Numbered from the stretch's first letter, positions 1-64,000 are shown. The stretch is DNA of 64,000 nucleotides from Myxococcota bacterium (GCA_965140415.1 OZ223209.1:5856001-5920000); one strand, 5' to 3'. A program made the numbers and translations. Notes: a model not told the origin generated them from the letters alone.

Positions 1-435
1 CAGGCAACCATAGTAGCAAGCCAGCGGCAGACCGCCCAGCGAGCGCTTGCGCTTCTGCGCCAGTTCCACCAGAACTTCCGTTCTGCTCAATAATTGCGAG
101 ATATGCACGATTTCGAAGGTGGGGTTGTATTCGGTCAGTCCATATTCTTCGGGTTGTTGCCTTAACTCGTGATCCGCCGCCATCAGGCGACTGTAGCAAG
201 CCGAGCAGGGGACCAGAAGATCTTCTCCTACTTGCTGAGCCAGTTGCAGATTACGCGCGCTTAATTTTGTGGCCAACTCATGGCTGGTCATGTGCGCGCT
301 GCTGGCGCCACAGCAATTCCAATCTGCCAATTCTACCAGTTCAATATCCAGGTAATGCGCCACCTCGCGCACGGACTCCTGATATTCACGAGCCGTGCCG
401 GTCAACGAGCACCCAGGATAGTAGCTCATGCGCAT
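1..435 (-). CDS. hdrB: Heterodisulfide reductase subunit B-like (CCG domain), partial; runs off the window start
   Basis: Not in the ORF track. Manual translation from ATG at 435: MRMSYYPGCSLTGTAREYQES...DWNCCGAS...VPCSACYSRL...ACYYGCL, the YYPGC, CCG and CxxC motifs of HdrB. It starts 2 nt after the hdrC stop, with an AAGGAGG RBS. Confidence 0.9.
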   Translation of the reverse strand, partial: MRMSYYPGCSLTGTAREYQESVREVAHYLDIELVELADWNCCGASSAHMTSHELATKLSARNLQLAQQVGEDLLVPCSACYSRLMAADHELRQQPEEYGLTEYNPTFEIVHISQLLSRTEVLVELAQKRKRSLGGLPLACYYGCL

Positions 436-437
436 GG

Positions 438-1001
438 CTACCCCTCCTTTCCGCTGCGTTTAAAGATTTCCCGCAGTTCTGCACGCGCTTTGATGCGATT
501 GGGCAGGAATTTCAATTTTCCGCGCCCGAACATGCGCATACCCAGTTTCATGTCGCCGAACAAGTCACCACTGCGCAGCTTGTAGGCTCCGATCATTCCC
601 AGTTCGTAGGTGCGTCCATGAGACTCTACGGAGTCTAAAAAGGCCTTATGAAACGCCACGATGCGCGGTTCCGTCGGTTTGTATCCGCGCCGCAGGCCGA
701 AGGAACGCAAGGTGTCCATGGCGGCGGCGATGTCGATATCGTTGGGGCAGCGCGTACTACAGGTTTCACAGGAGGCGCACAGCCAAATGGTGTGGCTCTG
801 CATCAGTTCCTCTTCCGCTCCGTAGGCACACAAACGGATAACTTCCATGGGCAGCAGATCGAAGAAAGAGGACACCGGGCATCCTGCCGAGCAGCGCCCG
901 CATTGATAACAGGCTTGCACGTCCACACCGCGCTCGCGCAATTCACGCAGCAGTTTGCGGCTGGCCTTGGCCGGATTGATAGCGGCGGTCTGTTCGCTCA
1001 T
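438..1001 (-). CDS. hdrC: Heterodisulfide reductase subunit C-like 2x[4Fe-4S] protein
   Basis: CYQCGRCSAGCP and WLCASCETCSTRCP motifs; adjacent to hdrB. Confidence 0.9.
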   Translation of the reverse strand: MSEQTAAINPAKASRKLLRELRERGVDVQACYQCGRCSAGCPVSSFFDLLPMEVIRLCAYGAEEELMQSHTIWLCASCETCSTRCPNDIDIAAAMDTLRSFGLRRGYKPTEPRIVAFHKAFLDSVESHGRTYELGMIGAYKLRSGDLFGDMKLGMRMFGRGKLKFLPNRIKARAELREIFKRSGKEG

Positions 1002-2551
1002 GGTTCTTCTCCCGACTGACCTGGCTGCCAGACCGGGAAACGCAGCGTAAAGCGCGCGCCTTCACCCGGATCGGACTGTACCCGGATCGTGCCTTTGTGC
1101 TCGCGCACGATGGCATAGGAAACCGAAAGACCCAGGCCGGTGCCTTCGCCTTGCGGTTTGGTTGTATAAAACGGATCGAAGATCTGGGGTAGCACCTCCG
1201 GGGTGATGCCCGGACCGTCATCTTGAATGACGACTTCGGCAAAGTCGTTCTGAGAACGCAGACGGCTGGAAATCGACAACGTACCTTTACCCTGCATGGC
1301 CTGGGCTGAATTGACGACGATGTTCATAAATACCTGGTTCAGCCGAGCGGGATTGCCCTGGATGTAACCCAGATCCTCTTGTAAATCGAGTTTCAACCGG
1401 ATGTTGTGGAACAGCGGCTGCATTTCCAATAATGCCAGCGTTTTGGTCACGATTTCGTTCAGTTCCATTTCGACCATGTCGTAAGCCGTCTGGTGAGAAA
1501 ACTCCAACAGATCCGCCACGATTACCTTGCAGCGTTCGGCTTCGTGGATGATGGTCTGAAGATCCGCTGCCAAGGGATGCTCCTCGCCCAGTTCCTCTTT
1601 GACCAGGTTGGCGTAGAGCATGATGCCGCTCATGGGGTTGTTGATTTCATGGGCCACACCGGCTGCAAGTCGTCCCAGCCCGGCCATTTTTTCCGACTGC
1701 AACAGCATCTGGTGGGTTTGTTGCAAATCTTCCTGGAACTTATGGATGACGCGCAGATCGGTGAAAATTCCGAAGGTGGCATGTTCCTGACCATGATCGT
1801 ATATGATGCCGCCGGAGAAACTCATCGGAATCAATTGGCCGTCTTTGGTGATGGCGGTCAGTTCATGCCGCAACAGTTTCCCCTTGCCGCCGTACTCGTC
1901 GCTGCGCATACGTCGCAGAATATCGCGCGCCTCTCCCTCCGGGTACAGGCGCGAAACATGTAGTGTTTCCAGTGCCTCCCGCTCGTCGTATCCCAATAGA
2001 CTTTGCGCACCCTGGTTAAAAAGAATCAGGCGGCCTTTCATGTCCGAGGCGATGATGCCATCGACCGAAGAGTCGATCAGGTTGTGGAAAAAGGAGTTGC
2101 GCCGCCGCAGTTCGCTTTCCAGTTCGATACGGTCGTTGATGTCGATCAGAATCACGGCGTAATTGTCGTTTTGCGAATCGGGGCGCATGAAGACCACTTC
2201 GACCGTACGCCTGCGCTCGTCTCCCTGACGACGCAAAGTCATTTCGTGGCGGAAGGATTCGTCGAACAAACGCTCGGAAAAGAACAAGCCGTTCTCGCCG
2301 CCAAGTACCGGATCGTCCGCAATGCGCAGCGCCTCAACCAAGGGCTCACCTGCCAGTTTCCCGTAAGCCATACCCAGAAAACGGCTGGCCGCCGGGTTGC
2401 CGTAGAGAATGCGGTGTTGATTGTCGATCACCAACACGCCGTTGGGCGTCTGCTCCAGAATCGTATACAGCATCAGGTTGGACCCCAACTCGTGCACCAG
2501 CTTGGAAAGCAGATTTTCCCCCACTGATGACATCGGTTGCGGATTCAACAT
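998..2551 (-). CDS. Cytoplasmic two-PAS sensor histidine kinase (NtrB-like)
   Basis: Two PAS-like segments, H-box GVAHEINNP, N-box QVFMNIVVNSAQAM, DDGPGI, FDPFYTTK and GTGLGL. No TM helix. Start moved to ATG 2551 to avoid overlap with the metF-like gene; ATGA overlap with hdrC. Confidence 0.88.
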   Translation of the reverse strand: MLNPQPMSSVGENLLSKLVHELGSNLMLYTILEQTPNGVLVIDNQHRILYGNPAASRFLGMAYGKLAGEPLVEALRIADDPVLGGENGLFFSERLFDESFRHEMTLRRQGDERRRTVEVVFMRPDSQNDNYAVILIDINDRIELESELRRRNSFFHNLIDSSVDGIIASDMKGRLILFNQGAQSLLGYDEREALETLHVSRLYPEGEARDILRRMRSDEYGGKGKLLRHELTAITKDGQLIPMSFSGGIIYDHGQEHATFGIFTDLRVIHKFQEDLQQTHQMLLQSEKMAGLGRLAAGVAHEINNPMSGIMLYANLVKEELGEEHPLAADLQTIIHEAERCKVIVADLLEFSHQTAYDMVEMELNEIVTKTLALLEMQPLFHNIRLKLDLQEDLGYIQGNPARLNQVFMNIVVNSAQAMQGKGTLSISSRLRSQNDFAEVVIQDDGPGITPEVLPQIFDPFYTTKPQGEGTGLGLSVSYAIVREHKGTIRVQSDPGEGARFTLRFPVWQPGQSGEEP

Positions 2552-2567
2552 GATGTATCCATCCGTT

Positions 2568-3440
2568 TCAGCGCCCGATCCGGTCCAGGAATTCCGGTAA
2601 ACGCAGACCCCAGCCCAGCGCATGCAACACGGCCCCCGCACAACGTTGTTGTATGTCTTTCATGAAATCGGCGGCGATTTCCACACCGGCCTGAGCCTTG
2701 ACCGGGGAGTCCATCATCCGCTTTAAATATTCCGTCGGTACGGAAGGCACCCCGGGCAGGTTGTCCAGGTAACGAATCATCGCTACCGACTTGAGCAGCA
2801 TGACGGTGGAGAATAGTTTCAATCCGGCATCTTCGGCTTTCTGGATGAACAGCTCGATGATGTTCAGATCGTAGGTTGGCCCCAATAGCACGAAGTCCAC
2901 GCCGTACTCTGCGTAACGCGCCAGTTCTTCGGCGTGCTTTCGATTTACCGAGTGGTCGTCGGATAGATCCAGACCTGCACCGATAGTGAACTCGGTACCG
3001 CCCTCCAACGCTTCACCACCCAAATCTTTTCCGTTGTTCAATGCGCCCACGGCTTGCAGCATGGTGTTCAGATCCAGATCGCCGCTGGTGCGCACCATGG
3101 GCTGATCGCCCCAGCTCGGGTCGATCCCTTCCTTTATAATGACGTTCCTCACTCCCAGCGCGTAAGCACTCAACAGATCGGCCTGTAAGGAAATCCGGTT
3201 ACGGTCGCGTCCGTTGATGACGATCAGTGGGTCCAGGTTGCTTTCCAGCAGCCGCAACGCCGGAGCCAGTGGAGACATGCGCATCACTGCATGTTCGCTG
3301 TCCGTTACCGCCACCGTGTCCACGCGTCCACGCAGTTGCAGCGTACGTTCCACAAAGGCGTCCAGTGTCGCGCCTTTGGGCGGATCTACCTCGGCTACCA
3401 GACAGAACTCGTTTTTCTTGATGAATTCGGCAAATGACAT
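2568..3440 (-). CDS. Methylenetetrahydrofolate reductase (MetF)-family protein with divergent active-site motifs
   Basis: AEVDPPKG, GRDRNRISLQADLLSAYALGVRN and GDQP motifs typical of the MTHFR family; AGGAGG RBS. Confidence 0.8.
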   Translation of the reverse strand: MSFAEFIKKNEFCLVAEVDPPKGATLDAFVERTLQLRGRVDTVAVTDSEHAVMRMSPLAPALRLLESNLDPLIVINGRDRNRISLQADLLSAYALGVRNVIIKEGIDPSWGDQPMVRTSGDLDLNTMLQAVGALNNGKDLGGEALEGGTEFTIGAGLDLSDDHSVNRKHAEELARYAEYGVDFVLLGPTYDLNIIELFIQKAEDAGLKLFSTVMLLKSVAMIRYLDNLPGVPSVPTEYLKRMMDSPVKAQAGVEIAADFMKDIQQRCAGAVLHALGWGLRLPEFLDRIGR

Positions 3441-3593
3441 CCAGTCTCCTCCTGCAAGAGTTGCAAGACACCGTGTACGACCGGATCGAGATCGCTTTGG
3501 AGTGGGGAACTGGAATACGCGAATGAGAGGTGCTTCCCTACATGAATGGGAATTCGCGCTAGTTCATGATTGCTAGCGTAATGCTAATGTTTT

Positions 3594-3622
3594 ACCGTAG
3601 CAGTAAAAAAGAACGAGGTCAA
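3594..3622 (-). promoter_or_regulatory. Putative sigma70 promoter of the metF-like/kinase/hdrCB operon
   Basis: Minus strand TTGACC-N17-TACGGT. Confidence 0.4.
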
Positions 3623-3683
3623 GCGAGTCTTTTGGATTAAAAATGAGTGGTCATTCATCTTTTCGAGAATGTATGATTGCGCG

Positions 3684-4451
3684 CTACTTCGGTTTGCTTG
3701 AATTGATGCAGCCGGATACCTGCTCGCAGGTCAAGGCACGGGAGAGGCAGTCGAGCAAACTTGCGTCGGCATCGACACCGATCTGGCGTTCGCAGTCGGT
3801 GGCGTCCAGGTAAACCGCGTCGGGCACGCAGCGCAGCAGGCGCGCGCAGGCTTTGGTGATTATTGAGGGCTGGGGCGTTGCAGTCGTTTGTACGGGTGCG
3901 ATCTTTCGGTCGGCTTCGCGTTTGCGCAAGCGTTCGATAGCGGCCCGCACCAGCGCCATGTTTTCTTTTCGCACACCCAGTTGAGCCACACTGCCCGAAC
4001 CGATATGATCGTCCGTTTCCTCTTTGTGCAGACGCAGCGATTTCCAGGAGGTCAGCCCCTGCAAACCTACGGTCACACTCTCGATCTTTTTCCAGGCAAA
4101 CTCCGCCTGCGATCCGTCGTCAAGATTTCCCACGCAGGCTACATTACCGCGCTCGTTCGTTTTTGCACAATTTGCATCGGCTTTGTAACCCCACTTCGCC
4201 CCGCTTTCATCCACGATCAATTCCATCTGCTTGCAGCGTTTGGTTCGTGACCAGAAGTTGCAGTTGTAGTCTTCCCAGGCGGCACGAAAGACGGTCAATG
4301 CTTCCGCTTTACTCATCTCGCCATATTGAGACTCGTTCTTATCGGTCAGAGAAGAGGGAAGCGAAATGCGCGCCGTATCCGTGGCGCAAGCGCAACATGC
4401 AAGCAGAAGAAGAACAAGCGGCAAGCGTAGCAGGTGGTTTGAAACTGGCAC
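3684..4451 (-). CDS. Hypothetical lipoprotein with C-terminal Cys-rich domain
   Basis: Hydrophobic stretch and lipobox-like LLLLACCAC; C-terminal CARLLRC..DC..DC..TC..GC. Start is uncertain (GTG 4451 chosen; ORF track begins at 4553). Confidence 0.55.
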   Translation of the reverse strand: MPVSNHLLRLPLVLLLLACCACATDTARISLPSSLTDKNESQYGEMSKAEALTVFRAAWEDYNCNFWSRTKRCKQMELIVDESGAKWGYKADANCAKTNERGNVACVGNLDDGSQAEFAWKKIESVTVGLQGLTSWKSLRLHKEETDDHIGSGSVAQLGVRKENMALVRAAIERLRKREADRKIAPVQTTATPQPSIITKACARLLRCVPDAVYLDATDCERQIGVDADASLLDCLSRALTCEQVSGCINSSKPK

Positions 4452-4630
4452 GATAAAATCCTTTGTATCGGCAATTCGAAAAGAGTCGGGCACGTCCGAT
4501 TGGAACGGATTGTAAACGCGGCCTCTTGTTCGTGCAAGCAAGAAGTCGCACAAGCACCTTCCCCCCGAAACGAGAAGCGATAGGTTCGCGCGATACTAAT
4601 GATAGCGGCTAGAACCGGGTAGTAAATATT

Positions 4631-5317
4631 CTACACGTAGGGTTGATCGTCTTTATAGGGTTTGGCGATCTGGATGCAGATATTGTAAATGTGGCGCATC
4701 ACTCGCTTGTGGAAACGGAATAACAATGCGGTGGCCACCGGGGTTCTAGATAAAGACGGGTCTTTCATCAGGTCGAACATGATGAAATCACAGCGCTTCG
4801 TATGAGGAATGACTTCATCGCAGATCTGCTGGCAGAGCTGGGCATCGTCCTGTTTGTACGCTTGGATCATACGTGGAAACGCGCTTGAAACCCAGGCTCG
4901 CTGTTGCTGGATATCCTTTGGGTATTCGTCGCCGAGGATCGTCACGCCTTTCAGCAACAATTTGAACATGTTCTTGGAGTAATCGCCGATGCGTTCCGCA
5001 TTCTTGATCAAACCCAGAAACATCATGCGACTGGGAATATCTGCGCCGGGTCGTGAGGAAGACATCGAAACCAACACTTCCCTGCGGATAGACTCTTCCA
5101 GGCGGTTCAATTCTTCGTCCTGCGCCACGACCTGAGTTCTGACTTCTTCTGTAATGGGAACACCATCCAACAAGATGGTCATAATCTGTTCGTAGAGCCG
5201 ATGCGAGATCACCAGCATGGACTCAAAATGTTCCGCCAAAGGATCGGTTCGTGATTCTTGAGCGTTCATGCCAAGCAACGTCGCGATCAGAGAAGGTTTT
5301 CTGATTTCAGCACACAT
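4631..5317 (-). CDS. PhoU-domain protein
   Basis: DEELNRLEESIR and AERIGDYSKN motifs plus a second helical repeat, characteristic of PhoU domains; no pst genes nearby. Confidence 0.75.
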   Translation of the reverse strand: MCAEIRKPSLIATLLGMNAQESRTDPLAEHFESMLVISHRLYEQIMTILLDGVPITEEVRTQVVAQDEELNRLEESIRREVLVSMSSSRPGADIPSRMMFLGLIKNAERIGDYSKNMFKLLLKGVTILGDEYPKDIQQQRAWVSSAFPRMIQAYKQDDAQLCQQICDEVIPHTKRCDFIMFDLMKDPSLSRTPVATALLFRFHKRVMRHIYNICIQIAKPYKDDQPYV

Positions 5318-5578
5318 GATGGACCTCGATTCGGGTTCAGCAGATATTTCGACGCCAGCATACTGAAAAGCACAACCGAAATCAACGGCAGATTGTTAGA
5401 AATTGGGTAATTTCCACAGGATCTTGTCATTTTCGCTCAGGTTCATCTGCGTCATAAGTTGGAATAAAGCTAACTGGACAACAACGAATATGACGCAATG
5501 CAATGCTCACAAGTGAAACTGTAACATATTGTATAAACTTAAGAATATTATTCATTGTGAAAAAATTAAAAAAACAGC

Positions 5579-5607
5579 TTGACACTGATAATGCAATGCG
5601 TTATATT
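5579..5607 (+). promoter_or_regulatory. Sigma70 promoter for the 5678 gene
   Basis: TTGACA-N17-TATATT with an A-rich UP-like tract upstream. Confidence 0.7.
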
Positions 5608-5677
5608 CTTGTTAATGGTTATGTTGTAAATGCCGGATACGAGTTTTGTATTCGATAAAATTTGAAAGGAGAACATC

Positions 5678-6034
5678 ATGGAACTCAGCAGCATTCAGCA
5701 GCGTGTGGAAGAACAGGCCAAGCAAATGTTCAAAGATGTGGAGAGCAACATCAAGAAACTGGAAGAAAAGACTCAGCCGCGCTGGAAGGAAATCCAACAG
5801 CGTCTGGATTCAGTTCTCGATCTGCGCAATCTAACCCAGAACGAAAAGCTGAAAGAACTCAAGGGAAATTGGCAGCAAACCGGTAAGCAGTGGAAAGAAA
5901 ACGGCACCCAGTGGGCCGAAGAAAACTACTCTAACTTGCTGGATACACTTGGTATTGCAACAAAAGACGAAGTGGACACGCTGCGCAAGAAGTTGTCTTC
6001 CTTGCAGCGCAAAATCAGTAATTTCGGAAAATAA
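5678..6034 (+). CDS. Small coiled-coil protein, phasin/PHA granule-associated (PhaI/PhaF-like) candidate
   Basis: Strong AAGGAG RBS; amphipathic helices; C-terminal LGIATKDEVDTLRKKL resembles the L-x-[IV]-[AP]-[TS]-[KR]-x-[ED]-[VI] motif of phasin-family proteins. Confidence 0.5.
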   Translation: MELSSIQQRVEEQAKQMFKDVESNIKKLEEKTQPRWKEIQQRLDSVLDLRNLTQNEKLKELKGNWQQTGKQWKENGTQWAEENYSNLLDTLGIATKDEVDTLRKKLSSLQRKISNFGK

Positions 6035-6091
6035 TTCCGGATGAACGGGGGGTTGACATAGTCTGTCGGTGTGTGGCTCGACAGGAAAAAA

Positions 6092-6130
6092 CAGAATGCG
6101 GAGGCTCTTGGGCTTCCGCATTCTGCATTT
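6092..6130 (+). terminator. Hairpin, probable intrinsic terminator after the phasin-like gene
   Basis: CAGAATGCGGAG...TTCCGCATTCTG inverted repeat, with an A-tract before it and a weak T-tract after it. Confidence 0.5.
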
Positions 6131-6560
6131 CCGGTCATGAAACGATTCCGGAGCAATTTTTTCATTTTTTTTTGCTTTTTGTATAGAAGTAGAATTTCCT
6201 ACAAGCCGCGCATAGTTGCGTCGCAAGAGAGGCTGTCAGGCGGGTTTTGGCGGGTGAAGAGCTGGAAAAATGATTTGACAACCTCGCCTGGGATCGGTTA
6301 CAAAATTCGATGGAAAGGGCAAAAACCGGACCATTTCAAACTGGGCCGGTTTGCTTTTTGGGTTTGTAAAAGCCTGAAATCGTATGCTTTTTCCAGTTTT
6401 CCTCCCTTCTGGGGTGCTTGCCGGAGCGCCCCAGATTTTTTTTAAGCAGCTTGCAACCGATGAAGAATTCAAGTGAAATTCAGTAACGGGAGGCCCTTGG
6501 CCTGCAACTTGTGTTCAAGCCGCTTACAACGAGTAAAACTCTCAATGAAGTGAGATCGAC

Positions 6561-7340
6561 ATGGCAACTTCAGCTTCACTACGGGACCGAATCACCATTG
6601 TGCTGGTGGAACCGCTTTTCGCCGGGAATATCGGATCGGCTTGTCGTGCAATGAAAAATATGGGCTTGCACGATCTGCGCATGGTGCACCCCCCATTGGA
6701 TCGCAAGGAAGAGGCGTCCCGTATGGCGCACGGCGCGTTGGACGTCCTGGAAAATGCCCGGCGTGTCTTCACGTTGGAGGAAGCCCTGGAGGACGTTCAG
6801 TTCGTCGTGGGAACGACGGCGAGACTGGGCGGTTGGCGCGAACAGATCCAGACCCCGCGTCAGGCAGCAGGGAAGATTATGGAAATCGCAGCAAGTAACA
6901 AGGTCGCGATTCTCTTCGGTTCCGAAGACCGGGGATTGTCCAATGAGGCGATCAAGCGCTGCAACATGCTGATTTCCGTTCCCACCTCCAAGCAGCAGCG
7001 TTCGCTGAACCTGGCGCAGGCCGTGCTGTTGATTGCCTATGAGTTGTATATCACGGAGTTTGAGGGCACAGCCAAGTCACCGGGATTGGCCGCCTCCAAT
7101 CAGGTGGAAGGAATGTTCCAGGATCTGAGTGAAGCGCTGGAGTTGATTCACTTTTTACGCCCCGGAAACCCGGAGTACTGGATGATGGCATTCAAGCGCC
7201 TGTTCGGGCGCTCGGGATTGACGACGCCGGAAGTCAATATGCTGCGCGGCGTGTGTCGACAGATCCGCTGGGTGCATTCGCTGGTGGATCAGTCGATCTG
7301 GGATGAAAAAGAGCGAAAGCGCAGGGCGCGCCAGTCATAA
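6561..7340 (+). CDS. trmJ: TrmJ/TrmH-family SPOUT tRNA methyltransferase
   Basis: IVLVEP..GNIGSACRAMKNMG, GTTAR, LFGSEDRGLSN and SLNLAQAV motifs. Confidence 0.88.
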   Translation: MATSASLRDRITIVLVEPLFAGNIGSACRAMKNMGLHDLRMVHPPLDRKEEASRMAHGALDVLENARRVFTLEEALEDVQFVVGTTARLGGWREQIQTPRQAAGKIMEIAASNKVAILFGSEDRGLSNEAIKRCNMLISVPTSKQQRSLNLAQAVLLIAYELYITEFEGTAKSPGLAASNQVEGMFQDLSEALELIHFLRPGNPEYWMMAFKRLFGRSGLTTPEVNMLRGVCRQIRWVHSLVDQSIWDEKERKRRARQS

Positions 7341-7495
7341 AGTTTGTACGACACCAATTCCCACATGAAAAAAACAAACCGGTATTCCGCATAACGAATT
7401 GCTTCCGCTTGCCCCAATCCAAATGCTGAAAGCCTGTGAGATTGCAATTCTCTTGACTCGTTTGTCGCTTTTTGCTAGGTAGTAGTTCGATCTGA

Positions 7496-7571
7496 GCGGG
7501 AGTAACTCAGTTGGTAGAGTGGAAGCTTCCCAAGCTTCAAGTCGCGGGTTCGAGTCCCGTCTCCCGCTCCA
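7496..7571 (+). tRNA. tRNA-Gly (anticodon CCC)
   Basis: GCGGGAG/CTCCCGC acceptor stem, D arm, GAAGC-TTCCCAA-GCTTC anticodon arm, GGTTCGAGTCC T arm, encoded 3' TCCA; 76 nt. Confidence 0.97.
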
Positions 7572-7993
7572 GTTCACCAATGAAACGGTCGTTTTAATGG
7601 CGATCGTTTTTTCCTTTTTATGTCTTCTCTCAATTAAACTCGAAACATGTTGTCCCAAGATTCTAGTTTTGATTGGTTTTAACTTATTATTAATTATGTA
7701 AAATTCTATAAAAAAACATGGAAATTTGCCGTATTATTACTGTAGAATATCTTTGTATGAAAGAGCTTCGCTGGAACCAGCGGCGAGAATTGTTTTTCCT
7801 GATGAAACAGGGATTCGGGACCATGCGGTTCCGGGTAGTCAAATAGTATGTTCTGAGGTATACTATTTGAATTATTTTACGAATGTCTTGCACTGGGGTA
7901 TAATCCGCCTTTGCGGGACTCTTCTTGAGTGGGGCTGGTTCAACTGAGGGAGCTAGAGTTAGAAACTTAGCGGTTGCCAGGATATACAGGTCA

Positions 7994-10900
7994 ATGAGAA
8001 ATCGTACTCTCCATTGGAGATTGATAGGGATTGCAATCGTCGGATGGTTTTGTCTATGCGGACTGCCGTTGGGGATTGCCCAGGAAAATGCAAAAGATGC
8101 AGTAGCGGCGCAAGCTGCTGAACCTCAAGCCGCACAAGTGCGGGAAACGCTTTTATTGCATTTTTCCGGTGATGGCGATGCTGAGCAAGCGGCTACAGGG
8201 TTGCAACTGTTGCTGTCCAGTCGTTTGCAGGGCAACCAGGATCTTTCTCTTGTCAACCGGCTGTTGGTGCTCGATGCGGCCAGTAAAGGACGTGTACTTA
8301 AAGGCAGAAGCCGCCTTTTTCGCAAGGATATCCCCTATCTGTGTTTGAAAACGGAATCCCGCCGTGCCGTGATTGGCTGGGTGGAATTGGATCTGGATGA
8401 AATCATCGTTACCCTGCGTGTATTCGATGGCGTCTCGGCGGAGAACCTGGCTTCCGTGGAATTGCGGGAGAACTACGCGCACCTGAGCAAGCTGGTGCAG
8501 CGTATGGCTGAATCGCTGGAACAACTTTTAGGGCGTAAAGTGCGGCTACCTGCCGCTCCTCCCAAAACGGAATCCATCGACCTGGAAGGATTGAAGCGGT
8601 TGGGGCAAGGCTGGCTTGCTCTGGAAAAGAAAGACCGCAATCCCGGTTTGTCCACGATGTTGGGTGCGCGCGATGAAGGCCTGGAAATCGGATCGGTAGT
8701 CGCTTCCTGGATCAATGAGAAAACGGCGCCCCTATTGGGGAAAAAGCTGACGAAATGGACGAAAGCCAACCAGGCGCTGTTGGCGGATCTGAGCGAGCAA
8801 CCCAAGCAGGCGTTGGAGTTATACGAATCAATCAAGCCGATCGGCAAACGCGGCTGGGAAATGGGAATTCGCCATGCTCGTCTGTTGTTACGCGAGAAAA
8901 AGTGGCCCCAGTTCAAAGCCTGGCTGAAAAAGCTGGGGAAAATTCAACCCAACGATGCGGAACTGGCCTTGCTAAACGGCTATCGCCTGATGAACGAGGG
9001 AAACAAGGCGCAGGCGTTGAAGTCTTGGGAAGCGGCCCTGTCCGGTGGAATCGAAAACCTGGAGGCTTTGCAAGCCTTGGCTCAAAACGCAGCGGCTGAA
9101 AACAACAAGTCGGAGGCTATTGAACTCTACACAAAGGCTGCACAACTGCTAAGCCGCCGGCATCGTAATGATAGCGCCAACGAGATGTTGTTATCTGCCT
9201 TGGAGCAGGGTGGACCGGAAACCCTGATGAACAAACTGTCTCTGCTGTCATTGACTCCAACCCAGAAGGAACGCCTACAGCGCTATACCGCAGCTCGTCA
9301 TACCTCGAAAACACAGGCCGATGTTTTCCTGGAAGCTCGCCAGGCCCGTCTGGCCGGAAAAGTCGCCGAGGCAGAAGAGCTGCTTTACAATGCCGCAGGG
9401 ATCGATGCCAAAAGCTTTGAGCCGAATCTTGCCGCAGGAAACTTCTTCTCCAATGAGAAACTGGATATCGACAAATCCATCCGGTTTTATGGGGCTGCCG
9501 TAAAGGCCAGCGACAACGATCCGCGCGCGTTGCTCGGATTGGCGTTAAGCTATCAGCGGGCGGATTTTTGCAACAAGGCGCAGGAGTCCTTCGAGAAACT
9601 ATTGAAGATCATTCCGGAAAACAGGCGCATTCAGCTTCTGCATACGGAAATGCTGCGAAATTGTGGACAAGCGGAAAAGGCCGAACAGCGAGTACAGCAA
9701 ATCGTGCAGCAGGATGCAGATTATGCTCCGGCTCTCATTAAGCTCGTTTCCTACTATGATATCACGCGCGACGCTCAGAAGCGCAACGCGGCCTTGAATG
9801 AGTTGAAATCTCTGGATGCGCGTGAATACCTGCTGCTGACCAAAGAACCGAAGGTCGTCAAGACGGAAGCGAAAAAAGAGAAGAAACCGCGCAAAAAGCG
9901 AACTCCGGTCAAGGTTCAATTCCCGATTACGAAAAATCTGATGAAAGCCGTCCCGACCGGTTTGGAACGCGTGGCGCTTGTCAGTAAAGATCGCCTGGAA
10001 ATGGGCTTTCTGGATCGTGTTTTCAATTGGCTCTTTTCCTTGTGGCGTATGAATCCTAAGCCTATCGGCAAGGATCTGGCCGCATTGATAAGCAATGAAG
10101 CCAAGTTGGTTCAGGATTCGGAAATCGCGGATATGATCCGGATTTATCCGGGGATGCGTCCTTTCCGTCCTGATAGTTTCGATAAGGTGACTGCTAAGTT
10201 CGACCTGAATGCGGTCGTACTTTACGATCTGGTGCAGCGCAAACAGGACGGCATGGATGTGGATCTGTACTGCTTCGTTCGCGGAGGCAGCGAAGTGCTC
10301 TATACCAGCGGACGGGTTTCCTTCAATTCGGAAAGGTTGCAAAAACGCAACGCGGGTATCGTGATTCCGCCTCTGCTGATGGTCGTGCTGATTGCCGGGT
10401 TGATTTTCTGGCGGCGTATGGGTGGTTTCGGTCGCGTGCGAGTGGAAATCAAATACGATCAGAAATTCGAGGAAGGATACTTCCTTGTGCGCTTGTCCAA
10501 GCGCAATACCAGTCAGCCTTTCCCTGTCGAGAAATTGAAGGGCATTGAATTCGACAGCAACCGTTCGGAAACGGAATTGAAAATTCGTTCGGTTTTCAAA
10601 TCCCGTTCTCCGCTGGTCACCGTTACGTCACTGAACGAAGCGAACCTGTATCGCGTGCCGCCGGGTAAGTATTTCGTTTTCGTGACCGGAATCATGTTCG
10701 ATTTGAAAACCCGTCAGCCGATCGGCACCTATGAAGTGACTCGGGAAACCGAGGTCGAAAAAGACCGCACCAGCGAAGTTCGCGTCAATATGGAAATTAC
10801 GGAAGCGTATGTCGAAGTGCGCGTCACTCAGGAAGTGATGGTTACGAAAACCGTAACGGAAACGGAAGACGGCGAAAGCAAGGAAGTGGAGCAGCAGGTT

Positions 10901-13348
10901 CTGCAACACCAGGAAATCGGTGGTGCGACGGTTGAAGTCAATAACGATGCCGCGCTGACCAAGGTGACGATCGAGGGTGAACCGGTTACCTATTATTTTG
11001 GCCTGGGAACCTATCAGATCAAAGCGAGTTACAACGATCTGGCAGCCGTTCATAATCTGAAAATCGAGGATACGACTCCCAAACTGATCGAGTTGAAACT
11101 GGTTGCCAAGAGCAAGGCAACCCTGGCGGCGTCGCCGCTTTCGCTGGATATGGATATGGATATGGGAGCGCCGATGGCGGATGTCAATGCCGAATTGAGC
11201 ATGGAAGACCTGTTAAGTAACAGTGATTCCAGTACGCCCACGGCATCCTCTTTCGACAAGCGCCCGGGCTCCAAAACGGAACCACCACAACCCATTGAAT
11301 TGTCCGATGATATCCTGACCGGACCCATCCCGACCATCACGCATGGTGCGCCACCCATCAACCCCGGTGCCGGTGATGCATCCCGTGGCCCGGTGGATCT
11401 GGAAGATGTCTTCGAAACATCGCGTGAAAGCGAACTGGAAAAGCTGTTCGAAGCGACCAGCGAATTGACCCCGGAGGCGGCTCGGGAGCAGTACCTCAAG
11501 CACGCCCGCGAAATGCAGCAGGCTCGCCGTTTCGACGAAGCGGCGGAATTGTTCATGCGCGCCGGGATGTACGATCAGGCCGCCGAGATGTGTCAGCGTA
11601 GTGGCAATCAACGTCTGACTTACAAAGTGTATGGCTATAACTACTTGAATTCAGGCAGCTTCCGCGAAGCGGTCGAAATGTTCAAATACGCCGATGAGCC
11701 ACTGCTGGAAGCGGAAGCCTTGGAAGGGCTGCGGCTGGTAGATGAAGCGAATCTGAAACGCGGTATCTACCACGAGCAGAGAGGCGATATCAGTCGCGCG
11801 TTGGATTATTACGAAAAGGCCGGAAACTGGGAGCATATCGGCGAGTTGCACGACCGCTTGCAGAATTTCCAACAGGCCGGAGAAGCTTTCTTCAGGGCGC
11901 GCAAGTACGAAAAAGCCGGAGATTGCTTCCTGCAAAGCCAGGATATCAAAAGCGCCGCCAAAGCATTTGAAATGGATGCTCAGTACATGCGGGCGGCAGA
12001 GTTGTACATGCAGTTGGGACCGAACGTCAAGATCTTCAGCTTGCTGGAAAAGGCCGGGCGTCACTGTGAAGCGGCGGAAGGCTACAAGAAGCACGGCCTG
12101 CTTGATGAAGCCGTGCATGCCTGTCAGCAAGTGGACCCCAGTAAAGAAGATTACCTGAAAGCCGCCCTGATCATGGGCAAAATCTTTATCGAGAAAAACG
12201 AACAGACCCTGGCGCGCAGTGTCTACGCCAAGGCGGTTGAAAACGCCAATATCACACAAGAAAAAATCGAAAGCTATTATGAGTTTGGCGTACTGATCCA
12301 GGAACAGGGTTTGATTCACGAAGCGAATGCGCTGTTCGAAAAACTGCAAACCGTCAAATACAACTATGCAGATGTGACTATTCGCATCCAGAATCTGAGC
12401 GAACGCATCGAGCAGGAACGCAAGGCTTACGGTACAGTGCCGCCTCCTGGAACGATTCCGCCCTTCCCCGGTTACCGGACGGCATCCACGGCGGCCAACT
12501 CTCTGTATCAAACGCCTACACCTTCCGCCGGTCAAACTCCGGTTTCCAGCCGCTACGTTTTCGAAAAAGAGCTGGGACGCGGCGCGATGGGTATTGTGTA
12601 CAAAGCCAAAGATACGGCGTTGGATCGTGTCGTCGCCTATAAAACGGTAAGTAACGCCATTAAGGAAAACCCGGCTTCGTTGAAGTATTTCCTTTCCGAG
12701 GCCAAGTCGTTGGCGGCGTTGAATCACGGCAACATCGTTACCGTATTCGACGTCGGACAGGAAGCGGACAACTTCTTCATCACCATGGAATACGTCGACG
12801 GGCGTTCTTTGGGCGACTTCATCATGGACAAAGGGCGGCTCACCATGAAAAACTGTGTGGTGATCGCGACCAAGATCTGTAACGCCTTGGAATATGCACA
12901 TAAAAACAATATCGTGCATCGCGACATCAAGCCGTCGAACATCATGATATCCAATAGCGGCGAAGTGAAAATCATGGACTTCGGCCTGGCCAAGATTATG
13001 ACCGAAGCGGTTATGGACAAAACCGTTGTGCGTGGCACGCCCCTGTATATGTCGCCTGAACAGGTGGAAGGCGTCGGTGTGGGACATCGCGCGGATCTGT
13101 ACTCTTTCGGAGTGACACTCTTCGAGATGGCTACCGGAACGTTGCCGTTTACCAAGGGCGATATCGCGTACCATCATTTGCATACTCCGCCGCCATCACC
13201 CGTCCGGTACAATCCATCCATTCCGGAAGGTTTGGAAAAGATCATTCTGAAGATGCTGGAAAAGACGCCGGAAGACCGTTACCAGAGTGCAACGGACATC
13301 AAGCGGGATCTGCAACCTATCCGGGAAGCCCTGCTGAGCGGCTCATGA
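7994..13348 (+). CDS. Large membrane Ser/Thr (Hanks-type) protein kinase with TPR-like repeats
   Basis: N-terminal signal-like segment, TPR-like region, single TM GIVIPPLLMVVLIAGLIFWRR, cytoplasmic helical repeats, C-terminal kinase with GRGAMG, VAYK, HRDIKPSN, DFG and GTPLYMSPE. Start uncertain. Confidence 0.88.
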   Translation: MRNRTLHWRLIGIAIVGWFCLCGLPLGIAQENAKDAVAAQAAEPQAAQVRETLLLHFSGDGDAEQAATGLQLLLSSRLQGNQDLSLVNRLLVLDAASKGRVLKGRSRLFRKDIPYLCLKTESRRAVIGWVELDLDEIIVTLRVFDGVSAENLASVELRENYAHLSKLVQRMAESLEQLLGRKVRLPAAPPKTESIDLEGLKRLGQGWLALEKKDRNPGLSTMLGARDEGLEIGSVVASWINEKTAPLLGKKLTKWTKANQALLADLSEQPKQALELYESIKPIGKRGWEMGIRHARLLLREKKWPQFKAWLKKLGKIQPNDAELALLNGYRLMNEGNKAQALKSWEAALSGGIENLEALQALAQNAAAENNKSEAIELYTKAAQLLSRRHRNDSANEMLLSALEQGGPETLMNKLSLLSLTPTQKERLQRYTAARHTSKTQADVFLEARQARLAGKVAEAEELLYNAAGIDAKSFEPNLAAGNFFSNEKLDIDKSIRFYGAAVKASDNDPRALLGLALSYQRADFCNKAQESFEKLLKIIPENRRIQLLHTEMLRNCGQAEKAEQRVQQIVQQDADYAPALIKLVSYYDITRDAQKRNAALNELKSLDAREYLLLTKEPKVVKTEAKKEKKPRKKRTPVKVQFPITKNLMKAVPTGLERVALVSKDRLEMGFLDRVFNWLFSLWRMNPKPIGKDLAALISNEAKLVQDSEIADMIRIYPGMRPFRPDSFDKVTAKFDLNAVVLYDLVQRKQDGMDVDLYCFVRGGSEVLYTSGRVSFNSERLQKRNAGIVIPPLLMVVLIAGLIFWRRMGGFGRVRVEIKYDQKFEEGYFLVRLSKRNTSQPFPVEKLKGIEFDSNRSETELKIRSVFKSRSPLVTVTSLNEANLYRVPPGKYFVFVTGIMFDLKTRQPIGTYEVTRETEVEKDRTSEVRVNMEITEAYVEVRVTQEVMVTKTVTETEDGESKEVEQQVLQHQEIGGATVEVNNDAALTKVTIEGEPVTYYFGLGTYQIKASYNDLAAVHNLKIEDTTPKLIELKLVAKSKATLAASPLSLDMDMDMGAPMADVNAELSMEDLLSNSDSSTPTASSFDKRPGSKTEPPQPIELSDDILTGPIPTITHGAPPINPGAGDASRGPVDLEDVFETSRESELEKLFEATSELTPEAAREQYLKHAREMQQARRFDEAAELFMRAGMYDQAAEMCQRSGNQRLTYKVYGYNYLNSGSFREAVEMFKYADEPLLEAEALEGLRLVDEANLKRGIYHEQRGDISRALDYYEKAGNWEHIGELHDRLQNFQQAGEAFFRARKYEKAGDCFLQSQDIKSAAKAFEMDAQYMRAAELYMQLGPNVKIFSLLEKAGRHCEAAEGYKKHGLLDEAVHACQQVDPSKEDYLKAALIMGKIFIEKNEQTLARSVYAKAVENANITQEKIESYYEFGVLIQEQGLIHEANALFEKLQTVKYNYADVTIRIQNLSERIEQERKAYGTVPPPGTIPPFPGYRTASTAANSLYQTPTPSAGQTPVSSRYVFEKELGRGAMGIVYKAKDTALDRVVAYKTVSNAIKENPASLKYFLSEAKSLAALNHGNIVTVFDVGQEADNFFITMEYVDGRSLGDFIMDKGRLTMKNCVVIATKICNALEYAHKNNIVHRDIKPSNIMISNSGEVKIMDFGLAKIMTEAVMDKTVVRGTPLYMSPEQVEGVGVGHRADLYSFGVTLFEMATGTLPFTKGDIAYHHLHTPPPSPVRYNPSIPEGLEKIILKMLEKTPEDRYQSATDIKRDLQPIREALLSGS

Positions 13349-13407
13349 GTTCTTGCTGCGCGTTGAAAGCCTTGCCGTATTCTTCGAACCTTGCACGATA
13401 AAAGAGG

Positions 13408-14850
13408 ATGCGTATGTCGATAGCTACCATCATTATGGCGGCGGGTCTGGGTACCCGGATGAAATCCGAAAAAGCCAAGGTATTGCACGAGTTGTGCGGC
13501 AAACCGCTGGTTTGCTATCCGGTGGAGCTTTCTTTGGCGCTCAAATGCGAGCGTGTCGCGGTGGTGGTCGGCCATCAGGCGGAACAGGTGAAATCCGTAC
13601 TGGCTTCGCGCTACGACAACCGGGTGCGAACCGCCCTGCAAAAAGAACAGCTTGGCACCGGTCACGCCGTGCTTTCCGCTCGATCGGCATTGCGTGGCTT
13701 TCATGGACAGGTGCTGATTCTCTCCGGCGATGTTCCCCTGCTGACGGCTAAAACCGTGCGCGCGTTGATGACCAAAGTCAAACGCACGAAATCCGTGTTG
13801 GGTTTCATCAGCAGCATGCTGCCCGATCCAACCGGCTACGGACGTGTAGTGCGTGACGAAAAGGGGCGGATTTTAAGCATCGTAGAGCAGCGTGATGCCA
13901 CCAAGGAGCAGCTTGCCATACAAGAAGGCAACATGGGGATCTATCTGGTGGACGCCGACTTCCTGTTCAAGGGTTTGAAGAAAGTCGGTACGGATAACGA
14001 TCAGGGAGAATACTACCTGCCGGATCTGATCCGAATCGCTAAAGAAAGTGGTTTGTCGGTCACGGCATTGGATGCTCCGGTCGAGCAATGCCTTGGAATC
14101 AATAATCGCAGCCAGCTGGCCGCCTTGCAGAAAATCATGAATCGGCAGACGTTGGAAGACCTGATGCTCTCCGGCGTGACTCTGCTGGACCCGGAATGCA
14201 CCTGGATCGATGCCGATGTGAAAATCGGAACGGATACGGTTATTTATCCCGGTTGTCGATTGCAAGGCAAGGTTCGTATCGGGAAAAACTGTATCATCGA
14301 AACCGGATCGGTTATTCGGGATTCCGAACTGGCGAACGACATCCGCGTTCAGCCGTATTCGGTGATTGAAGAGAGCCACGTCGACAGTGCCGTCCAGATC
14401 GGACCTTTCGCGCATCTGCGGCCTTTCAGCCGTATCGGCGAGGACTGTCATGTTGGGAACTTTGTGGAAACCAAGAAAAGTGTGCTGATGCCGGGCGTCA
14501 AAGCCAATCACCTGAGTTATCTGGGTGACGCCACCATCGGTCGCAATACGAATATCGGAGCGGGTACCATTACCTGTAACTACGATGGATACAGTAAATA
14601 CCCGACCGTGATCGGCGAGGAAGTTTTAGTCGGATCGGATACGCAGTTGATCGCGCCGGTAACGGTTCCCGACCGCGTAGTACTGGGTGCAGGCACCAGT
14701 TTGACCGCACAGGAAAAAGTTCCAGCCGGGGCGCTGGTGGTCATGCGTCCCCAGGCGCGGATTGTGGAAGGATTTCGCGACAAGCTGGAAGCCCGTTCCA
14801 AAAAGAACAAGAAGAAGACGGCGAAGAAAAAAAGCAGAAAAAAGGCTTAA
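13408..14850 (+). CDS. glmU: Bifunctional UDP-GlcNAc pyrophosphorylase / glucosamine-1-P acetyltransferase
   Basis: MAAGLGTRMKS, QLGTGHAV, hexapeptide repeats, GNFVETK, HLSYLGDA, GAGTITCNYDG. Confidence 0.97.
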   Translation: MRMSIATIIMAAGLGTRMKSEKAKVLHELCGKPLVCYPVELSLALKCERVAVVVGHQAEQVKSVLASRYDNRVRTALQKEQLGTGHAVLSARSALRGFHGQVLILSGDVPLLTAKTVRALMTKVKRTKSVLGFISSMLPDPTGYGRVVRDEKGRILSIVEQRDATKEQLAIQEGNMGIYLVDADFLFKGLKKVGTDNDQGEYYLPDLIRIAKESGLSVTALDAPVEQCLGINNRSQLAALQKIMNRQTLEDLMLSGVTLLDPECTWIDADVKIGTDTVIYPGCRLQGKVRIGKNCIIETGSVIRDSELANDIRVQPYSVIEESHVDSAVQIGPFAHLRPFSRIGEDCHVGNFVETKKSVLMPGVKANHLSYLGDATIGRNTNIGAGTITCNYDGYSKYPTVIGEEVLVGSDTQLIAPVTVPDRVVLGAGTSLTAQEKVPAGALVVMRPQARIVEGFRDKLEARSKKNKKKTAKKKSRKKA

Positions 14851-14909
14851 GCCGCTGACGAGGGAACATGCCGGAAATGAGACTGTTTCCGGTGAGATAG
14901 GAAACAGCC

Positions 14910-16739
14910 ATGTGTGGAATCGTCGGTTATATCGGACAGGAACAATGCGCGGAGTTATTGGTTGAAGGACTCAAGCGCTTGGAATATCGTGGGTACGACT
15001 CTGCCGGGCTGGCGGTATTCAACAACGGCAAAATCGATATCGTGCGCGCCGAAGGGAAGTTGGTGAATCTTTCCAATGCCTTATCGGAGCATGCATTGCC
15101 CGGCAGCGCGGGAATCGGTCACACCCGCTGGGCGACGCACGGCAAACCCTCCGAAATCAACGCACATCCTCACAAAGCGGGACCGGTAGTGGTGGTGCAT
15201 AACGGCATCATCGAAAATCATCTGGCCTTACGCAATGAATTGGAAGCGGAAGGGCGCAGTTTCAGTTCGGAAACGGACACGGAAATCATCAGCCACCTCA
15301 TCCACCGCGAACTGGAAAACGGAACGGATCTGGAAACGTCAGTGCGCCGGTCGCTTACGAAAATCAAAGGTTCCTATGCCATTGCGGTGCTTTGCGAGAG
15401 CGAACCGGATAAACTGATCGCCGCCCGCTTGTTTTCGCCATTGGTTCTGGGTCTGGGCGAGCAGGCCAATTACATCGCCAGCGACATTCCAGCCATCTTG
15501 AGCCACACACGCAAAGTCGTTTTTCTAGATGACGGCGACATGGCCGTGGTGACGGCGGATGGCGTTACAATCACCGATTTGAAGAACCGGCCTGTCGAAC
15601 GGGCGTTCACGAATATCGACTGGTCGCCGGTGATGGCGGAAAAGGGTGGCTACAAGCATTTCATGCTTAAAGAAATCCACGAGCAGCCGCGCGCCGTGGC
15701 GGATACCATCCGCGAGCGGGTATCTTTGGAGCGTGGCGACGTGACGATGGATGGTTTCGAACTGGACGCCGAATACCTTGTGGGTCTGGATCGTATCGTG
15801 ATCGTCGCCTGTGGAACGAGCTATCATGCGGCGCTGGTTGGAAAATTCTGGATCGAAAACCTGGCGCGCGTCCCGGTCGAAGTCGATATGGCCAGCGAAT
15901 TCCGCTACCGGAATCCTATTATTAATGAACATGTGCTGGTGATCTCGATTTCGCAGTCGGGTGAAACCGCCGATACACTGGCAGCCATTCAGGATGCCAA
16001 GGCGCAGGGAGCGAAAATCCTGTCGATCTGCAACGTGCTGGGATCTTCGATTCCGCGTCTGTCCGACTATACCATGTACACCCATGCCGGCCCGGAAATC
16101 GGGGTGGCTTCCACCAAGGCTTTTGTAACCCAGCTTTCCGCGTTGTATCTCTGCGCCATTTTCATGGCCCGGCGACTGCAACGCCTGGATGCTCGCAGCG
16201 CAGCGCATAAACTATTGGAACTAATACGCATTCCGGTTCTGCTGGAAGAAGTCTTACAGAACGAAAAGGAAATTCGGCGCATCGCCAAGCAATTCCATCA
16301 TGCCCGCGACTTTTTGTATATCGGGCGCTGGATCAATTATCCGATTGCCTTGGAAGGCGCTTTGAAACTTAAGGAAATCTCGTATATCCACGCGGAAGGT
16401 TATCCGGCGGGAGAAATGAAGCACGGTCCTATCGCTCTGGTAGACGAGCATCTGCCGGTGGTCACCATCGTAACCAAAAATCGGATCTACGAAAAAATCC
16501 TGTCCAACATGCAGGAAACTCAGGCGCGTAACGGCACTGTGATCGCCATCGCCAGCGAAGGCGACAGGGAAATCGAGAAGTACTCCGAATACGTAATCCG
16601 TATCCCGGAAATCGAAGAGGAGTTGGAACCGCTACTGACGGTTGTACCTTTGCAAATGCTGGCATATTACATTGCGGACTACAATGGAACCGATGTCGAT
16701 CAACCACGCAACCTGGCAAAATCCGTCACGGTGGAATAA
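14910..16739 (+). CDS. glmS: Glutamine--fructose-6-phosphate aminotransferase
   Basis: MCGIVG N-terminus, GHTRWATHG, SQSGETADT, C-terminal DQPRNLAKSVTVE. Confidence 0.98.
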   Translation: MCGIVGYIGQEQCAELLVEGLKRLEYRGYDSAGLAVFNNGKIDIVRAEGKLVNLSNALSEHALPGSAGIGHTRWATHGKPSEINAHPHKAGPVVVVHNGIIENHLALRNELEAEGRSFSSETDTEIISHLIHRELENGTDLETSVRRSLTKIKGSYAIAVLCESEPDKLIAARLFSPLVLGLGEQANYIASDIPAILSHTRKVVFLDDGDMAVVTADGVTITDLKNRPVERAFTNIDWSPVMAEKGGYKHFMLKEIHEQPRAVADTIRERVSLERGDVTMDGFELDAEYLVGLDRIVIVACGTSYHAALVGKFWIENLARVPVEVDMASEFRYRNPIINEHVLVISISQSGETADTLAAIQDAKAQGAKILSICNVLGSSIPRLSDYTMYTHAGPEIGVASTKAFVTQLSALYLCAIFMARRLQRLDARSAAHKLLELIRIPVLLEEVLQNEKEIRRIAKQFHHARDFLYIGRWINYPIALEGALKLKEISYIHAEGYPAGEMKHGPIALVDEHLPVVTIVTKNRIYEKILSNMQETQARNGTVIAIASEGDREIEKYSEYVIRIPEIEEELEPLLTVVPLQMLAYYIADYNGTDVDQPRNLAKSVTVE

Positions 16740-16968
16740 GACCGGAGATTGAGGTTGCATCGACGGGGTAGAGAGCGGTAAAATAGACGGGATAGCGAAC
16801 ATCAACCGAGTCAAGCACCGGAAGATGGAGAGGGAAGGAAAACTGGGCCGTCATTAACTCCGATGCGGGAGCGACGCGCCCTTTTGTTTTATTCGGGTGA
16901 AATGACCGAATTATCGGACTCATCGGAAGTGACTATCAGCTACGAATCCGGGTTGTCTGGAGGCAGAA

Positions 16969-19900
16969 ATGACCGCAAGAAATAGAATCACGTTCTGGTT
17001 GATGCTGGCGATCGTATCGCTGGGTCTGGCTGTTACGGCTTGTGACGGCGGTGGCGGAGATGAAGACGGCGACACGAGCGACGGCGATCTGGATCGCGAT
17101 ACGGTGGAAACGAATGAAACGGCAGATGCGGATCCAGATGTTTCCGATGGCGATCAGAATGTGGATGGCGACCAGGACGCCGATCTGGATGCGGATGAAT
17201 CCGTAATCGATGGCGACGCCGAAGAACAACCCGATGGTGACTCGGATCGCGATGCGGATAACGTACTCGATCCCGGCCAACTTGTTCTGGACCCAGCGGA
17301 ATTGGATTTCGGTCTGGTGGATTTGTACGATTCCAACACACTTGATGTAACGATTAAAAACGATGCGGAAACGGATGCGGCCTCACTTCAGGTGCTTTCC
17401 ATCACGTTTCTGCCGTCGGATGTTTCTGGATACACTGTAGATACCGGTTGCGAGCCTCCCTTCGATCTGAACCCCGGAGAAAGTCGCACCTGCGAAGTCA
17501 CCCTCGCCCCCGATCGTCCGGGTGTGCATAATGCGAAATTGCGTGTGGTTGCGCGTACGGAAGCGGACCTTTCATTGGAAGCGCGCACGACCTTGCTGGG
17601 AGGTACGGAAATCCCGATTTCCTACGTCGATCCGGAACCGGTGGAATTCGGAATGGTGGCGTTGGGTGAAACCGCCTATGCCTATGTATCGATGGGTAAT
17701 GCCGGTTTGGCCGACTGGGTTGTGGAAGAAATCTCCCTGGACCCGACTTCCGACTCGGCCTTCAGTCTGCTGGGAGCGGTTGAAGGCAGCCAGACGGGGC
17801 TGTTCTCCACGAATGAAGGTGCGGTGCTGGAAATCGCGTTTGAGCCGACGCAGACCGAACAGGTGATGGGATGGTTGTTGATTCGCAGCAACGATCCGCA
17901 GGTGCCGGATCGCAAACTGCCTATCAGCGGACGCGCTTCGGAGTTATGTCCCAACGATCAGGCGGATACATCCTGTCGCGAGAGTTGTCTGCCTTTCGAA
18001 CGTAGTTGTACGGATGATGGCCTGGCAATGCTGCTCTGCAATAGCGAAGGCGATGGCTGGCAGGATGCGGTAACTTGTATGGACGGTCAGCGTTGCGAAA
18101 ACGGCTACTGTGTCTGGTCGATCTGCGAAGCGGGTAGTTTGCTGTGCCACGATGGCGCATCGGTTGCCTGCGCGGACGAAGGCGATGCCTACGCCGAAAA
18201 TGGCGAAAGCTGCACCGACGAAGATGCCTGCACCGTGGCCTACTGTGTTCCCGGAGTCGGTTGCGACTATCCGCCCGATACTCGAATCTGCGACGACGGC
18301 AACCCCTGTTCCGAAGATCTGTGCGATTCGGTAGCGGGTTGCCAGTATGAATATGAAAACGTCAATGGGCAGAGCTGTACCGATGAGAATCTCTGCACCA
18401 TAAACGAGCGTTGTTTCGAGGGAAGCTGCATCGGCGATGAACTTCCCTGTAATGACGACGAAGTCTGTACCATCGATCGCTGCCTGCCTGAGTTGGGATG
18501 CCAGTTCCTTCCAAAAGACGGCGGTTGCAATGACGGCAACATCTGTACCAAGCAGGACTATTGCTCCCAGGGAGCCTGTGTCCCCGGTGAAACGCTGGCT
18601 TGCGATGACGGCAACGACTGCACCGAAGATCGTTGCGATCCGCAAGTCGGTTGCGTCAATACCGCTACGGAAGAAGCCTGTGACGATGGAGACCCCTGTA
18701 CGAGCAATGACTCCTGTAGCCGGGGTTATTGCCGTGGTGATAATGTACAACCGGATGACGGCGTCTATTGTAACGGAACGGAAGTCTGTGATTCGCAAAG
18801 CGGCGATTGGAGTTCCATCAATCCGATTTCCTGTAACGATGGCATTGCCTGTACGGTGGATTCCTGTAACGAAGACGGTGAAGACTGTGCGCATGTAGCC
18901 GATCACGAGGCCTGCGACGATGACAATCCCTGTACGGAAGATAGCTGTTCGTTAACGGAAGGATGCGTACATGAATTCCTGGATTTTAACTCGCCCTGCG
19001 ATCTGATTCCCGGAATCGATGAAGTCTGCCAGCAGGGACAATGCGTCTATGCCTGCACCAGTGATTTCGATTGCGTGGATGCCGTGGCCTGCACCATTGA
19101 TTACTGTGACCCGGCGACAGGACACTGTCGACATGATGCTCTGCACGATTTCTGCTCCGATGGTCTCTGGTGCAATGGGGAAGAGTCCTGTGATGTCCTG
19201 TTGGGTTGTATGCCGGGAACAGCTCCCGATTGCAACGACAATGCGTATTGCACCCAGGACCGCTGCGATGAGACGCTGAATGCATGTGTGCATACGCCCA
19301 ATCACACCGCCTGCAACGACTACAACGATTGCACCGTGGATCTTTGTACGACAGCGGAAGGCTGCATATATGAAGATCGCAATGGGGTTTGTGACGACGG
19401 CAATCCCTGTACCATCGGCGACTCCTGTTTCGACGGCTATTGCAAATCCGGCGACAACCAGCTTGTCTGCGATGACGGCAACGACTGCACCGATGACAGT
19501 TGCAGCCCCGGTCTCGGTTGCGTATACCAAGCCAACGCCCGTTCCTGCAACGATGGCGACCCCTGCACCGATTACGACGTCTGCCTGGATGGCGAATGCC
19601 ATGGTATTTCTAAAGAATGCGATGACGGCAATTACTGTAATGGAACGGAAACCTGTGACGGCAATGGTTGTCAAAGCGGCGAACCGGTGAGTTGCGATGA
19701 CTTCGTAACGTGTACGATCGACTCCTGTTCGCCCGATTCGGATTCCTGCGTTCACGAGCCGGATCACAGTTTGTGTGAAAGCGACAATCCCTGCCGCATC
19801 AATCCCACCTGTACCGCCGTAGGCTGCACCTACGATACCTTGGCCGATGGCGAAGTCTGTCGAGAAGAGGAAGAAGGCGAAGACTGGATCTGCCGCAGTG

Positions 19901-22900
19901 GAATCTGCGTTTCGCCTTGTACGCAGAATGAAGACTGCGACGATGGCTTCGACTGCACACAGGATCTTTGTCCCGAAGCGGAGGCATCGGAAGAAACTCG
20001 TTACTGCACGCATACGGCACAGCACGCATTCTGCGATGATTCCCTGTATTGCACAGGAACGGATGAGTTCTGTTCGCCTTTCAATCCGGAGGCCGATGCG
20101 CGTGGCTGTGTACCCGGTACGCCGATTGTGTGCGACGATGGTGTGGACTGCACCTTGGATCGCTGCGATGAAAACAGCCAGGGATGCGTGGTGGATTTAG
20201 TGGACGATGCCTGCGTAAACGGCAATCCCTGCACGAGCGGAACCTGCACGTCGACAGGTTGTGTGTTTTCCTCGATTGAAGGTTCTTGCGAGGATGCGAA
20301 CCCCTGTACGGTCGATGACGTTTGCCTCGACGGTCAATGCGTCGGGCAACCGAAAAACTGCGATGACAACAATCCCTGTACTATCGATCTCTGCGATGCC
20401 GGAGGTTGTCGCTCGGTACAGGTTGCAAACGGCACTGCCTGCGGATCGGATCTGGTCAGTCGCGTGTGTGTGGATGGCCAGTGCACACAAGGATGTCAAT
20501 CCTGGACCGATTGTGAGGACGACGGAATCGACTGTACGGTGACCTATTGCGATACCGTTTCTCACAGCTGCGTAACGAGCGCCATCGATATCTTATGCGA
20601 TGATAATTTATACTGCAACGGACATGAAACCTGTGATTTGAATTCAGGTTGCGTCTCCGGCGATGCGATTGAATGCGGAGAGGGAGCCAGTCCATGCGAA
20701 ACCTTACACTGCGACGAACAGAGCGATTCTTGTGTTTTCCATTTCGACGATGACTGGTGTGCGGACGACAATCCCTGTACGGACAATATTTGCACTTCCA
20801 ATGGCTGTACGGTCATTTATAATACACAACGTTGTAACGATGGTAACGCCTGCACCGTAAACGACTACTGCCAATCGGGAACCTGCACCGGTGAAATGCG
20901 TATCTGCGATGACGGCAATGCCTGTACCGCCGATGCCTGTGACGAGGAGTTGGGATGTACCTACGACGAAATCGGTTCTGAATGCACTCTCGACGAACAA
21001 TGCCGGGTTCAGATCTGTTTTCCCGATCAGGGCTGCGTTGAATATTCGCTCGATGGTGTGTTTTGCGATGATGGAGACCCTTGTACGGACCAGGATGTCT
21101 GCGTAAGCGGTGCATGTATAGGCGAAACGGACGACTGCGACGATTACAATGCTTGCACGGAGGATACCTGCTCTGATGGGGTATGCACTCACATGCCGCT
21201 GGATAATGGAACCGTGTGCGAGCAGGAAAACTTTACCGATCCGCAATGTTACGGCGGATTTTGCACCACGGCCTGTGAATCGGATGCGGAATGCTACGAC
21301 GGAATCGATTGCACTACCGATCTATGCGACGAGAATACCGGCCACTGTGTTTACCAGCGAGACGATGCCGGATGCGACGATGGTTTGTTCTGCAACGGCG
21401 TTGAAATCTGCGTTCCCTTTGCCGGTTGTCTATCCGACGAACCGGTGTATTGCTCGGACGAAATCCCCTGCACCATTGATATCTGCGATGAAGAACTGGA
21501 CAGTTGCGTTCACACTGCGGTCGATCAGCGTTGCGACAATGGCAACCCCTGTACAGCAGGGACCTGCAATTTGGAACAGGGTTGTCTGCAACAACCGCTG
21601 GACGACGTTCTCTGCAACGATGGTTTGCGCTGTACGACGGATGATATCTGTGTAAACGGGGAATGCCTGGGCAGCCCCATTTCTTGTGACGATGGCAATC
21701 CCTGCACCGGTCCGGATGACTGTACCGAAGCCACCGGCTGTCGCAACGCTCCACAGGGCGACGGCTTGCAATGCGGTGAAACCGGGATCTGTAGCAATGG
21801 CCAATGTGCGGAAACCTGCACCGGTGATACCGACTGTGATGACGGCAACGATTGCACCGCCGATGTCTGCGATGTGACGCAGGGGCGCTGTATTCATTAT
21901 CCAAGCGATGCCATGTGCGACGATGGTCAGTATTGCAATGGTATCGAGCATTGTCATCCGAGTTTTGGCTGCATGCCTGGAATCGATATCGTTTGCAACG
22001 ACAAAGCCGCCTGTACGTTGGATCGCTGCAACGAAGCGACGGATAGTTGCGAGTTCACTTCTCGTCACGAATTATGTGACGATGGCAATCCCTGCACGAT
22101 CAACACATGTGTTGAAGTCCTCGGTTGCCAAACTACGAAAAACGAGGTGCCGGATTGTCAGCACAGGGATGTCTGCTCGGCAGGTCATGTTGAACGCGAT
22201 TGCGGAGAAGACAACGAGTGCGTCAACTGGTACTGCTATGACCGCATCGGCTGCGTGCCGGTCATTCATAACGGTGCGGCCTGCACCATTGAAAACAACG
22301 CCTGTGTGCAGTCCGGTGTATGTATCGGCATGGAATGCATGCCGGATGAACAGGTGGATTGCAACGACGGCAATCCCTGCACGGTGGATTATTGCAATCC
22401 GGCGGATGGTGAATGCTTTTACGATATGGTCGCCGAAAACGGCGAGCCTTGTGATGATGGAAGCGTGTGTACGGTAGATGATATGTGTAATGGTGGGCAA
22501 TGTCAGGGCCAGCCACTTGATCCGGCCTGCTTCGATGACAACGAATGCACCGAGGACGGCTGTGATGATGACAATGGCTGTGTCTTTACGCCGCTGCCGG
22601 ATGGAACGGCGTGCTCGCAGGGTAGCTGCCAGCTTGGAGTCTGCCGTGGAAGTTGTACAACGGACGCCGAATGCAACGACGATCTTGATTGCACCGAAGA
22701 TATTTGTGTGGATGATGTGTGCGTCAATACCCCACAGCATCAGCTTTGTCCGCAGGGTAACTTCTGCGATGGCGAAGCCGTGTGCGATCCATTCATCGGT
22801 TGCACGATCAGTCCTGAGCCAAGCTGTAACGACGGTATTGCCTGTACCGTGGATAGCTGCGATCGCGATGCGGAAATCTGCACTCACGAAAGCAACAACG

Positions 22901-24018
22901 CCCTGTGCGATGATGGTAACGAGTGCGTCAGTGACATCTGCGACCCGAATCGAGGCGGTTGTGTTTACGCTCCTTTAAATGACCTTCCCTGCGATGATGG
23001 CAACGCGTGTACGCTTGATGACTATTGTAAAAATGGCGTCTGTCAGTCGTCTGGACTGTTGCAGTGCCAGGATCTGAATCTATGTACCGAAGATTCCTGC
23101 GATCCGGAAGTCGGTTGCGTGTTCGAGCCGTTGACTGGTGACATCTGCGACGACGAAAACAAATGCACTTCTAATGATACCTGTCAGCAGGGAGCTTGTG
23201 TTGGTGAAGAGTTGCTTTGCGAAACCGACGATCCCTGTAGCTACGCTCTTTGCGACCCGGATTTCGGTTGTCAGTTCGAACCGCTGACGGGTCCGATCTG
23301 CGACGATGGCAACCCCTGCACCGATGTGGATGTCTGTATCGCCGGTCACTGCGGCGGCGTTAGTACGCTGCTGTGCAACGACAACAACCCCTGCACCGAT
23401 GATTTCTGTTCGTTGGCCACCGGCTGCGAAGCGATTCCGGTCAGCGGACGGTTGTGCAACGATGGAGAAGTCTGCACCGTCGGCGATGTCTGTCAGCTGG
23501 GATTCTGCCAGCCCGGAAGTGCGCGCTTGAGTTGCGACGACGGCAATCCGTGTACGACGGATAGCTGTATCGATGGTAGTGGTTGCGATAATGAAGAGTT
23601 GCCGGAGTTGAGTTACTGCGATCTCGATCCTGATCTTTCCGAAGCCTGTGTCGGTGGCGAGTGCGTGGAGTACTGCCGTAGAGGTTCGGATTGCTACGAT
23701 GGCATCGGATGTACGGAAGATGTCTGCGACGAACAAACCCATCACTGCACCTGGTTGCCTCAAGATACGCTATGTAACGACGGCAACGACTGTAACGGCG
23801 CGGAAACCTGTGATGCAAGCGCGGGATGTTTGTCCGGGCAGGCGCCGGATTGTGAAGACGGAATCGATTGCACCGACGATGGTTGTGACCCGGTAACCGG
23901 AAACTGTATCCATGAACCGCAGGATTGGCTCTGCGACGACAACGATGCCTGTACGCTGGATAGCTGTAGTCCTGAAATGGATTGCCAGCATTCTGAAATC
24001 GAAGGCTGTACTCGCTAA
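16969..24018 (+). CDS. Giant (2349 aa) Cys-rich repeat lipoprotein with two N-terminal Ig-like (ASH/choice-of-anchor D-like) domains
   Basis: Lipobox LAVTAC, Asp-rich DGD linker, two P..[LV][DE]FG.V...I.N beta-sandwich segments (IRSNDP), then about 2000 aa of CDDGNPCTxDxC-type repeats. Confidence 0.85.
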   Translation: MTARNRITFWLMLAIVSLGLAVTACDGGGGDEDGDTSDGDLDRDTVETNETADADPDVSDGDQNVDGDQDADLDADESVIDGDAEEQPDGDSDRDADNVLDPGQLVLDPAELDFGLVDLYDSNTLDVTIKNDAETDAASLQVLSITFLPSDVSGYTVDTGCEPPFDLNPGESRTCEVTLAPDRPGVHNAKLRVVARTEADLSLEARTTLLGGTEIPISYVDPEPVEFGMVALGETAYAYVSMGNAGLADWVVEEISLDPTSDSAFSLLGAVEGSQTGLFSTNEGAVLEIAFEPTQTEQVMGWLLIRSNDPQVPDRKLPISGRASELCPNDQADTSCRESCLPFERSCTDDGLAMLLCNSEGDGWQDAVTCMDGQRCENGYCVWSICEAGSLLCHDGASVACADEGDAYAENGESCTDEDACTVAYCVPGVGCDYPPDTRICDDGNPCSEDLCDSVAGCQYEYENVNGQSCTDENLCTINERCFEGSCIGDELPCNDDEVCTIDRCLPELGCQFLPKDGGCNDGNICTKQDYCSQGACVPGETLACDDGNDCTEDRCDPQVGCVNTATEEACDDGDPCTSNDSCSRGYCRGDNVQPDDGVYCNGTEVCDSQSGDWSSINPISCNDGIACTVDSCNEDGEDCAHVADHEACDDDNPCTEDSCSLTEGCVHEFLDFNSPCDLIPGIDEVCQQGQCVYACTSDFDCVDAVACTIDYCDPATGHCRHDALHDFCSDGLWCNGEESCDVLLGCMPGTAPDCNDNAYCTQDRCDETLNACVHTPNHTACNDYNDCTVDLCTTAEGCIYEDRNGVCDDGNPCTIGDSCFDGYCKSGDNQLVCDDGNDCTDDSCSPGLGCVYQANARSCNDGDPCTDYDVCLDGECHGISKECDDGNYCNGTETCDGNGCQSGEPVSCDDFVTCTIDSCSPDSDSCVHEPDHSLCESDNPCRINPTCTAVGCTYDTLADGEVCREEEEGEDWICRSGICVSPCTQNEDCDDGFDCTQDLCPEAEASEETRYCTHTAQHAFCDDSLYCTGTDEFCSPFNPEADARGCVPGTPIVCDDGVDCTLDRCDENSQGCVVDLVDDACVNGNPCTSGTCTSTGCVFSSIEGSCEDANPCTVDDVCLDGQCVGQPKNCDDNNPCTIDLCDAGGCRSVQVANGTACGSDLVSRVCVDGQCTQGCQSWTDCEDDGIDCTVTYCDTVSHSCVTSAIDILCDDNLYCNGHETCDLNSGCVSGDAIECGEGASPCETLHCDEQSDSCVFHFDDDWCADDNPCTDNICTSNGCTVIYNTQRCNDGNACTVNDYCQSGTCTGEMRICDDGNACTADACDEELGCTYDEIGSECTLDEQCRVQICFPDQGCVEYSLDGVFCDDGDPCTDQDVCVSGACIGETDDCDDYNACTEDTCSDGVCTHMPLDNGTVCEQENFTDPQCYGGFCTTACESDAECYDGIDCTTDLCDENTGHCVYQRDDAGCDDGLFCNGVEICVPFAGCLSDEPVYCSDEIPCTIDICDEELDSCVHTAVDQRCDNGNPCTAGTCNLEQGCLQQPLDDVLCNDGLRCTTDDICVNGECLGSPISCDDGNPCTGPDDCTEATGCRNAPQGDGLQCGETGICSNGQCAETCTGDTDCDDGNDCTADVCDVTQGRCIHYPSDAMCDDGQYCNGIEHCHPSFGCMPGIDIVCNDKAACTLDRCNEATDSCEFTSRHELCDDGNPCTINTCVEVLGCQTTKNEVPDCQHRDVCSAGHVERDCGEDNECVNWYCYDRIGCVPVIHNGAACTIENNACVQSGVCIGMECMPDEQVDCNDGNPCTVDYCNPADGECFYDMVAENGEPCDDGSVCTVDDMCNGGQCQGQPLDPACFDDNECTEDGCDDDNGCVFTPLPDGTACSQGSCQLGVCRGSCTTDAECNDDLDCTEDICVDDVCVNTPQHQLCPQGNFCDGEAVCDPFIGCTISPEPSCNDGIACTVDSCDRDAEICTHESNNALCDDGNECVSDICDPNRGGCVYAPLNDLPCDDGNACTLDDYCKNGVCQSSGLLQCQDLNLCTEDSCDPEVGCVFEPLTGDICDDENKCTSNDTCQQGACVGEELLCETDDPCSYALCDPDFGCQFEPLTGPICDDGNPCTDVDVCIAGHCGGVSTLLCNDNNPCTDDFCSLATGCEAIPVSGRLCNDGEVCTVGDVCQLGFCQPGSARLSCDDGNPCTTDSCIDGSGCDNEELPELSYCDLDPDLSEACVGGECVEYCRRGSDCYDGIGCTEDVCDEQTHHCTWLPQDTLCNDGNDCNGAETCDASAGCLSGQAPDCEDGIDCTDDGCDPVTGNCIHEPQDWLCDDNDACTLDSCSPEMDCQHSEIEGCTR

Positions 24019-24178
24019 CTTCTTCCTTCTCGCGCAGCCGCCTTGAGATCGTGTGCTATCCAGGCGGCTGCGCTGTTTTACATCTACCGACTCCGGCAAA
24101 AAGGGAAAAAGGTAGCCCCAACCGCGACAATAGGGGTACAATCGCAACGATTCTAATTTGTATATGAGGAGTTGCGTT

Positions 24179-26686
24179 ATGAAACAGAGGCCCTGCATCC
24201 CATTTTCGTTGTTGTTGGTTGTTTTGCTGTTCGTGCAAGGTTGCGCTGCCGGTTCCTTCATCGCGTATAAAACCAACCCCGATTATCCCAAAGCGAAAGA
24301 TCAAACCATCCTTTTAGATGGCCTGTCCGCACCGGTCAAGGTGTTCATCGATGAAGCCGGAGTGAGCCACGTGCAGGCGCAAAACGATCTGGACCTGCTG
24401 CGCGCCGTCGGTTTCGTGCAGGGACGCGATCGCTTTTTCGGCATGGACGCCATGCGCCGCATCGCCAGGGGTCGTATGAGCGAACTGGTCGGCGAACAAC
24501 CGCTGTTGGACAGCACCACGGTGGATTTCGATCTGAGTATGCGCGGCTGGGGTTTCGACAAAGCCGTGGAACAGGATGCCGCCTTGATGAGCGAACAGGA
24601 TCGAAAACGCTTGCAGGCTTATGCCGATGGCGTCAATCGCGCTTTAGCCCTGTATCCCCCGTTGGAATATCGCCTGTTGCGGGTACAAGCCCAACCTTGG
24701 AGCGTTCAGGACAGTTTCGCCATTGGGCGTTTGTTGGCCTGGAGTCTCGCGCACAACTATCACCAGGAACTCTCCCGCCTGATTCTGGCTTATTACGGCG
24801 GCTTGGAACGTTCCCAAAAGATTTACGGCCATGATTTCTGGCACGGTGGCTTTTCGCTTCCGGATGCAACGGAAGAATTGAAGCCGTTGCCGCCGGCCAT
24901 CGCACCGGAGTTGCAAGAGTGGTTCCCGCCGCGTCCTTACGAGGCAACCAGGCGAGATGTCGTGGCCATGCATCGACCGGCGGCGGATATGGCAAAATTG
25001 GCCGGAGCAAGCAATAGCTGGGCGGTAAGCGGAGCATGGAGCAAAAGCGGCGAGCCCCTCGTTGCCAGCGATCCTCACCTGGCGCACATGCTGCCTTCGA
25101 TGTTTTACCAGCAGCACATCGCCTCGCCGGGGCTGGACGCTATCGGTGTTACCGTGGCCGGATTGCCTTACGTACTGATCGGGCACAACGAGCGCGTGGC
25201 CTGGGCGGCGACGACCTCCGTTGCTGACGCCATCGACCTCTACATCGAAAAGGTCAATCCCGAAAATCCGGGCGAATATCTTACACCAGAAGGGTATAAA
25301 AGCTTCGAGTCGGAGGATGTCACCATCCGCGTGCGTAACGGCGGCGAATACGATGAGAAAGCCTTCACGATCCGGCGCAGCCGACATGGCGCGCTGGTGA
25401 ACGACATGTTCCCGAACCTGCTACCGCAGGATATGCCGCCGGTGGCCTTGAAATGGGACATGAGTGGCGTCAGTAACAGCATTTCGGCCTTGTACGAAGC
25501 CAACCGGGCCGCTACCGTCGTGGAATTGCGGCAGGCGCTATGCAAAATCACGGTACCCAGCCAGAGCTGGTCTGCCGGAGATGTCGATGGCAATATTTCT
25601 CATTTCATGAGCGGCGTATTGCCGACTCGCGCCCAGCATCTGGGCACCTTTCCCGTTCCCGGCTGGTTGCCGCAGTATGAATGGACGGGCCGCTACGATC
25701 CGTTGCAATTGCCCGGTGCCGTGAAAAACGAGGGCGGCTACTTCGCGCACGGCAACAACCTGAGCATTCATCCGCAAAAAGGCGGCGACTATGTCCAGAT
25801 CGACAGTGCCCCCTCCTATCGTTTGGATCGCATCAGCGAGATGCTGGAACAGTCCAAGGCTCACACCATCGACAGCATGGCCGTGATTCAAAAAGATCAG
25901 AAATCTCTGCGCGCAAAGCGTATCACGCCGCGTTTGCTGGAAGTTCTCGACGCCGCCTCCGATTTGCCGGAAATCGCCGTTAGGGCACGAGATATACTGA
26001 AAAACTGGGATTTCGGAACCGAGGCGAACTCTCCCGCCGCTGCGTTGTTTTTCGTTACCTACCGCAATGCCATTATGAAAGCGCTGGAAGACGAAGTGGA
26101 TGCACGCGGTTTCCAGTTTTTCCTTTCGCAGCGTTATTCCACCAACGTAGCCGATCTCTGGTTCGACGACGAGCATCACGTGGTGTGGGATCATCGCGGT
26201 ACCGCAGACAAAACCGAAACACGCACGGAAATCGTCACGTCGGCGTTTCTGGAAACCGTTGAGATGCTACACCAAACCCAGGGTGAGGATCCAAGCGCCT
26301 GGCGCTGGGGGAAGCTGCACGATCAATACGTTAAGCACGTGTTTGGAGGAAAGAAAGCGCTGGCTAAAACGGTGAACCTGCCGCAGGCCGAAGTGGGTGG
26401 AGGCCTGGATACGGTGTGGAAGTCGCATTTCGATCTGGGTCATCCGAAAACACCCTTCCGCGCCATGGCGGGACCGGCATTCCGCATGATCGTCGATCTG
26501 GAGGACATTCAGCATGGCGTATGGATTTCGGATACGGGAACCAGTGGCTGGCCGCTGTCGCCCTATTACGGCAACCAGCACGAACGCTGGATTCGGGCCG
26601 AGTATTTCCCGATGGTGACCAACTGGGAAGAAATCGGCAAACAGGCCACGGCAACGTTGACGCTGGAGGCCAAAAGTACAAAGTAA
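24179..26686 (+). CDS. Penicillin acylase-family Ntn hydrolase (probable lipoprotein)
   Basis: GFVQGRDRFFGMD..RR.A.GR.SE, catalytic beta-chain start ASNSWAV, SDPHL, IGHNERVAW; lipobox-like FVQGC. Confidence 0.9.
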   Translation: MKQRPCIPFSLLLVVLLFVQGCAAGSFIAYKTNPDYPKAKDQTILLDGLSAPVKVFIDEAGVSHVQAQNDLDLLRAVGFVQGRDRFFGMDAMRRIARGRMSELVGEQPLLDSTTVDFDLSMRGWGFDKAVEQDAALMSEQDRKRLQAYADGVNRALALYPPLEYRLLRVQAQPWSVQDSFAIGRLLAWSLAHNYHQELSRLILAYYGGLERSQKIYGHDFWHGGFSLPDATEELKPLPPAIAPELQEWFPPRPYEATRRDVVAMHRPAADMAKLAGASNSWAVSGAWSKSGEPLVASDPHLAHMLPSMFYQQHIASPGLDAIGVTVAGLPYVLIGHNERVAWAATTSVADAIDLYIEKVNPENPGEYLTPEGYKSFESEDVTIRVRNGGEYDEKAFTIRRSRHGALVNDMFPNLLPQDMPPVALKWDMSGVSNSISALYEANRAATVVELRQALCKITVPSQSWSAGDVDGNISHFMSGVLPTRAQHLGTFPVPGWLPQYEWTGRYDPLQLPGAVKNEGGYFAHGNNLSIHPQKGGDYVQIDSAPSYRLDRISEMLEQSKAHTIDSMAVIQKDQKSLRAKRITPRLLEVLDAASDLPEIAVRARDILKNWDFGTEANSPAAALFFVTYRNAIMKALEDEVDARGFQFFLSQRYSTNVADLWFDDEHHVVWDHRGTADKTETRTEIVTSAFLETVEMLHQTQGEDPSAWRWGKLHDQYVKHVFGGKKALAKTVNLPQAEVGGGLDTVWKSHFDLGHPKTPFRAMAGPAFRMIVDLEDIQHGVWISDTGTSGWPLSPYYGNQHERWIRAEYFPMVTNWEEIGKQATATLTLEAKSTK

Positions 26687-26719
26687 GGTGCAGTAAGTTG
26701 CAAACGAACGGGTGAGGAT

Positions 26720-27982
26720 ATGCGCAATCGATCTCTTGGTCATGTGATAGTCCTGCTTTTCGGCATCCTGATTTCCATCGGGATAGCCGAAACAGTGAGC
26801 TACGTGTTGTTGCAGATGGAATTTAATGGAGTTTCAAATCGCAGCGAAACGCAGCATAAGCTAGCAGGCAAGGCCAGCGCGGAAACCGTGACCCTGGAAT
26901 TGATGACCGATACACACGGCAGCAACATCCTTCACCCCTATTGGGGATTTGCCATCAATCGCGATAAGGTGTCGGGAGTAAATCGCCTGGGCCTGGTCGG
27001 TCCCGAACCTCCAACTGTTACCGATGAGCGCAAGGTCGCCGTAGCGTTATTGGGCGGATCGGTGGCGCTTGAACTGGGTGCTCACAAGCAGGCTCTGTTG
27101 TCTGCCTTGCAGCGCGTAGAACACTGGAAGGACAAAGAGATTCTGCTGCTGCCTTACGGCGTAGCCGGGGGAAAGCAGCCGCAACAGCTTTTACAGCTTA
27201 CCTATCTGCTGAGCCTTGGATATCATATCGATGCCGTGATCAACCTGGACGGCTTCAACGAATTGACCCTGCCCCTAGTCGACAATATCCCGTATCACGT
27301 TGCGCTTTCCTTTCCGCGAAACTGGCGTTTGTACTCGCGCCTCGGTCTGGACGCCAAGCTGAGCCGCATGATGTACGAAGCCAATAAACTCGAAAGCGAG
27401 CGGCTGGGTTTGAAAGCGGCCTTTTCCATCGGTCTTGCGCCGTCCTCGAATACGGCTCTGTTGGTTTATAATTTGCTGGATCAACGTAAGACGCAACGCT
27501 TTCAAGCGTTGAATCAACAGATCCAACAATACGCCGACAATCAGCAGCCCGGTTTTCAAACCAGCGGTCCCTTTGAGGAAACGGAATCCATGAAACAGCA
27601 AATGACGCAGGCAGTCTCGCTTTGGCAGCGTTCATCCATCCAGCTTGATAGACTATGCACCGCAAACGGCATCGACTATTACCATTTCCTGCAACCCAAT
27701 CAGTATTTGAAAGATTCCAAGCCGATGGGCCCCGAAGAGGCAAAGCTGGCGCTGCGTTCGGATCATCCCTACGGCAAGGTGGCTCGGGTGGGTTACTCAT
27801 TACTGGTGCAGGGTGGGAAAGATCTACTACAGGCCGGTGTGCATTATCACGATCTGACCATGATTTTCCAGCAGGAAAATGAGCCGATGTATAAAGATAG
27901 CTGCTGCCACTTCAACGAGCAGGGCTATCAACGCATCGCCGATGCCATTGCGGCTGCCATTTCTAAATTCGAGAAAAAGTAA
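26720..27982 (+). CDS. SGNH/GDSL hydrolase-fold protein with N-terminal membrane anchor
   Basis: Block I LLGGSVA, block III LDGFNE, block V DSCCHFNEQG; N-terminal TM ending in AE. Confidence 0.65.
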   Translation: MRNRSLGHVIVLLFGILISIGIAETVSYVLLQMEFNGVSNRSETQHKLAGKASAETVTLELMTDTHGSNILHPYWGFAINRDKVSGVNRLGLVGPEPPTVTDERKVAVALLGGSVALELGAHKQALLSALQRVEHWKDKEILLLPYGVAGGKQPQQLLQLTYLLSLGYHIDAVINLDGFNELTLPLVDNIPYHVALSFPRNWRLYSRLGLDAKLSRMMYEANKLESERLGLKAAFSIGLAPSSNTALLVYNLLDQRKTQRFQALNQQIQQYADNQQPGFQTSGPFEETESMKQQMTQAVSLWQRSSIQLDRLCTANGIDYYHFLQPNQYLKDSKPMGPEEAKLALRSDHPYGKVARVGYSLLVQGGKDLLQAGVHYHDLTMIFQQENEPMYKDSCCHFNEQGYQRIADAIAAAISKFEKK

Positions 27983-28034
27983 GCGGATAAAATAAAGTAT
28001 GGCCTCATCATAGTGAATTACTGAACCACACTGC

Positions 28035-28066
28035 AAGCCTTCGGAAAGATCTCCGAAGGCTTTTTT
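28035..28066 (+). terminator. Rho-independent terminator
   Basis: AAGCCTTCGGA-AAGATC-TCCGAAGGCTT followed by a T-run. Confidence 0.8.
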
Positions 28067-28282
28067 GATGCTCATATCCGTAGCCGTAGCGGCGAGGTGT
28101 AAACCCGCCGTTTTCCGGCTGGCTCGCTCTTCGTCGCTACAGAAAGACATGTCCCTAATTATTTTAGATTTTTGCGCGATACCGAGAAATCCTATCGGAA
28201 TGGTTTCAAAATTGTTATACTCTGAATTCTCGACAATCGAATCATGAACGAATCCCCTTGCTTTTTTCGCGGAGTTGGACGG

Positions 28283-30802
28283 ATGAACCAGACACACAAC
28301 CAGGTAGCGATTATTGGCGCTGGGCAGGCAGGACTTTCTGCCGCGTTGTTTCTGGCCGAGACGGGCCTGTCGGTCGAACTGATCGAACGCCGGGACACGT
28401 TGGGCGGTCATGGCTCGGACTGGTCCTGCATGGCGACGGAAGGCTGCCGTTATTGCAGCGCCTGTACGGTAGCCGAACTGGTGGAGAAAGCGAAATCGCA
28501 TCCCTCGATTCACGTGCATACCGCTCAGCATGTCACGCGCACAAGCAAAAATGGCAACGGGTTCGAATTGAGCCTGAACGACGGCAAAAGCCTGCAAGCA
28601 CAGGCGGTGATGCTGGCGATGGGAATGCGTCCCTTCGATCCGACCCCGCTGGAACCACTGGGTTACGGTCGGCTGGAAGGGGTTACGACCACTGTGGAGT
28701 TGAACCGCATTCTGCGCGAGAACCGCCTGAATGACTTTCTGCCTGAAGGCGATCGAGCGGCAAAGGTGGCGTTCATTCAATGCGTCGGTTCACGTGATAA
28801 GGAAAACGGCGGGGCCTATTGTTCGCAGGTCTGCTGCAAAGTGGCGGTCCGGCTGGCGCACAAGCTGTCGCATCTGCGCCCGGATGCGGAACTGACGGTC
28901 TTCACCATCGATTTGCAAAACAGTGGTAAGGTCTTTCGCTCGTTTGTCGATGAAATCTCGCCGCGCGTACAGTTCGTGCAGGGCGCACCGGCGGAAATCC
29001 GCCCGACTGCCGAAAATGGGCTGGTGATCATTCATGAGAATCCTGAAAGCGGCGGACGCGAGCCGTTAACGTTCGACCGTATCGTTTTAGCGGTCGGTAT
29101 GACACCACCAGCGGAATTGGGCGATCTACTAAACAGCTTGGGTGCTGCAACCGATGAATACGGCTTTATCGACCCGGCCAGCCTGCCGGAAAATGTCTTC
29201 GCCATCGGAGCGGCCACCGGTCCCACCGATTTAATCAACGCACGCGCCGATGCACTCGCCAAAGCCGGAGAACTGGCCCAGCGTCTGCTTTCAAATGGTC
29301 CTGTAGAAAACAACAAGTTAAATCTGGCCGTTATCGGCGGCGGTCCTGCCGCGCAGGCGGTGGCACAGGCGGCATTGCAGCGCGGCTACCAGGTGAACCT
29401 GATCGACGAACAACAGCGCAGCATAGAGCCGCATGAAGCGCTTCAATACACTCCTTCCGCCTCGTTGGTCAATCTTACCGGCGTGTTGGGAGATTTCACC
29501 CTGACATTGATGACCTCGCAGGGGCGGCAACGCGTACCGGCTGCGGCGATCGTGCTTGCCACCGGCGCGACGAGAGAACGCAACCTGCCCGAGGGATTAC
29601 CAACCGATTCCACCCAGGCGCTGTTTCTTCCTGAATTGGCCGAGCGCATGCAAACGGATCTTTCCGCCCTTCCTGCACGCATCGCGTTTTGGATCGACCG
29701 CGAGGGACCGGAATGGAAAGCTCATGCCCGGCAGGCGTTGAAGCTGGCCCTGCAACTGGCTGAAAACGGACGACGGATTTCTTTGTTTTCCGAGAAAATG
29801 CTGGTGCATGGCTTATACGGACAAGCGCTCTACGACAAGGCCAAACAGGCAGGTGTACGTTTTCTGCGCTTGAAAGCGGGAAGCCGTCCCCGTATCGAAA
29901 CCGATGCCGATGCGTTGCATGTCACGTTGAATGAAGCCACGATTCCCGGCGATGAACTTCAGGTAGACTGTGATCTGCTCGTACTGGCGGAAGCCGTGCG
30001 ACCCAATGAGGAAAATCAGGAGCTGGCGATCTTATTGCGTGAAGACGCCGATGGCGAAGGCTTCATGCAGTCGCCCAACGTGCGCCAGCGTCCCGTCAAC
30101 GGCTTCTGGCGCGGCGTCGCTTATGCCGGGGACTGTCACGACGAACTGGAGCCGGAGGAATTGAAACGCGAAGCGCTGGCGGTGATTTCTTCGCTGGATG
30201 CGTTGCTACGCTACGCCAAGCCGCCGGAACTGGCCCCGGTCATCATCAATGAAAAGAAATGCGTACGCTGTCTGACCTGCTTCTCGGTCTGTCCGCATCG
30301 CGCCATCGAACTGCTGAAAGGCAGCCAGCCGCACATTCTGCCCACCGCCTGCGTCGGTTGCGGTATCTGCGCGGGAAGTTGCCCGGCCCTGGCTATCGAC
30401 CACAACACCAGCACCAATGAACAGCTTGCCGGAGAAGGCACCGAGCCTGAGTTGGTTCTCTTCGCCTGTGAGCGTAGCGCAGCCTTGGCGTTCGAGCAGG
30501 CACAAGCGCTGGGATTGTCCGTCTCCGAGCAGCGTATGCGCCTGGTGCGAGTTCCCTGTGCGGGTCGGGTCGGCATCGAATCGCTTTTAGACCCGCTGAT
30601 TCGCGGAGCAAAACAGGTCGCGCTGTTGGGTTGTCACGAGGGCAACTGTCGCAGCAAGTACGGTAGCCACTTCGGCGAGAATCGCATCGAGCGCGCCCGC
30701 ATCGGTCTGGGTTCGCAAAGCGAGCGCATCCGCTTTTTCCCGGTAGCCGCCAACGAACCGGAGAGTGTGCGTGACATCCTGAAATCACTACTCCCCGATT
30801 GA
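28283..30802 (+). CDS. HdrA-like flavoprotein (tandem HdrA modules) fused to 2x[4Fe-4S] ferredoxin and MvhD-like [2Fe-2S] domain
   Basis: GAGQAG FAD motif, FIQCVGSRD...YCSQVCC, second degenerate IGGG module, CVRCLTCFSVCP/CVGCGICAGSCP, then FAC..VPCAGRV..GCHEGNC (MvhD). Confidence 0.85.
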   Translation: MNQTHNQVAIIGAGQAGLSAALFLAETGLSVELIERRDTLGGHGSDWSCMATEGCRYCSACTVAELVEKAKSHPSIHVHTAQHVTRTSKNGNGFELSLNDGKSLQAQAVMLAMGMRPFDPTPLEPLGYGRLEGVTTTVELNRILRENRLNDFLPEGDRAAKVAFIQCVGSRDKENGGAYCSQVCCKVAVRLAHKLSHLRPDAELTVFTIDLQNSGKVFRSFVDEISPRVQFVQGAPAEIRPTAENGLVIIHENPESGGREPLTFDRIVLAVGMTPPAELGDLLNSLGAATDEYGFIDPASLPENVFAIGAATGPTDLINARADALAKAGELAQRLLSNGPVENNKLNLAVIGGGPAAQAVAQAALQRGYQVNLIDEQQRSIEPHEALQYTPSASLVNLTGVLGDFTLTLMTSQGRQRVPAAAIVLATGATRERNLPEGLPTDSTQALFLPELAERMQTDLSALPARIAFWIDREGPEWKAHARQALKLALQLAENGRRISLFSEKMLVHGLYGQALYDKAKQAGVRFLRLKAGSRPRIETDADALHVTLNEATIPGDELQVDCDLLVLAEAVRPNEENQELAILLREDADGEGFMQSPNVRQRPVNGFWRGVAYAGDCHDELEPEELKREALAVISSLDALLRYAKPPELAPVIINEKKCVRCLTCFSVCPHRAIELLKGSQPHILPTACVGCGICAGSCPALAIDHNTSTNEQLAGEGTEPELVLFACERSAALAFEQAQALGLSVSEQRMRLVRVPCAGRVGIESLLDPLIRGAKQVALLGCHEGNCRSKYGSHFGENRIERARIGLGSQSERIRFFPVAANEPESVRDILKSLLPD

Positions 30803-30814
30803 TCGGAGCGATCC

Positions 30815-32020
30815 ATGAGCAAAGCCATTTTAAAGCACCACATGTCCCTGCTTGAACGTCTGACCGGCGAACCGTTGGGAGAGCGCGCCGTCGATTGCCT
30901 GGCCTGCGGGAAATGTATTTCGCGTTGCAGTTGGTACGACGAAGCCGGCGGTCCCAACCCGCGCCAACTGGTGCGCATGGCGGTATTGGGTTTGGAGGAG
31001 CAACTGGCAAGCAGCGACATGCTGTGGACCTGCATGTGCTGCAATCGCTGCGCGACAAGCTGTCCCATGGGCATCGACATCGGAAATCTGGTTCGGCTGG
31101 CGCGCGGACTGCCAGGCGCGGCGCATCAGATCCCGGAAGATTTCAAGCGCGGTATCAACTTCCGGCTGACGGTGGGAAACGTCAACGGGGTGGAAAAAGA
31201 AGACTACGTCGATACGCTGGAGTGGCTGGCCGAGGAATGGCAGGCGGAAGAGGAAAACGCGGCAATACCGATCGATGCGCCAGATTGTGAGTACGTCTAT
31301 CTGCCCAACCCGCGCGAAGTCGACCAGATTCCCATGCACCTGTTGGCCATGTGCCGTCTGCTGGCCGCCAGCGGTCAAAGCTGGACCTTGTGCTCCGATC
31401 TTTCCGACGTCACCAACTGGGGCTATTTCATCGCCGATGACGAAGCCGGGGCGCAGATAGCCAAACAGGTTGTAGACGCCATGGGAAAGCTCGGCGGGAA
31501 AACGCTGGTTTTAAGCGAATGCGGCCATGGCTACATCGTGTTAAAAGAATTCGCCGAGCGCTGGCTGGGACGTCCGCTGCCTTTCCGGGTGGCCAACATC
31601 GTCGAAGTCGTATTGGAAAACGTGGAAGCGGGGCGCATCAAGCTTGATAAAAACGCCACACCCGAAGCGGTGGTCTATCACGATCCCTGCAAGATCGGGC
31701 GCGGCTGCAAGCTTTACGAACAACCAAGGCGGCTATTGGCACACGTCTGCCCCGAAGTGCAGGATCTCTGGCCCAACCGGAAGCACTCGATCTGCTGCGG
31801 TGGAGGCGGCGGATTTTTACAGGACAGCAAGAGCATCGAAAAGCGCATGCACAGCGGTAAAAGTAAAGCCGATCAGATGGCGCAGGCAAGCGCCAAGATC
31901 GTAGCGACAAGCTGCCTTTCCTGCCATCGCCAACTAGGGGAATTATCGCACCACTACAAGCTGGGAAAAGATGTGACAACCGTTGCCAGTCTGGCCGCAA
32001 AGGCGTTGGTTAAGGGGTAG
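30815..32020 (+). CDS. (Fe-S)-binding HdrD/DsrK/HmcF-like protein (HdrC+CCG fusion)
   Basis: CLACGKCISRC, WTCMCCNRCATSCPMG, SECGHG, YHDPCKIGR, CCGGGGG, SCLSC. Confidence 0.85.
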   Translation: MSKAILKHHMSLLERLTGEPLGERAVDCLACGKCISRCSWYDEAGGPNPRQLVRMAVLGLEEQLASSDMLWTCMCCNRCATSCPMGIDIGNLVRLARGLPGAAHQIPEDFKRGINFRLTVGNVNGVEKEDYVDTLEWLAEEWQAEEENAAIPIDAPDCEYVYLPNPREVDQIPMHLLAMCRLLAASGQSWTLCSDLSDVTNWGYFIADDEAGAQIAKQVVDAMGKLGGKTLVLSECGHGYIVLKEFAERWLGRPLPFRVANIVEVVLENVEAGRIKLDKNATPEAVVYHDPCKIGRGCKLYEQPRRLLAHVCPEVQDLWPNRKHSICCGGGGGFLQDSKSIEKRMHSGKSKADQMAQASAKIVATSCLSCHRQLGELSHHYKLGKDVTTVASLAAKALVKG

Positions 32021-32111
32021 GGGGTAGAATCTGCATCTGCATCCAACCGTAGATCGGGTCGTTTGATCCGACATTCCATAGATCGAATTGATTTCCTGTC
32101 CGACAATTCTC

Positions 32112-33230
32112 TTACAGCTTGTTCAAACGCCGAACGGCTTGCAAGGGCGAGCGCCAGAAGGCGTTGTGACCGATACCGCAGAGCATCGTCATGTACGCCT
32201 GACTCGGCGACCAGCAGATGGGGCAACGCTGCTCTCGAATCAGGCGGCGGCAGTCCAGGCTTTTCGGCAAGGCCAACAGTGGCTCCAGTGCGCCATCGAA
32301 CTCCAACACATTTCCCAGTACAACCGGATAATTGATGCAGGGTTGCAGGCTGCCGTCCGGCTCGATCAGCACCGAGGCGCGCAGGCTCATGCAGGGTAAG
32401 GGTTGCCTTGGCGGCTGCGTTTCGTAAAACGACTGCGCCAGGGTCAAGAAGCGATTGCCCAATAGATCCGGGCGCAACTGCAAACGTCGCCAGAGATCGG
32501 GACGCTGTTTCAGTGCGTCATGAAAACGCTGTACTTCTTCAACCTGCTCCGGCGTGTGCAGATAGTGCGGGCTGGTCGAATACAGGTTGATCGTTACCCG
32601 CTCGCCGCGCGCTTCGCATTGCTCGATGTACTCCGGAGCAACGTCCAGGTTCCAGCGATTCAAATTGAAATTGTGATGTACGGCGATCTGGGGAAAGTGG
32701 CGGCGCAACTCGCGCAGCTGCTTGAGAGTGTCTTCTTTGCGCGCGAAGCTTTGTTTGTGGCCGCGAATGTCGTTGTGAACCGCTTCCGGTCCATCGGAGG
32801 ACACCATAAAGTGCAGCCTGGCCTGAGCCGGAATAAAGGGAGCCAGCTTCTCGGCAAGCGTCACCACGCGCTCGGTAAAGTAGCCGTTGGTATTGATGGA
32901 ATACGTCAGCAGATCCGGCAGATTGGAAAACGCGGCGCGCGTGATTTCTTCCAGATCCGTACGCAGAAACGGTTCGCCTCCCGAAAGCGATACGATTTGC
33001 AAGCGTGGATTTCGTTGCCAGATGCGGTTGATCTGCTCGGCGTCCAACTCCGCCGGACGTTCTCCCGGATGGCTGCCCATACCGCATTGACGGCAGTGCA
33101 GGTTGCAGCGCTTGGTCACGGTGACCTTTAGTTTGATGATATCGACATAGTCGGTGCGCTCCCGCATCTGATGGTGACGCAAGATCCGCCCCAGTAATCT
33201 GGCGGAACTCTTGGCGCGCGCTCGATTCAT
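32112..33230 (-). CDS. Radical SAM protein with C-terminal SPASM/twitch-like Cys cluster
   Basis: CNLHCRQC, LSGGEPFLR, NTNG, C-terminal PC..IEPDG.LQPC..CPIC; ATGA overlap with the upstream B12 radical SAM gene. Confidence 0.88.
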   Translation of the reverse strand: MNRARAKSSARLLGRILRHHQMRERTDYVDIIKLKVTVTKRCNLHCRQCGMGSHPGERPAELDAEQINRIWQRNPRLQIVSLSGGEPFLRTDLEEITRAAFSNLPDLLTYSINTNGYFTERVVTLAEKLAPFIPAQARLHFMVSSDGPEAVHNDIRGHKQSFARKEDTLKQLRELRRHFPQIAVHHNFNLNRWNLDVAPEYIEQCEARGERVTINLYSTSPHYLHTPEQVEEVQRFHDALKQRPDLWRRLQLRPDLLGNRFLTLAQSFYETQPPRQPLPCMSLRASVLIEPDGSLQPCINYPVVLGNVLEFDGALEPLLALPKSLDCRRLIREQRCPICWSPSQAYMTMLCGIGHNAFWRSPLQAVRRLNKL

Positions 33231-34606
33231 GACCGGCTCCGAACGGCGTTTGCCACCAGCCGCAACCCGGCCACCACGAGCGCCGAAGGTCGGTGTCGGC
33301 CTTGCAGGTAGCGACTCCAGCGCGAAGGGTCTAGATAGCGCGTCAGATAGGCCCGCTGCAAGGTCCATTGCAGTTCGCGGTCTTCCAGGCAGGAAGGGTT
33401 ATTGTGCAGCGCTTCCTTGAAAATTCCGCTGGGCAGCATGCCGTCGGCCTGGAGTTGCTCGTACAACTCACTACCCGGATGCGGCGTAAACAATCCCAAG
33501 GTGAAGGTATACGGGTCCAGCTCATCCAGAAATGCCAGCGTCTGGCGAACCTGCTCCCGCGTTTCACCGGGCAGACCGATCATCAAATGTGCGTGTGTGC
33601 GAATTCCCAAACGGCGGCAATGGGTAAAGGTCTGCCGGGCATGTTGCTTTCCGGCTTTGCCAATGCGGCTTAAAACCTCATCCGAGCCGGACTCCACCCC
33701 GAACTTGATGGTATGGCAACCGGCGCGCGCCATCAGCGCCAGCGTCTTTTCATCCAACGTTTCCACCCGCTGGTTGCAGACCCAGCCCAATATCAAGCCG
33801 CGTTGCAGAATGGCTTCGCATAGCTCCGGGATGTTCCCGGCAAAGAAGAGATCGTCGCGGAAAAAGATTTCCCGATACCCCAAGTCGACCAGGTACTCCA
33901 ATTCCTCCATGACCCTAGCGGTAGAATGTCGCCGGTAGCTGCGTTCGTAATAACCGGGTGTGTTGCAGAAGGTGCAGGCATACCGACAGCCGCGCGAAGC
34001 CAGGGCGTTGGTCCAGTTTTCCGTCTTCGCCAATAGATTCGGATAGCGATAGCCAAGGATCGGACGTCGGTCGGGAATCGGTAGCGTATCGAGATCTTGC
34101 AGCGGTGCTTTTTCGATGTTCATGGCCTGTCGGTGATAGACACCGGCAAGCGGCTCCTTTAGCGATGTGCTGTTGGCCAAGGTCATCAGCACCCATTCCG
34201 GGTCACTGGTACAAACGTGATCCGCCTGACCGGCATCGATCAAGCTGCTTGCCTGCTGCGGTTGCAGATTTCCGAAAACGAAAATCGTGCAATCGGGCAG
34301 GTGCTCTCGCAGACGCATTAGCACCTGGCGGTCGAACGAGAAAGTGTAGGCCGAAGTATGGGCGACAATCAGATCCTGATCTTCCACGCTGATCAGTAGT
34401 TTCTCGATTGTCAGGCTGTGATAGACGGCGTCGATCAGGCGAACCCGCCATCCGGCCTGGCGCAGCACGGTATAGGCATACAACAGACCCAGCGGCGGCA
34501 TCAGCGCATTGCTGATGCGCGCACCTCGGCACCAGGCTCCGTTGTAGAGATCCTTGATGATATTCTGGCCCGATTCATCGGGTAAATTGACAACTACGGC
34601 GCGCAT
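33227..34606 (-). CDS. B12-binding-domain radical SAM protein (class B methylase/HpnJ/BchE-like superfamily)
   Basis: MPPLGLLY N-terminal B12-type domain, SRGCRYACTFC, FRDDLF, FGVESGS, MIGLPGET. Confidence 0.88.
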   Translation of the reverse strand: MRAVVVNLPDESGQNIIKDLYNGAWCRGARISNALMPPLGLLYAYTVLRQAGWRVRLIDAVYHSLTIEKLLISVEDQDLIVAHTSAYTFSFDRQVLMRLREHLPDCTIFVFGNLQPQQASSLIDAGQADHVCTSDPEWVLMTLANSTSLKEPLAGVYHRQAMNIEKAPLQDLDTLPIPDRRPILGYRYPNLLAKTENWTNALASRGCRYACTFCNTPGYYERSYRRHSTARVMEELEYLVDLGYREIFFRDDLFFAGNIPELCEAILQRGLILGWVCNQRVETLDEKTLALMARAGCHTIKFGVESGSDEVLSRIGKAGKQHARQTFTHCRRLGIRTHAHLMIGLPGETREQVRQTLAFLDELDPYTFTLGLFTPHPGSELYEQLQADGMLPSGIFKEALHNNPSCLEDRELQWTLQRAYLTRYLDPSRWSRYLQGRHRPSALVVAGLRLVANAVRSRS

Positions 34607-34732
34607 GATGCCGGAACCTTTTTTGCTAAGTCGTTCGCTATCCCAACCCGAATACCATAGCACAGCATCAGGCGCTGCGATAGTTCATGAAACAGCAGAA
34701 CGGTCATTTCCTCCAAAACTTCCAATGTACAG

Positions 34733-37090
34733 TTACGGTGCCGGGTTCGGTTCAAGCCAGACGGGAGGCTGGGAGGCAGGAGCATCGGGAGAAATCAACG
34801 CATGGATGGCTTCGAAGCGAATTCCCGCCTCGGCTTGATTGCGTCCCTCGGCGACCCGGACGTTTTTCAGAAATGTCGTGAAATAGGCGAGCGGATCGCG
34901 ACTGTCGCTGGCTGCTTCCTGCTGTAACGGATCGTAAAACAACACGATCCGGTCGTACTTATTCAAGCGGCGATGGAGCACGGCTAGTTCTTTAGAGCAG
35001 CAGGTCATATCGATCCGTTCCGTCGCCATCGAAAGCTGCTTTTCGGCATAGAGGAGCAGATCGGGGTTGATGATGGGCGGGGTCATCGATTTCGCCTGTT
35101 GAATATCCTGCAATAACCGTGTGTCGTCGCGAAAAAGCGCAAACCCCGGATGATCTTTGAGCTTGTAGCGCATGCATAGATTGCGATCCAGCAGTTGGTT
35201 GCGCAGTGCAATGTTTTCCAGCGTCCTATCCGCAGGACAGCAACTCGGCCAGAGCTCCGTCAGCGCCAGGTGATCGACATGCCCGGCGGCGGAAAGGTAG
35301 GCACCGGCATCCCGATCTTGACCGTAGGATGCATACAACGCGAGCGTGCGCGGCTGCGGGTGATAGTCACGCACGATTTCCAGTGCCTGATTGCGCTGGT
35401 TGAACATCTCGCTCAAATAGATCCGATAGCCTTGGAAAACGAGGAAAAGCGCCAGAATCGCCAGAACGACGCGAGGCCACTTTTCATGGCGTCTCTCCCA
35501 CAGCCAAACCAGTTCCGGTGCCAGCGCCACGCTGAAGGGCGTTAGAAACAGCAAGGCATAGCGCCAGTGGTTCATGCCGTATGGTTGCGTCGCCAGCAGA
35601 AACAAGGCCATCAAAGGCAGAAGCGCCAGATACAGCGGCAGATCCCGGCTGCGAAAACGGAAGAATAATCCGTAAAGGAATAGAAGCTTGAAGGGCAGCA
35701 GGGGCGGATTCAATAAAATCGAGAGCTTGTTCAAACCGAAGGGAACCCGGTCCTGCCCCAGTCGACCACGCGTGATGTTCCCCAGGTCTGCCAAGAAGGC
35801 CTGGTATCCGTTCATGAGAATCAGCGCAGATAAAAACGCGGGAGTCAAAGCCAGCAGCAGCGCCAGGCGGCGATGATGTCCCTTATGCCAGGCAAAACCT
35901 CCTACGATCACGGCGTGGGCGGGAATCAACGCCAGAAATTCCGGTTTCAGTAAGGCGCTTAGCAGTAAGAAGGCGGTACTGATCGGAATGGCAAAAAGGG
36001 CAATGGCTTTCGATTGCTGTGCCCAGATTGCCAAACACAGCGCCGCGGTAAAGCAGGCTGCCGTGGGCAGATAGGCCGAAATGGCGCCACTCATGGCTAA
36101 CGCTGCCGGGCTAAGCAACATGAAGACGGCGGCGGCGATGGCTACCCGCCTTTGGGCGCTCCACTGCCAGGCAAAGAGATAAGTCAAGGGAACCAGCAGC
36201 CAGCCGCACATCCGGTTCAACCAGAACAGCGCGTCGATGCCATTACCCCAAAGTGAGAAGGCGGTGTGGAAAAGCGGCAAGAGCAGTCCGTGCATGCTGT
36301 GAGAACTTGGAATTTCCCAACCGGGCAGGGCGCGGGCTGTGGCCACCAGCACCAGATCGTCGTTCTGCATGTGCATCAACGCTCCGGGCAGTAACAGTCT
36401 CGATGCCGCCGCCACAGCTGCGATCAACCAGAACCAGTAAAGGCTGGAGCGATCCTTCTTTAAAGGAAGCGAACACAGAACCAGCAACATGCCGCCAAGC
36501 CCCAGAATACTAAGCGGGGTCCACCATGGCGCAGCGGTCTGGGAAGGAGCAGGATGGATAAAGGGATATCCTTTTAGTTCGTCGCTTTGAATGGAATGCG
36601 TTTTTTCGTCGTTGTTCTGCTGCCGGACTTCGATGAACAGGTCTTTCAGCTTTGCCAGCCGCCCGTTCTGTTGCGCCCAGTGTAACCATTGTGCAGCTAT
36701 CGTTTTATTGACTTCGAATGACGTGACGGGACAGACTGAAATCTCGCTAGTCGTATCGAGGAAACAGCCGCTTGTATCAGGCAGCGATTTCCGCTTCTCG
36801 CTGCGAGTAATCAATAGGCCGACTTCTTCCCTTGTTTGAGCCGCTTGCAATTTCAGCCGGAGGCTGGTGCGCTCGATACCGATCTCTAAAAGACGACCAT
36901 GCTCCGCCTGCCAGGAAGTAGGCGGCTTCAATAATTGCAGAAGATCTTGTTCATTTCCCTGCGCGATGGCGTAATCGGCTCGGGCGGAATTCAGTGGCAG
37001 CAGCAGAACGATCAACCCCAGCCAGAACACGCAGAAACCCTGTGTTCCAGCCGTTTTAAAACGCTGCCCCCCTGGAATCAATACGGACAT
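34733..37090 (-). CDS. Polytopic membrane protein, GT-C fold (PMT/ArnT-like) glycosyltransferase candidate
   Basis: Signal-like N-terminus, soluble domain, about 12 hydrophobic helices, acidic NDD motif in the loop following the first TM pair, WRY..L...PF motif. The start overlaps the stop of the upstream Cys-rich gene. Confidence 0.6.
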   Translation of the reverse strand: MSVLIPGGQRFKTAGTQGFCVFWLGLIVLLLPLNSARADYAIAQGNEQDLLQLLKPPTSWQAEHGRLLEIGIERTSLRLKLQAAQTREEVGLLITRSEKRKSLPDTSGCFLDTTSEISVCPVTSFEVNKTIAAQWLHWAQQNGRLAKLKDLFIEVRQQNNDEKTHSIQSDELKGYPFIHPAPSQTAAPWWTPLSILGLGGMLLVLCSLPLKKDRSSLYWFWLIAAVAAASRLLLPGALMHMQNDDLVLVATARALPGWEIPSSHSMHGLLLPLFHTAFSLWGNGIDALFWLNRMCGWLLVPLTYLFAWQWSAQRRVAIAAAVFMLLSPAALAMSGAISAYLPTAACFTAALCLAIWAQQSKAIALFAIPISTAFLLLSALLKPEFLALIPAHAVIVGGFAWHKGHHRRLALLLALTPAFLSALILMNGYQAFLADLGNITRGRLGQDRVPFGLNKLSILLNPPLLPFKLLFLYGLFFRFRSRDLPLYLALLPLMALFLLATQPYGMNHWRYALLFLTPFSVALAPELVWLWERRHEKWPRVVLAILALFLVFQGYRIYLSEMFNQRNQALEIVRDYHPQPRTLALYASYGQDRDAGAYLSAAGHVDHLALTELWPSCCPADRTLENIALRNQLLDRNLCMRYKLKDHPGFALFRDDTRLLQDIQQAKSMTPPIINPDLLLYAEKQLSMATERIDMTCCSKELAVLHRRLNKYDRIVLFYDPLQQEAASDSRDPLAYFTTFLKNVRVAEGRNQAEAGIRFEAIHALISPDAPASQPPVWLEPNPAP

Positions 37091-39228
37091 ACATCGGTTC
37101 CGATACACTGGGTGCCGGTCTGGCAGCTTCGTAAAGCCCAGTAATTGCAACCGGTGTTGCTGTTGGGCTGGCAGACCTCGAAGTGGTCCGGGTCGTCGGC
37201 GATGCAGCGCTTCTGGTTTAACGTGCAGCTTACTTCACAGATGCACTCGCCGTTACTGCACACGGTGGTGCTTGGACAATAGCTGGTGGACCAGTACAGG
37301 CAGCCGTAATAGTCTTCGGTGCATTCGTAAATGATGTCCTGATCGTCGCTGGAGCAGCGGGTGGCTCCTTCTGTGCATTCATTGACGCATTCGCATTCTC
37401 CGCTTACGCAGCTTTGACCGGAAGGACAACTGCGCGGGGAGCTGTACTCCAGGCAGTAGTCGTTGTCGTAGTCGTCGCAGATCAAATAGCTGATCGGTGC
37501 CTCGGTGTCGTCCGGGTCGCAGATTCGCGTGTCTTCCGTGCATTCGTTGCGGCAGGGGGCGATACAGGTGTTGTCTTTGCCGCAATCGGGTTTGGCGATA
37601 GTGGTACAATCGCTGTCGCTCAAGCATTCAACGCATTCATGGTCATCCGGGTGGCAGCGCGTACTGCCGTCGCAGTGGCTGTCGGAGAGGCACTCCCAGC
37701 AGTTTCCGCTGCTCGTGTTGCAGTGCCAGTCGCTGGGGACACAGTCACTGTCGCTCTGGCAATCGATGCACAGATAATCGTAAGGATCGCAGGCGGTGCC
37801 CTGACAATGCGAATCCTGCTGGCATTCGTAGCAGCCCTCCTCGATGCATAACCAGCGATCAGCATTGAGGCAGACAGGCAGACCGAAGGCGCAACTGCTG
37901 ATGCATTCCCTTGTCAACGGATCGCACATTTCAAGACCCAGCGTATACAGCAGGCAGTCTTCGTTCTGGGAGCAGGAGGAACTTGGCAGCGCCGTACATT
38001 GCGCCAGGTTGGGGTGGCAGTACTGACCGTTGGGACAATCCGTGTCGGACCCGCAACCGCTTTCAACGCAACTGCCGTTGATGCAGTTTAAATCGCCGCT
38101 GCAATGATCGTCGGTCAGGCATTGTACGCAGGCTCCGGTACCAACGTGGTTACAGTGCAAATTGTTGGCGCAATCCGCATCGGTCTCGCAACCGGGCAGG
38201 CATTGTGCTTCGACACAGACCTTGCCTGCGCCGCAGTCCGATTTTTCGATACACTGAACGCATTCACCGGTATCGGGCAGACAAACGGGCTTATCCGCCG
38301 GGCATTCGATGCGCGAGCAGTCGATCTTGCAGGCATGATCCAAACAGACCAGGTTGCCGTCGCAATGCTCGTCCAAGACGCATTCATAGCAACCGCCATG
38401 CGTTCCCGCTCTGGGATCGCAAACCAGTGGTGTGGGACAATCTCGCGCGCTGCGGCAGCCTTCGATGCAGGCGTTGTCTTCGCAGATGCGACCGATACTG
38501 CAATGAGCGTCGGTGCGGCACTGCATGCAAACCCCATTATCCGAGTCGCAATAGGGCGTATTCGTGAAGGAGGCGCAATCGCTGTCGCGCTCGCAGATGA
38601 ACGCACAACTGTAATTGATGCAGCGCTCGTTACCTTCCAAGCAATGGTCGTCGGTTTTACATTGCACGCAACGCCCGTGAGCGTCCAGACTCGTTTCGCA
38701 AATGTAAGGCTGGGGACAATCCCGGTCGCTTTCACAACCGGCCACGCAGTGACTGTCGATGCAGAGTTCCCCCATCTGGCAATCGCCGTGCGTACGGCAG
38801 TCCGGGGTTACTTCATCGCCGTCTGGCTGAACCTGATCGCCATCGGGTTGGATCTGGTCGCCGTCCGGCTGGATCTGATCGCCATCGGGTTGGATCTGAT
38901 CACCGTCCGGCTGCGTCTGATCGCCATCCACCGGAACGATGGGAATGCATACGCCATCGGTGCAGGTATAACCCGGGTTGCAGTCCATGGAACTCGTACA
39001 ACCCGCTTGACAGTGACCGAATATACAACGATGCCCGGCAGGACAATCCGCCGAATTGACGCAGGAATTCGTGGCTTGTTCCTGCTCGATTTCGATTTCT
39101 TCCTCTTCGTCTCCGTCCACGAAAGAATTGAAATCCGTTTTCGAGCTTTCGCATCCGACAAGATTACATAACAGGAAAATCGACAAGACTCCGACCAAGA
39201 CCAGCAACGGGCGCGCCTGTTTCTTCAT
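37078..39228 (-). CDS. Cys-rich repeat lipoprotein (C-x3-DC/HC-x4-C-x4-C repeats)
   Basis: Lipobox NLVGC, acidic DGD linker, many CxxDxDC/CVxCxxDxHC repeats; GAGG RBS. Confidence 0.85.
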   Translation of the reverse strand: MKKQARPLLVLVGVLSIFLLCNLVGCESSKTDFNSFVDGDEEEEIEIEQEQATNSCVNSADCPAGHRCIFGHCQAGCTSSMDCNPGYTCTDGVCIPIVPVDGDQTQPDGDQIQPDGDQIQPDGDQIQPDGDQVQPDGDEVTPDCRTHGDCQMGELCIDSHCVAGCESDRDCPQPYICETSLDAHGRCVQCKTDDHCLEGNERCINYSCAFICERDSDCASFTNTPYCDSDNGVCMQCRTDAHCSIGRICEDNACIEGCRSARDCPTPLVCDPRAGTHGGCYECVLDEHCDGNLVCLDHACKIDCSRIECPADKPVCLPDTGECVQCIEKSDCGAGKVCVEAQCLPGCETDADCANNLHCNHVGTGACVQCLTDDHCSGDLNCINGSCVESGCGSDTDCPNGQYCHPNLAQCTALPSSSCSQNEDCLLYTLGLEMCDPLTRECISSCAFGLPVCLNADRWLCIEEGCYECQQDSHCQGTACDPYDYLCIDCQSDSDCVPSDWHCNTSSGNCWECLSDSHCDGSTRCHPDDHECVECLSDSDCTTIAKPDCGKDNTCIAPCRNECTEDTRICDPDDTEAPISYLICDDYDNDYCLEYSSPRSCPSGQSCVSGECECVNECTEGATRCSSDDQDIIYECTEDYYGCLYWSTSYCPSTTVCSNGECICEVSCTLNQKRCIADDPDHFEVCQPNSNTGCNYWALRSCQTGTQCIGTDVCPY
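38803..38928 (-). repeat. Intragenic 21-nt tandem repeat x6 encoding DGDQxQP
   Basis: DGDQTQP DGDQIQP DGDQIQP DGDQIQP DGDQVQP DGDEVTP, with synonymous codon variation. Confidence 0.9.
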
Positions 39229-39531
39229 GATAAACCTCAAATGATGCGTGATAGGTGTAAGCGGCCTGACCCGATCGATTCGGTGAACAGACTAATACTC
39301 TACCTATCATACACCGAGACCATCGTCAATTTCAGAACTTGAAACTCTGAAAATAGTAGATGAACGGGTCAACCCCTGAATATTTCTAAGATATTCTCAG
39401 TGGATTTGATTTGTCGGAGATTGCTGGAAAACTCCATGAAAATGCAGGTTGAATTCGGATTTTCGGCATTTGCGAAATGGGCAAGGTTGGAATCACGTTT
39501 GGGGAAAAGCGGGTTAACCGCAAGGAAAACC

Positions 39532-39560
39532 TTGACAATTTCTGCAATTACTGATAAACA
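39532..39560 (+). promoter_or_regulatory. Putative sigma70 promoter
   Basis: TTGACA-N17-TAAACA upstream of the small Cys-rich gene. Confidence 0.45.
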
Positions 39561-39691
39561 CGCTGGCCTATTGATCCGATGACCGGACCGGGTCAACTTT
39601 TTACATTCAAAGCCTGATGATCCGGTCGGAATTCGAGTTCAGCGCCGCACGGTCAAAGGATCGCGCGTCGAATACAGGAAAGGAAATCGTT

Positions 39692-39949
39692 ATGATCACG
39701 AGAGAAATGCGAGTCGGCGGCAAACTTCGCAAATTTGAATGCTACCCCATCATCGAAAAATGTGAAGGCTGTAGCCATGCGGCAGTCGAAGGGGAAGCCA
39801 GCTACTGCGATACCTACGCGAAACCGGATTTCCAGTGGAAAAACGGCAACTGCATTGCCTCCACCCACATCGAGCATCATATCGTCAGTGCGGCAGAGCA
39901 GAAGGTCAACCCGTTGAAGGCCAGTAAGCGCGCCAGCCGCGGTCGCTAA
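39692..39949 (+). CDS. PxxKW-family small cysteine-rich protein
   Basis: PIIEKCEGC...YCDTYAKPDFQWKNGNCIASTH...KVNPLKASKR, the pattern of the deltaproteobacterial PxxKW family; AAGGAA RBS. Confidence 0.8.
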   Translation: MITREMRVGGKLRKFECYPIIEKCEGCSHAAVEGEASYCDTYAKPDFQWKNGNCIASTHIEHHIVSAAEQKVNPLKASKRASRGR

Positions 39950-39975
39950 ACCAGCGATTTCAATACGTTTCTGTT

Positions 39976-40005
39976 AAAGGCGAACCGGATCGGTTCGCCT
40001 TTTTT
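39976..40005 (+). terminator. Rho-independent terminator
   Basis: AAAGGCGAACCG-GAT-CGGTTCGCCTTT followed by a T-run. Confidence 0.85.
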
Positions 40006-40331
40006 ATGTGCTTTTTATGGCAGGAAACGTTTAGACCGGTTCTCAATCATTTTCAGCCACAGATTCTGTGAGTTTTGTGCCATAGTCTTACTCGATCCTA
40101 GATCGTGGAAGGCTGTGTGTCTTCAATAAGTTACACACGTTTTCCCGGAATTTCCATTCCGTGAGACCATGGCACATCATGATTAGAAATAGGCAACACC
40201 AGTTTTGCCACCTGCACAACGAAAACGAGGCGGAGAATCCAGATATTCTCCAGACTCGCCGCCTCGCCATTCTCTGCTAGCGTGGAACTCGGCTCCACAC
40301 TAGAAAATCATCGGAACTGGATCTCGAACCG

Positions 40332-41495
40332 TCACTGTTTCTCCAGCACCATGAAATCGGTGACTTGATCGTCATCGCTCATCATCGTCCATTCAGCATA
40401 CAGCATGTTGCCGTCTACGCAGTACTGGGCGGTGCTGGTGTTTTCTTTTCCGTCCACGGTGGCCGTCACGGTGACTTCATTCCCGCTGGTGGTGTAGGTG
40501 CCTTCCACATCGATGGGATAGCTTTTACCCTCGTCGTCCGCTTTTTCGCAGCTACAGGCATTGTCGGCGTAGGTACAGGTGCCCATTTCGGCGTGCTCCT
40601 GGGCGAAATTGCAAACGCCCTGCGGTGTGGGATCAGATGCCATCATCGGATCTTCAGCGAGCAATTCCAGGCAGTCCTGATCGAAGCTCCAGAAATAGGA
40701 ATTCATGGCAAACACGAGATTCTCGGTAAAGGAACCATCGCTGTTCATGACCAGGGTTCCGGTCAAGGTGGTATCCACGCCGACTACGCCGTCTTCGCAT
40801 TCGGGACCGAGTTCCGCCCAGGGATTTTCGGTGTTGCCGAATGTGCCGGACATACACAGGGTTTGCACCTGCCAGGTTCCGGTAATATCACCGCCGCAGC
40901 CTTCGAAATTCGTGTCCTGACAGACTTCATCCGTCGTATTGATCACCATTCCGTCATCGGTGAAATAAATGACGTAGCGCGAGAAATGAGAAACGTCGCC
41001 GCTGACTTTACCGTCGGCAAGCGCCGAGCCTTCGACTTCGTTCCAGACATCATCTTCCAATACCGCCAGAACGGCCTTCTTGCCTTCCGGTACGCTGTCG
41101 GAAAACTCCAAGGATAGTGTCACCGGGCTGGAGAACTGGGTTCCATCCGGGCCGAATTCAAAGACGTAACTTCCCAATGCCGATGCCTCCGGGAAGTCAT
41201 CGACCGCCAGGGTATCTACGCTTAGTTCCTTGTCGGCGTCCAGCGCTCCGGCAGGAACCGTCAAGCTCGCACTGCCCGATCCGGTCGCCAAGGTTCCGCC
41301 ATCGGCGGCACTGATGGTTTCCGATGCGCTTTCGCCGACCTCGCCGGAATAGGTGATATCGCCATCGGCGCTGTCGCCGTCTGCGCTGTTGCCATCCGTT
41401 GTGTTGTTATTATCGTCATCAGAACCGCAAGCCACACATAAACAAAGACTTGCAAACAGTACTACCCATACAAGCAACGCTTTCTTCGTCATCAT
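40332..41495 (-). CDS. Lipoprotein with ZU5-like domain and Cys-containing C-terminal domain
   Basis: Lipobox CVAC-GSDDD; GGTL..ASLTVPAGAL...FGPDGTQFSSPVTL...VSHFSRY resembles bacterial ZU5-like domains. Confidence 0.65.
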   Translation of the reverse strand: MMTKKALLVWVVLFASLCLCVACGSDDDNNNTTDGNSADGDSADGDITYSGEVGESASETISAADGGTLATGSGSASLTVPAGALDADKELSVDTLAVDDFPEASALGSYVFEFGPDGTQFSSPVTLSLEFSDSVPEGKKAVLAVLEDDVWNEVEGSALADGKVSGDVSHFSRYVIYFTDDGMVINTTDEVCQDTNFEGCGGDITGTWQVQTLCMSGTFGNTENPWAELGPECEDGVVGVDTTLTGTLVMNSDGSFTENLVFAMNSYFWSFDQDCLELLAEDPMMASDPTPQGVCNFAQEHAEMGTCTYADNACSCEKADDEGKSYPIDVEGTYTTSGNEVTVTATVDGKENTSTAQYCVDGNMLYAEWTMMSDDDQVTDFMVLEKQ

Positions 41496-41753
41496 TCTCT
41501 CCCTATGGTTGGACTTCGTTGAGTAGTCGCCCCCTATTGCGACCCTTCCATTATTTTTTTTATTTAGAGTAAAACACAAGGAGGAAAAAGTAAATTACAA
41601 AAGTTTACAAATAACAAACGTTACGAGAGTGAAACGACATTACATCCCAAATCATGCTTGTACCAAATCACGACATAAACGAGAACCGGGGCGCGTCAAT
41701 AATGTACAGGTTGACGGCCCCGGATGGTTTAACTTGTTGTAATAATGCGATAT

Positions 41754-43163
41754 TTATCCACGCGAGGTGGTGGAGTCGGAGCGACCGGCAGAACCGGATT
41801 TACTCCTGCGAGGACGGTACTCCCCAAAACGATTGGAACGACGGCCACCATTCGAGCCGGATTTTTTGGAGGGATTTCCCGAGCGGCGATGCGGCGCACC
41901 GCCTTCGCGTTCCGGTCTGCTACTGCGAGAAGATCCACCGGAAGGCTTCCTTCGTCCCGGACGACCGGAGGGGCGAGGTGCTTGCGCTTTCGCTTGTGAT
42001 TCTGCACTATTCTGCGGAACGACTGGCGCGCGATACGAAAGTTGAGGCGTTTTCTGCGCCAGGATGCGTCGCCGAATCAGGCGCTCGATCGAGGCCAGCA
42101 GCGAGCGCTCGTCCTGGCTGCAAAAGGAAAATGCAATTCCGCTGGCTCCGGCGCGCCCGGTGCGTCCGATGCGATGCACGTAGGATTCCGAGTCGGCAGG
42201 CAGATCGAAATTGAATACATGCGTGACCTGATCGATATCCAACCCGCGTGAGGCAATATCAGTGGCGACCAGCACCCGCGAAACTCCGGTTTTAAAGTCG
42301 CTCAGCGCCTGTTCCCGTCGGTTCTGAGATTTATTGCCGTGAATGGCGGCGGCGGTTATCCCGGCCTGGCCAAGCTTGCGCACCACCTTATCCGCGCCAT
42401 GCTTGGTGCGGGTAAAGACCAATGCACGGCTGATGTCCTGATCGTCGAGCATGTGCACAAGCAGATTGATTTTATTCGGTTTTTCAACGAAAAACACGGA
42501 TTGATCGATGCTCTCCACCGTGGTTGCGGGTGGCGTGACACTCACTGTGATCGGATCGGTTAAAATGCCATTGGCCAGTTTCACGATACTGGGAGGCAAG
42601 GTCGCGGAAAACAGCAAGGTTTGTCGCTGTTTCGGCACCGTTGCGATGACGCGCCGGATATCGTGGATGAACCCCATATCCAACATGCGGTCGGCTTCGT
42701 CGAGCACGAGATATTCAACAGAAGTGAGATCCACATATCCCTGATTCATCAGATCCAACAAACGCCCCGGAGTCGCCACCAGAATATCCACGCCGCTCTG
42801 TAGTGTGCGTACTTGGGGATTTTGATTGACTCCACCGAAAATCACGGTGGTGCGAGTACCCACATTGCGTCCGTAATCGTTGAAACTCTGTCCGATCTGA
42901 GAGGCAAGCTCACGGGTGGGAGCCAGTGCCAATACGCGAATCCGGCGTGGGCCGCGAGCGGGTTTTGCTCGACCCAGACGTTGCAGAATAGGCAGGGCGA
43001 ACGCGGCGGTTTTGCCGGTGCCGGTCTGGGCGCAGCCCATGACATCCTTGCCTTCCAACACGTGCGGAAAGGACAACTGCTGGATTTTTGTAGGTTCCTG
43101 GTATCCTTGCTGACGAATGGACTTCAAAATGGGAGAAGAAAAAGAAAACTCGGTAAACAACAT
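41754..43163 (-). CDS. rhlE: DEAD-box RNA helicase (RhlE-like)
   Basis: [37 protein letters not shown]; basic G/R-rich C-terminal tail. Confidence 0.9.
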
Positions 43164-43503
43164 AAAATAGTACCTATCTTTACCTTGATTCGTTCAAGGT
43201 TAACGGCAAACAAAGCCTGCATCGAAGATAATCTGGGGGTGTTTTTGCTTGGCCCAGAGGCGTGAGATCTCACGCAAAATCGCTGGAGGGTCGCCTGCGG
43301 ATGGTCAGCACACTACACGCTTTTATGGGGAATGTCAATGTTTAAATAATATTACATTCAAGATGGGTGCATCACAAGAAGTTGCAAACCTGTCTGATTT
43401 TAGGGTGGCGCGGGCTAAGCCGCAGGCTTGCCCGTGTTCGAGATCCATATGGGCAAGCGTCGTTTCTCTTCGCTTGGCCCATGATTCCATAAGGGAGGGC
43501 TGA

Positions 43504-43894
43504 CCTCACAAGGTCGATGGCATCATCGCCGAACTGGGAGGAGATCCGCACGTGTATCCTGCCGACGAGGTGGCCAGCAAAACCCGCTTAAAAAAAGAAA
43601 AAGACCGACGCCCGCGACGCGCAGGATCTGTGTACGAATCTGCGTACCGGTGCGCTTTTACGGGAAGTACGATTGCCTCCCGAATCGATGCGGAAATTGC
43701 GTTCGGTGCTGAGAACTCGACAGTTACAGGTGAAAATCATGACCCAGGCGAGAAACGCGGCCAAAGCGCTCTTGCGGGAATACGGACTGGCCGGTGCCTC
43801 TGGAAGTTTGACGACCGAAAGCGCCTGGAAGCAACGTCTGCTGCAAGTCATGCCGACCGAGATCAAAACGCTGGTCGAGGCGCATTTCAAATAA
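43504..43894 (+). pseudogene. IS110-family transposase remnant (5'-deleted, frameshifted, 3'-truncated)
   Basis: Frame A reads ...IIAELGGDPHVYPADEV..; a +1 shift in the A-run at 43590-43596 leads to KKKTDARDAQDL...LRSVLRTRQLQVKIMTQARNAAKALLREYG. KTDxxDA plus the coiled coil is typical of IS110 DEDD transposases. Confidence 0.75.
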
Positions 43895-44195
43895 TGCTCA
43901 CTCTAAATGAAAAACGCGGTCAGTTTCGGACCAAAAAAATGTCCGAGCTGTAACTACGGCAAAAAGAAAGTCTCATTCCTATATTCCATCGAAAAGACTG
44001 GATTTTACGCAATAGTCAAATTCGTGAAAGTGCTATCCAACAAAGAACCTCGTGCAATTTCCAGAAACCATCCGGTTTTGGCCTTGAAGCTCATAATCGG
44101 ATTATGGTAAAGTGAACACTGTACACGGGTGAGAAACTCTCCCCAACGGGAATCGGGGAGCATCCAAGTTCAAAGGGGGAAAGCGAGGTGGCCCA

Positions 44196-44711
44196 ATGGC
44201 GCAGCGTGTCTGCATCCTTTGCGAGCAGGATTTCCAGGATCTGGAAGTACTGTATCCGAAGTTGCGACTGATCGAGGCGGGCTATGACGTGGTCGTGGCC
44301 GGTCTTGGAGAGAAGGAATACAAGGGAAAATACGGCTATCCGGTCAACGCCGACGCCGACCTGCGCACGTTGGATGCCGCCGATTTCGACGCCTTCGTGG
44401 TGCCCGGTGGCTGGGCGCCAGATTTCCTGCGCCGAACACCGCACGCCGCTGCACTGCTTTCGCAAGCGAATCAGGCCGGAAAGCTGATCGCCGCCATCTG
44501 TCACGGCGGCTGGCTGTTGGCATCCGCGGATATTTTAAAAGGAAAAACGATTACCAGCTTTTTTGCGATCCAGCACGATCTGCAAAATGCCGGTGCAAGC
44601 TGGGTGGATCGAGCCGTCGTGGTGGACGGCAATCTCATCAGTTCCCGCACGCCCGATGATCTGCCCTATTTCATGAAAGCCATCTTGGAATGGCTGGAGG
44701 AACACTCATGA
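44196..44711 (+). CDS. pfpI: PfpI/DJ-1 family (type 1 glutamine amidotransferase-like) protein
   Basis: FQDLE, VPGGWAPD, AICHGG, SSRTPDDL. Confidence 0.9.
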   Translation: MAQRVCILCEQDFQDLEVLYPKLRLIEAGYDVVVAGLGEKEYKGKYGYPVNADADLRTLDAADFDAFVVPGGWAPDFLRRTPHAAALLSQANQAGKLIAAICHGGWLLASADILKGKTITSFFAIQHDLQNAGASWVDRAVVVDGNLISSRTPDDLPYFMKAILEWLEEHS

Positions 44712-45001
44712 CGACGACGCAAGAAGAACAGGAATTGGTCTTTCAACCACAGGGAGTTGTGGAAGACCTCCAGGGGCGCGTGGCCGGATTCTGGATCCGA
44801 CGACGCAAAGGCGTTCGCGACACCTATCTTTTCGAAAAGCCGGTGGCGCGTGTAAAACCGTATCGCCTGGAGTACAAGACCATCATGGTGGATGGCGAAG
44901 TCTATCACGATGTGCCGGTTAAGGTGTACCCCGAAATCAACAGCCTGACACACTGGGGCAAGTATCCCAAGCGTCAGAAAGGTCGTCGGGGACGCGCCTG
45001 A
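44708..45001 (+). CDS. Small hypothetical protein, translationally coupled to pfpI
   Basis: GGAGG RBS and ATGA overlap; ends at a CGCCTG-AAAG-CAGGCG hairpin. Confidence 0.6.
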   Translation: MTTTQEEQELVFQPQGVVEDLQGRVAGFWIRRRKGVRDTYLFEKPVARVKPYRLEYKTIMVDGEVYHDVPVKVYPEINSLTHWGKYPKRQKGRRGRA

Positions 45002-45141
45002 AAGCAGGCGAAACGACGGTGTTTTTTCCGATTATTGACTAAAAGTCACCTTTTGTGGTGACACGGCGTCAACGTGAACGCTCCAGTAGCACTCCAACCG
45101 GTTCCAAACCAGCCAACTGTCGGAGTATCCGACAACCAGTC

Positions 45142-47703
45142 CTAGTCATTTTCCTTTAAATTCCGATTGGGACGCGGCAACAGTCGGATCAGGCGAAAAC
45201 CGATATTGGGCTTGACCCGGAAACGCGCCATGCCGACACGCCCAGCCGAGTGACACAGCGGCTCGGAATCCAGCCAGGAGCCGCCCTTGGTCAGTTTTTC
45301 ATTGGCCTGCGGATTGAACCAGTCCTCGCACCATTCACGTACACCGCCCGCCATGCCCAACGTGCCGAACGGCCCGAGATCCTGCGGAAAAGCGTTCACC
45401 GCTTTCAACCCGGCATGGCGCAGACTGTCGCGCATCAGACAACGGGTGCGCATGAAACCGTTACCCCAGGGATAAATGCGGCCATCGCCGCCGCGCGCGG
45501 CTTTTTCCCATTGCTCGTCGGTCGGCAGCGCATACGCCTGCCCTTCCTGCTCGGATAGCCAGGCGCAGTAGGCTCGCGCATCGTCCCAACTGATGCCGAA
45601 GACCGGCCAGTCCGGATCGAAGTCGCCCTGTTTGCCATCCGCTGAAAAATAGAAACCGCGATCAGGACGAATGCGCGGCGCGCGCGCGACGAAACCGTTT
45701 GCGGGCACTTCCGTTTGAGCTTGCAGGAAAGCCAGGTATTCTCCAATCGTTACAGGCTGCTTGGCCATCAGAAAGCCATCCACTTGCGGTGTACGGGATT
45801 TTTCGTAACCGTAGCAGGCTTCATCGCCGCCCTTTAAAAACGGTCCAGGCGGCACGTAGGCGAAACGCTCGTCCTGTAACTCGTCGGGCAGCAAAGGAAT
45901 TCCAAGTTCCAGTCGTTCGCCTGCTTCCAGCAGAATCGGATAGACAACCGGCTGCCGTTTCGGATGCCGCAGGGTCAACAGCCAATGCCCGCGCGGAACG
46001 GCCCGATCGCAAAGCGGCGTGGAGCCGAGCAGGAGTTCCTCCCCGGCGACCAGGATTCCATCCTTGTTTTCCAATGCCGCCAGATAAACAATTGCGTTAG
46101 CCGGTTCGGTGACGATTTGCAGCGTCGCCTTGCCGTGCAGCACTTCGCGAAAACGGACGGCGTCGTAGCTTTCCACGCGCTCGCGGTTGTAGATCATTTC
46201 CTTTTTATTGCGGGTCTGCGCGGCGTCCTGATAGCGAGCGTGGAAAAGATCCGCCAATAACTCGCGCCCCAAAGGCTGTTCGGGGTCCAGTGTGAGAGCT
46301 TCCGTCAGGCGTTCCTGCGCTTCGGCGAAGGTGCGATCGCAGGCCAGTTGCTCGTCTTGTGTGGCACATTCCAGCTCCCACAAGCGCTCGCCGCCGTTTT
46401 CCAGTTCCTTAGCGAGAGTGGCGCGGACTTCGTCCAGCCGGGACTTGATCTCGCCGTAACGGCGCACGATCTCCCGGGCGTCCTCCGCAATCAGCTTGGC
46501 TCGGCGTCGCATGATGCGGCGCTGCCGGGAGCCTTCTAAAAATCGCTCGATGTCGTCGAACAGTTCGCGTGCGCTTTTGGGTCGTTGCTCGGGCAATTTG
46601 GAAAGCGCCCGCAAGCAAAGTTTTTCAAGCACTTCGGGAATGCGTCGCTCCGGCGCACGTGCGCTGGGTCGCGCCACACTTTGTTCGCGCACCTTGCGCA
46701 ACACGTCTTCGACACTGGCTCCACTGAACGGCGGATGCAGTGTCAGAATTTCGTACAACAACGCACCCAGGCCGTAAATGTCGGTCTGCGGGCCGATGTG
46801 ATCCAGCCGCCCGTTGGCCTGCTCGGGAGCCATGTAAGCGGGAGTGCCTGAAATTACAGGACTTGCATGGATATGCCGGTCGGCGTCACCGTTGATTTCC
46901 TGAGCCAGTCCCCAGTCGGTTACGAAGGTTTCACCGAATTCACCGACCATGACGTTTTCCGGCTTGATGTCCCGGTGCACGATGCCCAGTGAATGGGCGT
47001 AGTCCACCGCCAGGCAAACCTGCTGAAAGATGGTCAGCAAGCGGACGAAACCGTAACGCTCGAGAACTTCTTCCTCTTCCCGCGCAATCGCCCGAAGCAC
47101 ATCTTTAAGCGAACGGCCATCGATACAGCGCATCGAGAAAAAGGCTTCGCCGGAGGGCAGCCGTCCCGCATCGTAAACCGGAACGATATTCGGATGTTCC
47201 AGCCGCGCCGCCGCACTGGCTTCGATGCGGAAACGTCGCTCCAAGCGCGCATCCGCCGCCCCGCCGGAACGCAGCACTTTCAACGCGATACGCCGATTGA
47301 AAAAGTCGTCCATCGCTTCGAGCACGCGCCCGCCGCCGCCGCTGGCGATTTCGCGCGTGATGCGATAGCGCTCGGAAGGGGCGTTTGCCGCGAAAACATC
47401 CACATCCGCCTCGACCTGCTTTTCACTCTCCGGCAACGAAAGGCTCACACCATCCTGTGCCAGCGCCGTGTAAAGTGTGCGGCCATCGTCGGGCAATTTG
47501 CCCAGGCGGCGCGTCAGTTCGCGGTGCAGGCTTTCGAATCGTGTCGGCGAGGTTTTCTGACGCTCGGTCAATAAAGCTTCCAGGTCCGGTTCGTTTTCCG
47601 CACCCATTTCAAACCAAAGCTCCAAGAGTTCATCCAGGCCCAGCGTGCCGCGCTCCAGCAGCAGTCGTGAATACTCCTTGGAATAGTTTCGCCGATCCTG
47701 CAT
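45142..47703 (-). CDS. Ser/Thr protein kinase fused to PEGA-like and C-terminal FGE-sulfatase (C-type lectin fold) domain
   Basis: IALK, HPNIVPVYD, HRDIKPEN, DWG, GTPAYMAPE; C-terminal PVFGISWDDARAYC, LPTDEQWEKAARG, YPWG, KGGSW, IGFR. Confidence 0.88.
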   Translation of the reverse strand: MQDRRNYSKEYSRLLLERGTLGLDELLELWFEMGAENEPDLEALLTERQKTSPTRFESLHRELTRRLGKLPDDGRTLYTALAQDGVSLSLPESEKQVEADVDVFAANAPSERYRITREIASGGGGRVLEAMDDFFNRRIALKVLRSGGAADARLERRFRIEASAAARLEHPNIVPVYDAGRLPSGEAFFSMRCIDGRSLKDVLRAIAREEEEVLERYGFVRLLTIFQQVCLAVDYAHSLGIVHRDIKPENVMVGEFGETFVTDWGLAQEINGDADRHIHASPVISGTPAYMAPEQANGRLDHIGPQTDIYGLGALLYEILTLHPPFSGASVEDVLRKVREQSVARPSARAPERRIPEVLEKLCLRALSKLPEQRPKSARELFDDIERFLEGSRQRRIMRRRAKLIAEDAREIVRRYGEIKSRLDEVRATLAKELENGGERLWELECATQDEQLACDRTFAEAQERLTEALTLDPEQPLGRELLADLFHARYQDAAQTRNKKEMIYNRERVESYDAVRFREVLHGKATLQIVTEPANAIVYLAALENKDGILVAGEELLLGSTPLCDRAVPRGHWLLTLRHPKRQPVVYPILLEAGERLELGIPLLPDELQDERFAYVPPGPFLKGGDEACYGYEKSRTPQVDGFLMAKQPVTIGEYLAFLQAQTEVPANGFVARAPRIRPDRGFYFSADGKQGDFDPDWPVFGISWDDARAYCAWLSEQEGQAYALPTDEQWEKAARGGDGRIYPWGNGFMRTRCLMRDSLRHAGLKAVNAFPQDLGPFGTLGMAGGVREWCEDWFNPQANEKLTKGGSWLDSEPLCHSAGRVGMARFRVKPNIGFRLIRLLPRPNRNLKEND

Positions 47704-47993
47704 CAACCGTATCCTTGTGGTTTGCAAAAAGAAAAGGGTGTTTCGATCCGTATGCTACCTCCAAAAGGCCGTTGCTCGCAAGCACGAAATATATCGAATA
47801 GATTTTATGGTGTATCACAAGATATTGCGATTGGCTTTGAAAACGGGTTTGCAACTTCTTGTGATGCACCCTAGATTTTATGAAAACCATCTTTCTCTCG
47901 TCTTGTTCTTGGCGAATCGAGTGCAGGCTGTTAAAATACCCGCGAAATAAAACCGAGAACGAGTTGCTTATATCTACACGAAAGGAGTGTCTT

Positions 47994-48599
47994 ATGTTGC
48001 GTAATCTGTTGTTATCCGTAGTGATCTTGTCTTTGCTGGTATCGTTAGCCAACGCCGCCGCACCGGCCAAGAAAGCTCCCGAGAAAGCCCCTGCTAAAAA
48101 CCCGGTGGTGGTAATGAAAACCAATCTCGGGGAAATCGAAATCGAACTGTATCAGGATAAAGCCCCGATTTCCGTGAAAAACTTCCTGACTTACGTCAAC
48201 GAAAAGTTCTACGACGGCACCATTTTCCACCGCGTCATCAAGAACTTCATGATTCAGGGCGGCGGTTTCGACAAAGCCGTCAAAAAGAAAGACACCCACG
48301 CACCCATTAAAAACGAAGCCACCAACGGCCTGAAAAACACGCGCGGCACCCTGGCCATGGCACGCACCGGCGTGGTGGACAGCGCCACCGCGCAGTTCTT
48401 CATCAACGTGGTGGACAACGCCTTTTTGGATCACCGCAGCCCGGACCCGCGCGGATTCGGTTATGCGGTATTCGGCAATGTCATCAAAGGAATGGATGTG
48501 GTCGACAAAATCCGTAACACGCCCACCGCAGCCTGCGGCCCCTTCCCCAAAGACTGCCCGACGACTCAGGTCGTCATCGAAAGTGTGCGCGTGAAATAG
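47994..48599 (+). CDS. ppiA: Periplasmic cyclophilin-type peptidyl-prolyl isomerase
   Basis: Signal peptide; [50 protein letters not shown]. Confidence 0.92.
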
Positions 48600-48672
48600 G
48601 TTGAATTTGCTTATGATCTCCCGTTTCGCTCAAGCAGAGGGACGTTCGCCGGGTTCATCCCGGCGCGTTCCG

Positions 48673-49344
48673 ATGCGGGCGTTTTGGGGGATCTTGTTTT
48701 TCCTGCTTTTCCTCTCGCCCTCCCAAGCCGAATCGCCGAAAACGACCGAACCGGCAGCCTCCGCCACTCCCGAATTCAAAGGAGAAATTCTGCCGATTTC
48801 CGCAGAACGCGCCGCCGCTATGCGTGGTGTGTCCTGGCATCCCGGTTGCCCGGTCGCTTTGGAAGATCTGCGCAATGTGCAAGTCAGCTATTGGGGGTTC
48901 GACAATCAGGCGCATTCCGGCGACCTGATCGTGCATAAAGAGGTTGCAAAAGAAGTACTTGCGATTTTTTCCGAATTATATTCGGCGCGTTTTCCGATTG
49001 AAAAGCTGCGTCCCGTCTCGGAGCACGGCGGCGACGATGCCGCCTCGATGGCCGCCAACAACAGCAGTGCCTTCAATTGTCGCAGGCGCACCGGCAACCG
49101 GAAGCGCTATTCCAACCACGCCTACGGGAAAGCCATCGATATCAACCCCGTGCAGAACCCTTATGTGTATAAGGAAAAAGTCCTACCCGAAGCCGGGCGC
49201 GCCTACCTGAATCGGAACAAACCTGCCAAGGGCTTGATCCGTCGCGGGGATGTTTGCCAGCAGGCATTCAAACGTCATGGCTGGAGTTGGGGCGGTCTGT
49301 GGCGGCGCAACAAAGACTATCAGCATTTCGAAAAAAGATTGTAA
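48673..49344 (+). CDS. M15-family metallopeptidase (peptidoglycan peptidase-like), secreted
   Basis: NNSSAFNCR, SNHAYGKAIDINP, WGG.W...KDYQHFE. Confidence 0.85.
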   Translation: MRAFWGILFFLLFLSPSQAESPKTTEPAASATPEFKGEILPISAERAAAMRGVSWHPGCPVALEDLRNVQVSYWGFDNQAHSGDLIVHKEVAKEVLAIFSELYSARFPIEKLRPVSEHGGDDAASMAANNSSAFNCRRRTGNRKRYSNHAYGKAIDINPVQNPYVYKEKVLPEAGRAYLNRNKPAKGLIRRGDVCQQAFKRHGWSWGGLWRRNKDYQHFEKRL

Positions 49345-49377
49345 CCATTTGTTATTGTTGACGTATTTACATCAATC

Positions 49378-49549
49378 GTGGGTCGGGTCATCTGCCCGAA
49401 ATTTCCGAATGATGATGTCGGGCAAGAAATTTGCCCGACCTACTGTGGGAATGTAACCACATGTTATTATTGGCATATCGACATCAATTGTAGGTCTGGC
49501 AGATTCTGCCCGATAAGCATTGGGTGTCGGATTCACTGAATCCGACCTT
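49378..49549. repeat. Cluster of four GTAG-type REP-like palindromes in two inverted pairs
   Basis: GTGGGTCGGGTCATCTGCCCGA; reverse GTAGGTCGGGCAAATTTCTTGCCCGACA; GTAGGTCTGGCAGATTCTGCCCGA; reverse AAGGTCGGATTCAGTGAATCCGACA. They lie between convergent genes. Confidence 0.65.
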
Positions 49550-49646
49550 GCTAAAATCAAATAATAACCGCTATAAACCCTAAACCGCCCGACTCCCTTA
49601 CGGGAGCCGGGCAGCGCGATGAAACCTTGTAATGTGTCGTAGAACG

Positions 49647-51548
49647 CTAAGTTGCAATCACGGCGTTGGTAGGACAAACCGTAATGCAGCTTCCACAATG
49701 GATGCACATCGCCGCATTGATAACGTGTGGTTTCTTCTTTTCACCGGTTATGGCGTTGCTCGGACATTTCTTGGCACAACTCATACAGCCGATACAAACC
49801 TCTTCATTGATACTGAAGGTCAACAGCTTGTTGCAAACCTTGGCCGGGCATTTGTGATCACGAATGTGCGCCACGTATTCATCCTTGAACCAGCGCAAGG
49901 TGGACAGCACCGGGTTGGGCGCCGTCTGTCCCAAACCGCACAAACTGCAATCGCGCGTGACTTCGCCAACGCTTTCCAAACTCTCAAGTACTTCGTCAAG
50001 TTGTTCCGGTTTATAGACACCTTCACAGATGTTTGACAAGGTATCGAGCATGCGCTTGGTGCCGATGCGGCAGGGTACGCATTTACCGCAGCTTTCGCGC
50101 TGGATGAAGTCCATAAAGAACATGGCGACATCGACCATGCAATTGTCTTCGTCCATGGCGACCATGCCGCCCGATCCCATCATCGCTCCCACGGTCTTCA
50201 GGCTTTCATAATCGATTTCCAGATCCATATGATCCGCATCGACACAGCCACCGGAAGGACCACCCATTTGTACCGCCTTGAACTTGCGATCATTCAGGAT
50301 GCCACCACCGATCTTTTCGATGATCTCGCGGATGGTGGTTCCCATGGCCACCTCAACCAGGCCGGTGCTGTTGATCTTGCCAGTCAGTGCAAACACCTTG
50401 GTTCCCTTGGATGACTCGGTGCCGTACGAAGCGAACCAGTCGCCGCCCTTATCCAAGATCGGTCCTAAATTGGCAAGAGTTTCAACGTTATTGATGATCG
50501 TGGGCGAATTCCACAAACCACTTTGAGCGGGGAAGGGAGGTCGAGGTCGTGGTTCACCGCGCTGACCCTGAATGCTGTGTATCAGGGCCGTTTCTTCGCC
50601 GCAGACAAACGCGCCCGCGCCCATCTTGATATAGACGTCGAAACCGAAACCGGTACCCAGGATGTTTTCACCCAGCAAGCCGACTTCTCGCAGGCAGTTG
50701 ATCGCCTTTTGCAGGCGCGAAATCGCCAGCGGATATTCTTGACGTACATAGATCACTGCTTTTTGCGCACCGATTCCATATCCGGCAATCAACAGACCTT
50801 CCAAGATACAGAAGGGATCACCTTCCATCAGGGAGCGGTCCATGAACGCTCCGGGGTCCCCTTCGTCGCCGTTGCAGATCACATATTTTTTCTCGCCTTC
50901 AGCCTCCCGGCAAAACTTCCATTTCAATCCAGTCGGGAAACCACCACCACCTCGACCACGCAAGCCGGAGGTTTTTACTTCTTCGATCACTTCTTCCGGG
51001 GTCATCGAAAGTAACGCCTTTTCAAACCCCTTAAAACCGTCCGTAGCCAAATAGGCATCCAGATTTTCCGGGTCTACCTCACCGCAGCGTTTGAGTGCGA
51101 TGCGGGTTTGATTGGCGTAGAACGGAATATCGTTTCGTCCCTTTTTGGATTCCTTGCTACCGGGATCTACATAGAGCAACCGTTCTACAACTTCGTTACC
51201 CTTGAGTGTGGATTCCACGATTTCAGCCACGTCTTTGACCTTGACCTTAGTATATAGGATGTCATCGGGCAGTACATGCACCAGCGGTCCCATTTGGCAA
51301 AAACCATGACAGCCGGAAACCGCCATGTAGGTTGGGTGCAGACCTGCATCATGCTTTTCGAAGTGGATTGTGGCTTCGACGTTTTGCTCGCTGCATACGG
51401 CCTGAAACGCCTCGAAGACTTCCAGCGAACCATTGGCCACACAGCCGGTACCAGCGCAAATCATGACGCGCCGTTGGATACCGGCATCAATATCCAAGGA
51501 AGCTTCACGTCTTGATTTGAGGTCTTGTGCAGTTTTAATCATCATCAC
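49647..51548 (-). CDS. NuoF/HydB-like NAD(P)H-binding flavo-FeS subunit of the formate dehydrogenase complex
   Basis: N-terminal CAGTGC/GCHGFC [2Fe-2S], GRGGGGFPTG, NGDEGDPGAFMDR, CGEETAL, ESCGKCVPCR, C-terminal 2x[4Fe-4S]. Confidence 0.92.
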   Translation of the reverse strand: MMMIKTAQDLKSRREASLDIDAGIQRRVMICAGTGCVANGSLEVFEAFQAVCSEQNVEATIHFEKHDAGLHPTYMAVSGCHGFCQMGPLVHVLPDDILYTKVKVKDVAEIVESTLKGNEVVERLLYVDPGSKESKKGRNDIPFYANQTRIALKRCGEVDPENLDAYLATDGFKGFEKALLSMTPEEVIEEVKTSGLRGRGGGGFPTGLKWKFCREAEGEKKYVICNGDEGDPGAFMDRSLMEGDPFCILEGLLIAGYGIGAQKAVIYVRQEYPLAISRLQKAINCLREVGLLGENILGTGFGFDVYIKMGAGAFVCGEETALIHSIQGQRGEPRPRPPFPAQSGLWNSPTIINNVETLANLGPILDKGGDWFASYGTESSKGTKVFALTGKINSTGLVEVAMGTTIREIIEKIGGGILNDRKFKAVQMGGPSGGCVDADHMDLEIDYESLKTVGAMMGSGGMVAMDEDNCMVDVAMFFMDFIQRESCGKCVPCRIGTKRMLDTLSNICEGVYKPEQLDEVLESLESVGEVTRDCSLCGLGQTAPNPVLSTLRWFKDEYVAHIRDHKCPAKVCNKLLTFSINEEVCIGCMSCAKKCPSNAITGEKKKPHVINAAMCIHCGSCITVCPTNAVIAT

Positions 51549-52009
51549 TTGCCCCCTTTTTTCTGGACCTGTGTGAGGATTCGTTTGACTTGCTTGGGTT
51601 TGACCTCACCAAACACCTCCCCACCGACGGTAATGACAGGGGCTAAACCGCAGGCACCGATGCAGGCAACGACCTCTAGTGAAAACAAGCCGTCTTCGGT
51701 GGTGTCGCCCGGTTCGATGTTCAGATGATCCTTGAATGCCTCCAGGACCGCCGCTGATCCGCGCACGTGACAGGCCGTTCCACGGCAAACCACGATTGGA
51801 TGCTTGCCCAGTGGCTTAAATCGAAATTGGTTGTAGAATGTCGCAACTCCGAATACCTTGCTAATCGGGAGACCAAGGTGATCGCTGATACGCTGCAGCG
51901 CATCCATCGAGAGGTACCCTTCCGCCTCCTGAATATCCTGTAAAAGAGGAATCAGCTTATCCGGTGTTGCATCGGAATACTGACTTAATACAGTATCGAC
52001 TCCGCTCAT
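51545..52009 (-). CDS. NuoE/HydC-like [2Fe-2S] subunit
   Basis: VATFYNQF, CRGTACHVRG, ACIGACGLAP. Confidence 0.92.
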   Translation of the reverse strand: MSGVDTVLSQYSDATPDKLIPLLQDIQEAEGYLSMDALQRISDHLGLPISKVFGVATFYNQFRFKPLGKHPIVVCRGTACHVRGSAAVLEAFKDHLNIEPGDTTEDGLFSLEVVACIGACGLAPVITVGGEVFGEVKPKQVKRILTQVQKKGGK

Positions 52010-52106
52010 GTTATCCACCTATCGCTATGGGATGCTATAACCACAGACAGCAACGGCTGGTCTGCCGTGCCGGTTTCCCGGCACGAAGACCCAACCGGAC
52101 TGAGAC

Positions 52107-54842
52107 TTAGGGTCTCGCCTGACGGCGCAGGACCTTTTCAGACCCAATCGCTTCACCATCTTCCACTTTTTCAACCTTGATCGCGCAGACCTTGTACTCC
52201 GCCGTGTCCGAAACCGGATCGAAGGCGTCGTTGGTCAAGGCATTGCCGCAGGCTTTGGCGAAGTGGAAGGAACACCAGCAAACACCCTCGGGCGAACGGT
52301 CCGTCACCCAGGCCCGCAACGTGATTTCGCCACGGCGCGAAGACGCCCGCACCCAATCGCCGGATGTCACTCCCAGCCGTTCCGCGTCCGCAGGGCTGAT
52401 TTCCATCAACTCCTCGCCGAACAGCTCGTTGAGTCCGTTGCAGTGCTGCGTCTGGATAGTGTGGTAATGCCACAGGCGGCGGCCCGTGGATAGATAGAAA
52501 GGATACTCTTCATCCGGCGTTTCCGCCGGCGGACGATACTGCACCGCATGGAACAAGCCCTTCCCGCGCGTGAATTTGCCGCTTTTGTGCAGGAAGGGAA
52601 CTCCGGGATGCTCCAAGGTGGGCACCGGCCATTGCAGGCCGATGTCGTCGATGCGCTCCCAGGTGATGCCGTGATAGCTCGGTCCCAACTCCGCGATTTC
52701 ACGGAAAATACCTTCCGAACTTTCAAAGCCCATGTCGTATCCCATACGCTTGCCCAGTTCGTTCAACACCCACCAATGAGAGCGGGAATCGCCCGGCGGC
52801 GTCAGCGGACCGCGCACACGCTGCACGCGGCGCTCGGAGTTGGTGAAGGTGCCTTCTTCCTCACTCCAGGCTAGATCGGGAAATACGACATCCGCAAAGG
52901 GTGCGGTTTCGTTGTAGAAGATCTCGCCAACAACCAGGAACTCGCAATGTTCCAGCACCTTTTTCGTGTGAGCCATATTCGGCTCGGTCAGCAGTACATT
53001 TTCGCCGTAGATGTACAGGCTTTTTACTTTGTCTTCCAATACACCATCGAACATCTTGGGAATGGTCAAACCGTTTTTGTCGTCCAGCTTCTCCACTCCC
53101 CAGGCTTTCTGGAATTTCTCGCGAGCGGCGGGATCTTCCACTTTCTGGTAGCAATGGTAGACATTGGGCAACGCGCCCATATCGCAGGCACCCTGCACGT
53201 TATTCTGACCGCGTAGCGGATTGACGCCGCCGGCGTACTTGCCCACATTGCCCAACACCATCTGTAAGTTGGCGCAACTCTTGACATTATCCACGCCACA
53301 GGTGTGCTCGGTAATGCCCAGCGTGTAAATCAGAGAAGCCACATCGCTTTCACCCAGAGTGCGCGCGACTTCCTTGATGGTTTCCACCGGCACACCGGTG
53401 ATTTCGCTGGTGCGTTCGAGCGTATAGGCTTCGACCGTCGTTTTCAGCGCTTCATAATTCTCGGTATTCTCATCGATGTACGCCTGATCCTGCCAGCCGT
53501 TGGCGATGATTTCCCGCATCAATCCATTTAGATAGGCGACATCCGAGCCCGGCTTGATGCGGACATACTTCGTCGCCCAGCGGCACAGATCGATCTTGCG
53601 CGGATCGTTGACGATCAGGGTGGCACCCTTTTTCACCGCACGTTTGATGTAGTACGAAATAACCGGGTGCGCCTCTGTCGTATTCGACCCGATCACGAAC
53701 AACAATTTCGCGTTTTCCAATTCCTGAATGGAATTGGTCATCGCTCCCGAACCAAAGCTTGCCGCCAGACCGGCGACCGTGGGAGCGTGTCAAGTCCGTG
53801 CGCAGTGATCGACGTTATTCGTCCCCATCACCGCGCGTGTAAATTTCATCATTGCGTAATTGTTTTCGTTGGTCGTCCGGGCGCAGGAAATCGACGCGAA
53901 AGACTGCTCGCCGTGCTTGGCCTTGATATCGGACAACCTCTTGGCGGTATAGTCTAATGCCTCCTCCCAGGAGACTTCGACGTGCCGCCCATCCTTTTTG
54001 ATCAGCGGTGTGGTCAACCGCTTGGGATGACTCGGGAATTCGTAGGCAAAGCGACCCTTGACGCACAACATGCCGTCGTTTGGCGGAATGTCTTCTCGAC
54101 CGGAAACGCGCACGATGCGGTTTTTCGCTTTGTCCACATGCAGGGTCATCTGACAGCCGACGCCGCAATAGGGACAGGTCGTATCCACCTTCTCCAGTTC
54201 CCATTCGCGTCCGGTGACCATCGCCTTCTTTTCCGTGATGGCCGCCGTCGGGCAGAGCTGGACGCATTCGCCGCACTGCACGCAACTGCTGTCGATCATC
54301 GGAACGCCGGTATCGCAGACCACCTGCGTATTGTAGCCGCGCTTGGCGAAGGTCAATACTTCGTTGACGACCACACTGTTGCAGGCTTCGATACAGCGAC
54401 CGCAGACGATGCATTTGTTCGGATTCATCACGATCATCTGCGAGCTTTTATCCATCGGGCGTTTCGGCTCGTCGAAGATCGGATATTCCTTGATGCCCAG
54501 CCAGTAGGCGGCGTCCTGCAATTCGCAACGACCGTTAGCCTCGCAGACCATGCAGTTGTGGTGACCGTTGCTGATCAGGTTTTCCACGATCACGCGCCGG
54601 GCTTTGAAAACCCGCTCGTTTTCGCTGTGTACCACCATGCCTTCTTTGGCGGGCACGGTGCAGGAGGTCTGCAAACCGCGCATACCTTCGATTTCCACCA
54701 CGCAAGCTCGACAGCGGCTGGCTGCGCCGGTCTTTTTATGCCAGCACAGGGTAGGGATGTAGATTCCATTCGCACGCGCCACCTCCAGGACGGTTTGTCC
54801 TTGCTCGAAGGTGAACGAGCGACCATCAATTGTAAGCTTCAT
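52107..54842 (-). CDS. fdhA: Selenocysteine-containing cytoplasmic formate dehydrogenase alpha subunit (911 aa, Sec at codon 351)
   Basis: Two ORF-track pieces are in the same frame, joined by TGA at 53790-53792 in DHCART-U-HAPTVAGL..FGSGAMTN. N-terminal FeS modules, TCPYCGVGC, CVKG, PLRGQNNVQGACDMG; no Tat signal. Confidence 0.93.
53761..53789 (-). promoter_or_regulatory. Bacterial SECIS element
   Basis: 12 nt 3' of the UGA is the hairpin GUCGCC-GGUCU-GGCGGC, resembling the fdhF-type SECIS apical stem-loop. Confidence 0.8.
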
Positions 54843-54912
54843 TACCCCTCCTTCCTTACAAAGTGCAGCCTAAAGTTATCTGAAATCCGTCAATGAAACA
54901 CGTCGATTATAT

Positions 54913-55779
54913 TCAGCTTTCTCCCAATGCCCTCAAGCGTTGCGAAGGCGCTTGATTCGGTACGGAGAGGTTTTCGCATTCAAAACGAAAATGACCGCTA
55001 TACACGTTCATCCGTCCCGGACGCACGAAGGCGGCCAAGGAAAGCCCGGTATGATTTGCCAGTTCCACCGCCATACCGGTCGGTCCGGAAGTGGCAGCCA
55101 GGACGGCCACTCCTGCACGGGCGGCTTTTTGCACCAGTTCGAAACTGGCTCTGCTACTGACAAAAGCCAGCGCCGCCTGCGGCAAGCTTCCCTGTAAAAA
55201 CGCCGCGCCGATCGCTTTATCCAGCGCATTGTGACGACCGACATCTTCCGCGAAAGCGAGCAGCTCTCCATCTACCTGAAACAGACCCGCCGCATGGGTA
55301 CTGCCGGTTTCGGCGAATAGCGGCTGGTGGTCTTCCAGTTGTTCCCGGCAACGTTGCAAAACATCGAAGTGGAAGCGTTCGATTCGAGTAACCGGAGCGA
55401 TGGAAACGGACAGATCCTCCACAAGTTGCTTTCCACATAACGCGCAACTGGAACGCACGAGCGATGGCGAGCGGGTCAACAGATGGGCCACCTGTTCGTA
55501 GCGTTCTTGCGTCAATTCAATAAACACCCGGTTTCCCGAGTCTTTACAACAAGTAATGCTCGTCAAATCCGAAAGATTATCGATGTATCCTTCCGATAGA
55601 CAGAGACCGGCGGCCAGCGCTTCGTCCTGACCGGGCGTTCGCAAGGTCACGAGAATCGGCTGGTTTTGAATGAAAATCTGTAAGGGTTCTTCAACAGCGA
55701 CCCGATCGGGTCCGCGTTCCGTTCGGCCATCGCAGACTCGCTCTACGACTACCCCGCAGGTTGTGAATCGACTGTCCAT
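54913..55779 (-). CDS. fdhD: Formate dehydrogenase accessory sulfurtransferase
   Basis: VAVEEPL, RTPG, SSCALCG, TGSTHAA, EDVGRHNALDKAIG, SSRASFELVQK. Confidence 0.93.
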   Translation of the reverse strand: MDSRFTTCGVVVERVCDGRTERGPDRVAVEEPLQIFIQNQPILVTLRTPGQDEALAAGLCLSEGYIDNLSDLTSITCCKDSGNRVFIELTQERYEQVAHLLTRSPSLVRSSCALCGKQLVEDLSVSIAPVTRIERFHFDVLQRCREQLEDHQPLFAETGSTHAAGLFQVDGELLAFAEDVGRHNALDKAIGAAFLQGSLPQAALAFVSSRASFELVQKAARAGVAVLAATSGPTGMAVELANHTGLSLAAFVRPGRMNVYSGHFRFECENLSVPNQAPSQRLRALGES

Positions 55780-55958
55780 GCCGGTTTCCGTGTGAAATCC
55801 GTCGCAACCGGAAAGGCGGTTGCCGAGCCGGAAAGGTGATTGTTCGGAAAACCTACAACACTGACACCGTGACTAAATTCTGATGACACGATACATCAAA
55901 ATCATGATCGGCGCAAGCGTCTCCCCCTTTTTCATCATTTTATAGAGTAGAATGAACG

Positions 55959-56002
55959 AAAAATAGCCATGGCGCTCCACACGGAGAAAACGCCATGGCT
56001 AC
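55959..56002 (-). terminator. Rho-independent terminator after slyD
   Basis: TAGCCATGGCG...CGCCATGGCTA inverted repeat, followed by a T-run on the minus strand. Confidence 0.7.
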
Positions 56003-56038
56003 AGGATATTACGGAAAAGTCGGATTACGCCAATCGCT

Positions 56039-56536
56039 TTAGTTGCTCTTTTCGGGGCTGTCCGTTCCCATCAGCGGAGCGGCGGCGTTCATCAACTCGT
56101 CTTCGGTGGCCGGACGCACTTCACGCACGGTAATTTCATATTGAAGGGCCTGACCTGCCAGGGGATGATTCGCATCCAGTACCACTTCTTCAGAGGTGAT
56201 ATCGTGCACCGTCAGTTTGATCTGCTCTCCCCGATCGTTGACGGCGTCGAAGGTCGAACCCACGCTCAGTGGAACTTCTTCGGGAATTTCCATGCGCGGA
56301 ACCGTTACCACCAAGCCTTCATCGCGTTGGCCATAGGCTTCTTCGGCAATCAGGCTTACATCGAATTTGTCGCCAGCCTCATGATTTTTCATGCGTTTTT
56401 CAAGTCCCGGAATCAGCATCTGATAACCGAAAATGAAAGAAGGGGGATTATCCACCCGCGAGGCTTCGATCAGCTCTCCCTCTTCGTTGCGAAGTACGTA
56501 CTCGAATACTACAAAACTGTTCCGGTCGATTTTCAT
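56039..56536 (-). CDS. slyD: FKBP-type peptidyl-prolyl isomerase (SlyD-like, no His-rich tail)
   Basis: LIPGLE, EEAYG, DANHPLAG, VREVRPATEDEL. Confidence 0.88.
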   Translation of the reverse strand: MKIDRNSFVVFEYVLRNEEGELIEASRVDNPPSFIFGYQMLIPGLEKRMKNHEAGDKFDVSLIAEEAYGQRDEGLVVTVPRMEIPEEVPLSVGSTFDAVNDRGEQIKLTVHDITSEEVVLDANHPLAGQALQYEITVREVRPATEDELMNAAAPLMGTDSPEKSN

Positions 56537-56896
56537 GGCCTCGCTCCCTTGAATTAGTTCAGACCGGAATTTTATGCGAGTTATCTTTCGCCGACCGGTC
56601 TATTCTGAAACACGCCTCACCCATACCGCATCCCTTTGGCTAGTGCAACGCTTTTTTCCACTTCTTTCCCATTCCGTAAAGTTTCTTACAATCGTGTCCA
56701 TTCCTCTTGCTTTCTAAGCATGGACAGGTAGAATCAAAACAGGTTCGGGAAGTAATGGATTCGGAAGGGGAAAGCGAGCCGAATGAAAGACAACAGTCGG
56801 CAACTCGGCTTTTTGGCCAATTAGGGACGAAGTCATTTTCCCTTGTTAAACAGGTAATGTTAAGCAGCCTTTTCATTGTAGACAAATGGGGATTGC

Positions 56897-59662
56897 ATGG
56901 CTCGCGTACTGGTGGTAGACGATGAAAAAGGAATGCGGTTTACGCTAAACGAATTTCTGACTCAGCAAAACCACGTCGTGTACGCTGCCCGAGAGGGCAA
57001 CGAAGCACTTGAATTAGCCAGGGAGATCGAACTGGATGTCGCCCTGGTGGATATCATTCTGCCCGGTATGGACGGGGTGGAACTGCTGGGCGAATTGAAA
57101 AAGCTGCAAGAGGATCTGCAAATTATCCTGATGTCCGGTGAACCGACTGTCGATACCGCCATTCGTGCCATGCGCGCCGGGGCTTTCGATTTTCTTTCCA
57201 AACCCGTCCCTCTAAACGCCATCCAGCGCATCGTCGGTCAGGCCATGCAGGTCAAAAGCCTGAAAGATGAAAACAAGCGGCTGTGGCGGGAAAACGAGCG
57301 GCATCGGGAAAACCTGGAAGAAATGATTCGGGAGCGTACGCAGCAGCTTCGGGATTCCGAGCAGCGCTTCCGTCAGTTTTTCGAAGCCGGACTGGAAGGT
57401 CTGCTTTTCCACGATCAGGGACGTATTCTGGATGCCAACAGCTCCTTGCTGAACATGTTCGGATACGAGGCGACTCCGGGAATCGTCGGCACAGGTGTGC
57501 TAAACCTGCTTGCTGGTGAAACCGACACGGAAGTCCTGAAGCAGATCGACGCCGAATTAAAGGAGCCAACCGGAAAAATACTGGAAGCACTGGGTCAACA
57601 GCGGGAAGGGCGGCAGTTCAACATCGAAATCTCTTCCCATCCGTTTCCGACCAAAGACGATGTGACCGGCGTTGTCGTCGTGCGCGACATCACCCTTCGC
57701 AAAACCGCTCAACACGCACTGGGCGAAAGCGAACAAAAACTGGATCTGATCACGCGCAACATGAACGACATGGTCAGCCTGGCAGACAACAACCTTCGTT
57801 TCGTTTACGTCAGTCCCTCCCACACGCTGCACCTGGGGTATGCAGAGGAAGAACTGCTGGGCAAGTCGGTCTTCGAGTACCTGTGCCCGGAAGATCTGGA
57901 AACGGTTACCGACAAACTGACCGAAAGCATGTTGACCAACGAAGCACGTCATGCCGACTACCGCTTTCGCCATAAAGACGGACATCTGGTCTGGATACGC
58001 ACTTCCGGCGGTTTCATTCAGGATGAAAGCGGTCGACGCGTGGGAGCCGTGTTCAGTTCCCAGGATATCACCGAATACCGGCGTACCGAAATGGCCTTAC
58101 GACAGAGCGAGGAACGCTATCGCACTATCACCGAAACATCCAAAGATATCATCTGGTATTACGATCTGGCGAAAAGACACTTCAGTTTCACTTCTAAAGC
58201 CGTAACGGACCTGCTTGGATATTCGCTCGAAGAGGTTGAAGGATATACACTGGTGGATATCCTTACTCATGATTCCGCCAAAATGGCGACAGCCGCTTTA
58301 AACGATTTGATCGCCGACAATTCCCCTGAAAAACAGGTGCTAATTCAAGCTGAACACATACATAAAGATGGTCATCTCGTCTGGTTGGAGGTCAGTGGTT
58401 CGCTTATTTTAGATGAGCAGGACCAGCCGATTGCCGTGGCGGGCATCTCGCGCGATATCACAGAACGGCGCGAGAAAGAAAGATTGAAGAACCGGCTTCG
58501 CGAAACCCAGAAAATGGAAGCCTTGGCCAGATTGGCCGACGGCGTTGCCTATGACTTCTCCGGTCTGCTGGGCGCCATCGACGAGCGCCTGCAACGGTTG
58601 TTACTGGACCGACCGGACGATGCGGAATTGAAACAGACCGTGCAGGGGATACTTGATCTCACGCAACGGGGCGGCGATCTGACCCATCGCCTGTTGACGA
58701 TCAGCCGCAAACAGCGAATCGAAATGCAGCCGGTATCCGTCAATTCCATGCTGGACGATCTGACCGGGGTCGTCTGCCAGGTGCTGGGCGAAAAGATCCA
58801 GCTTCAACAAACACTGGCGGAAGATCTGGCGACCATTTCGGCAGATCCCGCTCAATTGGAACAGGTGATTCTAACTCTTGCTTTGCGCGCCCGTGCAGAT
58901 ATGGAAGAGGGCGGACGCTTCTTCATCCAGACCACCCAGGTTTTCCTGGAAGAAAATGTCAACTGGGAAAATCCGGCGATGAAATCGGGTGACTACGTTA
59001 CGATCGTGCTTTCCGATACCGGACGCGGCTTGGATGACGAACAGAAAACGCACGTTTTCGAACCTTTCTTCGAGCAGTCACCCGAAACAGGACAAACGGG
59101 GTTGGGGCTGGCCATGGTCTATGGAATCGTTCGGCAGCACGGCGGAATGATTCACGTGTATTCCGAGCCGGATAAAGGCACGACCTTCCGCCTGTATTTT
59201 CCAACGGTTTCCGCAAACGAGCAGGGCATTCAGCAAAACGAAAAGCAACTGCCGCTTCCCACCGGCAAGGAAACCATTCTACTGGTCGAGGATGACAGCT
59301 CCTTGCGTGAACTGATGAAACAAACATTGCAGGGATTGGGTTATACCGTCATCGAAAGCTCTTCCGCCGAGCAAGCCTTGCAAAAAAGCGAAGAAGCCGC
59401 TTTGGCAATCGACCTGATGGTGACCGATCTCGTGCTTCCCGGCCTTGACGGTCAGGGTCTGACCCGGGAAATGCTCTTGCGTCGCCCGAACCTTGCCGTA
59501 CTGCTCATTTCCGGCTACAGTCAGGAACTGGTGCTGTATCACGGCATGCTCACCCAACGCACACAGTTCCTTTCCAAGCCTTTCAGTCCGCGCACACTTG
59601 CCTTTAAAATCCGCCAGATTCTGGATGACGGCAATGACGTGGCGGAAGAGCGGCTCAGCTAG
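56897..59662 (+). CDS. REC-PAS-PAS-PAS-HisKA/HATPase-REC hybrid sensor with degenerate H- and N-boxes
   Basis: N-terminal REC (VVDDE, DIILPG), three PAS/PAC domains, H-box GVAYDFSG, SDTGRG, FEPFF, TGLGL, C-terminal REC (LVEDD, TDLVLPG). Confidence 0.85.
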   Translation: MARVLVVDDEKGMRFTLNEFLTQQNHVVYAAREGNEALELAREIELDVALVDIILPGMDGVELLGELKKLQEDLQIILMSGEPTVDTAIRAMRAGAFDFLSKPVPLNAIQRIVGQAMQVKSLKDENKRLWRENERHRENLEEMIRERTQQLRDSEQRFRQFFEAGLEGLLFHDQGRILDANSSLLNMFGYEATPGIVGTGVLNLLAGETDTEVLKQIDAELKEPTGKILEALGQQREGRQFNIEISSHPFPTKDDVTGVVVVRDITLRKTAQHALGESEQKLDLITRNMNDMVSLADNNLRFVYVSPSHTLHLGYAEEELLGKSVFEYLCPEDLETVTDKLTESMLTNEARHADYRFRHKDGHLVWIRTSGGFIQDESGRRVGAVFSSQDITEYRRTEMALRQSEERYRTITETSKDIIWYYDLAKRHFSFTSKAVTDLLGYSLEEVEGYTLVDILTHDSAKMATAALNDLIADNSPEKQVLIQAEHIHKDGHLVWLEVSGSLILDEQDQPIAVAGISRDITERREKERLKNRLRETQKMEALARLADGVAYDFSGLLGAIDERLQRLLLDRPDDAELKQTVQGILDLTQRGGDLTHRLLTISRKQRIEMQPVSVNSMLDDLTGVVCQVLGEKIQLQQTLAEDLATISADPAQLEQVILTLALRARADMEEGGRFFIQTTQVFLEENVNWENPAMKSGDYVTIVLSDTGRGLDDEQKTHVFEPFFEQSPETGQTGLGLAMVYGIVRQHGGMIHVYSEPDKGTTFRLYFPTVSANEQGIQQNEKQLPLPTGKETILLVEDDSSLRELMKQTLQGLGYTVIESSSAEQALQKSEEAALAIDLMVTDLVLPGLDGQGLTREMLLRRPNLAVLLISGYSQELVLYHGMLTQRTQFLSKPFSPRTLAFKIRQILDDGNDVAEERLS

Positions 59663-59918
59663 CGGTCATCTAAACACCAGCTTCATCCTCACTGTGATAC
59701 TGAATTCGATCCTATATCTCATCGATTCCGTTAGAGATTCCGTATCACGTATGGAATAACATCCACATTTCAAATGTTATTGAGATGGGTTGTTGAGGTA
59801 GCTCTGCCGCTGGCAATATGGTATCTTATTAGAACGACTTGCAGTCGCAATACGGGTTGAATCAGATCGTAACCGGTCCTCCATCGGAAGGCCCATCGAG
59901 TGGGACAGGAGTCTATTC

Positions 59919-62900
59919 TTGCATGTGACACAGAAAAGCCATGACTGGCTGAACCGTTGTATCCGGGTTTGTCTTTGTTTGTTGATTCTGTTGCCGGTGC
60001 CTGCACTGGCGCAAACCTACGAGCAACGGTTTTCGAAATTGCAGCACCAGATCGAACGTGCGCCTCAACGACCCCAGGCCGTTTTGGAACTGGATCAACT
60101 GGTCGATCTGGCCAACAACGTCGAGAATCCGGAGCGTATCTACCAACTTGCCCGAAAGATTCTGGCGAACAAGCGCAGCAGTTTACAGCTTCGCCTGGAT
60201 GCCCGCTGGCAACTTTGGGAAGAAGCCTGGCGCAGTGGCGATACCGAAACGATTGAACGGGCGCTTGCTCAACTGGGGCAGATCACGCGCTGGAAGGTCA
60301 TCGGCCCCTTCGACAACGAAGGCGGCAACGGTTTCGACACCGAATATCCGCCCGAAAAGGAATACGACCCGGAAGCCCTGTATCCGGGCAAAGTGCGCGA
60401 TGTCGGCTGGCGGAATTTTCCCGCAATTTCGCAACTGGAAGGCTACCAGAACTTCCGTGTGATTTTTACGCCCGAGTCCAACAGCACCGCCTATGCCATG
60501 GCGCGTGTGTACGCAGCTAAAACGCAGAAAGCGCTATTGGTTCTGGCCGCCGGAGGTTCGCTCAAACTCTGGCATAATGGAGAACAAGTCGCCGCCTGGT
60601 CGGAAGAGCGACCCGCCCGGCGCATTCAAACGGTGGTTCCTATTACCCTGAAACGTGGCATCAACACCCTGCTCGTCAAAGTCAATGGACGCGAAGGCGA
60701 CTGGGGTTTCCGTGTGGGATTGTTGAACGCAAAAGGGCAAGCGTTACCGAAGCTTCCCGGACTGACGCCCGGTGAGACATCCGACCGGCGTGCGCCTTTC
60801 CCCGCCGACAAACAGACGTTGCGCCTGCGCAACACCCGCCCGAATAAGGAACTTCCTTTGGCCGTGCAACGGTTAAAGCGAGCATTTAAAAAGCATCCCG
60901 ATGTCAAGGGCGCGTTATCCATCAGCCAACTACACGAGCGGCGGCGCGCATTCGAACCGGAAAAGAAGCTGCACGAAGAATGGGCCGAGAAGGCCTTGGA
61001 ACTGGATGGCAGCAATGCCGAAGCGCTTTTGTGGTGCGCAAACGTGTTCGGCAATCACAACCGACGCTACGCCTGCCTGTCGCAGGGGCGCAGCCTGTAT
61101 CCCAAAGATGGCCGCTTCTCCTTGGCGTTGGCCAGCTTCCTGCAAAAAGAAGGTCAGGATCTGCAAGCCGGAAATCTGCTGACTACCATAAGCGACGATC
61201 CCTGGGTGGATATCGAAGCCGTGGAAAAGCGGATCGAAATGTACAACGAACACAGTCAACCCGCCCTGGCGCTGCAACTCGCACGGGAACTGCGAAAACG
61301 CTATCCGCAGGTGCGGCAAAGCGCCATCATTCTGGCCAAGCAACTGGAACGCATGAACCTGGATGACGAATCCCTGCCGATACGCATGAGCCTTGCCAAT
61401 AGCAATAAAGGTGCTCTTGCCACTCTGCACTGGATCTACTCGTATCATTACCGACGCCGCGATCTGGACACCGCGCAGCAATGGCTGCAAAAGATGATCG
61501 AACTGGACCCGGCGCAGATCATGAACCGGGTGCGGCTGTCCCGCCTGTATCAGGCGCAGGAAAAATTCGACGAAGCACGCAACTGCCTGCAACAGGCGCT
61601 CGACATCTCGCCGGAAGACACCACACTGATCGATCGGTTGGCGGAGTTGGAACATCGCATGGGGCGCAGCGATCTGGCCATGGAACTGTGGCGGCGTTCG
61701 CTGGAAATCATGCCGCAAAATCCCACGTTGAAGGAATATCTGCGTTTGTTGGAGCCGCAGACCGCCAGCTTCGAAAATGCCTATCGTCGCGAACTGGAAG
61801 CTTTGGTGCAAGCGTACCCAGCCGATGTCGACAGCGAGGAAATGGCCGAAGAACTGTTGGAACTGAAAGTGTTCAAGGTCTTCGCCAACGGCCTGTCCAG
61901 CCATTTCCACCAGCAGGTGGTGCGCGTCTACACGCAGGGCGGCATCGACCGCTACCGCCGTTTCTACGTTCGCTATTCGCCGGATCGGCAGGAAGTGCGT
62001 ATTTTAAAGGCGCGGGTGCTGCGCCCGGACGGGGAGATCGTCGAGCGTTACGACGAGGATGACCGCAGCGTCAACCGCTCCTACAAACTGTACCACGACT
62101 ACCGGGTGCACGTGGTCGATTTCCCGGATCTGCAACCGGGCGATGTGGTGGAGTTGCAATACCGGCTGGACGACATCGCCGCTGACAACCTGTTCTCCGA
62201 CTATTTCGGTAATTTAAGCATGATGCAGGGCGCGGTGCCGATTCGGGACATGCAACTCGTCTACCTGATTCCCAAGGAAAAACCCTTATACTACAACCAC
62301 CCTGCTCTGAAACCCGAGCCGCAGATTCAGCAACTCGATGGCCTGATCGAATACAACTGGCACGTAACCGACATTCCCAAAATTCGCTACGAGGCTGCCA
62401 GCCCGCCGCAGGTGGAAATCGCCGATTATCTGCACGTCAGCACCTTTAAAGACATCGACGCGTTGGGCAACTGGTACTGGGGGCTGATCAAAGAGCAGTT
62501 CGTGCCCAAAGAAGCCTTAAAGAAAAAGGCGCGGGAAATCACGGCGGACTTGAGCGATCCGCTGGAGAAGATCAAGGCGATTTACGCCTGGGTGGTGCAG
62601 AACACCCGCTACGTTGGGTTGGAATTCGGTATCCACAGTTTCAAACCCTACCAGGTCAACCAGATTTACGAACGCAAGTTCGGCGACTGTAAGGACAAGG
62701 CCACCCTGATGATCACCCTGCTGCGCGAAGCGGGCATCCGTGCCTGGATGACGATTATCCGTACCAGCAATCTGGGGCAGATCGCCACCTATCCGCCGTC
62801 ATTGGCCATGTTCAACCATGCCATCGTTTACCTGCCCGACTACGACCTATACCTCGACGGCACCGCCGAATTCTCCGGTCCCTTCGAGTTGCCCTATCAG

Positions 62901-63614
62901 GATCGCGGCGGACAGGTGATGTTACTGGGCGAGGAGAAAACCCTCTTCACCCAGGTTCCCGCCGAAGATCCGGCAGCCAATCTGTTCAGGCAATATATGA
63001 CGATCACTCTGGGAGATGACAACTCGGCGACCTTGACCAACCGGGTAAAGGTTTCCGGTTCCCGCGCCAGCTTGTTCCGCTCCCATTTCCAGGATGTCAA
63101 GCGCCGCAAGGAGTTTTTGGAAAAGCTGATCAACCAGGATATTCCCGGTGCCAAGCTGCAAAACTTCCAGTTCGACTCCATCGGCGACTTGATGCAGCCG
63201 GTGAGTTTCAATTATGAAGCGCTATTGCCCGATTACCTTCGCAAGGAAGGCGACGGCTACGCCATTGCGGCGCATCTGGACCGGGTGGATCTGGTCAAGC
63301 AGTTCGCTTCGCTGTCCAAGCGCGAACAACCGGTAATGATCGACCGCCTGCAAACACTGGAAACCACGAACGAATGGCAACTGGGTTCCCGCTTTATCGT
63401 AACGGAACTGCCCGAAGCGGTGAACATCGAAAACGAGTTGGGCGCTTTCTCCATGACCTTCGAACAACAGGGCGACATGCTTCGCGCCCAGGTAAAGCTG
63501 GTATTCAAGAAAAACCGGATTCCGCAGCAACGCTACGAAGAATTCCGCGCCTTTTGTCAGGAAGTGACGCAGGCGTATCGCCAGGAGATCAAATTACGTG
63601 ATGCGAACGACTAA
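59919..63614 (+). CDS. Secreted TPR + DUF3857 + transglutaminase-like protein
   Basis: Signal peptide (PALA-Q), W.VIGPFDN beta domain, TPRs, FPDLQPGDVVE, RYVGLEFG, GDCKDKA (Cys), FNHAI (His), LDGT (Asp). Confidence 0.85.
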   Translation: MHVTQKSHDWLNRCIRVCLCLLILLPVPALAQTYEQRFSKLQHQIERAPQRPQAVLELDQLVDLANNVENPERIYQLARKILANKRSSLQLRLDARWQLWEEAWRSGDTETIERALAQLGQITRWKVIGPFDNEGGNGFDTEYPPEKEYDPEALYPGKVRDVGWRNFPAISQLEGYQNFRVIFTPESNSTAYAMARVYAAKTQKALLVLAAGGSLKLWHNGEQVAAWSEERPARRIQTVVPITLKRGINTLLVKVNGREGDWGFRVGLLNAKGQALPKLPGLTPGETSDRRAPFPADKQTLRLRNTRPNKELPLAVQRLKRAFKKHPDVKGALSISQLHERRRAFEPEKKLHEEWAEKALELDGSNAEALLWCANVFGNHNRRYACLSQGRSLYPKDGRFSLALASFLQKEGQDLQAGNLLTTISDDPWVDIEAVEKRIEMYNEHSQPALALQLARELRKRYPQVRQSAIILAKQLERMNLDDESLPIRMSLANSNKGALATLHWIYSYHYRRRDLDTAQQWLQKMIELDPAQIMNRVRLSRLYQAQEKFDEARNCLQQALDISPEDTTLIDRLAELEHRMGRSDLAMELWRRSLEIMPQNPTLKEYLRLLEPQTASFENAYRRELEALVQAYPADVDSEEMAEELLELKVFKVFANGLSSHFHQQVVRVYTQGGIDRYRRFYVRYSPDRQEVRILKARVLRPDGEIVERYDEDDRSVNRSYKLYHDYRVHVVDFPDLQPGDVVELQYRLDDIAADNLFSDYFGNLSMMQGAVPIRDMQLVYLIPKEKPLYYNHPALKPEPQIQQLDGLIEYNWHVTDIPKIRYEAASPPQVEIADYLHVSTFKDIDALGNWYWGLIKEQFVPKEALKKKAREITADLSDPLEKIKAIYAWVVQNTRYVGLEFGIHSFKPYQVNQIYERKFGDCKDKATLMITLLREAGIRAWMTIIRTSNLGQIATYPPSLAMFNHAIVYLPDYDLYLDGTAEFSGPFELPYQDRGGQVMLLGEEKTLFTQVPAEDPAANLFRQYMTITLGDDNSATLTNRVKVSGSRASLFRSHFQDVKRRKEFLEKLINQDIPGAKLQNFQFDSIGDLMQPVSFNYEALLPDYLRKEGDGYAIAAHLDRVDLVKQFASLSKREQPVMIDRLQTLETTNEWQLGSRFIVTELPEAVNIENELGAFSMTFEQQGDMLRAQVKLVFKKNRIPQQRYEEFRAFCQEVTQAYRQEIKLRDAND

Positions 63615-64000
63615 TCACATTCTATACATCGCCGTATTTGTCGGCTTGCTTTTCATCAACGGCTGCGCGTCGTTTTCGGCGGCGCTGTACAACCAGCCTC
63701 CCGATGCACCCGGCGTGCAGCAGAGACTGCAAGAATTGGAAAACCGGGCAGTGCAGCGGGGTGACGCCGATCTGTTACTGGAAGCGGGTTGGGCTGCATG
63801 GACGTTGAATAACGACGCGGAGCGCGCACAATCCTTGTGGAAAAAAGCCGAGGCGCTTTCCCCGAAGAGGGCCGAGATCCCCATGGCGCTGGCTCAGACC
63901 TATTATTTCGGAGGCCATTTCCAATTGGCGCAGCAGGCCTGCCTACGGGTGCTGGCACAGCAGCCGGGTGGCATTTATGCACGGCTGGCGGCGGCGCGGT
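63601..64000 (+). CDS. TPR-containing lipoprotein, partial; runs off the window end
   Basis: Not in the ORF track. MRTTNHILYIAVFVGLLFINGC (lipobox) followed by TPR-like helices; overlaps the upstream stop by 14 nt. Confidence 0.7.
   Translation, partial: MRTTNHILYIAVFVGLLFINGCASFSAALYNQPPDAPGVQQRLQELENRAVQRGDADLLLEAGWAAWTLNNDAERAQSLWKKAEALSPKRAEIPMALAQTYYFGGHFQLAQQACLRVLAQQPGGIYARLAAAR

Follow-up and report, generated by a model that had tools for sequence, protein, structure and literature searches.

A MetF paralogue with an apparently remodelled pterin pocket heads an operon of Hdr-linked methylenetetrahydrofolate reductase and predicted sensor kinase genes in two bacterial phyla

The first gene of an operon in Myxococcota bacterium GCA_965140415.1 raises the question of what a methylenetetrahydrofolate reductase (MTHFR) homologue does when it lacks the equivalents of two residues of E. 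coli MetF, Asp120 and Gln183, and is followed by a histidine kinase gene. The operon begins near one end of OZ223209.1:5856001-5920000, the 64,000-nt stretch of this genome (G000) that we analysed and refer to as the window. An earlier note on the window had suggested that the protein may be a flavin- or folate-binding input partner of the kinase rather than a reductase. We name the protein MetF2 after its clade, a term coined in this analysis.

The metF2 operon and the Moorella gene order

The operon starts with four tightly packed minus-strand genes, metF2, HK1, hdrC and hdrB, whose previously described coordinates, gaps and overlap match the sequence: metF2 and HK1 are joined by TGA, 16 nt and ATG, HK1 and hdrC by an ATGA overlap, and hdrC and hdrB by TAG, 2 nt and ATG. 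Six further genes follow hdrB past the window edge on the genome contig, as identified by Pfam, giving a ten-gene operon in the order metF2, PAS kinase, hdrC, hdrB, hdrA, mvhD, metV, canonical metF, receiver and hybrid kinase. Its features are as follows, with coordinates in the window or on contig C1 of G000.

3441-3683, minus strand: 243-nt intergenic region 5' of the operon, presumed from its position to be the promoter region
3446-3452, minus strand: ribosome-binding site GGAGGAG, read in the sequence 5 nt before the metF2 ATG
2568-3440, minus strand: metF2, MetF-like protein of 290 aa (Pfam MTHFR)
998-2551, minus strand: HK1, soluble sensor histidine kinase (predicted) of 517 aa (Pfam PAS, PAS, HisKA, HATPase_c)
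438-1001, minus strand: hdrC-like Fe-S subunit of 187 aa (Pfam Fer4_17, Fer4_8; Fe-S dicluster)
1-435, minus strand: hdrB, first 145 codons of a 288-aa full-length protein (Pfam CCG), cut by the window edge
G000:C1:5851906-5855565, minus strand: hdrA (Pfam Fer4 with Pyr_redox_2)
G000:C1:5851448-5851798, minus strand: mvhD (Pfam FlpD)
G000:C1:5850783-5851451, minus strand: metV (Pfam DUF5981)
G000:C1:5849860-5850786, minus strand: canonical metF (Pfam MTHFR, 155 bits)
G000:C1:5849423-5849809, minus strand: CheY-like receiver of 128 aa, beyond canonical metF
G000:C1:5847882-5849435, minus strand: hybrid receiver-PAS kinase, the last gene of the operon

The gene set of type IV MTHFR, described as the MetFV-HdrCBA-MvhD enzyme of Moorella thermoacetica (Mock et al. 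2014, PMC8760232; also PMC5736913 and PMC6085437), is complete here by Pfam, with hdrC, hdrB, hdrA, mvhD, metV and metF on consecutive minus-strand genes; the hdrC product matches the NCBIfam family CoB-CoM heterodisulfide reductase subunit C at 5e-19, under the family cut-off. The earlier view that a kinase between a MetF homologue and HdrCB is not the known arrangement was an artefact of the window edge, since the Moorella order follows downstream of the kinase, and the canonical MetF of the operon keeps the Asp120 and Gln183 equivalents. The operon differs from that of Moorella in the extra MetF paralogue and PAS kinase before hdrC, in the receiver and hybrid kinase after metF, and in its host, whose genes include dsrA and an acetyl-CoA synthase gene and which therefore likely lives by reducing sulfate or sulfite, not by acetogenesis. 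A search of the genome for a second canonical metF, as the earlier note had proposed, found two canonical copies, one of them inside the same operon as metF2.

HK1 is predicted to be a soluble sensor histidine kinase, in agreement with the earlier description: Pfam finds two PAS stretches followed by HisKA (1.1e-13) and HATPase_c (3.4e-27), the H-box His301 lies in AHEINNP, and the residues of the H, N and G boxes are invariant in 13 aligned sequences. No hydrophobic 19-residue stretch and no transmembrane-like segment was found in the protein (Kyte-Doolittle maximum 1.0). Upstream of the operon, a sigma-54-like TGGC-N8-TGC had 0 matches in 3441-3683, and sigma-70-like promoter and terminator scans over the operon gave no excess over shuffled sequence; no convincing promoter was found in 3441-3683.

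Fold and pocket residues of MetF2

MetF2 belongs to the MTHFR family by profile and by predicted structure. It matches Pfam PF02219 (MTHFR) over residues 5-267 with 39.5 bits against a cut-off of 24 (38.4 bits in the genome-wide profile scan); phmmer with the single MetF2 sequence against PDB sequences returned nothing, and MTHFR entries were reached only with the family profile. In a Foldseek search of the PDB with the AF2 model (pLDDT 92.3), the best matches listed were all MTHFR structures (TM about 0.67-0.75), with Thermus 8eac on top (E 3.9e-13, TM 0.73) and the E. coli MTHFR entries at E 1e-8 to 1e-9. According to this model, MetF2 has the (beta-alpha)8 MTHFR fold.

The motifs that the earlier note had read as kept, AEVDPPK (from residue 16) and RDRN (78), and those it had read as altered, GIDP (105) and LLGP (185), are all present. 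Its claim that MetF2 lacks equivalents of Asp120 and Gln183 is upheld by three independent alignments, namely BLASTP against the canonical MetF of the operon, a profile alignment with human and Thermus MTHFR, and MAFFT L-INS-i with E. coli K-12 MetF, all of which place Ile106 at Asp120 and Gly187 at Gln183; the identity of E. coli MetF to MetF2 is only about 12-15%, and the column mapping leans on motif anchors. Both residues are aligned without a gap, so that the Asp of GID is not brought onto Asp120 by a one-residue insertion. Leu186-Gly187 of MetF2 stand at E. coli Thr182-Gln183, and the position of Phe223 is Leu. Compared with E. coli MetF (type I in PMC8760232, type 2 in PMC11868366), MetF2 therefore shares the predicted MTHFR barrel and the conserved catalytic Glu, and differs in an overall identity of about 12-13%, in the replacement of Asp120, Gln183 and Phe223 by Ile, Gly and Leu, as well as in there being no evidence of NADH use.

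A tree of 99 MetF sequences, built by a quick search with support by SH-aLRT only and no bootstrap, places the window protein in a MetF2 clade of 38 sequences (SH-aLRT 100) and, within it, in a window subclade of 10 (SH-aLRT 100), the stem branch of which measures 1.25 changes per site. At the Asp120 and Gln183 positions, 54/54 canonical copies have the E. coli residues. The window subclade (n=10) has Ile in four, Leu in one and His in five at the former and Gly in all ten at the latter, with many more changes at positions at least 90% conserved among canonical copies. The other MetF2 proteins (n=28) have Glu in 22, Asp in 3, Val in 2 and Gln in 1 at the Asp120 position, and Pro in 22, Gln in 3, Asn in 2 and Thr in 1 at the Gln183 position. 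Glu17, the equivalent of the catalytic acid Glu28 of E. coli, is kept in all ten subclade members. Asp107, one residue past the Asp120 position, is invariant in the window subclade, and a carboxylate stands there in 20/21 close homologues; from its position, Asp107 could still bind a pterin. Together, these residues indicate that the pterin pocket of MetF2 is remodelled, with the MTHFR barrel and the catalytic Glu kept.

A remodelled pocket may still turn over. MetF2 could remain active as a reductase or dehydrogenase whose active site has shifted, and provide a second site for methylene-THF or a related pterin or the site of the second electron acceptor of the type IV enzyme. The retained Glu and the invariant Asp107 favour this reading, and most MetF2 proteins outside the subclade have Glu at the Asp120 position, as does the flavin-free mycobacterial Mfr, described as active (PMC11094777). 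The same source reports for E. coli MetF that D120N retains 0.3% of kcat, that Q183A/E raise the folate Km more than 250-fold, and that Q183E leaves kcat unchanged; the first two fit a non-catalytic protein, the last an active enzyme. Against it stand the Ile, Leu or His and the Gly of the window subclade, the many other conserved positions changed there, and a Pfam score of 39.5 bits versus 155 for the canonical copy; taken with the gene neighbourhoods described below, we regard an active MetF2 as improbable.

Distribution of MetF2 and of the kinase and receiver genes

The ten-gene order is common to all ten genomes with an orthologue, complete in nine and ended by a contig end in one. The carriers belong to two phyla and comprise G000, G001, G002, G006, G009 and five genomes of the order Desulfobulbales, one of them a Desulfocapsaceae MAG. 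Frames are intact in 10/10, with 55-71% identity across the two phyla, and the window protein has 668 database homologues, mostly of about 60% identity and the same length, the closest of which are from Desulfobulbales. P0029 of Desulfocastanea catecholica shares 62% identity with it. A functionless, decaying duplicate would account for the lost catalytic residues and the weak family score; it is very improbable given this conservation, the strong ribosome-binding sequence and a fold modelled with confidence (pLDDT 92).

Two arrangements are found in the wider clade. A kinase gene adjoins the MetF2 gene in 10/10 clusters of the window subclade, so the adjacency proved to be conserved in relatives, and also in three basal MetF2 lineages. 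In 25/38, hdrA directly follows the MetF2 gene, and in a second scan hdrA was next to it in 29 of the best 30 loci; such clusters mostly have no hdrCB beside MetF2, which therefore occupies the place that hdrCB has in Moorella, a point in favour of an active enzyme. On the other side, no metV lies directly upstream of the MetF2 gene in 37/38 (the exception is locus L115), though MetV is the electron-input subunit for this type of MetF. Canonical metVF is present in 34/34 complete MetF2 clusters; MetF2 thus never substitutes for MetF, and a simple isozyme might be expected to occur alone. The clusters were picked by likeness to MetF2 and annotated by tblastn with G000 proteins at fixed bit-score thresholds, so that the counts are biased and weak relatives may have been missed. 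A candidate census of 151/401 genomes matching the hdrA-adjacent MetF2 (E<=1e-55) was rejected; its lower-scoring matches are canonical, MetV-partnered MetF.

Within this biased sample, MetF2 and signalling genes are strongly associated. A receiver gene follows canonical MetF in 9/9 window-type clusters and in 23/25 hdrA-adjacent MetF2 clusters (32/34 together), versus 0/4 hdrCBA-mvhD-metVF clusters without MetF2. The association is not obligatory on either side: around two hdrA-adjacent MetF2 clusters, at least 12 kb are free of kinase and receiver genes, pointing to a kinase-independent role of MetF2 in those lineages, and loci L113 and L116/L122 carry kinase and receiver sets on MetVF clusters that lack MetF2. 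Neither part, therefore, generally requires the other.

These observations bear on the earlier proposal, which in its fuller form would make the window-subclade MetF2 a pseudoenzyme that binds folate or flavin without turnover and reports occupancy or redox state to HK1, which, with the CheY-like receiver and hybrid kinase as intermediaries, would tune the Hdr-MetVF reductase. Accessory co-sensors of histidine kinases include PhoU with PhoR and the transporter-like UhpC with UhpB, and such a signal-binding, non-kinase partner would by analogy match the proposed role; we know of no co-sensor with the MetF fold. The proposal draws on the kinase next to MetF2 in the window subclade and basal lineages, the loss of the Asp120 carboxylate and the Gln183 equivalent beside a retained Glu28 equivalent and neighbouring Asp, the receiver association, and a long stem followed by strong conservation, which looks like a change of function. 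It is opposed by the hdrA-adjacent majority, in which the kinases are at least five genes off, by the MetF2 clusters with neither kinase nor receiver nearby, and by signalling sets on MetF2-less MetVF clusters, including that of marine Chloroflexi DscP3 (PMC5736913). The earlier interpretation holds as to the residue loss, the conserved adjacency and the presence of canonical metF genes besides metF2, two in number, whereas the supposedly new arrangement has to be removed from it; judged from gene order, the comparison weakens kinase input as a general rule. Sensing and output taken together, we consider the proposal possible, if on the unlikely side.

Fusion proteins direct attention to the canonical reductase. 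P0201 is a canonical MetF fused to a receiver, in which the MetF part is 51% identical to the MetF of the operon and the receiver shares 38% identity with that of the operon over 127 residues; P0147 is a second MetF with a receiver-like tail, uncalled by Pfam. Such natural fusions suggest that the signalling output may act on canonical MetF. Longer or fused forms of the window protein gave 25 matches, all homocysteine-methyltransferase/MTHFR fusions of the canonical kind, and no MetF2-kinase or MetF2-HdrA fusion was present among the longer homologues searched. A predicted complex of MetF2 with the PAS-PAS part of HK1 (residues 1-290) scored 0.00 against a mark of 0.32, and counts neither way.

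Two published cases come close. In DscP3, phoBR-like genes flank metF_1 of an hdrABC-mvhD-metVF cluster (PMC5736913), so that a two-component system lies within a Moorella-type Hdr-MetVF cluster, and the genome has two non-identical MetF copies; both are described with their own MetV and the accessible text of that paper reports no residue loss, whereas the extra copy studied here has no MetV and an apparently altered pocket. Candidatus Desulfobulbus rimicarensis, like the sources of the closest homologues of the window protein a member of the Desulfobulbales, is described as having 'two copies of metF'. Compared here by description only, it differs in that its second copy was taken as a stand-in for the absent MetV (PMC7117923).

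Proposed role of MetF2 and its implications

We tentatively prefer, at slightly less than even chances, a reading in which MetF2 assists a kinase-regulated Hdr-MetVF complex without being catalytic itself. The canonical MetVF-HdrCBA-MvhD set would perform folate reduction or oxidation. MetF2 would most likely be an accessory subunit of this complex with no reductase activity of its own; as a partner of MetF or docked on HdrA, it could contribute a binding site for a ligand or flavin instead of acting as a second reductase. Together, the receiver and both kinases would constitute a phosphorelay without a DNA-binding output in the operon, most likely directed at the enzyme itself, because natural fusions of the receiver with canonical MetF occur in other organisms. 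What speaks against an accessory subunit is the window subclade, where the neighbour is the kinase, not hdrA (10/10), together with the three basal lineages; this gene order would suit a kinase partner no less well. The idea that MetF2 oxidises NADH for the complex was given low weight, since HdrA is the reported NADH site in Moorella (PMC8760232).

A bolder picture, which we find quite doubtful, would place a Wood-Ljungdahl enzyme under its own protein-level phosphorelay, with MetF2 as a pseudo-reductase that senses the C1 pool. By binding folate or flavin, MetF2 would tell HK1 how loaded or reduced that pool is; HK1 would phosphorylate the CheY-like receiver, and the receiver would dock on canonical MetF in a manner comparable to the fusions. 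The Hdr-MetVF complex would thereby toggle between reductive and oxidative operation, and all ten genes would have been transferred between phyla as one cassette.

A metF2-headed operon that combines the folate reductase set with its own sensor kinases, and that is found again in relatives among the sulfate reducers, seems not to have been described before: our literature search, outside which most subscription journals lie, found no paper that separates MetF2 or ties it to kinases. The new elements are the extra MetF paralogue and the embedded two-component system, the Moorella-type hdrCBA-mvhD-metVF set being already known. Public records annotate the paralogue as plain 'methylenetetrahydrofolate reductase', so that counts of functional MetF genes in pathway reconstructions may be wrong. 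Of all steps of the Wood-Ljungdahl pathway, that of the Hdr-linked (type IV) methylene-THF reductase is understood least. The second electron acceptor of the enzyme is described as still unknown (PMC8760232), and gene order alone has so far been the basis for inferring what it does in sulfate reducers with a reversed pathway. The operons described here give concrete starting points for studying its make-up and control, in the form of a conserved extra MetF-fold protein that is always found beside the canonical enzyme and has an apparently remodelled pterin pocket, of a dedicated putative phosphorelay without DNA-binding output in the operon, and of natural receiver-MetF fusions.

Gene content of the operon and its genomic setting

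Positions 1-3440 of the window are filled by four minus-strand genes, the first of which encodes a member of a clade of MetF paralogues named here MetF2 and is preceded, 5 nt ahead of its ATG, by a GGAGGAG ribosome-binding site. The tight gene spacing described in the earlier note was borne out when read from the sequence (TGA, 16 nt, ATG; an ATGA overlap; TAG, 2 nt, ATG), the kinase start being the ATG 16 nt past the metF2 stop. No membrane-like segment was found in a sequence scan of the 517-aa kinase.

Features of the window
2568-3440, minus strand: MTHFR-family protein (MetF2), 290 aa (Pfam)
998-2551, minus strand: soluble PAS-PAS-HisKA-HATPase_c kinase, 517 aa (Pfam)
438-1001, minus strand: HdrC-like Fe-S protein
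1-435, minus strand: HdrB-like CCG protein, first 145 codons (gene cut by the window edge)
7496-7571, plus strand: tRNA-Gly (CCC)

The end of the operon was read on the same strand from the 12 kb beyond the window edge (locus L003) of the host genome G000, a single contig of 5.98 Mb in which the window begins at G000:C1:5856001. The complete hdrB encodes 288 aa. Next come hdrA, whose 1219-aa product carries many Fe-S motifs and two domains of the flavin/NAD type, then mvhD (FlpD), metV (DUF5981) and a canonical, MetV-partnered metF that scores 155 bits against Pfam MTHFR and overlaps metV by ATGA. The last two genes encode a stand-alone receiver of 128 aa and a hybrid kinase of receiver-PAS-HisKA-HATPase_c architecture. 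No DNA-binding regulator is encoded in the ten-gene operon. With these six further genes the Moorella-type order hdrC-hdrB-hdrA-mvhD-metV-metF is intact, and the earlier statement that this is not the known arrangement was an effect of the window edge. The operon represents a variant form of the known type IV reductase cluster (MetFV-HdrCBA-MvhD), unusual in having an extra MetF paralogue and kinase in front, and a receiver and hybrid kinase behind.

Directly upstream of the operon lies a 289-aa ORF (3684-4553, minus strand) without a Pfam or NCBIfam match, whose last 101 codons, used as a query, gave no listed match in the loci of four relatives; further upstream is a 228-aa PhoU-domain protein (4631-5317, minus strand). 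A 1807-aa ORF (7925-13348, plus strand) has a long repeat-rich N-terminal part and a Ser/Thr protein kinase-like C-terminus with an HRDIKPSN motif in its translation. The loose pattern TGGC-N8-TGC occurs 33 times in the whole window, against 13.7 expected from shuffles, none of which reached 33; codon usage in GC-rich DNA may be the source of this excess.

The host does carry a second canonical metF, a point raised in the earlier note: a profile search of the genome detected three PF02219 genes, two of them canonical, one in the operon and one in a separate cluster (L028, G000:C1:5808300-5816300) about 47 kb before the window. The latter cluster is a plain hdrC-hdrB-hdrA(1492 aa)-mvhD-metV-metF without extra MetF, kinase or receiver, and its MetF is 59% identical to the canonical MetF of the operon. 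A 167-aa ICMT/PEMT-like methyltransferase ORF follows its metF. The stretch that separates the two Hdr-MetVF clusters holds an acetyl-CoA synthase gene (CdhC, 231 bits; G000:C1:5829611-5830075). A dsrA gene scoring above its family cut-off is found at G000:C1:1450456-1452729, with an adjoining dsrB-like gene. From these genes, the host is probably a sulfate or sulfite reducer having the Wood-Ljungdahl pathway.

Folate-site residues of the window protein

Residues were mapped to Glu28, Asp120, Gln183 and Phe223 of the MetF annotated in the E. coli K-12 genome, by BLASTP with the operon's own MetF, by the family profile against human and Thermus MTHFR, and by MAFFT L-INS-i. All three alignments place Glu17 at Glu28, Ile106 at the Asp120 position, Leu186-Gly187 at Thr182-Gln183, and Leu225 at Phe223; the mapping is gap-free, since the conserved Gly and the Gly-Asp that follows it are as far apart as in canonical small MetFs. 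The proposed loss of the Asp120 and Gln183 equivalents is thus upheld, with the caveat that an invariant Asp107 stands one residue after the Asp120 position. Asp107 is invariant in the window subclade, a carboxylate occupies this position in 20 of the 21 close homologues aligned (alignment A1), and the predicted model (pLDDT 92.3; block 101-110 at 83, block 111-120 at 66) places it in the loop right after strand 99-103. The modelled fold is clearly that of MTHFR.

Passages of PMC11094777 describe Glu28 as the proposed catalytic acid (E28Q keeps about 0.01% activity), Asp120 as forming a bidentate bond to the pterin N3 and 2-amino group (D120N has 0.3% of kcat left and a Km up more than 40-fold), and Gln183 as contacting N8-H and N1 of the pterin (Q183A/E raise Km more than 250-fold, Q183E with kcat unchanged). 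These three residues and Phe223 are termed catalytically essential in a passage of PMC11868366.

Distribution and phylogeny of MetF2

A database search with the window protein gave 668 homologues at E<=0.001; among the 120 listed, most are 290-297 aa long with an identity of about 60%, and Desulfobulbales is the named source of several. Orthologues occur in four of 40 relatives of the window genome (G001, G002, G006 and G009; 63-71% identity) and in five of a sample of 121 genomes from the order to which a Desulfocapsaceae MAG belongs. Every genome with an orthologue found keeps the metF-like, kinase and hdrCB neighbourhood in one gene order; the ten-gene cluster is complete in nine (the window's own counted), and one more is cut by a contig end inside hdrA. 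The cassette is present in two phyla, the window group and Desulfocapsaceae (Thermodesulfobacteriota), between which the paralogue and canonical MetF split alike in the tree. A relic gene is very improbable in view of the intact frames, the good sequence conservation and the constant company of the enzyme genes.

The second cluster of the Desulfocapsaceae MAG (L042) begins with a divergent PAS sigma-54 activator, then hdrC, a CCG gene and the gene for a 290-aa MetF that shares 31% identity with the window protein. It goes on with hdrA, mvhD, metV, canonical metF and receiver; after two small ORFs come a kinase of PAS-PAS type and a hybrid kinase. When 401 genomes of the phylum were searched with this MetF, hdrA directly followed MetF in 29 of the 30 best loci, and a non-Gln residue stood at the Gln183 position in 29 of the 30; matches in 151 of the 401 genomes are a raw tally and no census, because weaker matches proved to be canonical MetF. 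Among 20 extended loci, MetF precedes hdrA in 18, and 16 of these have the series MetF2-hdrA-mvhD-metV-metF-receiver-(gap)-PAS kinase-hybrid kinase in full. This Desulfocapsaceae MAG (G041) has six MTHFR-family genes and two distinct MetF2-bearing Hdr-MetVF clusters (at C9:60394-61224 and C114:144091-144960), one of window type and one hdrA-adjacent, the latter with a PAS sigma-54 activator transcribed divergently.

The 98 MetF sequences of all retrieved loci, together with that of E. coli, gave a tree (IQ-TREE quick search, LG+G4, SH-aLRT only) with two main clades, MetF2 (38 rows, support 100) and Hdr-type canonical MetF (42 rows, support 100). MetF2 comprises the window subclade of 10 rows (support 100; stem length 1.25 changes per site), a clade of 25 hdrA-adjacent rows (support 95) and three basal rows of unresolved branching (L104, L115 and L119), whose neighbour is a PAS kinase, then hdrCBA.

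Residues at the Asp120 and Gln183 positions
MetV-partnered canonical MetF, 54 rows: Asp 54; Gln 54
Non-window MetF2, 28 rows: Glu 22, Asp 3, Val 2, Gln 1; Pro 22, Gln 3, Asn 2, Thr 1
Window subclade, 10 rows: Ile 4, Leu 1, His 5; Gly 10

MetF2 also differs at many other columns that canonical copies conserve to 90% or more, including those of E. coli Lys172 and His273. Mfr, according to a passage of PMC11094777, has Glu at the Asp120 position, so the Glu of most non-window MetF2 is compatible with catalysis and the wider clade may be catalytically active. The reading of MetF2 as an active enzyme whose substrate site is shifted or new seems improbable. In the window subclade MetF2 is unlikely to be an ordinary isozyme, since it has lost the equivalents of Asp120 and Gln183, has no MetV and never takes the place of MetF. 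Across the clade, metV in front of MetF2 is absent in 37 of 38 cases, and canonical metVF is present in all 34 complete MetF2 clusters.

Genes upstream of 14 hdrA-adjacent MetF2 loci are unrelated among the ORFs scanned, the 39 larger of 117 same-strand ORFs within 3.8 kb upstream giving no CCG or HdrC-like Pfam match; MetF2 adjoins hdrCB in L042, L089 and L092. Four loci, L096 (G522), L098 (G536), L099 (G234) and L122 (G256), contain tandem or nested Hdr, MvhD, MetV and MetF sets with receivers between, and a long-branch MetF in L096 has GDFV and ITAP motifs, yet occurs with MetV. No published description of the MetF2 clade or its residue pattern was found in the main-text passages of the literature searched.

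Putative phosphorelay genes and possible roles of MetF2

A receiver follows canonical metF in 9/9 window-type and 23/25 hdrA-adjacent clusters, counts that are biased because loci were chosen by MetF2 likeness and annotated by tblastn with G000 proteins. Receiver, PAS kinase and hybrid kinase are all seen in 17 of the 25 (the 16 full-series loci and L042), the rest being mostly cut by locus ends. Four MetF2-less hdrCBA-mvhD-metVF clusters (L028, L048, L049 and L100) have no receiver after metF. MetF2 and signalling genes are separable: receiver and kinase sets follow MetVF without MetF2 in L113 and L116/L122, and in G361 and G503 no receiver or kinase match lies within about 12 kb downstream and 20 kb upstream of MetF2. 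In a Chloroflexi cluster, phoBR-like genes flank metF_1 (passage of PMC5736913).

Two library representatives join MetF and receiver in one protein. In P0201 (455 aa), a canonical MetF that carries GDH and QTQ motifs and shares 51% identity with the operon MetF is fused to a receiver (Pfam, 9e-23) that is 38% identical to the operon receiver over the full 127 residues; in P0147, the tail of a canonical MetF is receiver-like but without a Pfam call. Genes fused elsewhere usually cooperate physically. From these two fusions we infer that the receiver would act on MetF or its complex rather than on DNA. The main-text passages searched gave no published description of such fusions or of the tie of MetF2 to hdrA and to a putative phosphorelay.

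For MetF2 itself the evidence is divided between an accessory subunit of the enzyme complex and a co-sensor of the kinase. The adjacency of hdrA in most of the clade, together with the two kinase-less clusters, would favour a subunit, the reading that we tentatively prefer, giving it a little under even weight. The same two observations weigh against a co-sensor, which the strict kinase adjacency in the window subclade and three basal lineages, the long stem branch of that subclade and the strong MetF2-receiver association would favour, and which we consider somewhat unlikely. The two readings overlap, and a regulatory subunit of the complex could also address the kinase.
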